The notes: a model not told the origin generated them from the letters alone. A stretch of 64,000 nucleotides of DNA from Octopus bimaculoides (GCF_001194135.2 NC_068991.1:42338950-42402949); one strand, 5' to 3'. Positions 1-64,000 are shown, counted from the first letter of the stretch. Made by a program: numbers and translations.

Positions 1-36
<36 letters not shown>
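1..36. repeat. (AT)n microsatellite, representative of dozens of (AT)n, (AC)n, (TATC)n, (TATG)n, (TTA)n and (GAT)n tracts across the window
   Basis: Read directly. Most N gaps are bordered by such tracts. Confidence 0.95.
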
Positions 37-40
<4 letters not shown>

Positions 41-446
41 ACACATATAAAGACTAGGTAATCTCATCGTTTAGCATGCTTTCTGTGTTTGGGTGTCCTT
101 CTGAATGCCATTCACTTTACAGAGTATACTGGGTGCATTTCCTCATGACACTGTTTTAAATATTAGTGAATATTCTTGGATAAAACAGTACGCGAGTGAC
201 TGCTTTGCTCATTTAGCCAGTGACTTTACAGTATAAACAGTAAGTGTAGAGGGGATGTTTTTGCACATCAAATATAAATTTTTTTTTTGCACACTAAATA
301 TAAATTTGGAAAGAGAAAAATAGAACGAGATATTGCCATGCAAGTTTTGCACCTGAAATAAGATTTCAGTATGGTGATAGGTTTAGTGAAAGAAAACAAT
401 ATTATTAAAATGATATTTTAAAATTTCTAATTATAATTGTTTTTCA

Positions 447-656
447 CAAGGGGGTGCTGAAAATTTCCTGGCTTTAAAAGTATTGTGAAAGACCTGGTTG
501 AAGGCCTAACCTTTCGAGTTCCTTTACAAATAAACTGAAGGACTACTGCAATAAGAGTGTGAATCTAAGAGGGGAATATGTTAAATAAAATCATAATTAA
601 CTGATCTTCCTGTATTTTCTTTTACTCAAAGCCAAGAATTTTTCAGCACCCCCTCA
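447..656 (+). mobile_element. Mariner-derived MITE (~210 bp)
   Basis: TIRs caagggggtgctgaaaatttcctggcttt / aaagccaagaatttttcagcaccccctca, with a TA-like flank (ca..ta). The interior retains a mariner C-terminal remnant (..DYCNKSVNLRGEYV). Confidence 0.75.
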
Positions 657-723
657 TATATTATGAAAACATGACTAATATAATTAGTTAATATTTACTT
701 CATTTTCTTTTTTTTTAATAAAG

Positions 724-889
724 ATATCATCAAAAGATTCCTTATGATGCTCCAGTCATTGAACTTAAAGCCACTTATGGTCTGGTTACTCCTGAGGAAT
801 TTCAGCCTATCCCTGTCAACCCCGTTTGGACTCCTGCTGTCTTCCAGAAGTTTGTTGTACCAAACACAGGTGTACTTGAAAATAAAAAG
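724..889 (+). CDS. BROX: BRO1 domain- and CAAX motif-containing protein, penultimate coding exon
   Basis: Polypyrimidine tract and AG acceptor (722-723), then a phase-2 start a|TAT. Encodes YHQKIPYDAPVIELKATYGLVTPEEFQPIPVNPVWTPAVFQKFVVPNTGVLENKK and ends at an AAG|GTAAAA donor in phase 0. Closely resembles the vertebrate BROX segment [22 protein letters not shown]...WTP (recognised from memory). Confidence 0.9.
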
Positions 890-1514
890 GTAAAACACAC
901 CACAATTTATCTGTCTGTCTATGTATCTGTCTATCTATTTATCTATCTATCTGTCTATCTATCTATCTATCTATCTATCTAATTTATCTATCTGTCTACA
1001 CCATCTATTTGTCTATCTATCCATCCATCCATCCATCCTCATCATTTAATGTCAATTTTCCATGCTGGCATGGTTTGAACTGGTGAACAGGAACCAGCAA
1101 TCCATAGGATGGTGTCAAAGCTCCAATTCTGCTTTGGCATGGTTTCATGGATGGATCTTCATCCCAATAGAGGAACAAATGTCTTGTGAGCTGAATACAC
1201 TAACCACTAAGCCACACTTAGATATAATGCTTGATAATTTCTTTATATATGTTTTTTTCTAGCTTTTTGATCATTGTTTTTTAATATTTACATATTATTA
1301 TAGATGCAAGCATGACTCTTTTTGCATGTTTATTTGTGTGTGTCTCTATGTGTGATTTTATCTGTCTTTACATCCTAAGCTCAAATTCCACCTTTTGATA
1401 AAAGAAGTGCCAATTGAACACTAGGCCTTATACCTATAAAGGAAAGGGCTATTATTATCATTATTTATTATTCATAAAAGAAATCATTGTTAAAAAGAAT
1501 AAAAGATATTATTA

Positions 1515-1593
<79 letters not shown>

Positions 1594-1594
<1 letters not shown>

Positions 1595-1924
1595 AGCAGC
1601 TAGCTGGCAGAATCGTTAGCACATCTGGTGAAATGCTTAGCGGTATTTCGCCTGTCTTCATGTTCTGATTTCAAGTGTTGCCGAGGTCAACTTTGCTTTT
1701 CATCCTCTCTGGGTCAATAAAATAAGTACCAGTTGAGTACTGGGCTCGATGTAATCGACTATCCCCCAACCCCAAATTTCAGGATTTCTAGCGGTATTTC
1801 ACCCGTCGCTATGTTCCGAGTTCAAATTCCACCAAGGGTGACTTTGCTTTTCATCCTTCTGGAGTCAATAAATTAAGTACCACTGTAACACTGGGGTTGA
1901 TGAAATCAACTTGTCCCCTTCCCC

Positions 1925-1925
<1 letters not shown>
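1594..1925 (+). mobile_element. tRNA-derived SINE family A, one full and one partial copy
   Basis: Head gctggcagaatcgttagc (A-box-like), ctgagttcaaattcc-type B-box, body ..gactttgcctttcatcc..aagtaccagttgag..actgggg, flanked by (TTA)n. Confidence 0.85.
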
Positions 1926-1956
<31 letters not shown>

Positions 1957-1980
1957 TTATTATTATTATTATTATTATTG

Positions 1981-3518
1981 TTCAGTAGTTTTATTTTTAT
2001 AACGTGCTTTCACTTCACTACCGAGCGCAGCTCTGTGCGCCTTGGGTATGTGCTGTGGTTTGCTGTGGTGCTCTTATGTTTACTGTATTGAAAGTGTTTT
2101 GCGTAGAATGTGTGCAGTACCCAGTAGTGCAATTTTCTGTATGTTATATATATTTGTAAGTCCTGGTGTTTTTGTTATGTATTTGTCTGAATATTTTTTT
2201 ATTATACCTAAGGCACCTACTATGATAGGNNNNNNNNNNNNNNNNNNNNNNNNNNNNNNNNNNNNNNNNNNNNNNNNNNNNNNNNNNNNNNNNNNNNNNN
2301 NNNNNNNNNNNNNNNNNNNNNNNNNNNNNNNNNNNNNNNNNNNNNNNNNNNNNNNNNNNNNNNNNNNNNNNNNNNNNNNNNNNNNNNNNNNNNNNNNNNN
2401 NNNNNNNNNNNNNNNNNNNNNNNNNNNNNNNNNNNNNNNNNNNNNNNNNNNNNNNNNNNNNNNNNNNNNNNNNNNNNNNNNNNNNNNNNNNNNNNNNNNN
2501 NNNNNNNNNNNNNNNNNNNNNNNNNNNNNNNNNNNNNNNNNNNNNNNNNNNNNNNNNNNNNNNNNNNNNNNNNNNNNNNNNNNNNNNNNNNNNNNNNNNN
2601 NNNNNNNNNNNNNNNNNNNNNNNNNNNNNNNNNNNNNNNNNNNNNNNNNNNNNNNNNNNNNNNNNNNNNNNNNNNNNNNNNNNNNNNNNNNNNNNNNNNN
2701 NNNNNNNNNNNNNNNNNNNNNNNNNNNNNNNNNNNNNNNNNNNNNNNNNNNNNNNNNNNNNNNNNNNNNNNNNNNNNNNNNNNNNNNNNNNNNNNNNNNN
2801 NNNNNNNNNNNNNNNNNNNNNNNNNNNNNNNNNNNNNNNNNNNNNNNNNNNNNNNNNNNNNNNNNNNNNNNNNNNNNNNNNNNNNNNNNNNNNNNNNNNN
2901 NNNNNNNNNNNNNNNNNNNNNNNNNNNNNNNNNNNNNNNNNNNNNNNNNNNNNNNNNNNNNNNNNNNNNNNNNNNNNNNNNNNNNNNNNNNNNNNNNNNN
3001 NNNNNNNNNNNNNNNNNNNNNNNNNNNNNNNNNNNNNNNNNNNNNNNNNNNNNNNNNNNNNNNNNNNNNNNNNNNNNNNNNNNNNNNNNNNNNNNNNNNN
3101 NNNNNNNNNNNNNNNNNNNNNNNNNNNNNNNNNNNNNNNNNNNNNNNNNNNNNNNNCCTTGCTTCTGGAGTAGGTATTTTTGCAGTCCTATGGTGGTTAT
3201 TTTATAATAGTTTTTTAGCTGTATAAGACCCCTGCCACCTGTGCGTTGTATATATAGCCTTTCTATGTCAGATTTTGGGTGGTGCATTATTTTTCTTGTT
3301 TTTCTTGTTTTTCTTGTCATTATTTTTCTTGTTTTCCTGTCTATTTTACATAGTTCGTTTAGTGTCCAGTTAAGGATGTTGTAGCTGTAGCTTATAACTG
3401 GGACAGCTAAAGTGTTGATACCCATTATCTTGTTTTTAGCATTGAGCTCTGTTTTTAGTATTGATCTATCTTGTTTTTAGCATTGAGCTCTGTTTTTAGT
3501 ATTGATCTATCTTGTTTT
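1981..3518 (-). mobile_element. 5'-truncated R4/Dong-clade non-LTR retrotransposon (RT C-terminus, N gap, RLE-domain C-terminus, 3'UTR, (TAA)n tail)
   Basis: 3157-3425 encodes INTLAVPVISYSYNILNWTLNELCKIDRKTRK..HHPKSDIERLYIQRTGGRGL. 2080-2229 encodes PIIVGALGIIKK..IQKIALLGTAHILRKTLSIQ*, the typical end of RLE-type ORFs. The 927-nt gap (2230-3156) is about the size expected for the missing zinc knuckle/RLE. TAA/TTA repeats lie at both ends. Confidence 0.8.
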
Positions 3519-3585
3519 GTTATTATTATTATTATTATTATCATTATTATTATTATCATTATTATTATTATTATCATTATCATTG

Positions 3586-3635
<50 letters not shown>

Positions 3636-3985
3636 TAAAGTGGCAAACTGGCAAAATTGTTAGTACAGGCAAAATGCTTAGTAGCATTTCATTCATCTTT
3701 ATGTTCTGAGTTCAGATTCCACTGAGATAGTTTGAGGTTGATAAAATAAGTACCAGTTGAATACAGGGGTTGATATAATTGACTATCCCCCTCTCCCAAA
3801 ATTGGTGGGTTTGTGCCAAAACTTGAAATCATTTAAGGTGGCGAGCTGGCAGAATCATTAGCATACTGGGCAAAATGCTTAGCGGCATTTCATCCATCTT
3901 TATGTTCCAAGTTCAAATTCCCCTGATATCAACTTTATCTTTCATCCTTTCGGGATTAATAAAATAAGTACCAGTCGCTGGCCTT
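3636..3985 (+). mobile_element. SINE family A, two tandem copies
   Basis: Same head, B-box and body as 1594-1925. Confidence 0.85.
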
Positions 3986-4205
3986 GTGTCATTTTTTTTT
4001 TTTTTTTATGTGTGTTAGACATAACTTTCTGGGAAAATATTTCGAAATATCTTTTAGATATATTATTTTTTAAAGTTCTTTTTTTTACATCAGTATGCCA
4101 TAATTTCTCCTCATTTTTATATATTAATTACCTTGATATGAAATAAGTTTCCAGTCCAGTTTCTTGCTGAGGTCACTAAAGTCATGTATTCTTTGTTTAT
4201 TTCAG

Positions 4206-4307
4206 GAAGAAGCTGCAAAACAAGAAGAACTCCCAAAAGTACAAGAGAAAGAATATCCAATGTCTGACAAGAATGCGAAAAATGAAACCGGCTGTCTAAT
4301 ATCATAA
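4206..4307 (+). CDS. BROX: BROX terminal coding exon with CaaX prenylation motif
   Basis: tttgtttatttcag|GAA acceptor in phase 0 matches the donor at 889. Encodes EEAAKQEELPKVQEKEYPMSDKNAKNETGCLIS* with TAA at 4305-4307. TGCLIS parallels the vertebrate BROX ending TGCYIS. Confidence 0.9.
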   Translation, partial: EEAAKQEELPKVQEKEYPMSDKNAKNETGCLIS

Positions 4308-5119
4308 TATATGTCTTTTGTCAAAATTTTTTTTTTTTTCTCCACTTCCATATATGCTAATATGCACCTCTCTCTCTTTGTATCTGACTCCCTCCATAAT
4401 AATGCTTAAGCTTTTAGTTCTGAGGCCCCAATCTCTTCATACTCACATTCACAGCATTTTCATAAAAATGTTTTGCAAGCAATTTTTCCCAAGCATGGTA
4501 TATATATATATATATATGCAGGCTAGAAAAAAAAACTTGGAGTTTTCTGGACTGCAAAATGATCTTTTGTACTTTTATTTACATAGTATTTCATTTGGTA
4601 TGTTCTACGAATGTAGTCGGGTATACCATGTTTCTTCTTTTATCTCTTTCCTTCTCTCTCTCCCTCTCTCAGATACAGGCACAAATGCCCATTCATATGC
4701 ATGCACTCACACTCACGCATAATTACATTTATACATATATAAATGAGAGACAGAGAGAGAGAGGCCAATCACTGATAAAACTTTGAAGTCACTGTCAATG
4801 AAATTACACACACACACAAGCAAACATGCAAAAGAGAAAACTGTTAGAATGGCGCTGTGATATGTATGAATGATGACATTGATTTTTATCTGGTTTTCAA
4901 TGTTGGGTAAAATAGAGTAATCTTAGTGAAGAAATCTGCAGAAGAAAAAGAATGTGAGGAGTGCAGGTTATTGAATTTTACAAAGGAGACAGCAAGGTAC
5001 TTAAGTATTTAGCAAGGGTCAAGACACAGCTGTAGATCTAATCCTCTAACCCATACCAGTATCGAAAAGTAACTGTAAAATGAAAATGATGGTAATGATC
5101 ATATACACACACACACGTA

Positions 5120-5400
5120 TGAGGGTAACTGTCCCAGTGGTTAGGGTGTTGCACTCTTGATCTAGCAATTGTGATTTCAATCTCTGGACTGGTTGGTATG
5201 CTGTGTTCTTGAGTAAAACACTTCATTTTGTATTGCTCTGTGATCACTGCAACACCTGACTTATGGTACACAGTACATCTATACAGACAGCATTGATTTG
5301 ATGAAGAGACTGAACTAATGTGCAGCATGAACATTTGATTACTATAAACAAATCATTTGTGCAGGTTGTTTGGTAAGAGCTGAACACTCAGATGTCATGT
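5120..5400 (+). mobile_element. tRNA-derived SINE (family D-like), also at 31415-31680
   Basis: cagtggttagggtgttgcactc..gatttcaatc head, followed by a body shared with 31415-31680 (aaaacacttcat..tgctctgtgatcact..taaacaaatcat.tgtgcag). Confidence 0.65.
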
Positions 5401-6532
5401 TCGACAGGAGAGTTCACACCCACACACACACATCCCAGATTTTAATTTAGGTACATTATATTGGTGCATGTCTTAAAAGGCAACTATAAAGATGGCAAGA
5501 GGAAAGATATCGGGTCATCAAGTACTGCAACTTATAGAAAAGTGGACATAGCAACAATAATTACACATACAGAGAGAGAGATTCATAGAGACAGAAGCAA
5601 AAGAGAGTGAGTGTGTGTATGTGTATGTACATACACACACACAAACATGGCAAGCTTTTTTCAGTTTCCACCTAACAAATTCACTCACAAAGCGTTGGTC
5701 AGTTCAAGGCTGTAGTAGAAGACGCTTACCCAAAGTACCACACAGTAGAACTGAATCTGAAACCATGTGATTGGGAAGCAAACTCCTTAACCACATGGCC
5801 ACACCTTGTACAATGTTAGTATTGTATATAGTTAAATAACAAATAAGACAAAATTCTGGTAATTCGAAAAATTAAGTCTCACTGAAATATTGAACTTTAG
5901 AAAATAATCAGATACAATTAAAATATAAGGTTTATTGTCTGGAAAATATATACAAACTTTAGCAGAAACTCAAACTTTTCACATAAATAATGTGTATGTG
6001 TGTGTAACAAGACATCTATATTAAGTTGGATATAAATATTGCCTTTTATATATATATATATATNNNNNNNNNNNNNNNNNNNNNNNNNNNNNNNNNNNNA
6101 TATATATGTGTGTGTGTGTGTGTGTGTTATCATCATTTAACAGCCACTTTACCATATATGGGTCAGATGGAATTTGTTGAAGTAGATTTTCTGTTGTTGG
6201 ATGCCCTTTCTGTCACTTACCCTCACCTGTTTCCAAGTGAGTTAATAGTTACTCCTGGCCAGCCTTTTTTTCATGGAAGACTGGAAATGAATAATATTAC
6301 TTCTATGACAGTGATGCTCATTTACAACTATTACATGATGTTAAGACGATACACACACACACATACACGATGGACTTCTGCCAGTTTCTGTCTATCAAAC
6401 CCACTCACAAGCCTTTGAACTCTTGCACAAGGTGCTATAGAATGGAATTGAGTTGAAGACCACATGGCTGGGAAGCAAGCTTAACCACACAGCCATACAT
6501 GTGCCTATATGTATGTATGTGTATTATTATTA

Positions 6533-6980
6533 TTGAGTTCAAATTCTGCCAAGGTCAACTTTGCCTTTCATCCTTTTGGGGGTCGGTAAATAAATACCAG
6601 TTGAACACTGGGTCAGTGTAATCAACTTACCCCCTCTCCGAACTTGCTGACCTTGTGCCAAAATTTGAAATCATCATTATTATTATTAAGGCAGTGAGCT
6701 GGCAGAAGCATTAGCACACCAGGCAAAATGCTTAGTGGCATTTTGTCCATCTTTACATTCTGAGTTCAAATTCCACCGAGGTTGACTTTATCTTTCATCC
6801 TTTCAGGATTGATGAAATAAGTACCAGTTATGCACTGGGGTTGCTATAATCGACTTGCCCCCTCCCCCAAAATTTCAGGTCTTGTGCCTATAGTAGAAAG
6901 GATTATTATTATTATGGGGGTGATGGATTGATACATTAGACAAAATGCTTTGCAGTTTTCCTTCCAGCTCTTTACATTCA
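6533..6980 (+). mobile_element. SINE family A cluster (partial, full, partial)
   Basis: Repeated family A body separated by (TTA)n. Confidence 0.8.
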
Positions 6981-7674
6981 AGGTTCACAGTTGATTGTTG
7001 AACTTTATAACCCATAGTATCTTCTCTTTGTCATTTTCTAGGACCTCTTCCACTTTGTGTCCATGGCATCTTTGTTGTCATTGTTGTTGGAAGAGCACAA
7101 TATGTAATAAAAAAAAACACATTGACTTTGCATATTGAATAATATTTCAACAGTACACCTGTCTTCCTCAGTTTCGAAATAAGTCAAGAATAATGAAAGA
7201 TGAAAAATACACTGAAATTAAAAATTCAGTAGGACTATCTTGTGTTACTTTCAAAACAAAAACAAAAAAAAAAAACGATCAAGTTACACTTGTTTGTAAC
7301 TGTTTAGAACAAGAAAAAGAATTTCTGTAAAGTCAATCAGTATGTTTTTGTAATATATTGTACTCTTCTAGTTGTGTATTTACCTTTGCAAAAAGTTCAT
7401 TAATTATTATTATTAATGTTATTAGAATTGTAAGTTTTAAAGGCTATGCAAAAGACCTCCTTGTGTAAGCAAATTGCAGATATGCCATGGCTTAGGACAT
7501 CCTCATTGTATTTGCTGTCTTTGTTTTGATTCCATGTCTAAAGAAGTTAATGCAACAGTGCATAATATTGAATGCTTTCAAAATTTTTGAATTATTATTA
7601 TGTTTAAAATTTAATTATGTCACTAATTTGCCACAGTTTTCATTATCTTTTTGTTGTTGTTATATCATTATTGA

Positions 7675-7885
7675 AGATGATGAGCTGGCAGAATCGTTAG
7701 CACACCGGACAAAATGCTTAGCAGTATTTTGTCTATCTTCACGTTCTGAGTTCAAATTCTGTTATGGTCAACTTTGCCTTTCATTCTTTTGGGGTCGATA
7801 AATTAAGTACCAGTTTAGTACTGGGGGTTGATGAATTTGACTTACCCCCTTGCTGAATTGCTGGCTTTTTGCCAAAATTTGAAAT
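7675..7885 (+). mobile_element. SINE family A
   Basis: gagctggcagaatcgttagcacacc..ctgagttcaaattc..tgccaaaatttgaaa. Confidence 0.85.
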
Positions 7886-8529
7886 TATTTTTATTTCATT
7901 ATTATTTTTGTTGTTATATATATGCTTACACACCCATATATGTGTGCGTATGTACACACACACATATATATATACATGTTTATATACGTGTGTGTGTGTC
8001 TGTCTGTGTTTGTCACAATCTTTCAGTTCAACTCAGATCAATAAAATAATACCTGACTGAAATAAGCACTGGGGTTGATATACCTGTATCTTAAAGGCAA
8101 TACCCACTTATATGTGCATTCGTGTGTGTGTGTGTGTGTGCTTTTGTGAATCTATTGATTTATCATTTTCACATTAGAAATTATTGTTGTTCTGCATACT
8201 TAACCTATGTTCCCTCCAACATTCCCTTGTGAATAAAGCTGTTTTTACATACATATTTATATATATAATAAATGAATGACAAAAGAACAGGAGTTATATA
8301 ATCATCTACATTAACTTATAGATTTGTTTTTTGGGGGGATGGGGGCTATAAGGAACTATACACCCAGAGTTTGATGCTAGTGTACTGATGTACTGACCTC
8401 CTAGTTCATATAAGAGTCTGGAGCAGAGGACATCAAAAAAATTCACAGCTGGAGCTTACTAATATTGTAAAGTATAAGTACAGTATATTGAGATGGAGTT
8501 CTAATAACTAATTATTAGTACTGCTCCCC

Positions 8530-8757
8530 TCAGTTGAGGGGTCTTGCCTTGCAAGTTACTTGGTGACCTCACTGGTGCCAGTGGCATGTAAAACGCACTT
8601 AGTGCACTTTGTAAAGTTGTTGGCATTAGCAAGGGTCTCAGCCATAAAACCATGCCAAAGTGATTGGAGTTTGGTGCAGTCCTTTGGGTTGCCAGCTCCT
8701 GTTGAACCATCCAACCCATGTCGGCAAGAAAAAAAAAACATCAAATGATGATGATTT
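8530..8757 (+). mobile_element. Family C retroposon end with (GAT)n tail (RTE-associated 3' end or SINE)
   Basis: ttggcattag.aaggg..ccagcc.taaaaccatgccaaa..ccaacccatg..catgatgatgat motif. Other copies at about 1038-1150(-), 29410-29600(+), 39720-39905(-), 41290-41500(-), 44240-44500(-), 50845-51005(-), 53090-53300(-). Confidence 0.7.
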
Positions 8758-10149
8758 ATATTTATGCATATATTGTGTGCATATGTGTGTGTAGATACAG
8801 ATATATACATGTGTGTGTGTGCATTTGTATATATATGTGTATATGTATATATGGATGCATAGATGTATGTATATATTGTGTGTATGTATATATTATAAAT
8901 GCATAGATGCAAATATATATATAATTTGAGTTAGTATGTAAAGTATGTGTATATAATATGTACATATAGTACTCTTGTTAAAATATTTAGTATTACAAAG
9001 TACTAAGAACAGTGGTTATTTTTTCCCCATTGATCATGTTAAATCTATATTTTGTTTAACTTATATCGCTTTTTTTATGCTTTGGGTGTTTGGCCTAAGA
9101 AAAAAATATTGCCTTCTTCATCACTATTGTTTCCTTTAAATATGCTTTTCTGTTCTTGATATGCTCAGCAGCTTGTTGCATATTACTCCTGTATCTATTG
9201 TGTTTTTATACATGAGAGCTGAAGAATATAAATTGCTATAAAGTTAGAGGTAAGATGCTAGTGAAAGTGGCAATTCACCTTTAAATTTATGGTGCCTTTG
9301 TGTCCAAGTTTTTGCTATTTCACTTGATTTATGCTGCAAATTCTGTTGAGAAAAGAACAAACATCACACAATCTAATTTTCTCATGTATAAAAATGTATT
9401 GAATTCATGCTTATGTAAGAAATCAATGGTTTAGTCAAATGGTGAATACTGCAGGGTAAATTTAATTACATTGAACTATATATCTGGGACTAAAAGAAAA
9501 ATAATTTAAAGTTATTTAATGTAATAAAATAATAATGAACATATTGTATATAGTGCTCAGGTGCACTACAAGTGCTGGATTTTTTTTTTTTTTTATGTGG
9601 CCTCTGGAATAACTTATTTTAGGATTTTTAAACAAATGGAAGAGTTCTGTCTTCCTCTATGGAACACCACTCTACTGCAAATAATTAATCCCACACCATG
9701 AGCTGAATTCATAAGATTATTTTTTTATGCTATTAACCATTACTTCTTATGTTTCCAAGCCAGCAAAGGAGCTTTATTTGACTTGTTACATTTAACAAAA
9801 AAAAAAAAAACAACTGTCTCCTGAATATCTGGTTCACACTACTGTTTTTAAAAAAATGGATGAATGAATATGATCTGGAACATAATATGCCAGAAAAGGT
9901 GAGGTTATTTCAACATGAATGCTGGCTAGATGTTGAAAATTCAACATCACTTTTTAGTATCGATCTAGCTTTACTTTGACTGGGTTATTGAGCATTGTCT
10001 TAGTCATAGACATACTGAGCACTTGTTTTATTTGGCTAATACCCTAATGACTCAATGGCTGTGCTCACATTTATAAACCTATACTAAACATTTACTTAGT
10101 ATTGCTGTACTATAATTTTCTTATTGGTTTCTTGCAAAATATTATTACT

Positions 10150-10740
10150 TGCTGATGTCAACTTTGCTTTTTATCCCTTCTGAGTCTGATAAAATAGAGT
10201 TCAATCAAGTACTGGGGTCAACAGTTGCAACTAATCACCTCCCATCAAAACTGTGGACCTTGGGCCTAAGTACAATTATTATTATGATTATTATTTGGGC
10301 AGTGAGTAAGGGGGCGAGCTGGCAAAATCATTAGTATGCTGAGCAGAATGCTCAGAGTGGCATTTCATCTGTCTTAATGTTCTTAGTTCAAATTCCACTA
10401 AGGTCAACTTTGCCTTTCATCCCCTTTTGGGTTGATAAAATAAGTACCAATTGAGCACTGGGGTCAGTGTAATTGACTTACCCCCTCTCAAATTACTGAC
10501 CTTGTGCCAAAATTTGAAATCATTATTAAGGTGGTTAGCAGATAGAATCACTAGTGCATTGAACAAATGCTTAGTGGCACTTGTTCTGGCATTTTATGTT
10601 CCAAGTTCAAAGACCACTGATGTCAACTTTGTCATTCATTCCTTTGGGGGTCACTAAAATAAAGTACCAATCAAGTACTCAAATCGAAGGCATTGACTAA
10701 CACTACTTGTGGCCTTGTACCAAAATTTGAAACAGTTATT
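10150..10740 (+). mobile_element. SINE family A cluster (about 3 copies)
   Basis: Tandem family A units joined by (TTA)n. Confidence 0.8.
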
Positions 10741-11974
10741 ATTATTATTATTTATTATTATATTTTGGAATGGCTGAAATCAGCTATTGTTTTTGTTTTG
10801 ACAAATTACTATATGACATGAACAGGGTGTCTTTTGAGTTATATTTATTTCATCCCCACTACAAAATTTGGAAATATAAATAATGGGTCAAGATATTAAT
10901 ACTCAAATAATAAATCAATGTTTCAGATCCCACCTCTCTCTTTTGTCATCTATTTTAACATTATCCCTAAAATATGCAAAACAAAAAAGTCAGAAAACTT
11001 TATAAACACATACATTATGACAGTTTCAACTTATTAAAATTATGAAAGTACTTTCTCTTTTATTCTATTCATTTTTTTTTCTTCTATACTAGCATTGATA
11101 GGATGTGTTTTTGTTTTATTTTAGTCTTTGAAATTTGAAGATATTTGCATAATGTATGCAATTTCTTATGTAGTATTTCTGTTATTTTAACACTTTTAGG
11201 AAAATCTTACAACAACAGTCACTTATGATGAATCATTGATCTGACATAAATGTTTTCTTTAACCTGTTTACAAAATTGGATGTGTAACTATAAAGACCCC
11301 AAACCCCCACCTCTTCTTGGTGTAACATATCTGTATATTTCAGTATCCTAAGACAATATATCCAGTGATCCAACATTGAAGCAGACATCTTGAGAAAAAA
11401 AAAAAGATGCTATATCCTTGCATGGCACCTGCTTTGCAAAGAATTTTTATAAATAAATATATACTTACAGCTTATTTTGGACTTCTTGTTAATTTACTGG
11501 TTACTTTTGTGTGTGTGTGTGTGTGTGTATCTGAAATACTTGCATTATTCATTATTTAAGTTTGTTGCTGTTTGACTAGGTTACATACAAGTTGGATAAA
11601 AAAGGAAAATTAAGTGTTTTGATGGTCTCCAAAGCATTCACAGAATGAATGAATTGAAGTGAAAAGCTTTCTTCCAGGGATCAAAACTGAACTATAGATT
11701 TGTTCTGTAGCTCAAAACTGAGCCATAGATTTATTCTATGCCATTTGCTCACATTCATTGTCTGATTGTAGAAATTGAGATTTATAAAGAAAAAGAACTA
11801 GGAATTTGTCATATTCACGCTATAGTCAGTTTGATTTCAGTTTCCAAATATTTGCTGCTTGACTAAATATATTGTTTGGACAGAGATGCAACTCAAATTC
11901 TATATATATAAAAAGTGTAAAGCCCTGTGCCTGTCAGTCATTTAGTTACGTGGTGAGAGCAGATTTATTTGAGG

Positions 11975-12415
11975 TCATAATAATGGTTTCAGATTTTGGC
12001 ACAAGGTCAGCAATTTCAGGGCAGTGGGTGGGGTTAGTTGATTACATCGATACAAGTGCTCAACTGGTACTTATTTTATTGACCCCCAAAAGGATGAAAA
12101 GCAAAATTGACTTTGGCGGAATTTGAACTCAGAATGTAAAGACTCAAGACATAAAACAATTCTACCAGTTCACCACTTTATTTAAGGTTATAATAATAAT
12201 AATCCTTTCTACTATAGGCACAAGGCCTGAAATGTGAGGGAAGGTGCTAGTCGATTACATCGACCTCCAGTGTGTAACTGGTACTTATTTCATCAACCCC
12301 GAAATGATGAAAGGCAAAGTCAACCTTGGCAGAATTTCAACTCAAAATGTATAGATGAGCAAAATACTGCTAAGCATTTTGCCTGGTGTGCTAACAATTC
12401 TGCCAGCTCACTGCC

Positions 12416-12459
<44 letters not shown>

Positions 12460-13932
12460 TCTTCCTAATTTTGGCACAAGACCAGCAACTTTAGTGGAAG
12501 GGGTGTTACTTGATTATATCAACTGCAGTACTTGACTGGTGCTTTATGTAAGCAACCCCTGAAAGAATGAAAGGTAAAGTCGATTGTGGTAGGGTTTCAA
12601 CTCAGAATGTAAAGAGCCAGAAGAAATACCACTAAGCATTTATTTTGACCAACATTTTTACAATTCTGCCAGTTCATCGCCTTAATAATACTTTATTTTC
12701 TTCCTAATTTTGGGACAAGGACGGCAGTTTTGAGGAGATGAGGCAAGTTGATTACATCAATCCCAGTACTCTATTTATCAACTCAGAAAGGAGGAAAGGC
12801 AAAGTTGACCTTGGCAGGATTTGAACTCAGAACATAATTATAATGATTCTGACTAATTTTGGAACAAGGTTAGCAATTTTCAAGGGTGTTGGGGAAGTCA
12901 ATTACATCAACCCCAGTACTTGCCTGGTACTTTATCAACCCAGAAAGGATGAAAGGCAAAGTTGACTTTCACAGGATTTGAAGTCAGAATGCTTACAACT
13001 GGAAGAAATGCTGCTAAACATTTCCTCTGACATGCTAATAATTCTGCCAGCTCACCATCCTTAATGATATAATAATAATAAATATTTCAAATTTGGGCAC
13101 AAGGCCAGCAATATTAGGGTCTGGGGTTTAGTTGATAGCATTGATCTCAGTATTTGACTTGTATTTTATTTTATCAACTCCAAAAGGATGGAAGACAAAG
13201 TTTTGGAGGATAGGGGAGGTTTAATAAATTGAATCAACTCCAGTGCTCAACTTTTACTTATTTCATCAACCCTGAAAGGACGAAAGGCAAAGTCAACTGC
13301 AGCAGAATTTGAACTTCCGAACATAAAGTTGGAGGAAATACTGCTAAGCATTTTGCCCAGCATGCACATGGTTCTGCCAGCTCACTGCCATAAATAATAG
13401 TTTCAAATTTAGGTACAAAGCCTGCACTTTTAGGATGAATGGGTAAGTTGATTACATCGACATCAATACTCAACTGGTACTTATTTTAATCACCTTCTGA
13501 AAGGATGAAACGCAGTCAGCCTCAGTTGGATTTGAACTCAGAGCATACACAGCTGGAAGAAATGTCACTAAGCATTTTGCACAATGTGCTAAAGATTCTG
13601 GCAGGTCACCACTCTTAATAATAATCCTTTCTGATATAGGCACAAGGCCTGAAATTTTGGAGGCAAAGACAAAGTCAATTACATTGNNNNNNNNNNNNNN
13701 NNNNNNCCCCGTGCTTAAATGGTACTTGGAAGGATGAAGGACAAAGTCAACCTCAACAGTATTTGAGCTTAGAATGTAAAGATGGACAATGCCACTAAGC
13801 ATTTTGTCCAGCATGGTAATGATCCCGTCGGCTTACCACCTTAATAATGATGATGATGATGATGATGGTGATTTTAAATTTTGGCACAAGGGGCAACAAT
13901 TTCAAGGATGAGTAAGTCAGTTACATCAACCC
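11975..13932 (-). mobile_element. Head-to-tail array of about 10 SINE family A copies
   Basis: Recurrent ttttggcacaagg..gttgattacatc..aaggatgaaaggcaaagtcaac..atttgaactcag..ttctgccagctca units, all on the minus strand, separated by (TAA)n/(TGA)n. Confidence 0.85.
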
Positions 13933-14891
13933 TATAGCAGGAATATTTTGCAATCAGATCACTATATCTGATGTAAAAAAAAAAAAAAAAGAAAAAAACT
14001 ACTCTAGAAGATGGTTGTAATTTGCTAGAATTTTGTGATAATGTAGTTCCTACATTATCAGAAAAATTCTAACCAATCAAGCTTTTGTGTGGAACTGGCC
14101 CCAACAACAATTTCACCTTTGGCACACTTCTTTCTGAGCTAAACCTTCACTATATACTCAGCACAGCTAACCCCTCTGACAACAGACAGCAGATGGCAGC
14201 TGACTTAAGCACTGGTTCAATACAAAAGCAATGACCAGACAATGAATGAGAGACCTCAGAAGGCAGTAGTACAACCAGCAGCTAACCTCAATGGACAAAT
14301 GGCGACCGTAACACAGGGACCAGTGAACGTTTTGATTGCTGCTACAATCACACTAAATGGCAACAGTAACACAAGGACTAGTGAACATTATTTTGATTGC
14401 TGGTCCTTGTGTTACTATTGCCGTTTGTCCATTGTGGTTAGCTGCTGGTTGTACTAGTGTCTTTTTCGTTAACTTATTGCTGCTTTGTCTCTGCACTGAA
14501 AAGGACAGTAATGATAGCCAAAAGTGTATGCATAGTACATATGATAAAACACAAGACAGAAAAGTGAACAATAAAAGATCCATAAAAAGGAAATGGTGCA
14601 TAGACATAAGAAAATATGCATTTCATTTCTGTTTGTCCTTTCACAAACATAATTCTTATATTACATGTCGATAATATCTGATAATATGTGTTTGTTCCCA
14701 AATATTTGTATTGGGACATTAGTATCTAAGGGGGATAATTCTTTTCCATTTCATTTTCATATAGTTAACAAAAGAAGGCACAGATTAGACCAGTGGTGGT
14801 CTGTAAAGGTAGTACGGCGGGGTCCATGAACTAAACCCCTGGTGGTCTGTAAAGGTAGTACGGCGGGGTCCATGAACTAAATTCAAAATTT

Positions 14892-14940
<49 letters not shown>

Positions 14941-14944
<4 letters not shown>

Positions 14945-15135
14945 ACTTGGGGATGGTCATATTGCCAGTTTAGCCAATAAAAACACACGCACTGTATATT
15001 TGGTGTTAATTTGCTTCAGCTTTATATTACATTAATCTTAATCTTATTTCGGCCAGAGTTCTTTCGTCACACTTCTGTGACCTCATCAGTGGTCCTTTGT
15101 TTCCTTCTTTCTTATGTGTGTCTCACCTTGCTAAA
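14941..15135 (-). mobile_element. Probable Penelope-like pseudo-LTR fragment carrying a minimal hammerhead motif
   Basis: Minus strand 15095-15051 reads GGACCA CTGATGA G GTCACA GAAG TGTGAC GAAA GAAC TC TGGCC. The PLE assignment is inferred from the known association of minimal hammerheads with pLTRs. Confidence 0.45.
15051..15095 (-). ncRNA. Candidate minimal type I hammerhead ribozyme
   Basis: Core CUGAUGA..GAAA..UC present. Stem II is a perfect 6 bp with a GAAG loop, stem I is CCA/UGG plus extension, and there is one extra G after the CUGAUGA box. Confidence 0.55.
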
Positions 15136-15384
15136 TATCAGCCATTTTGTCTGACAAAATGGCTGATATCTTCACAGACTGTTACTCAGAGTTTCACATC
15201 AAGATTAGTCAGATAGTTGTGAACACTCAGTTTTCACATTACCATTCGTTGGACAATTGTGATCATAACTGCCTAATGAATAGTAATGTGAAACTCAGAA
15301 TAACAATCTGTGAAGATTTTCTGGGCTTTAGTAAAAAGTATATACATGTATGTATGTATGTATGTATGTATGTATGTATGTATG

Positions 15385-15735
15385 TCAAATCCTCATTAAA
15401 GGCCTGTGATATGCAGGAGACCGACTGGGAGAGCAATGCTTGTCATCGCCACAGATAGAGGAAGCAGGTTATGGAGGGGGTCGACACCTTTGAAAGAACA
15501 TGTATTCTGCATGAAGAACTTAAGTATGCTGCTCAAAAGTGCACTGCTGGTGTAGTGAATGGGGAAAGCTTGGTTTGCAATGTTTCCAGTCATGTATGCT
15601 TGTCAAGTGCAGGGCTCATTAGCCACCAACAGAGCCGCAAATGCAAAATATAAGTTAGTCCTAGAGTGCACAATGTTCCTGAAGGTCAGCGATGGTCTTC
15701 CTCAGTCATGAGTGGATGGCCATCATGTATGTATG
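15385..15735 (+). mobile_element. RTE-clade LINE 3' fragment
   Basis: Encodes KSSLKACDMQETDWESNACHRHR*RKQVMEGVDTFE..LVCNVSSHVCLSSAGLISHQQS, the RTE/BovB-like C-terminus with a degenerate C2H2-like motif. (TATG)n lies on both sides. Confidence 0.75.
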
Positions 15736-16815
15736 TATTTATGTATATACATATGCATACATCCATAAATACACACACACACACACACACATATGTATTC
15801 AATTTAATAACATCACTTTACACCACACCACTGACGCATGTGCTCACTCATATACAAACACACACTCACATATATGCATTCAAAAATACATACACAAACA
15901 TACTGACTTCACCCCCCTACTCATGTTTCATCATCACCCATTTTGCTTACAATCACACATTCATGCACACATACACCCCTCAAACACACATGCCTATGCA
16001 CCTTTCCATGTGCCTTCTACATAGTGCTCACACACACACACACATACACACATACACACACATACACACACATGCATGCATGCATGCACACATGTACACA
16101 CTCACACTTATTGTGATGTAAGAGTTGTAAAGTATACTGGTTTCATATTTTGGCACAAAGCCAGCAAGTTCAAGGAAAGGGGTGAGTCAATTACATTGAT
16201 TCCCCGCCCCCGTACCCAACTGATACTTATTTTATCAACTCACAAAAGGATGAAAAGTGAAGTCAACCTCAGAAGCATAAGAATTGTAAAACATATTAAC
16301 ATGTATTTTAAATAGCCGGGGCTGAAAGTCAGAGCAGACAATTGACTTTCAATGTAAGCACTTACATACATGCATACACACTCATACACACATAGGTATA
16401 AGTATTTATCACCACCACCACCACCACCACCATCATCATCACAATTGTTTAATGTTCATTTTTATATGCTTGCATGCATCAAACACACTTTGTGGAGGTT
16501 ATATTTTTCTTAAGTCAGATGCCCTCCCTGTAATCAATTGTAACCTATTTCCAAGCAAATGATGATGATGATAAATATATATATATGTATGTGTGTGTGT
16601 GTGTGTGTAAATACATGTAAACCTTGGCATGCTTTAGTGGCGGATTGCAAAAAATGATACCATTTGTATGAAGAGTGACTTTTAATTACAATCATTCCAA
16701 GATAGGGAACACACACACACACACACACACCTGCGCATATATATACCTGCATACACACACACACTCACATTCACACATATATATGTACATGTGTAAAATA
16801 CACACGCACACATTC

Positions 16816-16860
<45 letters not shown>

Positions 16861-17024
16861 GAGTCAGCCACGCTCAAATGATTTGAACTTATGCACTGAA
16901 ATCTTTACTGAGGATTAAGTCTGTGGGGGTATAAGAGGAATCCATGTGAGCAGATATGGAGATAATGATACAAATAAACAAATAAACTGCTTGGGCTTGA
17001 TATATAAAATATACATACATATAT

Positions 17025-17285
17025 GCGCAGGAGTGGCTGTGTGGTAAGTAGTTTGCTTACCAACCACATGGATCCAGGTTCAGTCCCACTGCATGGCACA
17101 TTGAGCAACCAATTGCTTGACAACCGATGTTGGTGTGTTTATGTCTCCGTAACTTAGTAGTTCAGCAAAAGAGACTGATAGAATAAGTACTATGCTTACA
17201 AAGAATAAGTCCTGGGGTCAATTTGTTTGACTAAAGGCTGTGCTCCAGCATGGCCGCAGTCAAATGACTGAAACAAATAAAAGAA
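17025..17285 (+). mobile_element. tRNA-derived SINE family B
   Basis: gcgcaggagtggctgtgtggtaagtagtttgcttaccaaccacatgg..ggttcagtcccactgc head and ..gactgaaacaaataaaagaata tail. Other copies at about 5640-5805(-), 6380-6510(-), 27170-27585(+), 30150-30560(-), 40095-40420(+), 43640-44065(+), 54460-54840(+), 55130-55225(-), 62265-62420(+), 62630-62715(-). Confidence 0.8.
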
Positions 17286-18249
17286 TAATAGAATGTACAT
17301 GTAAATAGAGAGAAAACAGAGACTGAAAATATAAAGATGGTGAACATTCATGTATAAATATATAGATATTTATATATAGATGCCTATCTCTCCACCCTGA
17401 AGACAGAGACTGGATTTACTGAATGTTTATATGCTTCCACTACTGGTTCCATGTACTTTACTTTACTACGTCAGCCAATAGTATGAAGTAACTCCAAGTC
17501 CCCAGAAACAGCTACCAAGATCTGTAACACCATACCTTCTCCCATTAATTTTCTGTGCCTTTGTACTCTGTGTAAGTCTGGTCTGTTAATATATAAATAT
17601 CCATATATCTATGTATGAATGAATACTCACCATCTGAATATTTTCAGTCTTTGTTTTCTCTCTATTTACATGTGAATATATGTTTTTATATATATCACTT
17701 ATGTAGCTTGATTAGCTTTATGCTTTCAAGATGTGAATAAAACAAAGAAACCATCTCCCATGAACTTGTTCAATGACTTTCAAGTGTTTTAACACCCAGT
17801 GCAATGAGGGAGTCATCCCCAGAGTGAACTGCAGTGAACTGGCAAGCAAGCAAAACACATACATTGAGTAAATGCAGTCAATAATGTTTACAACATTAGC
17901 ACTGCTTTTAACTCGTAATTGAATTTAATCTTATGTATGCATTGTTGCAGCATACCAGCAGATGGTTCTTACATTATTTGTATAAAGCCATAAATTGGTG
18001 ATTCAGTTCATCTCCAGTTTGATTCAGGTATGTGATGTTGATAATCCACAAAAATGGCAAAATGTTGGTATCCATCACTCACTCCTGGATGGGATTGGAG
18101 GTGGATTGTCTTGCCTGTGTATGACTGTGCTATGAGGGAGTTGTGCCCAGAGCACTGTACTGCAGCAAACAGGTAAATGAGAGAAACACATATGTACATT
18201 GAGTATGTGTGACCGATAATGTTTACAACACTAGTGCTGCTTTTAATTC

Positions 18250-18287
<38 letters not shown>

Positions 18288-18309
18288 TAGATAGATAGAT
18301 AGATAGATA

Positions 18310-20591
18310 CAGTAGGCCCTGCTTTATAAATCCATCTTGGGACCACCTATTTGGGATTTATTAACAGAGGGAACAAAATTTGCCAATTGATTAAACATGT
18401 GTATTTATTAAAATACATATGTATGTGAATACACAAATAAAAACATTATAAACAATGTCATTGAATCAAAAATTTGTCAAGCATTGTTTGCTTTCCGGGA
18501 TGTATTGTTTGTAACTCTGCATTGATTTTTTTTCCTTAAGAGTTCTAAAAAGATTCATGTCACTGAAATCAAAACTTCCAAGTTTACTTTCAAGTTAGAT
18601 AGTGTTTCATTTCAGCTGGTGTTTGAGGCTCCAGAACTCTTTCATCAACATCAATGTTGGAATCGCCATCTTCATCTCCTTCAGTTTCCTTCTTAGATTG
18701 CTGAATGTCATGAATAATCTCTAGTTTTTCTTCTTCAGTGATGATCTCTGGAGCAACAACAGTCCCATCATCTACAGACAACCAATTTTTGAAATGCTTT
18801 TCGGTCAATCCAATAGGTGGTGAAGGCAGGATCAAATCTTTGTTAACATCTATGGCTTCATTTGATTCTTTGGGCGAAACAAAACCAGCTTTGATCCAGC
18901 TTTGATTGTCTAGCTAGAGACCTTCTTCCAAGCTACACTTAACATGTACATGGCATCCAAAATGGTGATCAGCTTTGCAACTTCTTGGGCAAAAATGTCA
19001 CATTCAGTGTCTTCTATAACATCTTTCACATTTCATGTTTGAAGTAGGCTTTCAAGGTCTTGATTATCCCCATGTCACAGGGCTGCAGCACTGACATTGT
19101 GTTGGGAGGAAGAAATTTTAAAGTGATATTCTTGAGATCATCGATGACTACACCAGAAAAGCAATTGTCAAGTAGGACCACCACTTGTCTTCCAGATTCC
19201 TGCAAACAACGATCCCAAGATCTGAGCCATCTTCCATAGATTTTTTCTGTCATCCAAGCATTGGTTGAAAAGTTGTATTGAATCGGAAACATTTTGACAT
19301 TTTTGAAGCATCTTGGTGAACCAGCCTTTCCGATTAAGAGCAAGTCTTCTTTGTCTCCACTCATGTTGCAGGCCACCATCAAGGTCACATGATCCTGTGC
19401 TGTCTTAAAGCCTCTCACAGTTTTCTTGCAACTCTTGTAGACATATGTATTTCCTGGTAATGCACGGAAGTAGATCGCAGTTTCATTAGCGTTGTAGATG
19501 TCCTGTGGCCTATACAATTTCAACAGAAGCTGCATGGTTGTCTCATGAAATTGATGGGCTCCATCAACGTGAACTTCAGCTGCATCACCTGCTAAGAATG
19601 ATATGTTTAGTTTGTGTTCTCTAAAGAGAAAAATGTGAACTAGTGAATTACATCACTTACCTTTTAGAACCGTAAAAAAAATTCCATGTCTTTTTTGCCA
19701 ATGGTAAAACCAACCTTTGAATGCCTTAAAATCGTGTCCAGCAGCTTGAGCAATGCTGTTGGTTTTGTGCATTAGGATCGGGCCATTGACAGGGACATTT
19801 CTCAAGCAAATAAATTGAAACCAATTGTAGAGAGCACAGTCTGTCTGTTGGTCTTTTCCCTCTCGCTGGCATTTTCTCTTTGATGAACAGCCATCATGTT
19901 CTTTGGCACAATAGGTCATCCTCATTCTTTAGCAAATTCTGGAGCAGACCTCTTGAAATTCCTAAACTCTGTGCTGCTTCCCACTGAGTTGTTTTCCCAA
20001 GAGCTTTGTAACATTCTAACAATTGAATCTTTTCTGCCACAGATTTGTCCTGCCTTTCTCTTTTCATTCTGAACATTTTGAACAACTTGTGTGTATGTCT
20101 GCCTCTCTATGTGAATGACAAATGATGCGTTTCTTTTGCTTTTAAATACTGACAGGTAGGCTCCAGCAGCTGCAACCAACCAGCTGTCACATGGTACACA
20201 CCATCATTCAATGAATAAGAAGGGCGCGTAATTTTGACAAGGGGTGTCTTGGAGCTTACTTTTCCACTTGAATGACAGGGTTGTGAGGTAGACTCCAGCA
20301 GCCACCACCAGCTACTACATATTTATCGATCTATTTTTGGATGATAGAGTGTACCACATGACAGCTGGCTGGCTGTGGCTGCTGGAGTCTACCTGTCAGT
20401 ATTTAAGAGTGAAAAAATAAGCACTTCATTCATTCACTGCCACTTGTTGAATCTTTAGGAAGGAGCAGTGGCAACTGGATTTATTAAGCGATGGTTTGGA
20501 TTTATTAAATGAGAGATTTTATGTGTAAAAATTCCATCCCAACCCATTTTGGATACATTAAATGGATGGATTTATAAAGTGGGATCTACTG
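18310..20591 (-). mobile_element. Full-length pogo/Tigger DNA transposon (2282 bp), inactivated
   Basis: 27-bp TIRs cagtaggccctgctttataaatccatc / cagtagatcccactttataaatccatc (23/27 identical), TA target-site duplication at 18308-18309 and 20592-20593, internal transposase remnant. Confidence 0.95.
18470..20085 (-). pseudogene. Tigger-type transposase pseudogene (psq-like HTH, CENP-B HTH, DDE_1), two exons
   Basis: SVAEKIQLLE..EAAQSLGISRGLLQNLLKN (HTH), ..GPILMHK..FKAFKGWFYHWQKRHGI (CENP-B HTH), IYNANET (first catalytic D changed to N), LLDNC, FLPPNTMSVLQPCDMGII, ITILDAMYMLSVAWKKVS. Frameshifts near 19920, 19025 and 18900 plus in-frame stops. AATAAA on the minus strand at 18404-18409. Confidence 0.9.
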
Positions 20592-20609
20592 TATATATAT
20601 ATATATATC

Positions 20610-21190
20610 ATCATCATCATCATCATCGTTTAACGTCTGCTTTCCATACTAGTATGGGTTGGACGATTTGACTGAGGACTGGCGAACCAGATGGCTGCAC
20701 CAGGCTCCAATCTGATCTGGCAGAGTTTCTACAGCTGGATGCCCTTCCAAACGCCAATCACTCCAAGAGTGTAGTGCGTGCTTTTACGTACCACCGGCAT
20801 GAGTGCCAGTCTGGTGGTACTGGCAATGGCTATGCTCAAATGATGTTTTTTACGTGCCACCTGCACAGGAGTCAGTCCAGCAGCACTGGCAATGACCTCA
20901 CTTGAATGTTTTGTTCATGTGTCACCAGCACAAGTGCTAGTAAGGCGACGCTGGTAACGATCACACTCAAATGGTGCTTTTTATGTGCCACCAGCACAGA
21001 AGCCAGACAGCTGCTCTGGCATTGATCCTGCTCAGATAGAGCTGTTGGTGCTCCACTGGCATGGGTGCCAGTCATCGAATTTGGTTCAATTTCGATTTCA
21101 CTTGCCCCAACAGGTCTCCGCAAGCAGAGTTTATTGTCCAATGAAGGAAGGTTGGCATGGGTGCCAGTCGTCGAATTTGGTTCGATTTTG
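20610..21190 (-). mobile_element. Long family C copy with internal subrepeats
   Basis: (CAT)n then gtttaacgtctgctttccatactag..ggatgcccttcc, repeated tacgtgccacc..tggcaa units, and a direct repeat tggcatgggtgccagtc.tcgaatttggttc near 21057 and 21155. Confidence 0.75.
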
Positions 21191-21251
<61 letters not shown>

Positions 21252-21343
21252 CACATGAGTCATCTAAGAGACCATAAGTCAGGGAAGAGATGCACTTGTA
21301 TATCTGTTAGAGTGGGTATATTATCCAAAAAGTATACTAGTGA

Positions 21344-21510
21344 ATATCCAACATGGTTGGTCTTACCAATCGGTTTCATGTAAAGAATACAATGGAGTGT
21401 TAGGTAACACACTGATTATATAACTTTATGCTCATCAGAGTTGGCCAATATGGAAAGGAATACGGTGACTGCTCTCTATTATTCAGAAGCAGATTAACTC
21501 AACCAGTCAG
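21344..21510 (-). ncRNA. Hammerhead-like motif, left arm of inverted pair (decayed)
   Basis: Minus strand: CTGATGA GCATAAAG..CTTTACAT GAAA CCGATTGG TA AGA. Stem II is damaged by CpG-type transitions. Confidence 0.45.
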
Positions 21511-21652
21511 TAGTTGCTGTGAAGTTCATATACAATCACACGTTCATGCATACATACACTCCTCAAATACATATGCTTATGCACCTTTCCATATGCCTTC
21601 TACATAGTGCTCACACACACGCATGCACACATGTACACACATACACACACCG

Positions 21653-21817
21653 CTGACTGGTTGTGCTAATCCACCTCTGACAATAGAGAGCAGTTGCCAT
21701 ATTCCCTACCATATCGGCTATCTCTGATGAGCGTAAAGTTATATCATCGGTTCGTTACCTAACACTTCATTGTATTCTTTATGTGAAACTAATTGGTAAG
21801 ACCAGCCATGGTGGATA
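21653..21817 (+). ncRNA. Candidate type I hammerhead ribozyme, right arm of inverted pair
   Basis: GGCTATCT CTGATGA(21724-21730) GCGTAAAG..38 nt..CTTTATGT GAAA(21785-21788) CTAATTGG TA AGACCAGCC. Stem II is 8 bp including G-U pairs, loop III is near-palindromic, and the cleavage triplet is GUA. Confidence 0.55.
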
Positions 21818-21906
21818 TTTAATACTATAATTTTCATATAATAAATATATATATATATATATATATATATTTTCAGATAATATATATATATATATACTTT
21901 TCAGAT

Positions 21907-21946
<40 letters not shown>

Positions 21947-22044
21947 TTCTTACACACACACACACTCATGGACATATATGTATACATGTATTTATGTATA
22001 CATTGTATACATAATAGACTAAATAGAATGCTCTCAAAAAAGGA

Positions 22045-22777
22045 GTAGAATGGTACTTTAGAAGGATTAGATACCATCTAAAATTGTATCAATTACACGG
22101 ATGCTTTAACCATAGGATTACCTAACTCACAGATAGTTGCAAAAACATCAAAACACCACAGATGTCAAGGGTCACGCTTAGTTTGATCTTCACCCAGAAC
22201 CTCAACTTGGAAAAGTAACCCAATACAGAAGGGTGTGCCTCACATAAGTTGATATCTGTTCATTTTTCCCACCTTTTGTCCACAAATCTTTAAGGGCACT
22301 TTAACTTCATATGTATTAGCAACCATTGTATTCTCTATTTTAGGAACTGAGAGCTAACAGAATTGAACTGCATGTCTCTAATTAAATATTGTGGCATGTA
22401 ACATGAATCTTGTTATCATTTGAATGTGCTATGAGGTTCCTCATGCTTCTGTGTTCTTTTAGTATAGGTGGTCTGTTTTTCTCTTGATTGCTGTTATGTC
22501 AAAAGGGATAATGCAGCATATGAAACTAAAAAGCTGGAATCAAATCTTTATTTTTTCCTCACAAAACTGTATTTGCTTCAGCTATCCCTTGAAGCAGAAT
22601 GTAAAGGCATGGAGGGGAAATCTAAGAAGTCATGTCATTAAGTAAACATTATGAGCAATAGGTTTCACATGGATGACTGAGTCAATTGTCTTGTTTTGGA
22701 GATGATGTTAAAGGAGGGAGAAGGTTTATGTCCATATAATGATGGAGTTATCTGATCCTTCTAAAGTTGGGTTCCAC
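22045..22777. mobile_element. Old TIR-bounded element, unclassified
   Basis: actttagaaggattagata (from 22055) versus the reverse complement of tatctgatccttctaaagt (22749-22767) match 18/19, with weaker similarity on both sides. No clear ORF. Confidence 0.4.
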
Positions 22778-22843
22778 ACTTTTTTTTAGGGTATCCTGTT
22801 CATGAATATGCCCATGAATGTATAAATACATATGAATATATGA

Positions 22844-22892
<49 letters not shown>

Positions 22893-23559
22893 TACATCCA
22901 GTCACACACACATACACATAGACACAAGTGAGTGTCTTCATATACTTACATGTATGTATGTTTGTATATACAAATAAATACATATCTGGCACACCCTATT
23001 TTAACCTTCTTTATTTCTATTGTATAACTGTTTTCACAAATAAGCACAAGGCCTTGGATTTGTAGGAGAGGTGAAATAGAATGCTTTGTGATGAATATGA
23101 ATTTCCTAACGACGTCAGCTGTAATGATTACAATAATGATTTCTTTATTTTGCCACAAGGATAACATAAGTATAACAATACGATGCAAATAATATGAGTT
23201 TCTAAATACAATGTAGAAATATATTTAAAATAGACAAATATACAAAACATACCATCACAATAATAATAATAAGAAGAATAAGAATCATAATATAAATAAT
23301 AATAACAACTGAGAAGGGACAGTCAATGAGAGGTTCGAGGCACCCTAAAACCTTGACCACCTTCCCATTCTCTCTTCCAACTTCAATCCTCAGACGAAAC
23401 TGAAGAGGTAGTCCTTTCACCAACACCAAATTCACCCCTTCTCACCCACCTTTTCTAAAATTTAGGAAAGAGTATTATCTCTCTCAACAAAGACATACAT
23501 TAAAAAAAATGTATTAGAATTATAAAAATGTCCATTAAACATGACGAGTAATAGTACAT

Positions 23560-23974
23560 ATGCTTTGCAACAGTTGCTGCATGTTGGTTGCGTCTGCTGT
23601 TAGTTGCTGCTACCGAATGGTAGCGATTCTTTCGACATTCACTGAGAGAAGTATTGCTAATCTTTATCGAACAGCTTAGGAACTTGTAGATCAATGCCTA
23701 GCCTAAAAAAAAAAGGTGTGGGGGAAAATTGGACGTTTTAATCTTTCGTTGTCTGTTTCTGTTGCGTTTTACCTTGCGCAGTAAACAGAAATTGAAAGAA
23801 AATATGATCAACTGCCATAAGTGAAGGTGGCGTTAGCGTTAGTAGTGTGTTTGCGTTGTGTCACGCCTTTCAGGAGTGAGAGCGCTGTTGTGTTGTGTTG
23901 TTTTTCCCTCTCGTATGTGTGTCGCATGTGTTTCTCTGTGTATGTGTGTGTAAGAGTGCTTGTGAGAGAACAAG
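23560..23974 (+). promoter_or_regulatory. CpG-retaining promoter/5'UTR region of the PH-domain gene
   Basis: Local rise in CpG and GC content against a CpG-depleted background, directly upstream of the ATG at 23975. The TSS cannot be located from sequence alone. Confidence 0.5.
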
Positions 23975-24355
23975 ATGGCTTCAGACGTGGAAAAAGCGAA
24001 CAGTGTGTTCGTTTCGGTTGCTCCCACTAGTAGTAGCACTGAAACAACTGTTCTAAGTCCACCTAGCGACGCCTCTACATCAAAAAGCTCAGAAGTTACG
24101 ACAGTAACAAGCAGTAACAGTTTTACAAACAGCATAGCTTCCAGCAGCACCACCACCACTAACAACACCGCCACGACTACCACCAAGTCTGGCCTTCGGA
24201 TGAAGGAAGGCGAGGCAGACGAAGACGACGACCACAACAACATGTCCAACGAACGTAAAGGTTGGCTTATGAAGAGAAGCCGATTGTCACATAAATGGAA
24301 GAGAAAGTGGTTTCTATTAAAAAATGCCGATCTCTTCTACGGTAATGATCCACAG
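23975..24355 (+). CDS. First coding exon of a PH-domain-containing protein (Ser/Thr-rich N-terminus plus PH beta1-beta3)
   Basis: caagATGG start and 127 codons ending ..MSNERKGWLMKRSRLSHKWKRKWFLLKNADLFYGNDPQ, the typical PH GWLxK..WKxxWFxL..L.Y pattern. Canonical CAG|GTAAGT donor in phase 0 at 24355/24356. Confidence 0.85.
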
Positions 24356-25299
24356 GTAAGTTGATATTTCGCAATTATATTCTTTCAGGTTCGTCCACCT
24401 CCTTATCAATTAATTACGATCTTTGTTAATATCATAAATCGGTCCCTACGTATTTGTGTGTGCTTTAAACACGATTTCCAACCTTGTTTCAATGACAACA
24501 CCACCAAATCATGTATCTCCGAGTTAATTTCTCTTGTAGAACTTTATTTTCAATTTATCAATGTGCCAGGCTTATTTTGGATTATTTGTTGGAAATCTGA
24601 CAATCGTGGAGCACCTTTAGACACTGTCTGTATGACACCCTTACTTGGAATATAATGTTTCAGAATCTTTGTTAGTTACTCATTCATTTTTAAGATAAAC
24701 AAAATATTCGATTGTTTCAGATTGCTGTAACCTTTCAAAGATTTATTTACTCCTAACCATTCTATCGTTGACAGATTTGTTTGGCAAATCGTTTCAAAAC
24801 AATATAAATTCATTGTGTATAGTGGTAATTATCAGGAAAGGAACATAAGAAAATGTTCGTATTTTGTATATTTTAGATTCTGAGTTCCCTAGGATTGAAA
24901 GAAAAAAAACATGTTGATTTCTTACAATTCTACAAAATTACAGTTACTACTACCCCACCTTTTGTCATTCAACAAGAATTCGTAATTTACAGGTTCTAAT
25001 CCTGCGTCAGTTCCGCTACTATTCTCGCGTTTAATTCACCATTTCCAGTCTACATTAAACCTCAACAAATCAATCAAGCCAAGACATTGTAGTTTCTTTT
25101 TATTTTCTGTTTACGCGCACACATGTATATGTATGTGAACATGTTTGCATTTGCGTACGATGATGCTATCAGCTCCATTTAACACACACGCACGCACACA
25201 CACCTCATAGACATTTAATAAACGTGTGTCCGTGCGCGATACTGAAATCTGGCGTAGATCGAATATTAAAGAGCAACGTGCTTTTTGAAAAAGATAATG

Positions 25300-25470
25300 C
25301 TTTCTAATTGAGGCACAAGGCCAGCAGTTTTGAGGGGAGGGAATCAGTTCATACTTTGAGACCTCAGTACTTGCCTGGTATTTCATTGACTCCGATGGTA
25401 CGAAAAGCAAAGTTGATCTCGGCAGGATTTGAACTCAGAATATAAAGAGCCGAAACAATAACCACAAGGC
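25300..25470 (-). mobile_element. SINE family A (intronic)
   Basis: Reverse complement of the family A body. Further intronic copies at about 36720-36925(-), 41668-42105(+, two), 44683-44880(-), 49048-49280(+), 55780-55990(-), 56710-56915(-), 58455-58580(-), 58612-58830(+), 60500-60695(-). Confidence 0.8.
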
Positions 25471-26226
25471 TTTTAAAAATAGCAATAATGAAAATACGAT
25501 TGAAGATATAATCATTGTTGCATTTGTTTCCTGATTGCATGTTTAACAGAAATCTTGTTTGAATAATGCTTTCACGTCCTTAGTGACATATATATAATTC
25601 TATATAAGCATATCCACACACACTCACACAGACGTTTTTGTTTAGTCGAGGCGTTTTTCCAATCTATGTCCTCCTCACATAAAATACTTCTACATAAACA
25701 CGCGCCTGCTAACGTCCCTACGCACAATAAATGTTTTGTCATCTCTCTCTCTCTCCTCACGATGGCTTCGATCTGAACTATTTTCTTATCTCAATTAAAG
25801 AACAAATTATCAGTATTTGTCATTACAATTAAATATGCTAGTTTGATTCAGTTTTCACGTTTGTCTTTCGGAATCAATCTTTCAACCTTTCTCTGTCTCA
25901 CTACCAAAATCATTTCGTAACACCCCACTCCGCCACCTTATATCCTACTTTTGTTTTCTCTTTGATTCAATCGTTCTTTACAATTCTTAAAATTTAATGT
26001 CCATTTATGTATTTATCAACCTCCCCTGTATTTATTGGTCAGTCTTTCGTTCGATATCTATCTATCTATCTATCTATTTTATTTCTAAATATACGTCTAT
26101 TTATTATTTTAACATTTTGTGTATCTCTCTATTTATATATCTATTGATTTTTCTATCTATTTATCCATCGATTCATCTCTCAGCGTATCTTTTTATATAT
26201 CTGCCTGCTATCTATCTATCTATCTA

Positions 26227-26317
<91 letters not shown>

Positions 26318-26984
26318 GTATATATATATATTGATATTAGTCGCTTTATTGACAATCCATTTAATGTCTCTTCCTCCTCCTCTTCTTTGTTGAAGACCAG
26401 AAATATTTCATTCCTTGAAATTCCTTCAGATTTCTATTTTGATTTCTTTACAGCTTCACTTTCTTGAGGTTCTTCTGCCTGTTACCAACATTTCAAATGA
26501 TGAAATTAATTTTAATCTTAAACTGACCTCTCGTATTTCCATTCTTTAGATATTTTGATTTAATCACAACCACACACACGCAGACACATACTTGTACTCA
26601 AAATATCTTTTGTTTTCTTATATATGCATGTGAGTGTGTACATAAATATGTTTGTAAACAGGTGCATGTGTGTTGTGAACTCGAGGAAGAACGAAAAATT
26701 AGTCATCGTCATTATGTCTAACCTAAAGATACTTTATAGGAGCGATAAGTCTTTATATTAATGTGCGCAAGTGTTTATATATATGCATGTGTATATACAC
26801 AAATGCGTGTATGGAGAGCGAGAGTTCTCGAATGAAGGTCGAGAAGACTAAATCGTGCATCACACACACACATTAAGGGGTCAATACATTATAATGTAGA
26901 GTATATATTCATCTTTGAAAAAATGCTGATGCATTGAAACACTTTTACAATCGTGTGTGTCTGTGTATGTATATATGCACATAT

Positions 26985-27109
26985 CACTGGCGTATCTAGC
27001 GGAGGGCAGTAGGGGCGGTCTTTTAAAGGGGCACCACTTTTGGGTCTAGTGTTTTTTTGTGACAAACGGAAGGGCTGCCCCGGGAGGCACACACTCTAGC
27101 TACGCTAGT

Positions 27110-27110
<1 letters not shown>
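26985..27110. mobile_element. 126-bp hAT-type MITE
   Basis: TIR cactggcgtatctag / cactagcgtagctag (13/15) and 8-bp TSD gcacatat / gcatatat. GC-rich interior. Confidence 0.75.
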
Positions 27111-27148
<38 letters not shown>

Positions 27149-27771
27149 TTATATATGTGTGTGTGTGTGTGTGTGTGGTAAGAAGTTTGCTTCCCAACCA
27201 CATGGTTCCGGGTTTAGTCTTGCTTCATGGTACTTTGGGCACCAGTGTCTACTACTGTGATCCAGGTTGACCAAATCCTAGTGAGGGGATTTGGTAGACG
27301 GAAACTACAAGAAGTTTGTCTTATATATACATCTATCCCTCCATACATACATACATAATGTATGTATATATGTGTATGTTTCTTTGTGTTTGTCTCCCAC
27401 CATCACTTGATAATCAGTGTTGGTTTGTTTATGTCCATGTAACAGCTGTTAGGCATAAGAGACTGGCAGAATAAATACCAGGCTTAAAAAAATAAAAATA
27501 AGTACCAAGGTTGACTTATTTGACTAAAAGATTTCAAGGTAGCTCAGCATGGCCACAGTCCAATGACTGTAGCAAATAAAATATAAATAACGCCTGTGTG
27601 TGACTGAGTGAATGTATATGTGTATAAATAGAACAGATAAGGAAAGTGAAGTGAGAGAATAGATTTTTATGTCATTTATTTACAGCTGTTTCATAATCTT
27701 GTTAGTTATATAATAGATATTGCATCATCCTTTGCATGTATATAAACTATATATATAAATATATATATGTA

Positions 27772-28191
27772 CGAAGGTGAGTAAAAAAGTAATGCCATTT
27801 TGTTTAGGACAGGTATAATTACCAACACAGGAACATGTATCATACATCAAAATGAAGCACTTCCTCATCACTGGAATAATATTTGCCTCTCAAACCCTTT
27901 CATGGGGCTGAAGAGATGATAGCATGAAGGTGCTAAATTATTCCAGTGATGAGGAAGTGAAAACTGTAGTGAAGAAGTGACTCAAAGAACAGTCAACAGA
28001 ATTTTACAGGTCAGGGATACATGCTCTCATTCGAAAGTGGAACATTGCTATTGAGAGAAACGGTGACTATGTTGAGAAGTAGGGATGTGATCTTCAGAGG
28101 ACCAGATTCATTTTGATGTATGATACATGTTCCTGTGTTGGTAATTATACCTGTCCTAAACAAAATGGCATTACTTTTTGACTTACCCTCG
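27772..28191 (+). mobile_element. 420-bp mariner deletion derivative with 85-bp terminal inverted repeats
   Basis: TA TSD. Arms 27772-27856 and 28107-28191 differ at only 3 positions. The interior encodes the mariner C-terminus YSSDEEVKTVVKK*LKEQSTEFYRSGIHALIRKWNIAIERNGDYVEK*. Confidence 0.9.
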
Positions 28192-28395
28192 TACATCCAT
28201 ATATACAAGTGTGTTGAAAGATTTAATCAACAGACTAATATTCAGAACATTCCATGATAATTCAAAACATCAACTACATGCATGCATACATACATACATA
28301 CATACAACTGGAAATTGGAAAATTTTGGAGAATTATTTATTTACCATTACATGTGTTTCTTTTGTTAATAGGAATTACAAAGTTTTATATGTTAT

Positions 28396-28445
<50 letters not shown>

Positions 28446-28856
28446 TTTTTATAATTGAGTATTATAGAAGTATTGTTGAAATATTTTGCTTATTGCAGAA
28501 TTATATCCAATTTATTGCATGTAAATTTTAGCAGCAAAATCTCCTGTGGACCCCCAGTTGAGAATCACTGGTTTAGACAAATGTTACTGAGGCACTGTTT
28601 CACAGCTGCATGTTTGTTCTAACTTTTATCTGTCTTTCAAGTAACAATTGTTATATTCCACATAACTTTGAAAACAAGAAACAAGTGGACAATTTGTTGA
28701 CAAAAATACCAACAACAACAACAACATTGCATGAGCATTGTGACTTTTCAAGAAGCCAGAGCAAATGTAATCTAACACACACACACGCACACACACACAG
28801 AGTCTTGTATTCTCTAGAACTGTCCAACCCAAGCCATCACAAAAGGCAGCCACCAA

Positions 28857-28891
<35 letters not shown>

Positions 28892-28964
28892 ATAAGATAA
28901 ATTTAGCAAAGATTAAGATTTTATTAAGGAGTAAAGACTGAAACTAGGTACACACTCACACATA

Positions 28965-29290
28965 TAACTGGCAGCCTGTCAGTTATGATGGTGAGGGTTC
29001 CAGTTGATCTGATAAACAGCACAGCTTGCTAGTGAAATTGATGCACAAGTGGCTGAGCACTCCACAGACATGCATACCCTTAACATAGTTCTCAGGAGAT
29101 TCAGCTTGACACAGCATGTGACAAAGCTGGCCCTTTGAAATACATGTACTACTTAGTTTTTGCCTGAGAGTGGACTGGAGCAACATGAAATAAAGTGTCT
29201 TGCTCAAGGACACAATGTGTTATCTGGAATTGAACTCATTACCTTACAATCGTGAGCTACATGCCGTAACCACTAAGCCACGTGCCTTCA
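28965..29290 (-). mobile_element. tRNA-derived SINE family D
   Basis: Reverse complement begins ggcacgtggcttagtggttacggcatgtagctcacgattgtaaggtaatgagttcaattcc..tgtgtccttgagcaagacactttatttca. Copies also at 31045-31375(-) and 36455-36632(-). Confidence 0.75.
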
Positions 29291-29948
29291 CTATACACAC
29301 ACACACATGTGTGTGTGTGTAAAAGACTAAGATGTGTGGTATATTGCTGCACTCAAGATCTGCCCACCGTAACAGAATTGATATCTTAAAATCAAGGTAT
29401 TATGTAAAAAACATTAGTGCTGGTGCCATATGAAAAGTATCCAGTACTCTCTGTAAAGTAGTTGGCATTAGGAAGGGCATCCAGCTTTAGAAACCAAGCT
29501 AAACAGATTATGGAACCTGGGGTGGCCCCTGACCTTGCCAGTTCTTGTCAAGCTATCCAAGCCACACTAGCATGGAAAACAGACATTAAATGATGGTGAA
29601 TGTATATATGGGTTCAGTCTCACTGTGTGACACATTGGGCAAGTATCATCATCTACAGCCTCAGAAGCCTGTCACACATAAGTATGTGTGTCTGTATATG
29701 TCTATTTTTGTGTTCTCTTGTCTTGACATCAAGCAGTAGTTGTAAACAAGTGTCATTGGCACAAAAGCAGTATCATTTGTTTTCAGTCTTCTATTAAAAC
29801 ACATCCCTCCATCCAGAACTATGCTTGGAAACAGATAAGCAGGAAGGGTATCCTACCAGTGAAAATCAGCCTCACTAAATTCTGTCTGGCCTATGCAAAC
29901 ATAGATTTTAGAAAAATGTGTATGTATGTATGTATATATGTATGTATG

Positions 29949-29981
<33 letters not shown>

Positions 29982-30090
29982 NNNNNNNNNNNNNNNNNNN
30001 NNNNNNNNNNNNNNNNNNNNNNNNNNNNNNNNNNNNNNNNNNNNNNNNNNNNNNNNNNNNNNNNNNNNNNNNNNNNNNNNNNNNNNNNNN

Positions 30091-30136
<46 letters not shown>

Positions 30137-30365
30137 GATATATATACTCTTTATTTGTTTCAGTCATTTGACTTTGGCCATGCTGGAGCACTGCCTTTAG
30201 TCAAACAAATCAACCCCCCAGGACTTATTCGTTGTACTTATTCTATCGGTCTCTTTTGCTGAATTGCTAAGTTATGGGGTCGTAAACACACCAGCATCAG
30301 TTGTCAAGCGATAGTGGGGGGGACAAACATAGACACACAAACACACACACACACACAAACACATG

Positions 30366-30396
<31 letters not shown>

Positions 30397-32339
30397 GACA
30401 GGCTTCTTTCAGTTTCCGTTTACCAAATCCTCTCACAAGGCTTTGATCAGCCTGAGGCTATAGTAGAAAACACTTGCCCAAGGTGCCACACAGTAGGACT
30501 GAACCTGGAACCATGTGGTTGGTAAGCAAGCTACTTACCACACAGCTACTCCTGTGCCATGTATATATATATATATATACCCACACACATATATTTGAAT
30601 ATATACATATATATATATATCTAGAGAGAAAGAGAGAGAAAAATGAGAAAAGAGAAGTAACACAAAATGGTTTGTTGCATGAATTTAGACAATGAAGAAG
30701 ACTATAGTTAAATTAAATACCACGTAAGATATATTTTCTTGATTTATTGAAATTATCTTAGCTTTGAGAAAAAGTAAGCAAATACCTGAGACAATTGTGA
30801 TTGCCTCTAATGAAAAAGGCAGATAATCTTAAAAATTCAGATTTTCCTGAATTGATATGCCACTAAGGAAAAGCTAGTCTGTTCAATAGCTTCTTAATTC
30901 AAGAGAATTCTTGATTCTTGAGACTGTCTCCCCTTTTCATTTGGAATCAGTCACATTTACCGTCAGGTATTTGTTTACTTCCTTTTGAAGTGAAGATAAC
31001 TGCAATAACTCAAGCATTTATTTTATATGGTATTTAATATACCTATGACCTCCTTTGGTCATGAATGTCCATGGTATTGCACCTAGAAAGTTATTCTCCA
31101 AGGCACAAATCCGGGCAAAGTTGTTTATGGAAGACCAGCAGTCGCTCATGCATACCAGCCTCCCCTCTCCATGCCACCAATGTTATCCAAGGGAAAGGCA
31201 AAGGCTGATAGAACTTGGCACCAGTGATGTTGTAACTCATTTCTATAGCTGAGTGAACTGGACCAACATGAAATAAAGAGTCTTGCTCAAGAACACAACA
31301 CACAGCCTGGTTTGGGAATTGAACTCACTACGTCATGATTGTGAGCTTGAGCTCTAACCACTGAGCCACATGCCTTACCCTTTTTTTACTATACCTATAT
31401 TCACCATATAATGAGAGAATGTGCCTTAGTGGTTAAAGTTTTACACTCATGATCACGAGATCATGGGTTCCATTCTTGGACCAGGTGGTGCTTGTGTTTT
31501 TAAGTGAAACACTTCGTCTTGTGTTGTCCTGTGATCATTTCAACATCTGGTGTGTTGCATACCATGCACCTGTACAGGCAGTACCACTTTGATGGAAGGA
31601 GTGAATGTACAGCATAAACATTGGATCACTGTAAACAAATCATCTGTGCAGTTTGTTCACCAAGAAATCACAGAACCATCTTTCTCAGACTTGGAAGACT
31701 ACCATGAATTAATTCACTATATATGAATATGTGAATATGATTCCAAGTTTTCTCCCATTATGAATCACACTGGGTAAGTATCTTTGAGAGTAATCTTGAA
31801 ATGACCAGTGCTTAGTGAATGAAATTCATAAATAGAAATTGTATGGAAGCTCACTTTGTAGCTATGTGTTTATCAGTCTTACTGGTGTCATTCTGTCACA
31901 ACCAGAACTGACATTTTTATAGTCAAAAGTAAAAAGGAAAGCTGAAAATAAAGAATGCATGATACAACAACAACAACAGCTCACTTATTGCTAACTCTTC
32001 TTTTCCATCTTTGTTCTCACCGATATGTGCAAGGATTGACCTTCTCGGTCATCAAAAATTTCAGTGGTTATATAGAAAAACCACTCAGTCTGGAGGACAT
32101 CAGAAATAGCTGCTGCGTGTGTGTGTGTGTTTTGTAAAATCTGATATTGTAAATATCTGCTTATTCGGATAGTTAGATTAATTGAATAAGCTGTCAGGTG
32201 AAACTTGAGATCTTGGTTAACATAGATTTTACAATGAATTTGACTCTACTTTCAGTAAATGTTCTTTAGTTATTCTCGAACAAGTTTTAAAATAACCACC
32301 TTGCATTATATGTATGTGTGTGTGTGTATCATTGGTTTT

Positions 32340-33160
32340 ATCATCATTATCATTATCATCATCATCGTTTAATGTCCATGTCTTATGCTGGCATGGGTAA
32401 GACAGTTTGATAGGATACAACATGTCCAAATACCGCATTGTGCTCCAATGTCTGCTCTAATATGGTTTCTAAGGTTGGATGCCCTTCCTAATACCGACCA
32501 CTCCACAGTGTGTACTGAGTGCTTTTTTCATGGCACCAGCACTAGTGAAGTTACCATATAGCCTGCAAGACTAAGATCACCTTCAACTGAGCAGGCTACA
32601 GTAGAGAGGAAGGTGCTTTTATGTTATGGGATAAGAATGTTAAAGTGAGAAAAAAAGGATCAGAATAGAATAAGTTTCTTGGTGGAGGGGAGCTACAAAT
32701 TATTGAACAGAGGATGGTAGTAGGCAGGGTGAAACTGAAAAGAGATAAAAATAGTAGTGATGTGGTGTCAGGGGGGACCCATAAAGCATGGTGAATAGGA
32801 GTGGAGACAGGAGAACAGGGGATGTAGTTGGATAGAAGTTGCGAGAGTGTATAGCAGAGTAGTAATGAAAATAATAGGTATACAATGGAAAGGGTAAGAA
32901 AGGGAGAGAGGGAGATTATGTGGTTGGTTAGGTTGTAAGCGTGTGGGATAGACATAGTGAGTGTGAAAGGTATGGCAGTGGTATAACTTGGTGACTCAAG
33001 AATGTGATCAGTGTAAATGTGACTGGTGAGAATATTGTTAAGAATGAAAGATGGCTAAGAATGAAGTGGCTCCAGGGTAGTAAGAGGGGTAATTGGTATC
33101 AGGGAAAAGCTGAAGTATGTAGTTCTGCTTACATTTAATTACACCAGCAGAATAGTGCAG
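32340..33160 (-). mobile_element. Long family C element with pyrimidine-rich 5' portion; homolog at 53340-54220 (+)
   Basis: Shared ttcaactgag..ggctacagtaga segment adjoining the family C 3' end in both copies, which lie in opposite orientations. Confidence 0.6.
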
Positions 33161-34149
33161 TTAGAGCGATAATGGGTCGTGAGAATGTCTTGAGGAAGGA
33201 ATATGTGCAAAAATGGCTCTGGTTTTCCAATACTCAGAGTTGCTCATTTCTGATTATCAGCTGGTAAACCATGACTGGTTTTCTTTTGAATATCCATTGA
33301 CTACATATATTTGAATATGAAATGAAAATTTGAAGGAAATGCTTATCTTTATGGTCCTTCATTTAAAAACCTTTGTGAATGACACCTGCAAAAACGACTG
33401 CTTCAAGCTCACACTTTTTATTTCGTTTCTCGTTCTCATGGTTGTATTATTATAAATAGCATAAACTCCATGCAATCAAAGACATGAAATTGCATTGTTG
33501 TTTAAGCAATATTCCAAAACAATACTTTTAAGCAACACTTTTAATTAATACTTTTGAAAAACAATAGGTGTGTATGTGGGTGTCCATTTTGCATGCTCTT
33601 GTGCAGATGCATGCATATATACATTTGTAAACACATTGATTCACATATATACCCAGAATTATATTTTCACATACTTACGTATGTGCATACGTACACACAC
33701 ACACACACTCACACAGCTTAAATACATATACTCACATATAGACATGCACACACACATATTAAAACATGTATTAATGAAATCTATTAATTAAATATTTTGA
33801 AAATCAACACCTTTTCTGCCCCAGAATGAAATGCAAGGAGGCTTGTATTTGCATAAAAGATACTTAGCCACATACGTACAAGATATTAATAGTTCATTTC
33901 TTTTGTTCAAACTATTGGTGCCATGAGTCAAAATTCATAGTTTTTTTTGCTCAAAGGTCACACCATATCTTTGATTTGAAGCTTCCATTCAGTAAGGTTG
34001 TATATTACCTGCAATAGACTGGTTATAATATATTAAAGAATACTCTACATTTGTATTAAGTCCTGCAATTTATCACATCTGGTGAATCTACACACACACA
34101 CACACACACACANNNNNNNNNNATATATACACATATACATATGTACACT

Positions 34150-34295
34150 CGCACACTCATTGTGCTTCCAGAATCTCAGTTTCTCCAAGGTGGGGGCATA
34201 TCACCAGTCATCCTGGTCCCTGGTCATCTCTTCTGTGAGGTTCAAGGTCCTGAGATCAGTTTTTACCACTCTTTCTGATATCTTCCTGGGTCTCC
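34150..34295 (-). mobile_element. RTE LINE C-terminal fragment
   Basis: Minus strand encodes ERVVKTDLRTLNLTEEMTRDQDDW*YA, typical of RTE ORF ends. Confidence 0.6.
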
Positions 34296-34329
34296 TCATA
34301 TTCAACTAAAATATATTAAAGATAAATAT

Positions 34330-35060
34330 TAAAGAAATACATTAAAGTTGTGTTGCTGTGCTAGAATCAGGTGAGTCTTGTTCATGTTTCCCATCATACT
34401 TATGATGGTGACCTTTAGTAAGTCCTTGGTACTTTGGGGCCACCATTCTGTTTCTCCCTCTTGACAACACCCTCAGCTGAGGTAGGGTTTAAATCAGAAT
34501 GCCTAGTATGCCATATGTCAGGGGTCACATGATCATGAAAATTCTCACTCAACCAATCTTGTGTCACAAAGGCCATGTAGTGTCTTGCTGGGACATATAC
34601 TGCCATTTCTGGATCATCTGTTTCATCCAGAACTTGACCAGTGTGTCCAGTACCTCTGTGTAGGTGGTGTCATTAAACCTGTAGGAAGAATTGAAGTCAT
34701 GATATAGCCCTTGTTGTTCAGGACTCCTACAACCATCAGAGACAGTAAGAACTTAGTGTTCATCACTGTGGATACCTCTTTAGGTTCCATGCAGTGCTAC
34801 CTATCATTCTTCTTGTTCACCTTTTAGTCTGGGTTTGAATTTCTCATTGGAAAAAGACCAGAGTATGATGGGTTTCTTGTGAGGAATTGACCAATATTAC
34901 AGATCGTCCCAGTTTTGTCAGACATAAACTGATCTTTTTCAATCATACAGGCTTGTTCTTGATGTCTTCATGCACAGTACATTTGACCCTTCAAAGCTTG
35001 TCTCAAAACATGGGTAACTCAATAAGAAAATTCCATATTTATCAAGTTCTACTCAGGGAT
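34330..35060 (-). pseudogene. Decayed Tc1/mariner-superfamily transposase, maT/DD37D-like
   Basis: Frameshifted fragments FSNEK..KVNKKNDR..PKEVSTVMNTKF..LMVVGVLNNKG..YTEVLDTLVKFW..QQD..TQDWLSENFHDHVTPDIW..SDLNP..GVVKRE..LKVTIISMMGNMNKTHLI follow the order of maT-type DDD domains. Confidence 0.7.
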
Positions 35061-35329
35061 AAGACATTCTAAAGCATCTGTCAAAATACGGAGAATTTTG
35101 ATGTTTACTTTCACTTTCCGTGAATGTAGTCAGTTCATTGATTAAAAAAAAAAGAAAGAAAAAAATCTTTGCCAGCAGCAGTATTTGTTTGTATCTTTTC
35201 TAATTAATTGTTATGTTCAACCTGCTAATTGGACTTTAAAATAAATGAAATCTCCAAGTTCACATTAGACAAAGCCATGTCAATAAAGTGTAAAAATGTT
35301 AATGATAATGGACAATATTATGAATGAAT

Positions 35330-35760
35330 ATTGTCACTTACTACATCATCACTACTACCATGGCTGTCAAAAGCAAAAGAAAAAAAAAGACATCATTACA
35401 ATTGCTATTACCTTTACTACTGTCATCCTAACAGGTGCTGTCAACTGCACAGCCATCTGCAGCCCCACTGCTATCTACTCTACAACTATCATCACTATTG
35501 TCATCACTAGTGCTGCTGTTATTATTGCTATAGTATGATCTCACATTTCCATTACTTCCATTATCACCACTCTAACTGTCATCATTGTCCTTACCACTAT
35601 CATCATTGACCAATATTGTCATCATTATCATCACAACAACAGTGACTGTCTTCATTACCATTACCACCACTGACCACCACCCTCAGTAGCACAATGTTAC
35701 CAGTACCACCGCTACAATAGATATATGTCTGTATCATCAACAGTACCCCCACCATTGCAG
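35330..35760. repeat. Degenerate CAT/CAC/TAC trinucleotide low-complexity tract
   Basis: Imperfect runs of catcac, actacc, cattgtc and similar. Confidence 0.6.
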
Positions 35761-35840
35761 TCAGTGACATAATTCTACTTCACAGCCCAGCTGCCTTATC
35801 ATACATGTGTTTGCATGCAAACCTGTGACTCTGTGACTGA

Positions 35841-35886
<46 letters not shown>

Positions 35887-37292
35887 ATGTGAGAGAGAGA
35901 GAGAGAGGGAGAATGTGAATTCATTAAATGAATTATACTCTAAACCTTACTTATTGGTACAAATGATAAATGCTAGAGTCTGATATTTGCATAGATTTTT
36001 GTATGCATTTTTGTGTGCAGATCATCGCACACACATCCATACATACATACACTACAGACATATTCTGATATGCTCATATATGACTACATCTGTTTGTTTA
36101 GATGTGCGTGTGTTAGAGTATGTGTGTGTAATATGGTTCTTAGTGAGAACACCATATGAACATTCGGTAACAAAGAATAAGATGTAGCCACATGGATTGT
36201 AAAGTGCAGTTGTTCCTACCTCTGCCACACTTAGCATATGCTCTCATAAATGACGAAACTATGGAAGTGGTGGTTTTTACATCATCACATACACACATGA
36301 TACTTCAATGTCTGTAACAACAATGAGAACATCTAAAAAAAAAAAATTAAGAAAAATTTATTTTTAAATAATCTGCATAAAGAATTTGTTTAAGTGGAAC
36401 CGGCTTGCACAGAACCTATCCTACTCTTTTTTAATTGTGCAGCCTGGACTAATACACATGCATTACAGAGCACACACTAAAGGACACATACTAGAGAAGT
36501 GGCATCGCAACTCATTTCTACAGCTGAGTGAACTAGAGCAACGTGAATAAAGTGACTTGCTCAAGAACATAGCCCAGTCCAGGAATCAAACTCACTACCT
36601 CATGATTGTGAACTCAACACTCTAACCACTGAGCAAAAGGAAAACATTACTGTTGATCTCCCTTATTGTCAGAGTCAACATCATGGAAGTTTTTTGTGAC
36701 CAAAGTTTGTCAAATAATCTTTTCTATTATAGGTACAAGCCCTGAAATTTTAGTGGGACAGGGTAGTCAATTACATCAACCCTAGTGCTCAACTGGTACT
36801 TATTTCATCAACCAGAAAAGGATGAAAGACAAAGTCAACCTCTCTGAAATTTGAACTCAGTGCATAAAGCCAGAAGAAATGCAGCCAAGCATTTTATCCA
36901 GTGTTCTAACAATTCTACTACTTCCACACCTCAAATTTGTCTAATAATATCATATAGCTAAGCAGACTGCAGGCACAAAACAGATTTCACCGCCTGCTAT
37001 CATGGTTGAAAACGTTTTGATTAGATTTTCTCCTGCTTTGCCAATGTAGGACATACAACGCAATTTCTTGTAAGGTACTCTTCTGAACATTTTCAAGATA
37101 ATACTTGCCTATGTCCTCATTCACAGTTACTAGGTATTTAGTGAACCTATGTTAGTTTCCATCCAATTGTTCTTTAGATCTTGTGTGTGTGTTGTGACAC
37201 TTCTCAGTCACAGATTTTCATCAACTTTTTTCTCAGCAGGACAGTCCCTCAGTGATCAGTTTACCAGCCAAATAATATGATGCTTTGATCAT

Positions 37293-37566
37293 TATTTTTA
37301 TTTTATTTATGCGCCCTTTTAAAGCCTAGCGAGGCTCATGGACCCAACGCCAGTCCATTGCAGCTTTACTCAAGAAACAGGAAGAAAGAGTGAGAGAAAG
37401 TTGGGACGAAAGGGTACAACAGGGGTCGCCACCACCCCCTGCTGGAGCCTCGTGGAGCTTTAGGTGTTTTCGCTCAATAAACACACACAATGCCCGGTCT
37501 GGGAATCGAAACCGCGATTCTCCAACCGCGAGTCTGCTGCCCTAACCACTGGGCCATTGTGCCTCC
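37293..37566 (-). mobile_element. Young tRNA-derived SINE (family G) with target-site duplication
   Basis: Reverse complement head ggaggcacaatggcccagtggttagggcagcagactcgcgg..ggtttcgattcccagacc, CpG-rich, (AAAAT)n tail, and TSD gctttgatcat at 37282-37292 and 37567-37577. Confidence 0.85.
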
Positions 37567-37689
37567 GCTTTGATCATAGATCTCTTGAATAATGGTTGGC
37601 TTGGGCCAAAACAACAGCTAGAACAGCAGCAACAGCTTTGTTTATCTTCACCCCTCCTATCATCAAACACTTAAGAAACTTTAACATGG

Positions 37690-38430
37690 TTGCTTATTTC
37701 TCAACCTGTTAGAAATAGCAATCAAGTCTCCCTTCTGTCACATCTTGTCTCTTAGAAAAGGTCATATTGGATAATGTGGATCTGGATTCCCAGGGCACAG
37801 GGAAAAGATGAGAGGGTCACAGAATGTCTTTCATCATATGTACACATTAATCAGGGCTGAACAGCAACAGCAACAGAAGATACCTTTATGTGGTCACTGA
37901 GCCTGTAGAATTAATAGCTAATTCTTGTGAAAATCATAAGGGAAAGATACATTAGATAGCATAGTAGTTACGGATAACAATGTGCCTGATAAAAAAACAG
38001 TATAGCCTCTACTGGAACACTTTTGATCGTAGGTCAACACAATCAGTACTGACTTGCAGTTAAATAACAGCAACACAATTAAAGATCCATTAAGTGGTTG
38101 TTTGACATACTATAAATAGCAGCTAAATCTCCCTCAAAATCTCTTTAAAAAGGAAGGGTGTGTTAAATAAAGTTTTTGATACATTATATCTGAAAAAAGA
38201 TAAAAGATGAAATGTCAAAAGCCTATTTGAACATAGCCTCTTTAAATCAAGCAAATGATGTAACTTCTATGTTGTCACTTGACTTATTACAAATAGCAAC
38301 TAAACTTTCCTGAAATAACACCCTCCCATCCTTAGGTTTGGGATACACTATTCTTGAAACAACAAATAAAAATGAGGGAATAGTCACCAACAAAATGCTT
38401 TTGATTATACATCTACTTCATCAGAGTTCA
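37690..38430 (+). repeat. Tandem array of about 4 diverged ~190-bp units (family E)
   Basis: Recurring gaaatagcagc.aaatctccctcaaa..cattggataatg..tttgatcatag..aacaacagc units. Dispersed copies near 39125-39220, 51330-51425 and 63490-63675. Confidence 0.55.
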
Positions 38431-38801
38431 TTGTGGGTTTAAATTACAGTGAAGTACTTTATCCAGTGAGTCATTCTCTATGTCAAAGATGGTAGGATGA
38501 GATTTGGCTGCTATTTTTAGCAAGTTAAGCAACCATGTTGAAGCATTCTTGGTTACTTGCAACAATTGTTATTGTTGGTTGTAAAGATGGCCAACAACAA
38601 CGATTGTTACTGTCCTAGCTCATCCCTGACAGTTATGTTGCCCCAGGCAATCTGGAATTGAGTAAACCTACAAGCATATGCTGTTATTGTGTCTGAAAAG
38701 ATCAGAACATAGTTGGAATATCTTTGACCATAGGTTTACTTAATCAGATATAATTTGAGACTCCTCTTACATTGCCCTCAACAATGTGGGAGTCTTTACA
38801 T

Positions 38802-39123
38802 CAGTGGTTCTCAACCATTTTTTGCCTATGGACCCCTCTGATTACTATTGTATTCCGGTGGACCCACAAAGCCTTTTGATGTGTAAAAACTAGTTTTATA
38901 GACACTCTTTTCCTAAATTCCTATTTTGTTTTTCACACATTAACTTATGTAATTCGAACTATGTAAAACAATGGAGAAAGAAACCTAGCTGTTTCTTGCA
39001 ATTTTTTTCATGGACCCTTAAAATACTACTGTGGATCCCCAATTTATTATTTTGCTTGCATGGACCCTCAGAAGTCTAACACAATTCCCCAAGGGTCATA
39101 TGGACCCTGGTTGAGAACCACTA
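38802..39123. mobile_element. hAT-Charlie-like MITE (322 bp)
   Basis: TIR cagtggttctcaacc / ggttgagaaccacta and a perfect 8-bp TSD ctttacat. A related right end lies at about 28529-28571. Confidence 0.9.
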
Positions 39124-39339
39124 CTTTACATGATCATTCAACCTGCTGAAATAACTGCTAAATCTCCCTCAAATTACACACTTACCAGCTTAAACAAGAA
39201 ATGACTAATTAGACTAATTGCATCTGAATTCTTTTATGGCAATATTTCATGGGCAAATAAGAGAAAAAGTGATAATTTGAAAGGTTTCTAACCTTTTTAA
39301 TGTTTCAATAATAATTTATTAGTAGGTGGCCTTAATTAG

Positions 39340-39555
39340 CCCTTTAGCATTCAGATTATTCTGTTAAATGTAGTGCTTATTTATCTACATTGATTTGAGA
39401 TAATCATGCATTATCTTGTATTTTCAAGATTTTAATGTGACTGCTTATTTTTAGAATGATGTTATAGGTATGTGCGAGATACCAGATCTGGGTAGTTTGA
39501 ACATAAAGTAGGTAGATTATTTTGGTCAGATATGGCTGGTTTAAACACTAAACGG
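39340..39555. mobile_element. piggyBac-like MITE
   Basis: ccctttagcatt..ctaaacgg ends with TTAA-like flanks. Same family as 44883-45099 and 63684-63903. Confidence 0.65.
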
Positions 39556-40163
39556 TAAACAACAAAATAAAACTTATCACCTGTGACTTTTTCTTACCTG
39601 TATCTACTGGGAAATTAAATGCTGGTAGACTGTTCAGCTGTGGAGAAGACCTGCTGGGAAAATAATTTTCATCATCATTGCCAGTTTTATAATGGTCTTT
39701 TTCAATGAAGCATGGAAAAAGAAAATCATCATCATCATCAACATTTAATGTCTGTTTTCCATGCTGGCATGGGTTGGATAGCTTGACAGGAACTGGCAAG
39801 GCCAGGCACTGCACAGGTTCCATGGTCTGTTTTGGCTTCGTTCTTATGGCTGGATGCCCTTCCTAATGCCAACCATTCCACAAAGTGTACTGGGTGCTTT
39901 TTATGTGGCATCTTCACCATTGTTTGAAGATTTGTCATCTTTGTTAAGTTCAGTATCTTAAGGTCAGTTAAACATGTCTTCGTGGAAGATTGGAAATGAA
40001 TGACATGTATGATGGTAACATCATACAAGTTGTCACACAATATTTTACAACTATTACGTGATGTCAAAATAAAGATGCACAGTCACTCACACACACACAC
40101 ACCTTGGGCAAGTGCCTTGTGAGTGGATTTAGTAGATGGTAACTGAAAGAAGCCTATCGTATG

Positions 40164-40204
<41 letters not shown>

Positions 40205-41522
40205 TTGTGCGTTTATGTCTGTGTTTATCCCTCTACCATTGCTTGACAACTGATGCTGGTGTGTTTACATCCCTGTAATTTAGCAGTTCAGCAAAAGAGA
40301 CTGATAGAATAAGTACCATGCTTACAAAGAATAAGTCCAGGGATCGATTTCTTCAACTAAAAGCAGTGCCCCAGCATGGCCACAGTCAAAATGACTGAAA
40401 CAAGTAAAAGAATAAAAGAATACTGTCGTGTCTATTTCTTTTCCTTAAAAAACATTTTTATCTTTCCATTAATCACTTCTTGCTTTCTCTTCTGTCAAAA
40501 CTTCAGCAACAACTTTTGACAGTTTGTCATAGATTTAATGTTATTTTGTTATTTTCCATTGTTTATATATTCATTTATTTATTTATTTATTTATTTGTGG
40601 ACATTTACCTGCACACTAACTTACTCTTTTAACTCATCAACTTCCAGTTTGCTAACAGCATCTTTCTACATGACTTGCACACCTTGCATACCCTGCACAA
40701 GTCATTTATCTATACCTAGTTGTCTTAGAGACAACTATACTGCAATGCATAGTATCTTGTTAAAGATCTTTTCCAGATCAATGAACACTAAGGCTTACTC
40801 TTACCTTAGAACATCTCTTAAAGTTGTTTCATAAGAAACAGGACATCAGTAGTGTCCCATCTTGGCATGTACCTGAACTACATCTCGTCTAATCTAATTC
40901 TGTTCTTAATCAGTTGTGCTATCACTCTTTCTGTTTATTTCATATCCTGGTCCGTTTGTTTGATACTTTAAAAAGCAGTTGGAAAATGCTGGTTAAGAAA
41001 AGTTATATAACTGTTTGCACATACGTGTGAAAATGTGTGTGTGAGAGAAAGAGAGAGAGAGAGAGAGAGAATCAAAAATACATACACACTCACATGGGCA
41101 CAATTGAAATGATAAATGTAACACAGTAACAAGTGGATAGAATATTTGAAATTTAAACCATTCATGCAATGAATGCACATTGTGTCTATTGCCCTACAAA
41201 TCAAATGATCATTTTTCTTTGCCCTCATTGCACAATGTTCTGAAAAGAGCATGATGTGAGACGGCATGTAATTCTAGGTCTCTATTGCAACTTGTCCACT
41301 GTTTTACTGTCCACTTTTCCATGTTCACATGGGTCAGATGAAACTTGTCGAGGCAGATTTCCTATGGCCAAATGTCCTTCCTGTTTTTCGACTCTCACCT
41401 GTTTTCCCATGGTTGGGCATGTTTCCACAGAAGAGTTGAAATGAAGGACACCACTTATACAATAGCAAAGTTCATTTATGACTATCAGACAATGTCAAAG
41501 TGAGGAGGCACAAACATGCATG

Positions 41523-41565
<43 letters not shown>

Positions 41566-41617
41566 GATTAGTAAAGTTAGTAGAGTGATGTACAAAATGG
41601 CTTGTGGCATTAAAATA

Positions 41618-41665
<48 letters not shown>

Positions 41666-43808
41666 AAAGTCATTGAGCTGGCAGAATGGTTAGCATGCCG
41701 GGCAAAATACTTATCAATATTTTGCTTGTCACTATGTTCTGAGTTCAAATTCTGCTGAGGGCAACTTTGCCTTTCATCCTTTCAGGGTCAATAAATTAAG
41801 TACCAGTGAAACACTGGGGGTCAATGTAATCGACGTAGCCTCTCCCTGCCAAAATGGTTGCCTTTGTGGCAAAATTTGAAACCATTATTATTATCATCAC
41901 CAAGGTGGCAGGCTGGCAGAATTAGTAGTGTGTTGGACAAAATGTTTCATGGCATTTCTTCCAGCTTTTTATATTCTCAGTTCAAATACCACTGATGTTA
42001 ACATTGCCTTTCATCCTTTTGGGCTCAGTAAAATGAAGTACCAGTCAAGTATTGAAGTTGATGTAATCAACTTCCCCTCCATTCAAAATTCTGGCCTTGA
42101 AAGTATTAATATAATTTAGTTGTTGTTGTTACTGCTGCTACTACTACTGCTGTTGTTTTCTATGATTTTAACAAAATCATAGAAAGCATGCCATAATCAT
42201 TTCTTAAAATTACTGGCCTGAATTAGCTGTCAAACTGAAAGCATTATGTATTTCTAATTAATCTCTCAAGAAATTAAGTGACATGTACTGAAGTGTCCAT
42301 GCTGCTGCTATTGAAATATGAAATATGTGCCGAGTCAAAGAGGGTTGGGCAGTGATAATGAGCAATATTCTTGAATTGAGATAAACCAAGAAATATATAA
42401 TGAGGTTAGATATTAGAATGTTGGCCCTCCCAAATGAGATGACACAAACTTGAAATGGATGGACAGAAGGCATAAAACTGTACAATACATGGATGGATTC
42501 CAATATGATATGGATAATTAAATAATATTTGTGTTAACAAGCTCCATTAGCAATCAATATAAATATTATGAATTAACAAAATACAAAAACATTGCTAAAA
42601 GTTCTGTAAGTTATAACTGTTTATATGGAAGAATAGATTTTCTTGTTCATTACATTAATCTTTCTGCTGCTTTGATTGCAAAGATGATATCTTACTGAAT
42701 ATATGTAGCATAATAAATGGAATATTGGTATCTATTTTTTTAAAATTCTATTTTTAATTGAATGTTTGTCTAATTTTCCTGAAGAGTTGCTTACAATGAG
42801 TCATTGTTAAAGAAGTGTGTTTTTTCTGATTTTGTTGACCTCATATATTATGAGAATTGACTCAGTTTTTTTTTTCCTTTTTCTAATGCTGGTGGTGTTG
42901 GTGGTGGTAGTGGATGAATAACTGTGTTAGCATTTAATGTTATGTTTGATATTTCCTTGGAATGTAGCTCTTAGGCTGCTGGTTCACAGAAGATCACTGT
43001 GTTTTAGTTTTTCATTAATTCTAATGTATTTATTTAGTAGTAAAACTCCTGTTGTGTGAAATCAAATGTAAGCAAATTGATGTATACGCAGCTGCTAGAG
43101 TTTAATGACTTTGAAACTGTGATAGTCAACTCTTGTTATTCTTTTAAGAACTAAAAAGGAAAAATCATTGCATTAATGTAGGATAAAACAATACATTAAT
43201 TGAACCATTGAGAAATCTAGAGTCAAGAAAATAACTTCTACTAAATGTTTGACCTGCCACCCTACTTCCCAATATCCAGTTTGATCTCCCCATCTAAAAA
43301 TATAGTTTAAAGTGCATAAAGGACATGACTACACTCCATAATTCATTGGGTTGTCAGTGAAACATCCTCTTTCATCCTCTTCATCTTTTTATAGGACATT
43401 GGCAGCTGTCTCTCATCCTCCTCCTCTCAACACTATGCTTATAAGAGAATTTGATACACTAGTACAGCTTAGCAAAACATCAATTTTAAAGTGTTAACAT
43501 GGCTTACAGTGCTAGAACTGTGCCTATTCTTTGTACTTATTGACAGAATGAGTTGGTCGGTGTTATTGTCACTCAAATTCATTAGAATTTTCAGCATCCT
43601 TAGGTCTTTTCTTTTGTATTTTCTTTTTCTTGTGAGTATAAGTGCAGGTGTGGCTGTGTGGTAAGAAGCTTGCTTACCAACAACATGGTTCCGGGTTCAG
43701 TCCCACTGCATGACACCTTGAGCAAGTGTCATCTACTATAGCCTTGAGTTGACCAAAACCTTGTGAGTGGATTTGGTAAACAGAAATTGAAAGAAGCCTG
43801 CTATAATA

Positions 43809-43852
<44 letters not shown>

Positions 43853-44882
43853 GTGTATATCTGTGTTTGTCCTCCATCACTGCTTGATAACTGGTGTTGG
43901 TACGTTTACTTCTCCATAACTTAGCAGTTCAGCAAAAGAGACCACTAGAATAGATACCAGGCTTTAAAAAACATAAAGGCTGGTTTTGATTTATTCCACT
44001 AAAAAATTCAAGGCGATGCCCCAACATAGCCATAGTCTAATGACTGAAACAGATAAAAGAAATAAAGGATTTCTTAATTTTTTTTTATTCATATTTACAC
44101 TAGTTTTATTGACTTAGACAGCTGAGCAGTTAAAAGAGTGTATGATAAGAATTAACTGATGTTTTTGCCATTTTACCAGAATTATAGCACAAGTGAATCC
44201 AGTTCACAAAGTTTAATAATCATTAATTATCATTATCTTCATCATCATCATTTAGCATTTGTTTTCCATGCTGGTATGGGTTGGACAGTTTGACAGGAAT
44301 TGGCCAGCTGTCCGGGCCCATGTCTGTTTTGGTATGGTTTCCTAATGCCAACCACTTTATAATAGAATATACTGGGTGCTTTTATGCAGCACTGGTACTG
44401 GTACTTTTACATGCCACCAGTACGGGTGGTTTTTACATGGCTCTGGCACCCACAAGCCCACAGGATTAGGAATGCTCAGCTGAAGAGGGATGCAGGCGAC
44501 ATGTGTCTGTGCAAGGACAATTACATTTTTACTTAGCTTGGTGTGTCTCCTCAAGCACAGCAAACCACCAGGAGTCTCAGTGGCCTGTCATTCCCTCTGC
44601 AAAGCCCAACATCTGAAGATCCTTTCTCACTACTTCAACCAACGTCTTCCTGTGTCTACCCCTTCCACATGTTCCCTCCATAGGCACAAGGCCTGAAATT
44701 TTGAGGAAGGGACCTAATGAATTACATTGGCCTGTGTCTGACAGGTACCTATTTCATCAACTTCAAAAGGATGAATGGCAAAGTCAATCTCAGCAGAATT
44801 TGAACTCAGAACATATAGCCAGAAGAAATACTGCTAAGCATTTTGTTCGGCATGCTAACAATTCTATCAGCTCACTGCCCTA

Positions 44883-45099
44883 TAGCATTTAAATTGGCCA
44901 TATCTGGCCAACATACTCTACCTTTTTTTTATGTTCAAACTGGCCAGATTTGGCCTTTCACACATACCCTACAATGTCATTCTAAAAATAAATAATCACA
45001 TCATCAAAATCTCAAAGGTTCAAGATAATGCCTGATTAATTCAAAACAATGTGAATAAATAAGCATTACATTTGACAGAATAATCTGAATACCAAAGGA
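44883..45099. mobile_element. piggyBac-like MITE (same family)
   Basis: Interior matches 63684-63903 and ends aatctgaataccaaagga-ttaa. Confidence 0.65.
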
Positions 45100-48000
45100 T
45101 TAATAAAATAAAACCATAAACTAGCTTCATGAAAGTGTTAAGAGTCTACTGACTGAAGGGTTTTAATCTTTACCCATCACTGACACTGCACTGAGAGTTG
45201 TCACTGGTAAGGTACACTATAATTAATGGGGGTTTCATAAGATTTTGATGTTGGATTGAAATCTTCAACCATTTCTAAAAGTTGCACACTCATGTATGTC
45301 AGTCAGACTAATCACCCAACAATAGATATTGTTCACTAGGAAAAGTAAACTAATTAACTTCATTTGTCATTTTTGTTTAAGATAAATGAAATGTTTTGTT
45401 TTAATAAGGCTGAAATGTCCTATTTTTGGAGCTGAATGGAAGTTGTGGCATGCATGCTTTTCCCATCGCCATTTGCTAGCATAAGTGAAGTAAAATAGCA
45501 ACAGCTTGGAAATGAACTCTTAACATGAATTTGACCCACTTGAAACAAAGCTTATACTGTACAGCAATTAGCAAAATTAGAGTAGAAGCTTCCATGTTCT
45601 AGTACTGACATAGATCCCTCATTAAGAAAATTTTAAAGGAAACAGTAAAAATATGGAATTACCTGTAAATTGTATGTGTGAAAGAGAGAGAGGATGAAAG
45701 CAAAAGAGAGAGCTAAGGGTGTTTTTCTAGTGTAATACTTTTTCATTTTCAGTTGGAAATATTTTAGATGTCAATGTGATCTTTTCTCCCATCAAGGTCA
45801 ATAAACTAGTAATTGTTGGGGTACAGTTTGAGAGAAGAGGAGAGGGGGATCTTGTCCCTACATTTAGATCTTAGTTAGTGAAAGTAGAATATTCATGGCT
45901 TTATTTAAAATTTGTTATGTGAATTTCCTGTTTAAAAGAGAGAATAATGTTATGACCTTAACCCCTAATGTAAGTATCATGAGACTATTAAGGATTGCCG
46001 TGTGCAACCCTGGTTATCTCATATGAGGAAGTTTTTATAGTATAGTTTATACTGGACTATGTGCCTGTGAATAATTAAGGAATCCTGCAACCAGGACATG
46101 CAAAGATAAGATGTCTTTTGTATCCAGTTTGGGTCTAAGTTCAAATTCGCTGGTTGATCAGTCATACCCATCCTATAGTTATTGTAAGATGTGACATCTC
46201 AACATTTAGAAGAAAAGGAAAATGGAAGCTTTATATTTAAAGTTGGCAGGAAATTTGGCTGTGACATTAAGGGATGAAGAGACTAAAATATCCCTTATTG
46301 ATTCAGTGTATAAGTGTTTTCAGGTGATGGAAAAAATGGTGGAGATGGTGGTTGTCGGGGTCAGAGTGGAATCCTTATTTTACCAGGTTTAACAAATGCT
46401 TTTTGGCTCAGTACTTCATGTATATAGTTATTATTTCTATCTATTAATATCTGTTGAAAAACATAAGAGATTTTTCCAAGATATTTCCTATGCAAATATT
46501 GCAAAATATATTGTACCAAAATTGTTGAGTGAATTTTAAAAATGAAATATAACTATATCCAAAGAGTTATTTCTAAATATTCAAGCAATATATGTTCTTT
46601 GAATTTTGGTTTATTTCCAAAATTTTTGATAGCTTTTGTTTTAATGATTTGATAAACATTTAATGAAAGAGTGTACTGAGTGTGTCAGTCATGGCACCAT
46701 TGCTTGAAAAGTTATTTTAGCCTAATAATAGATTTTTTCACACCATATCAGTTTTGTTTCAGAATTTCTGCTCTTTTAGGTTCCATTGACTTTAATATAT
46801 GGAGCCATTTTTCTGCTGATTCTCAATCGAGACAATGTCTAGTAATAATGGTATCTACTGAACTCATCCAGTTCAGACAAATTCTAACTTTGTCACCTCC
46901 ATCACTATTTCAAAGTAATATTTGCAATATGAAATGCAATAATGATTATTTACAATATTTATTTCATCAAACTATATAGAAGGGAAATATCTAAACAAAA
47001 TTAATCTGTAAATAAACCTTTTCAGACTATTATCTACACTCTTGCTTTCACAAATGCATTTCAATCAGTTTTATTGACAACTATGATATATAAGATTGTC
47101 CCAAGTGGGATCTGAGCTAGAACCTGTATATTTAAAAAAAAATAGTATTAACATCCTAATATGAATAACTGACCCAAGAAGCATTTATTAAACCTGGTAA
47201 ATCATTGGTGTATGTAGAATTATTATTTTTTCTGTGCAGGCATCCATGTTGAGTTGAAGTCAGTACTTATTTTCTTGATTGGGTTATCTGTAAGAGTTAT
47301 GTGTATTGTATCTTTGATTTTTTTCCAAATTTCCCAATGTGGTTCCCTATCCGTAATTGAAATTTCTTACCATAATGATGTGTGGTTTTCTTTTCCACAT
47401 CCTATATATTCAGACATTCCCTCATTTTGATACTTTGAAAAGCTTTAATGAAAGAGGAAATACCAAAATAAGGAATGGTGCCAAAAGGGAGATCATATGA
47501 CATTATGAAAGGAAATTTCCCGTATAGATAAAGAATTACAGTGGAAACTCAGAAGGCAGTCCATGTAGCTCATAATAATGACTCAATCAGAAAAATCAGC
47601 ACTGAATTTAGTTCAAGATATATTTGCCATTATTAAATAACTGTTCTTCGTTATCCATCAAACACACCAAGAATTCTTTAGGGATGCTAATACAGATTCC
47701 AAATTCAAATCAACCTGGAACAATATACATTATCAGCAATAGGATGCATGATAACAATTGGAGATTAAATTCATTGAAATATTGCATAAACAGAAACACT
47801 GTTGATATGATTAATGATACAGAAAAGTTTAATTATTGGAATAACTTGACTCTGAAGTTGAGATATATAATCAAAGTTATTTTTAATAGCACTGTTTTAG
47901 AAAGAATACCAATTTCCATAATTATTTGTGTGTGTTGTCTTTTCTTTTTTACACTTTTTTAAAAATATGACTTTTTGTTACTGGAACAGTTTGCCTGAAT

Positions 48001-50729
48001 GAGTATTCTCCTTGTTTAAATTATTTAATTCCTTTACAATTTTTTTCTTTTTATGATGTTTCTAAGAATAGGACAAAAATCATATTGACAATATTGATTA
48101 CTTAATTAAGCATGCACCTTATAATGCAAATAGAGTTTTAAAAGTTATATTATTAGCATTGATTTATTTAGCAGAATAAGAAGTGAACTTGTGGCAGGTC
48201 AAGTTCATGACACAGTTTAAATTCACCACGTTAGCTACATTTTCATTTAAATCACTAATATCCTAAGGAATGGCAAAGATATCACAAGTTCCTATTCCAT
48301 TCTAGTGCTTAAATAAAAAAATCAATATTGATTTTTTAAATTAGACATTCATTTTTTGGGCAAACATAGTTACATTTCTTGCTTTAAGAGAAAACTCTAC
48401 CTTCTACAACAGGATTTAAACACAAAACTTACAACACAGGTGTCCTGTAAGGCATTTGTACCACATATTGTCTCAATATCAATAAAAGAATCATATTTCA
48501 AACTGATTGCATATATCTCATTACTATTGCTCCTATGCTTATCTTCAACCTCCTCATGGATTTAAAGGTTTTTTGTTATTCTTTCCTCACGAACAACATT
48601 TTCCATTATTGTATTGGGTGACAGGGCCTTCTCATATTACATAGCTTTCCAGATGCCTTCTTTCTGATTTTACTTTTTCAGGTTCATTGCACTGCCAAAT
48701 AATCCTCCTTTAAATTTTTGTCATAGTATCTGCAATCAAACACATTAGCTCATAATTTACCTTAAATGCTAATATAAAAGACTAGACATTTTTGTTTTGT
48801 TTTCCTTTAACAATATATATCAAAATGTTAGTTGTGAAGAATATTCATGAACAATGTAAGACATGGTGTACTGTGATGTGATCTATGCACTGATAAATAC
48901 AATACAATGAGATTTAACTTTGTGTTTCTTCATGATGTGGTTACTGTCAAGTCTTTACCGAAATCCAAACCAGATGGAATATAAGTATATATGTAATCAG
49001 TTACATGATATCATGGAGATCATATGACATACTGAGGGTTAATAACCTTTGATATATTCTGGAGATCAAGGTGGCGAGTTGGCAGAAACGTTAGCATGCC
49101 AGGTGAAATGCTTAGCAGTATTTTGTCTGTCTTTACGACCTGAGTTCAAATTCCGCCAAGGTCGACTTTGCCTTTATCCTTTCAGGGATATCCTTTAAGT
49201 ACCAGTTGCATACTGGGTCGATCTAATCGACTGGCCCTCTCCCCCAAAATTTCAGGCCTTGTGCCTAGATTAGAAAAGGATATATTCTGGGGACCTGCTT
49301 TAACATTTTTACAAAGAGAAGGGGCTGCGGAATTTCAGTACAAGTTACACTTTTACACAAGTTACTTCATAAACCTGTCTGAATGAAACATTTTTATAAC
49401 TCGAGAACTGTCTGAATTTTGATAATTTTGAAATGTCTACCAATGGCAGTGGAGAGGCTCTTATTCCCTCTTTTAATTTTTTAATTTTAAAAGCTTAAAT
49501 TTTTAATTAATTTAAATTTTTTAACACAAAATAATTTTTTTTATTTACAAATTAATTTGGTTTTTTTTTTTTTTGTGATTATTATGAGAGTGCCTTTAGA
49601 TCTTTTAACTTGTTTTTCTTTAGAGCATGTAGTTATGTTTGTTAAAAGCAAATGTTATCATGTGAGAGAAAATTATCATGAGTTGAGTAAATACACATTT
49701 TTGTGGAAGTGTATAACATGGACCCATTTGATTTGTATTTTATCATTTGCATCTTGGTGGGGAAAGCATGAACACAAGACCTTTTTCTTTGTTCATCTGA
49801 AGACGTCAATGAGATTAACCAACCAGAGGTGTGTACTACTGATTGCAAAATCAAACTAAATTATTCCTACTCCTTGATGGAAATAATTCAGGGTGTGTTT
49901 GTATAAGCTTATTTATAAATATATTTTTATGCGTAAGTGTATTCATATATATTTATGCAGGTTCATATGCATCTGTATCTTTGCTTGTGTTTATCAATGT
50001 TTCTGCATATACATATTAAAGAGTATGTGTATGAACAGACATTAGAGCACAAGTATATCTGTCAATGCAAATTAATGTGTTTATTCTTCATGAGTGGTTT
50101 TTATTATAGCATCAAATGTTAGTGCCGCCACTGTGTTAGTACAAATATTTTAAGATGAGTCAACAGTGAAGATACAATCTGTTGAAAAGTCTGTAAGAGT
50201 AAACTACTAACGTGTACAACCTGTCAATGGCAAACTAAAACTGAATAAACACCTGTTGACAAGGAAAGTCAGCTAGTACTGAATATAAAATGCTTCCTGT
50301 AATTTTCTTTAATTTCCAATTTTTTTGTTTTCTGCTAGTCCAAGAAGTGGTAGTTGTGTAGTTAAAGTGGTTGACTTAGTAACCTACCTCATCATAAAGT
50401 TAAACTCTTTACTCTATAGGTGTTGACTCTTTAGACTCATTACTATGTTTGGTGTTATGTAAATTTTATAAGTCCGTTTACTTTAAACATCTTGGTGAAA
50501 TAATTAGAGTGATGGCCCAGTCACTAAAATGTTCAACTTTGTGTATGTAACTTATATCTCATTATTCTTGAATCAAATTCCACCAGTGCTGACTTTCTCA
50601 GGATCATTAAAGTAGATATCAGAAAGATACTACAGTCATTTCAATTGACTATATATATATATATATATATATATAGTCAATATAAATTGATTTTAATTGA
50701 GTTTTTACCTGTAATTTTGGATTTTGTCC

Positions 50730-50791
<62 letters not shown>

Positions 50792-51478
50792 TCTCTTTCT
50801 CAACAAAAGAAAATTGAGTTTTTGTCTATTCAGAAAGAATCAGTCGTCACCATCATCATCATCATTTAATGTACATTTTCCATGCTGGCAGGTGTTGAAT
50901 GGTTTGACAGGAACTGGTGAACCAGAAGAGTGTGCCACGTTTCCGTGTCTGTTTTGGCATGGTTTTTTTTGACTAGATGCCCTTCCTAATGCCAACCACC
51001 TTATAGAGTAGATCAGTATGAGAAAAAAAACTGAATCAGCCAATATGGCTGAGTAGCATTTTAGTTAGGATTTCAGATCAATCTGAAATCAACTAAAATA
51101 AGTACCAGTTATATACTGCCACTTGATGTTTCTAATCAAAAGAAATTAATGAAAGATGAGTACCTTAAAGTAGAATTTATCTCTTGGCTTGCTTAATCCG
51201 GTGCCAAAGTTTTGTTTTCCAGATTTTAGCCATTCCATTTCATTTCCATTACTAATGCATCAAGGCAGTGGCTTCCAAATGGTCTGATGCTGGATGTAGC
51301 TAGTTGTGCTGTGAAATGTACTCGAGATAATATAATCCTGATATCTCTTAAAACAGGATGGTTATGGGGGAAATACTTTTGATCATAAATCTGCTCAACT
51401 AGGGTTGACCTGAGACCAAACAATATCTTTTTGAAATTTTACCTAAAGAGAACCAAAATATTTTTATTTGTTCCAGAG

Positions 51479-51712
51479 CAGTATTTCTCAATCATTTTTA
51501 GCTATAGACCCTTTGAATCCTATTTTATTCAGATGGACCATACTAGCCATTCAATGTTTAAAAAATTTTATTACATTTTCATAATTAAATAATATTAGGA
51601 ATTGTATAAAAGAAATTGTTAAAATATTTTGTGTATTGTAGAAGTATAACCAATATATTGCAGATAAATTTTAACAGCAAAATCTTATATGGACCCCTGT
51701 TGAGAACCACTG
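51479..51712. mobile_element. hAT-Charlie-like MITE
   Basis: cagtatttctcaa / ttgagaaccactg termini and 8-bp TSD ttccagag / ctctagag (NTCTAGAN-like). Confidence 0.75.
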
Positions 51713-52119
51713 CTCTAGAGGACACCACAAATAAAGAAAAAATGTTTAAGAACCACTGGTCTATAAAAGGAAGGAAAGGAAGGCGATAATATATTCACTC
51801 ACCCTTCCCTTATTGGTACAGATTTGAATAACTAACAAACCCATGCAACAATAGAATAATAAATGTAGACATCATGTGGACTGTGTGTTGTGTGTGTTTA
51901 TAGATTAATTGTATCAACAACTTTAATCATACAGTAGTTCACTAAACTGTCAAAGGGTATGATGACATGTTTCTATAGCTGACAACTTGTTTGACTCATC
52001 ACCTTTTGATGGTGAGGTGGGGTATAGGTGTCTATGTGTGTGTGTATGCATATATATATATACATATATGCATATGTATGTGCAAATATGCACATATATG
52101 TGTGTGTATATACAGACAG

Positions 52120-52168
<49 letters not shown>

Positions 52169-52584
52169 NNNNNNNNNNNNNNNNNNNNNNNNNNNNNNNN
52201 NNNNNNNNNNNNNNNNNNNNNNNNNNNNNNNNNNNNNNNNNNNNNNNNNNNNNNNNNNNNNNNNNNNNNNNNNNNNNNNNNNNNNNNNNNNNNNNNNNNN
52301 NNNNNNNNNNNNNNNNNNNNNNNNNNNNNNNNNNNNNNNNNNNNNNNNNNNNNNNNNNNNNNNNNNNNNNNNNNNNNNNNNNNNNNNNNNNNNNNNNNNN
52401 NNNNNNNNNNNNNNNNNNNNNNNNNNNNNNNNNNNNNNNNNNNNNNNNNNNNNNNNNNNNNNNNNNNNNNNNNNNNNNNNNNNNNNNNNNNNNNNNNNNN
52501 NNNNNNNNNNNNNNNNNNNNNNNNNNNNNNNNNNNNNNNNNNNNNNNNNNNCCAGCTACTACTACTGTATATACTTATGTATGT

Positions 52585-53050
52585 ATGCAGTGATACCAAA
52601 GGCAGATTAAGAGAGAAAATAGCTTTGCATGTGACCGATATACAGGAACAATAAACACTAAGAGCAGATGGGAAGTAGACGTTCTTAAATACCCAAAACG
52701 ACCGCTAGAAGTCGATGATAGTTTCTCTTACAATGGAGGAAGATGTGAAAGAATTGTTGCTAGAAAAAAAAGGAAAACAGGTTGGAGAAAGTTCAGAGAG
52801 CTTTTACTTCTGTTAGTAACAAAAGGTTTCTCTCTCAGACTCGATGACAGATTGTATGATGCTTGTGTATGAACAGCAGTGCTACATGGTATGTAGGGCT
52901 GTGAATGCAGAGGGCTTGTGAAGATTAGAGAGAAATGAAGCTAGCATACTCCTTGGCTGTGTAACATCCAAAGTACAAATGTGTTGAGATAAAAATTGGG
53001 CTAAGAGGAATAGGATGACTGGAGAAGACCTGCCCATCTTGGCAAAACTG
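52585..53050 (+). mobile_element. RTE LINE reverse-transcriptase C-terminal fragment
   Basis: LEVDDSFSY..GWRKFRELLLLLVTKGFSLRL..RLYDACV*TAVLHG..AVNAE.L*RLERNEASIL, disrupted by stops and frameshifts. Confidence 0.8.
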
Positions 53051-54990
53051 AGACTCAAAAAACAAACTCTGTATGTATTGTGTGTTTGTGTATCATCATC
53101 ATCATCATCATCATTATCATTCAACATCCCTTTTCCATGCTGGCGTGGGATGGATGGTTTGACAGGAGCTGGTCAGCAGGAGAGCTGCACCAGATTCTAT
53201 TTGTCTGTTTTATCATTGTTTCTAGAGCTGGATGTTCTTTCTTATGCCAACAACTTTACAGAGTGCACTGGGTGTTTTTTTACATAGCACCAGCACCAGT
53301 ACTTTATACCCGTCTTTTACACTTCCCAGAATCACTTCACTAGTCATCCATCCTTAATTTTTAATACTGCCTTTCTCCACTCATATTTTACACTGATCAC
53401 CCTTTTGTGCTACCAAATTGTCTCTACTTTTCAACCACCATAGATTTCCCACTCTCTTCCAACACTGTTCTGTCTTTCTTCTCTCTCTCATCCTCCCCTT
53501 GTCTATTATCTTATTACTATTCTGCTACTTCTTACCATTTTCTATACTGTTGGTCATCACCTACTGTTCCTTATCTCATATGTATCAGCCCTTCACACCT
53601 GTTTACTATGCACTGCCTCCTCCCCCTCAATCCCACCCAATTGCTTCTCTCCCTGCCCCCATCTGTTTATCATCAATCTCTTCTCAACCTTTGTTCTTTA
53701 TTATATTTGTCCTCTCATCCATCTCCCAATTCTAACCATCCTTCTCTCTCCTCATATACTCTTGCAACCGCTATCAATCCTCACTCCCTATTCTTCTGTC
53801 ACCATTCATATCTATTCACTATCTTCAGGGTCCACCCTGACACTTCACTTTTATTTCTTTTTCCAACTCCACCCCACTCACTCTTCTACAGCATGAGCTA
53901 CCATCTAGCTCCTCTGCAGCCAGAAACCTGTTCACTTCTAACTCCTTCTTTTATATTTTAGCCTGTCATCTCTTAGCATACAACCACCTCTCTCTATCTA
54001 CTGTAGCCTCACTCAGTTGAAGGAGAGCTTGTTGTTGCAAGCTGCCTGGCAACGTCATTAGTGCAGGTGTCACAAAAAAAGAACCCAGTTCACACTGTAA
54101 TGTGGTTGGTGTTAGGAAAGGCATCCTACTGTACAAACTATGGCAAAGCAGACAATGGAATATGACTCAGTCTTCAGACATATCAGATCTTATCAAGCCA
54201 TCAAAACATGCCAGCATGTCCAAAGCATTTTCATGTTTGTTCTAAACATTTATGCTTGTTTTCAGACTTTTAGTTAGCCTTCATGTGTTCAGAGTATTAT
54301 AAAGCTTTTTGTTTTCATAAGCCCCAAGTTATTTTGGGGGGTTGAAAAGAATTGGGAATGCATATCATATATGATGCATGGGCACCAAAGAAATATGTCT
54401 TGTTTCTCACTTGTGATACACAGGACAGGCAAAGGTTTAAAAGTTGGTGAGGATGAAAATGATATGGTAAGAAGCTTCCCAACGACATGGTTCCGGATTC
54501 CACTGTGTAGCACCTTGGACAAGTGTCATCTACTATAGCCTCGGGTCAACCAAAGCCTTGTTAGTGGATTTGGTAGACAGAAACTGAAAGAAGCCCATTG
54601 TATATATATGTATATATTTATGTGTATTTGTGTCTGTATTTGTCCCCCCCACTCCCATCACTTGACCACTGATGTTGGTGTGTTTACATCTCCGTAATTT
54701 AGCAGTTCAGTAGAAGAAACTGATAGAATAAGTATCAGGCTTACAAAGAATAAGTCCAGGGATTGATTTTTTCGACTAAAAGGCAGTGCTCCAGCATGGC
54801 CCCAGTCAAATGACTGAAACAAGTTAAAGAATAAAAGAATATATAAAACATTTCTTATAAACTCCACGGGCACAAAGGAATTCCTGAATTAAATCCAGTG
54901 ACATTTATATCCTTACTGTTGATGATATCAGATAACCAAATACAGTGAACGGGCTCTAAATAGCAATCTACAACGTGTATATCCAAATTT

Positions 54991-55033
<43 letters not shown>

Positions 55034-55995
55034 TATATATATATACATGTATATATAGGCACAAGTTTTCTCATAGTTTCTTTTTCTATTTTCACTAACA
55101 AGGCACTGGCCAGCTTGAGACTGTAATTAAAAAACACTTACCTGAGGTGCCACACAGTGGAATTGAACTTGAAGCCATTTGTTTGAGAAGTGAACTACTT
55201 AGCTTCACAACTATGCCTGAATCTATATAGCTTCTGAGCATCTGTTTTTTTTTTATTTGTTTTTTTTATTTTACTTTTCTCTAATGCATCTTTAGTGCTT
55301 TGGGAATGAAGAATACTGAAACTGTGGTTTATGTAGAAGGGACTTATATGCCATTTCATATTTGTATAACTTTGTTTGGCTGAAGTGTTTTCATAAGGGT
55401 GAGGAGTATGTCTCATTTTGAAGTTGTTAATATTGTTTGTTGTCCTAAACAAGGACTTGATATTTGATTTGTAGCAGCTTAAATCTCTCTCTACTGCTTT
55501 TATAATGAGACCGACATTTTAAACCATGAATCTTACATCATAATACTAACAATAAAAATAGGATATCCACACCTAAAACCCTGAATGATATTGTCCAGCT
55601 TTGTGGAGGTTTAACTGTGCAGACAATGCTGACTGCATGTGTGTGCATGTGTGCAAATGTGTGTGTGCTTAGATATATATTACAAATACATACATACACA
55701 CGCACACATATATGTACACACACTCACGATCAACAAATTGAGGGTGAAACAGAATCATGAAGAAAAAGAAAATAATAACGATTTCAAATTTTGGCACAAG
55801 GACAACAATTTCTGGGGAGGGGTAAGTTGACTGCATTGACCTCAGTACTCAGCTGGTACTTATTTATTGACCCCTGAAAGGATGAAAGGCAATGTTGACC
55901 TCGGCAGAATTTGAACTCACAGCATGAAGATGAACAAAATATCACTTAAGCATTTCACCTGGCATGCTAATGATTCTGCTAGCTCACTGTCATCT

Positions 55996-56006
55996 TCATC
56001 ATCATC

Positions 56007-56065
<59 letters not shown>

Positions 56066-56127
56066 AGCAGCAGCAGCAGCAGCGACATCATCAACAACAA
56101 CAGCAACAACAATAATAATAATAATAA
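55996..56127. repeat. Compound trinucleotide microsatellite (TCA)(TAA)(GAA)(GCA)(CAA)(TAA)
   Basis: Read directly from the sequence. Confidence 0.95.
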
Positions 56128-56680
56128 TTTTCTCTGATGCAGTACCAGGCAGTAGCTCTCATGGCTTCTGATCTTAACTGGCTGAAAGTGTTATCATGTT
56201 TTGCCTCTGTGTAAAATATGGGCTGCAGCAAATATTCTGCTCAATACCACAGATTTGCTTATCAGTTGTCTGACCTTCACCACTTGAACATGTCCCTTGG
56301 TGGCTGATGATGTGCATCTCTGATCATGAACAGGAATAGTTGGGGAGCATCATAGCCATGTGTTGAAAGGAATCTAAAGAATGTTGAGAGGAATTCAAAC
56401 CCCACTTTGGGGCTTTGAATAATTCACCTTTGAAAACATAGGTGTTTCATTCATCATTCTTAAACAAACCTTATTCAGGGACCTTTTAAGTGGGATGGGC
56501 TACACAACCTGAAGAAAATTCTAACTGGGCACTACCTGCAAGGTCATGTTCTGTTTATCTCAATATGATATTGCCATGTCTCATACATATGGTCATGCTG
56601 CATGTGCCTGGTGTACCCTTATCAGATAGGTAGTCATAATGTATATTTGTACATTTGTGTCACTTTGATGGCATGCATTT
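56128..56680 (-). mobile_element. Non-coding interspersed repeat abutting the trinucleotide tract (family F), unclassified
   Basis: GC-richer non-ORF block whose minus-strand end gccatgagagctactgcctggtactgcatcagagaaa runs into a trinucleotide tail. Retroposon status is inferred. Confidence 0.4.
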
Positions 56681-57739
56681 CTCTCTCACTCAGTAATAAC
56701 AATAATAATAATCCTTTCAACTATAGGCACAAGGCCTGAAATTTTGGGGGAGGGGATTTAATCGACCCCAGTGTTTCACTGGTACTTAATTTATTGACCC
56801 TGAAAGGATGAAAGGCAAAGTTGACCTCAGAGTTAGAACTCAAAATTTAGTTGCAGACAAAATACCACTAAGCATTTCATCTGGTGTGCTAACAGTTCTG
56901 TCAGCTTCTCACCTAAATAATGATGATGATAATGATGATGATGAGAAGAAGAGTATTTTCTAACAAAGACTTAGGACCAGATATTCAGAGAAAGGGATTA
57001 GCTGATTAAATCAATCCTACTAATTGGCTGGTGTTTTGTTTATTAACTGCAGAGAGCAAAAAGGGAAGAATGATAATAATAAAAGTTTCTAATCTAGGCA
57101 GAATTTAGACATATAATGCCTAATAGTAATATATTCTTCTTACCCATGCTACCATACAGAAACATACATAAAACAAATGAAATAAAAGAGCTGGAACAAA
57201 TACTGCAAGATATTTTGTTTGATGTACTAATAATAACTATGTTTAATGTTTGGGAAAATCTTTGAACTCAGGTTTTAAAGCTGAATGAAGCACAGCCTAA
57301 ATTGTCTCTATTTCTTTTAGTGAATTATCTAAAATTGTTTAAATTTAACATGTTGTTGATATTAATTATTTTCATTCTATTCTATAAATAGTTGAATAAC
57401 ACTGAGAGTACCAAAGTTTATCTATCACAACAGAACATAAACAAGAACACAAATTTGCCCTCCCCCTGGTTGGTATGAGCTTATACAGAACAATAGTATT
57501 TTATTTATTCACCCTATGTGACATAATATTTCTTTTATTCTTGATATGGCACGATTTAAGTGACCTACTCTCAGATTCTTTTACAGTATTTGCTTGTTCT
57601 CATAACTCAAAGAACAATTACAAATGTAAATATCTTATATTTTTCTCAGGCTCTGAATAGCTGGTGTTTGACTCTGATTTCATAGCGTTAATTGATGATA
57701 GGCTAGTGTCCTATCTCAGACGAATTTTGTTTATCTTAA

Positions 57740-58070
57740 ATGATCTTCTACATGTTCCCCACAGCTAGGCATGTATTGATAGCTATATCTAAATTCCTAA
57801 TAAAATTCCTGCAAGGAATTTGAACCTAAGATCTTTGAGCTGGTAATCAATGCTATTTCCACTCTACCATTCCTCTGGTCTCACCTTGCAATCAAGGAAA
57901 TACATGATGTATGTATATGTGATCATACATCTTAACATTACCAGATGATCTTGTATGTATTCTGAATACCTAGGCATATAGATTTAAATTACCAATAAAA
58001 TAACTGCAGAAATTTGAACTCAAGACCTTTGATCTGGTAATTAATAATATTTCCACTCTACCATTTCTCT
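57740..58070 (-). repeat. Two ~130-bp direct repeats (period ~205) with tRNA-like A/B boxes on the minus strand
   Basis: 57740-57876 and 57945-58070 share atgatctt..ctaggcat..atttgaac..aaga.ctttga.ctggtaat..tttccactctaccatt. The reverse complement has tggtagagtgg and gagttcaaat. Confidence 0.6.
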
Positions 58071-61000
58071 TCTACTGGGGCTGGTACCTAACTCTTCTCC
58101 ACTCATGTTTGGAAGTATGGGACAGTTTTAGTGTGATTGTAAAGTAGTTAATAAATAATTGACAATAAGTAACATTTGTGTGCTGCTAGTTCAATTTGCA
58201 AAATCACATTAATTTGAGAATAATTTTTCAAATTGTTTATTTAACCAGAAACATAATATATACATCTTTACAGCAGTTGAATAAATAAAAGCATTTGAAA
58301 ATTAATGAATAAAAGAACATTTGGTTACTATAATATGCTGATAAATAATCCAACTATTAATAATTTGCAAGGATAGGTTAAGTTAAGAAATTAGGACAAT
58401 TTTTTTGTGAAATTTACCAATATAACTCTGTATTGTGTTTTTAGCTGTTATTGGTTTCAAATTTTAGCACAAGGCCAGAAATTAAGTGGGTGGGGATAAG
58501 TCGATTACATCACCCCCCCTCCTAGTGTTCAACTGGTACTTATTTTATCAAACCCAGAGGGATGAAAGGTAAAGTTGACCTAACTTTTAGCTGTTATTAA
58601 TATTTGAAGTTAGAAGGCAGCAAGCTGGCAGAGTTGTTAGCATACCAGGCAAAATGCTCAGCAGCATTTCATCCGTCTTCATGTTTTGAGCTCAAATTCT
58701 GCCAAGATTGACTTTGTCTTTTGTCCTTTCGAGGTCGATAAAATAAATACCAGTTGAACACTGGGGTTAATGTAATTGACTTACCCTATCCTCCAAAATT
58801 GCTGACCTTGTGCCAAAATTTAAAACCAGTATTTGAAGGTAGAGAAAATCTACATAACCTCTTATAGAATCTGATAGCAGTGTTTTTATATTAGTCTACT
58901 TTTTTTATGTACCATCAGCAAAGTTCCTAAATATTCTAAAAGCCATATTTAGCAGGAAGATTTCAGCTCATCAATCCATCTGATTGGCTGAGTCACAATT
59001 ACTTGAGTCTTTTGTGGCAAATATGGTCTAAAGCTGAGAAATATGTGTGTGTATAATTGCTAACAAAACCTCCGCCAAATATACACTGTTCACTGTTAAT
59101 GATAACAGTGAGTTCTACTCCCTCACCTCACCCTATGTCACCCCTATTTTCCTAGATAGATTATTATAATTCAGTATGAATGCCAGAAACACAGTGCATT
59201 GCCAGTGATAAAAAATAAACTGTTGATTGTTATTTCAACCAGTAGACTTATATTCTAACAACTCTACCAGATTACAAATGGACTATAATACATATGATGT
59301 GCCATGAAGATGTTATAATAGTATGACTTGAAAATTTCCAGGGATGCCAGCTGCACGAAAAATAGTAAAGTGGTTACTAACATAATTACTGTAATGAATT
59401 ATGAAATTTCATTTAAATAAAATTACACTCTTAATTAAAATTACACTTTAAATTGATTATCTCAAAAGTAGAAATTAATTAAAAATTGAGTGCTCTGGGG
59501 ATTGAATCTAAAATTTAATGCAATACAGTGACAATTTCAACCATGTTTCGGTATTATTAGGTCTCATCAGTGAAACAATACTTTGTTAGGTGAAAAGAAA
59601 GAACTTGTTTGTTGATAGGATTCTGGAAATTTCATAAAGATCGGGAAGATAAGTTTTAAAAACTGGTTTCTTAAAATGCTAAAATATCAGTTCTGTTAAA
59701 ACAAATGGAGTTGTGTTTATGTTATCAACATAAAAATGAGGATATGTCTGTTCAAGATGTCAGCTTCTTAGTTGATTAACCATGAGTTATGGGGTTATAC
59801 TACTCTTTGATTATGGAACTCAACTACATTACCTGGTGAAAGAACAATCCTGATTTATAGAAGTAAGGTGGTGGATGTAAGGATAACAATATGGCTACAG
59901 TGAGTGGTATGTTGATTTGTGTTTATGCTACACAGGAAGAGTACCATTTATTATCACTGACAGAATTGAATATTTCAGAGAAATGAGGACTTGGTGGTGT
60001 GGACATAGTAATATCTACTGCTCAGGGTCAAAGTAGATTGGGAACAATATTGGTTAAGAGATGGCTCCACACTCCTCAAAACCTCCAGAACTCTTAAACC
60101 AGGGTCTCACTACCAGATTCAGTTTAAAGTCATACTCAGCTATAGGCTGAATTGCATATAACCTACATGTTAGGGCATGTTGAAATCATGGAATGCGGTA
60201 TATTGGATGTTAACTATTTTAGTAGATGATGTTATTGAGTCAGTGGTGAATAGCATTAGATGTTGAATGAATGAACAGACAACAAACTGTCAATGGCCAG
60301 GAACAATCAATTCAGTTAGCAAACTACTGCTATTATCTATACTTATGGCATATACAGATGAGATATTTCAGCTAGCAAAAGACCAGTGTGACTAAAACTT
60401 AGGCCAGACATTCATGCCTCATTGCTCAATCAGGACATTTGGCTTGGAAGAGTTACACTGGTCCAGGCAAGTCATCCAACCAGATTGATTGTTGTAATAT
60501 TGGTTTCAAATTTTGGCCAGTAGTTTCAGGGAAGTGTGTAAGTCAATTACATCAACCCCAGTGCTCAAATTGACCCCGAAAAGACAAAAAGCGAAGTGAA
60601 CATCAGTAGAATTTGAATTCAGAATGTAAAGGTGGATGAAATGTGACTAAGCATTGTGTCTGGCATACTAACAATTCTGCTAGCTTGCTGCCTTGATGAT
60701 TGTAGTAATATTGTGATAGCAAGAGTTGCAGGGTAACAGTGAGTTGTATCAATATTCTTGGAAATGTGCTCTGCTTAAAGCCTTAAATTTCTTGTCTCAC
60801 TTTGCCATACAACGCATATATAATGTTATGAACATGTGATCATCTATCTTGAATCATGACACTTTATCTGTGTGGCACTAATGTTATTTGCACTACTCAC
60901 CTTACCACTTCATTCAAATTAAATTCTTCCTTGTCTAGCACTGATGTGATAACTACCAACCACAACCAACCCTTCTTCACCCAGACAAGCCATTGTCTCC

Positions 61001-61202
61001 AAACTTGCAGATAATTTCCGTGTTATCAGTCTGTGTTATTCACAAGTAATATTAATTGACCTTAACAGACAATACAGTTTTTATATCATCAATACAGTCA
61101 GTTGTAGATCTACATTTAAATCTCTAAAGAGGTTTCAGAGCTGACAGCAATGCTCGGAAATCCAATTAGGTTGTAATGTAGAAAGTCAGTTATGAAGTTT
61201 TG

Positions 61203-61237
<35 letters not shown>

Positions 61238-62889
61238 AGACTGAATAGTGAGAATTGAATAACCTGTAAAGTGGATGTAGACCACATGAAGCAACCAATA
61301 CTTAAAGACTTTACAAAGCAAAACCCATCTCAGGAATTAACTGCAATCAAGATTAAATTGAAGGGTGTTATTAAGCTCATTGTCTATTTTGTGCTAATAT
61401 GAAAAGAAAAATGTAAAATAAGATAAATATGCTAAACTAAAATAAAATATATAAAGTTTCTTTTTACCTTTTCAGAAATTTTTGTTTTTCTGTTGAGAGC
61501 AAAATTTTGATAATAACTTTACTTATCCAATTTATTATAAAATGGGAAAATAGATGTTTTTATTGGTTCCATTACCAGTGCTACAGAAGTTATATAAATT
61601 TATAAAAATAAAATAAAATAAAAATCATTATTATCTATTTTTGAATGCTGGTGTTAGTAAGACATGTCTGCAAAATTCTCTGCCACTTATCTCTCTCTCC
61701 CTCTCACTTTTATGAACTCAAACTTTCTATAGTCAATTTTATATATACATATATACACACACATGCCCACATATATACATATNNNNNNNNNNNNNNNNNN
61801 NNNNNNNNNNNNNNNNNNNNNNNNNNNNNNNNNNNNNNNNNNNNNNNNNNNNNNNNNNNNNNNNNNNNNNNNNNNNNNNNNNNNNNNNNNNNNNNNNNNN
61901 NNNNNNNNNNNNNNNNNNNNNNNNNNNNNNNNNNNNNNNNNNNNNNNNNNNNNNNNNNNNNNNNNNNNNNNNNNNNNNNNNNNNNNNNNNNNNNNNNNNN
62001 NNNNNNNNNNNNNNNNNNNNNNNNNNNNNNNNNNNNNNNNNNNNNNNNNNNNNNNNNNNNNNNNNNNNNNNNNNNNNNNNNNNNNNNNNNNNNNNNNNNN
62101 NNNNNNNNNNNNNNNNNNNNNNNNNNNNNNNNNNNNNNNNNNNNNNNNNNNNNNNNNNNNNNNNNNNNNNNNNNNNNNNNNNNNNNNNNNNNNNNNNNNC
62201 ATACATGCATGCATGCATGCATGCATGCATACATACATACATATATACACACACATTATATGGAGCTAAGAAGCTTGCATCCCTGCCATATGGCTTCAAG
62301 TTCAGTCTCACTGAGCACCACCTTGGGCAAGCATCTTCTACTAGAGCACCAGAACTGACTAAGTTTATGAGTGAATTTAGTAAACAGGAACTGAAATAAG
62401 TCTATGGGCTTCTTACTGTGTGTGTGTGTGTATGTGTTTGTTTTGATATCACATGATGGTTGTAAGCGATATCATTCATTTCCTGTCTTCCCTGAAAACA
62501 AGTCTGGCTATAGAGAAATATTATCTTGCTTGGTAACAGGAAGAGCATTCAGCTTTAAAACATCTGCCTTGATCCATCTACTAAATCCGCCCTTAGACTG
62601 TGGTTAGCCCAGGATTATAGTATATGATATTTACCCAAAGTATCATACAGTGGGACTGAACCCAAAACTACATGCCTGGGAAACAATATTTTTAACCACA
62701 CAGCTACACCTGTGTCTATATGAATACATATGTACATACATATATACAAACAAAAATACCCTGTTGTTTATGTTGAAATTCCAATGACAAAGCCTTGGAT
62801 CTAGGTTAGAAACTGTCTCTTTCCCTATTGGCAAGAAATCTTGAAATAAAACTGAACAATGTCATACATACATACATACATACATACAT

Positions 62890-62922
<33 letters not shown>

Positions 62923-63683
62923 TACATACATACATACATACATTATCAAATCTGTATTTGTACTGGTTTGTTGTTGTTCTAAGTTGCACCAGTATTTCTT
63001 ATTTTTATGTATGGTCTCTTCTGTTTTTAATTATTTGAAATCTTCCTGTAAGCAAGGAACTGGTCTCCAAGAAAGATACAAAGCTCCATCATTGGAATGT
63101 ATACAACAAGATGGAATTCACATTTTGAACTTGAGCAAAGCCTTGCATATTTTTACTGCTCTGCTTACAGTATGCACGTATATATGTATGATCATTTGGT
63201 TTTATTTTAGAATTTCTCACCAACAGAGAAAGAGTCAATCTCCAAACCAAGAATCAGAATTCTTCCATTGGAATTTAAGCAACATTAACTATTCGTGTTT
63301 GTATGTATGCTTAGCAAGCATGCCATTGTGTATGTGAATGTATATGCTTGACTTGTACATACATATGTACACATACATAAGTCAATGGAAGTATTTGTTA
63401 TAAACTAGTGTAGAGTGACATATAATCGAGAAAGTGTACATAAATATGGTGGAAGCATTGGGGAGCAATCTTGCAGGGAACCCTTATGTAGTTATTTGAC
63501 CTACTAGAAATAGCAGCTAAATCTCCCTAAACTCACACCCATCTCAAAAAGAAATGAAATATTGGATAATGTAGTCCTGTGCTTGATTAAAAGATATGGT
63601 CAAACCTGAAAGACCCTTGATCGTAAATCTACTTAGTCACAGCTCACATACAGCTAAACATCAACAGCAACAACTTCATTTAA

Positions 63684-63903
63684 CCCTTTAGCATTCGAAC
63701 CAGCTATATCTGGCTCAAATAGTTTACCTGTTTTATGCTTTCACCATAAAGATGTGGCCTCTAACATCTACCTTACAATGTTGTACTAAGAATAAAGAAT
63801 CACATCTTTAAAATCTCAAAGCTACAAGGTAATGCATGATTAATCCAAAACAGTCTGGATCAATAAGCATTACATTTGACAGAGTTATCTGAATGCTAAA
63901 GGG
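63684..63903. mobile_element. piggyBac-like MITE (220 bp)
   Basis: Perfect 13-bp TIR ccctttagcattc / gaatgctaaaggg, with TTAA on the left and TCAA on the right. Confidence 0.8.
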
Positions 63904-64000
63904 TCAAACAATATATTTGAACAAAGTTTGTGAGTTCAGTTGTAGCCTAGTGATTTTCCATATTTTCGTGTGTGAAATATACCACTATCATAGTATAAGA

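Follow-up and report, generated by a model that had tools for sequence, protein, structure and literature searches.

A probably genuine and inherited GT-AG intron in a transposase lineage of the pogo superfamily, found in Octopus bimaculoides and in related elements from metagenome assemblies

Comparison of a decayed transposon of Octopus bimaculoides with its relatives indicated that the minus-strand segment 19589..19660 of the window (the whole 64,000-nt stretch of DNA analysed here) is a genuine, inherited U2-type GT-AG intron of a transposase lineage of the pogo superfamily (Tigger/pogoR type, DD30D), a reading to which we assign a probability of roughly 0.88. We infer that the segment is removed by the spliceosome in vivo. 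Exon 1 would encode a bipartite helix-turn-helix (HTH) DNA-binding region, exon 2 would encode a linker, the DDD catalytic domain and a C-terminal tail, and the full-length transposase would be made only from spliced mRNA. In the history that we propose, the intron was gained once, most likely at an AAG/G proto-splice site (a slash marks the splice junction throughout), in the common ancestor of a clade whose present range would take in Octopus and eukaryotes represented in several metagenome assemblies. Its nucleotide position would not have changed since then, even as drift altered its sequence and length (64-107 nt), with a precise loss probably in at least one lineage, represented by locus L008.

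The octopus element and its 72-nt segment

The segment lies within a decayed copy of a pogo/Tigger-like DNA transposon of 2282 bp (18310..20591), which was recognised by its terminal inverted repeats (TIRs), its Pfam domains and a match to the CENP-B DNA-binding domain; this element and all its features described below are on the minus strand. The TIRs are 27 nt each (CAGTAG...TTTATAAATCCATC). The 5′ TIR (20565..20591; CAGTAGATCCCACTTTATAAATCCATC), found by an inverted-repeat search, adjoins a (TA)n run and has similar counterparts in the related loci L004, L007 and L002, and the 3′ TIR (18310..18336; CAGTAGGCCCTGCTTTATAAATCCATC on the plus strand) matches its pattern at no other place in the window (chance expectation, 0). 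The surroundings of the element consist of TA-rich microsatellites; TA stands on either side of it within (TA)n runs, which makes the target-site duplication ambiguous there, whereas clear TA flanks are present at L002, L004 and L006. No further copies were found in the window by TIR pattern, blastn or tblastn, and the octopus family itself is known here from two copies, the window copy and L007.

The equivalent of exon 1 (19661..20076), recovered by tblastn in two pieces (20076-19897 and 19907-..) and by its HTH_Tnp_Tc5 match, contains the two-HTH DNA-binding region and ends in ..RHGIFFTVLK plus the first nucleotide of a glycine codon. The equivalent of exon 2 (18593..19588), delimited by translation and Pfam, contains the linker, the DDE_1 catalytic domain and an acidic C-terminal region. 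The 5′ untranslated part contains an additional stretch of about 275 bp (20119..20393), with inverted arms of 81 nt, that is missing from the sister copy L007. In the translation of the element, Pfam detected HTH_Tnp_Tc5 (6e-10, residues 84-139) and DDE_1 (5e-36), both of which were also present in the spliced proteins of L002 and L006, and the CENP-B DNA-binding domain (1hlv) matched residues 10-135 (1e-6). The catalytic residues of the window copy are N177, D283 and D314, in DD30D spacing; the last two D are 30 residues apart in L002, L006 and P0005 as well, within the 29-36 residues given for the DDD triads of Tigger and pogoR (Gao et al., 2020, PMC7386202). The named protein matches are TIGD4-like, TIGD6-like and jerky-like, and of these TIGD4 and TIGD6 derive from pogoR and jerky from Tigger (Gao et al., 2020, PMC7386202). 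The element is thus classed as a DNA transposon of the pogo superfamily, of Tigger/pogoR type, "Tigger" being used loosely here and not in the sense of the Tigger versus pogoR division of Gao et al. (2020).

The window copy carries a frameshift near 19897-19925, a stop combined with a frameshift at about 19026 and one more stop near 18910, and it is catalytically dead because the first catalytic D has been replaced by N (NANET). Judged from these lesions, it is a dead pseudogene in which the splice signals happen to be intact.

The 72-nt segment has the donor GT at 19660-19659 and the acceptor AG at 19590-19589, and its layout is AAG/GTAAGT ... CTAAAC ... TTCTTAGCAG/G. Exon 1 ends at 19661 with ...acg gtt cta aaa g, the intron runs from GTAAGTGATG to CATTCTTAGCAG, and exon 2 begins with gt gat gca gct gaa. 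The donor context AAG/GTAAGT corresponds to the full consensus, the acceptor context is CAG/G, and the motif CTAAAC, identified by eye only, places a likely branch A some 18 nt upstream of the acceptor; CTAAC was likewise seen by eye in the inserts of L007 and L003, and pyrimidine-rich 3′ ends are present. The A+T content of the segment is 69%, compared with 58-59% in the flanking coding DNA. Without splicing the frame stops at ..FFTVLKGK (TGA), whereas splicing joins ..RHGIFFTVLKG to DAAEVHV.. in phase 1 (G/GT), giving the product RHGIFFTVLKGDAAEVHVDGAHQFHETTMQLLLKLYRPQDIYNANET (..RHGIFFTVLKGDAAEVHVDGAHQF..); the spliced junction of the octopus family reads ..TTCTAAAAG/GTGATGCAGC... An earlier examination of this DNA by sequence alone (the sequence-only reading) had described an AT-rich 72-nt segment with GT/AG ends and an in-frame stop at 19660-19589, and a retained-intron product ending in VLKGK; both descriptions were exact on re-examination of the sequence and its translation.

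Removal of the 72 nt restores colinearity with homologous transposases. The closest full-length relatives are gapless at the junction (P0003, ..FTVLKGEAAEADV..; P0004, ..FTILKDEAADTDV..; P0005, ..KLYGEASEAN..; general pattern ..VLKGEAAEAD..), and since they read straight through, the 72 nt (24 codons) constitute an insert relative to the homologs. The annotated relatives include P0004 (Pycnogonum) and P0010 (Nucella).

A different intron has been placed at this locus by the NCBI gene model P0001 ("tigger transposable element-derived protein 4-like"). Its locus L001 (O. bimaculoides CM046611.1, GCA_001194135.2) is identical to window positions 16026-22925 on the reverse strand, so that model and element describe the same DNA. 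The model joins 19715 to 19618 across a 96-nt GT..AG intron (19619..19714) and reads ..AFK/EHKLNISFLAGDAAEV. Its canonical ends would agree with a host TIGD4-like gene carrying a real intron at that place, yet this is very improbable, as the model's intron deletes the conserved GWFYHWQKRHGIFFTVLKG, which comprises 19 residues of HTH_Tnp_Tc5 (GWFxRWxKR..), and the model translates non-homologous intron sequence as EHKLNISFLAG. Moreover, P0001 spans only 57% of the transposase and ends at a frameshift, its splice has no counterpart in any relative, and TIRs, stops and an altered catalytic residue are all present at the locus. Homology thus rules out the intron 19714..19619 as an artefact of modelling a pseudogene. 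A domesticated TIGD-like host gene was also rejected, given that both TIRs are kept and that the reading frame is interrupted by the frameshifts near 19900 and 19026 and the stop near 18910.

Occurrence of the intron in related elements

The second copy of the octopus family, L007, was found on a Logan contig (SRR11869391). It is more decayed than the window copy, with which it shares 78% identity over 1515 nt, and its 5′ TIR is very similar to that of the window element. L007 contains a homologous segment, reduced to 64 nt after an 8-nt deletion, in which the acceptor still reads AG but the donor has become TT; such a loss of the donor fits the neutral decay expected of a copy of this kind. 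The presence of the segment in both copies implies that it was already there in their common ancestor, and the insert is thus not private to the window copy.

Beyond Octopus, an insert at the identical nucleotide (AAAG/GT...AG/G) and in phase 1 occurs in five related loci, which come from four other ENA assemblies: L002 (ERZ23499590; 91 nt, GTAAGC..CAG), L003 (ERZ23499590; 107 nt, GTAAGA..CAG), L006 (ERZ22157276; 75 nt, GTTAGT..TAG), L009 (ERZ27241786; 69 nt, GTTAGT..TAG) and L010 (a Tara sample, ERZ28655371; 72 nt, GTCAGT..CAG). Three further copies of the L009 family were present in the JGI metagenome Ga0210059. GT..AG ends are found in six of the seven insert-bearing loci (the window copy, L002, L003, L006, L009 and L010), the seventh being L007 with its TT donor. 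Across the seven loci the inserts measure 64-107 nt and exceed their flanks in A+T by 11-17 percentage points; in the five related loci the values are 62-76% compared with 50-59% in the flanks. Of the insert sequences, those of the close relatives L006 and L009 are the only two that align with each other, while the 143 residues flanking the inserts in the related elements are 63-66% identical to the octopus sequence. Position, phase and GT/AG ends are therefore what has been conserved, with length and sequence varying. The TAGCAG (NAGNAG) acceptor, which the sequence-only reading had pointed out and which does exist in the window sequence, is confined to that copy; none occurs in the six other insert-bearing loci (L002, L003, L006, L007, L009 and L010), which rules it out as a feature of the family.

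These loci bear directly on the proposal that the 72 nt are a private insertion, or a degenerate coding stretch, in one decayed copy, with GT and AG at its ends by chance. Heavy decay of the window copy and a length that is a multiple of 3 would both suit such an origin. Against it stand the homologous segment in L007, the GT..AG inserts at the same nucleotide in five other loci, with intact elements among them, and the gapless homologs at the junction, which together leave it a negligible probability, and the inherited intron is the reading that we retain.

The reading frames of the related elements also point to splicing. The inserts of L002 (91 nt) and L003 (107 nt) are not multiples of 3, so splicing is needed there to keep the frame; in three families the insert length is a multiple of 3, and there only the in-frame stop demands splicing. 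L002 and L006 each have both TIRs, TA flanks, two open exons and the DDD triad, and after splicing they encode proteins of 516 and 510 aa, respectively; apparently, they are complete autonomous elements that would need splicing for a full-length transposase. The earlier proposal that the parental autonomous family carries a phase-1 intron is accordingly supported, at the level of DNA, by the same codon and phase in related elements, two of which are apparently intact. In the L009 family, all four copies from the two datasets (L009 and the three in Ga0210059) keep GT and YAG, which implies that the form that was amplified carried the intron. Some metagenome proteins begin or end exactly at the junction, for example P0009, which starts MLLTWSSSVFFSSSAG/EAAEAD. 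A profile search across the junction in the protein collection and a metagenome scan yielded no spliced transcript or protein of the intron-bearing clade; they gave only unspliced genomic copies of the clade and intronless relatives, and the only junction-spanning protein in the collections for this clade (L008/P0139) comes from an intronless genomic copy.

Clade structure and history of the intron

In neighbour-joining trees (200 bootstraps, about 290-500 columns), the intron-bearing elements formed one clade with 90% bootstrap support, or 83% when L008 and P0130 were added, and support within the clade was 22-74%. The members of the sister clade (P0003/L004, P0013, P0004, P0008, P0121, P0123 and P0126) have a single ORF across the junction, as do more distant relatives. 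Among them, L004, a genomic copy complete with its two TIRs and flanking DNA, has no intron; its site reads TTG AAG GGA GAA and contains an AAG/G proto-splice site. L005 is likewise continuous across the junction.

One member of the intron clade, L008, has no intron and reads TTA AAA TGT GAA. This 5′-truncated locus comes from the same assembly as L006 and has a TIR that nearly matches the TIR of L002. L008 probably represents a precise loss of the intron, although, given the weak internal resolution of the tree, it may instead be basal. A processed retrocopy of a spliced mRNA was considered as its origin and rejected, for L008 keeps its 3′ TIR and has no poly(A). On these data the simplest history would be one gain, long retention and occasional loss, although at internal support of 22-74% gain followed by loss is not firmly separable from other orders of events.

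A deeper origin would make the intron ancestral to the wider pogo superfamily, for example homologous to the intron of Drosophila pogo, and repeatedly lost. Drosophila pogo also joins two ORFs by a short intron, L008 shows that precise loss can occur, and the TIGD4/6-like matches together with DD30D would fit pogoR, the family of pogo itself (Gao et al., 2020). Nevertheless, all the sampled junction-spanning relatives outside the clade are single ORFs in genomic contigs (among them L004, L005, P0011, P0013, P0022 and P0025, in contigs up to Mb size), which makes so deep an origin decidedly unlikely. A single gain in the ancestor of the clade remains the history that we favour.

Position of the intron, its possible role and its significance

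In the spliced L002 protein, HTH_Tnp_Tc5 is matched as far as residue 130 and the junction falls on the glycine at 135, while the first catalytic D and the start of the Pfam DDE_1 match come at residues 169 and 198, respectively. The junction is thus 5 residues past the end of the HTH_Tnp_Tc5 match and 34 residues ahead of the first catalytic D, in agreement with the earlier claim that the intron separates the DNA-binding from the catalytic part. Translation into the retained intron ends with GK and a stop in the window copy, with G and a stop in L006 and L009, and with GQ and a stop in L010; it adds 18 residues in L003 and a frameshifted tail of 64 residues in L002. The database protein of L010, P0154, reads through only since TGA was called as Trp. 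In all families, unspliced mRNA would accordingly be expected to yield only a DNA-binding fragment of about 140-200 residues that holds the whole HTH region, a truncated product that would follow mechanically from the position of the intron.

Such a product raises the idea of a splice-regulated switch, in which regulated retention (e.g., germline versus soma) would supply a DNA-binding-only repressor acting at the TIRs and subterminal repeats. The model for it is the P element, in which retention of intron 3 (IVS3) produces a truncated DNA-binding repressor of 66 kDa, and in which tissue-specific retention and repression have been shown experimentally (reviewed in PMC5443660). The two systems are alike in that a retained transposase intron gives a truncated DNA-binding protein, which is only predicted for the octopus clade; the P element differs in that its superfamily is unrelated and its DNA-binding domain is of the THAP type, and in that its regulation has been demonstrated by experiment. 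Several features are consistent with a switch. Retention predicts a truncated protein with the whole HTH region in every family, and the stop lies one or two codons from the junction glycine in four loci of three independent lineages (GK, G, G and GQ, each before the stop). Repeated AATAAATCC motifs near both ends of the element are candidate binding sites. Exon junction complex (EJC)-dependent nonsense-mediated decay marks transcripts by an exon junction downstream of the stop; with a single intron per element, a retained transcript would presumably have no downstream junction to mark it for such decay. On the other side, an AT-rich intron is expected to contain a stop early on, and such stops come partly from the donor consensus itself (GGT TAG, GGT AAG TGA); an early stop is missing from L002 and L003, where the frame continues for 64 and 18 extra residues, respectively; and any intron placed after a DNA-binding domain would make the same prediction. 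We know of no report of such splice regulation for Drosophila pogo. We consider a switch of this kind unlikely. Quite unlikely, too, is the broader proposal that a horizontally spreading clade of pogo/Tigger type uses the conserved intron as a dosage or tissue control, in which the stop would have been selected right after the donor and the truncated protein would vie with the full transposase for the TIRs and the AATAAATCC subterminal repeats.

Introns in transposase genes of the pogo superfamily are already known, from Drosophila pogo and, as a proposal, from Arabidopsis Lemi1. In Drosophila melanogaster pogo, a 55-nt intron joins two ORFs (Tudor, 1992, as cited in bioRxiv 10.1101/2023.05.27.542554), and its splicing has been observed in cDNA and long reads (bioRxiv 10.1101/2023.05.27.542554). 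As described there, pogo resembles the present elements as a TIR transposon of the same superfamily, about 2.1 kb long, with a TA target and one short intron joining two ORFs. It is of a different lineage, however, with 55 nt as against 64-107 nt in a clade spread across several hosts and known from DNA, and the likeness drawn here concerns the presence of a short intron. In Lemi1, a pogo-like element, a putative intron near residue 385 makes the transposase ORF continuous (Feschotte and Mouches, 2000; Loot et al., 2006, PMC1636448), and ORF1 alone is a DNA-binding protein acting on TIRs and subterminal repeats (PMC1636448). Lemi1 is nevertheless a single-copy plant element, whose intron falls within or beyond the catalytic region and does not directly follow the DNA-binding domain (PMC1636448). 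The Tigger/pogoR transposons and the TIGD, JRK and CENP-B genes (PMC7386202, PMC9219625) share with the octopus lineage the order of N-terminal HTH, HTH_Tnp_Tc5 and DDE_1, the DDD triad with a spacing of 29-36, short TIRs and the TA duplication; the elements of the 2022 Tigger survey (PMC9219625) are single-ORF elements, in contrast to the conserved intron of the present clade. Introns are mentioned neither in the pogo survey (PMC7386202) nor in the Tigger survey (PMC9219625), and a conserved intron in an animal clade of Tigger/pogoR type appears to be undescribed in the literature on pogo and Tigger that we found.

Where one long ORF is the mark of an intact pogo/Tigger element, as in two surveys (PMC7386202, PMC9219625), the intron clade would be scored as broken, and elements that may be active, L002 and L006 among them, would therefore be missed. 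Genome annotation mis-models such copies, as at the window locus, where the NCBI model invents a different intron. A short intron at a fixed position across hosts, with one probable precise loss, offers a small and clean case for the study of intron gain and loss, and the same case bears on the demands that splicing makes upon transfer between hosts. The regulatory reading would matter more, if true; control through the intron would then constitute a P-element-like repressor system that had arisen independently in the Tc1/mariner-pogo group.

Annotated protein models and the retained intron
The O. bimaculoides protein P0001 (NCBI model at window positions 19026-19925), annotated as 'tigger transposable element-derived protein 4-like', was found to correspond to the decayed transposon copy. 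The intron of this NCBI model (19714..19619) was supported by none of the homologs, and it looks like an annotation artefact. In the related intron-bearing element L010 (Tara metagenome ERZ28655371), the locus encoding the database protein P0154 lies at L010:99-773. The unbroken reading of P0154 across the retained intron depends entirely on TGA having been rendered as Trp by the gene caller; under the standard code, the retained intron leads to a stop at GQ*.

An intronless member of the intron-bearing clade
The relative L008 (L008:2208-3896; ENA ERZ22157276 ctg12594l) is decayed and 5'-truncated, with its 3' terminal inverted repeat (TIR) retained. It falls within the intron-bearing clade, yet the intron is precisely missing, the site reading TTA AAA TGT GAA, which probably reflects precise loss of the intron within a lineage of DNA transposons.

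Ends, extra sequence and flanks of the window element
The motif (T)TAATAAATCCA recurs several times just inside both ends of the intron-bearing L002 (100-230 and 2380-2440), the complete intronless L004 (15-135 and 2005-2065) and the window element (about 20480-20560), suggesting candidate subterminal transposase-binding sites, comparable to the subterminal transposase-binding repeats described for pogo and Lemi1.

The 5' untranslated part of the window element carries an extra ~275 bp (20119-20393), missing from the sister copy L007. Its inverted arms of 81 nt each (20131-20211 and 20337-20417) are 83% complementary, with the element's TTAAATACTGACAG repeated at their outer ends; either a foldback duplication or the nesting of a small element could account for this extra sequence.

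The element sits between microsatellites (18252-18309 and 20592-20640), with (TA)n/(GATA)n in one flank and (TA)n together with (GAT)n in the other, so that a TA target-site duplication is inseparable from them. Adjoining the transposon is a SINE-like repeat (about 20640-21200) with a duplicated unit, AAATCGAACCAAATTCGA(C/T)GACTGGCACCCATGCC (about 21190-21150 and 21095-21055), repeated GGCAC..AAAAGCAC blocks, and a (GAT)n terminus.
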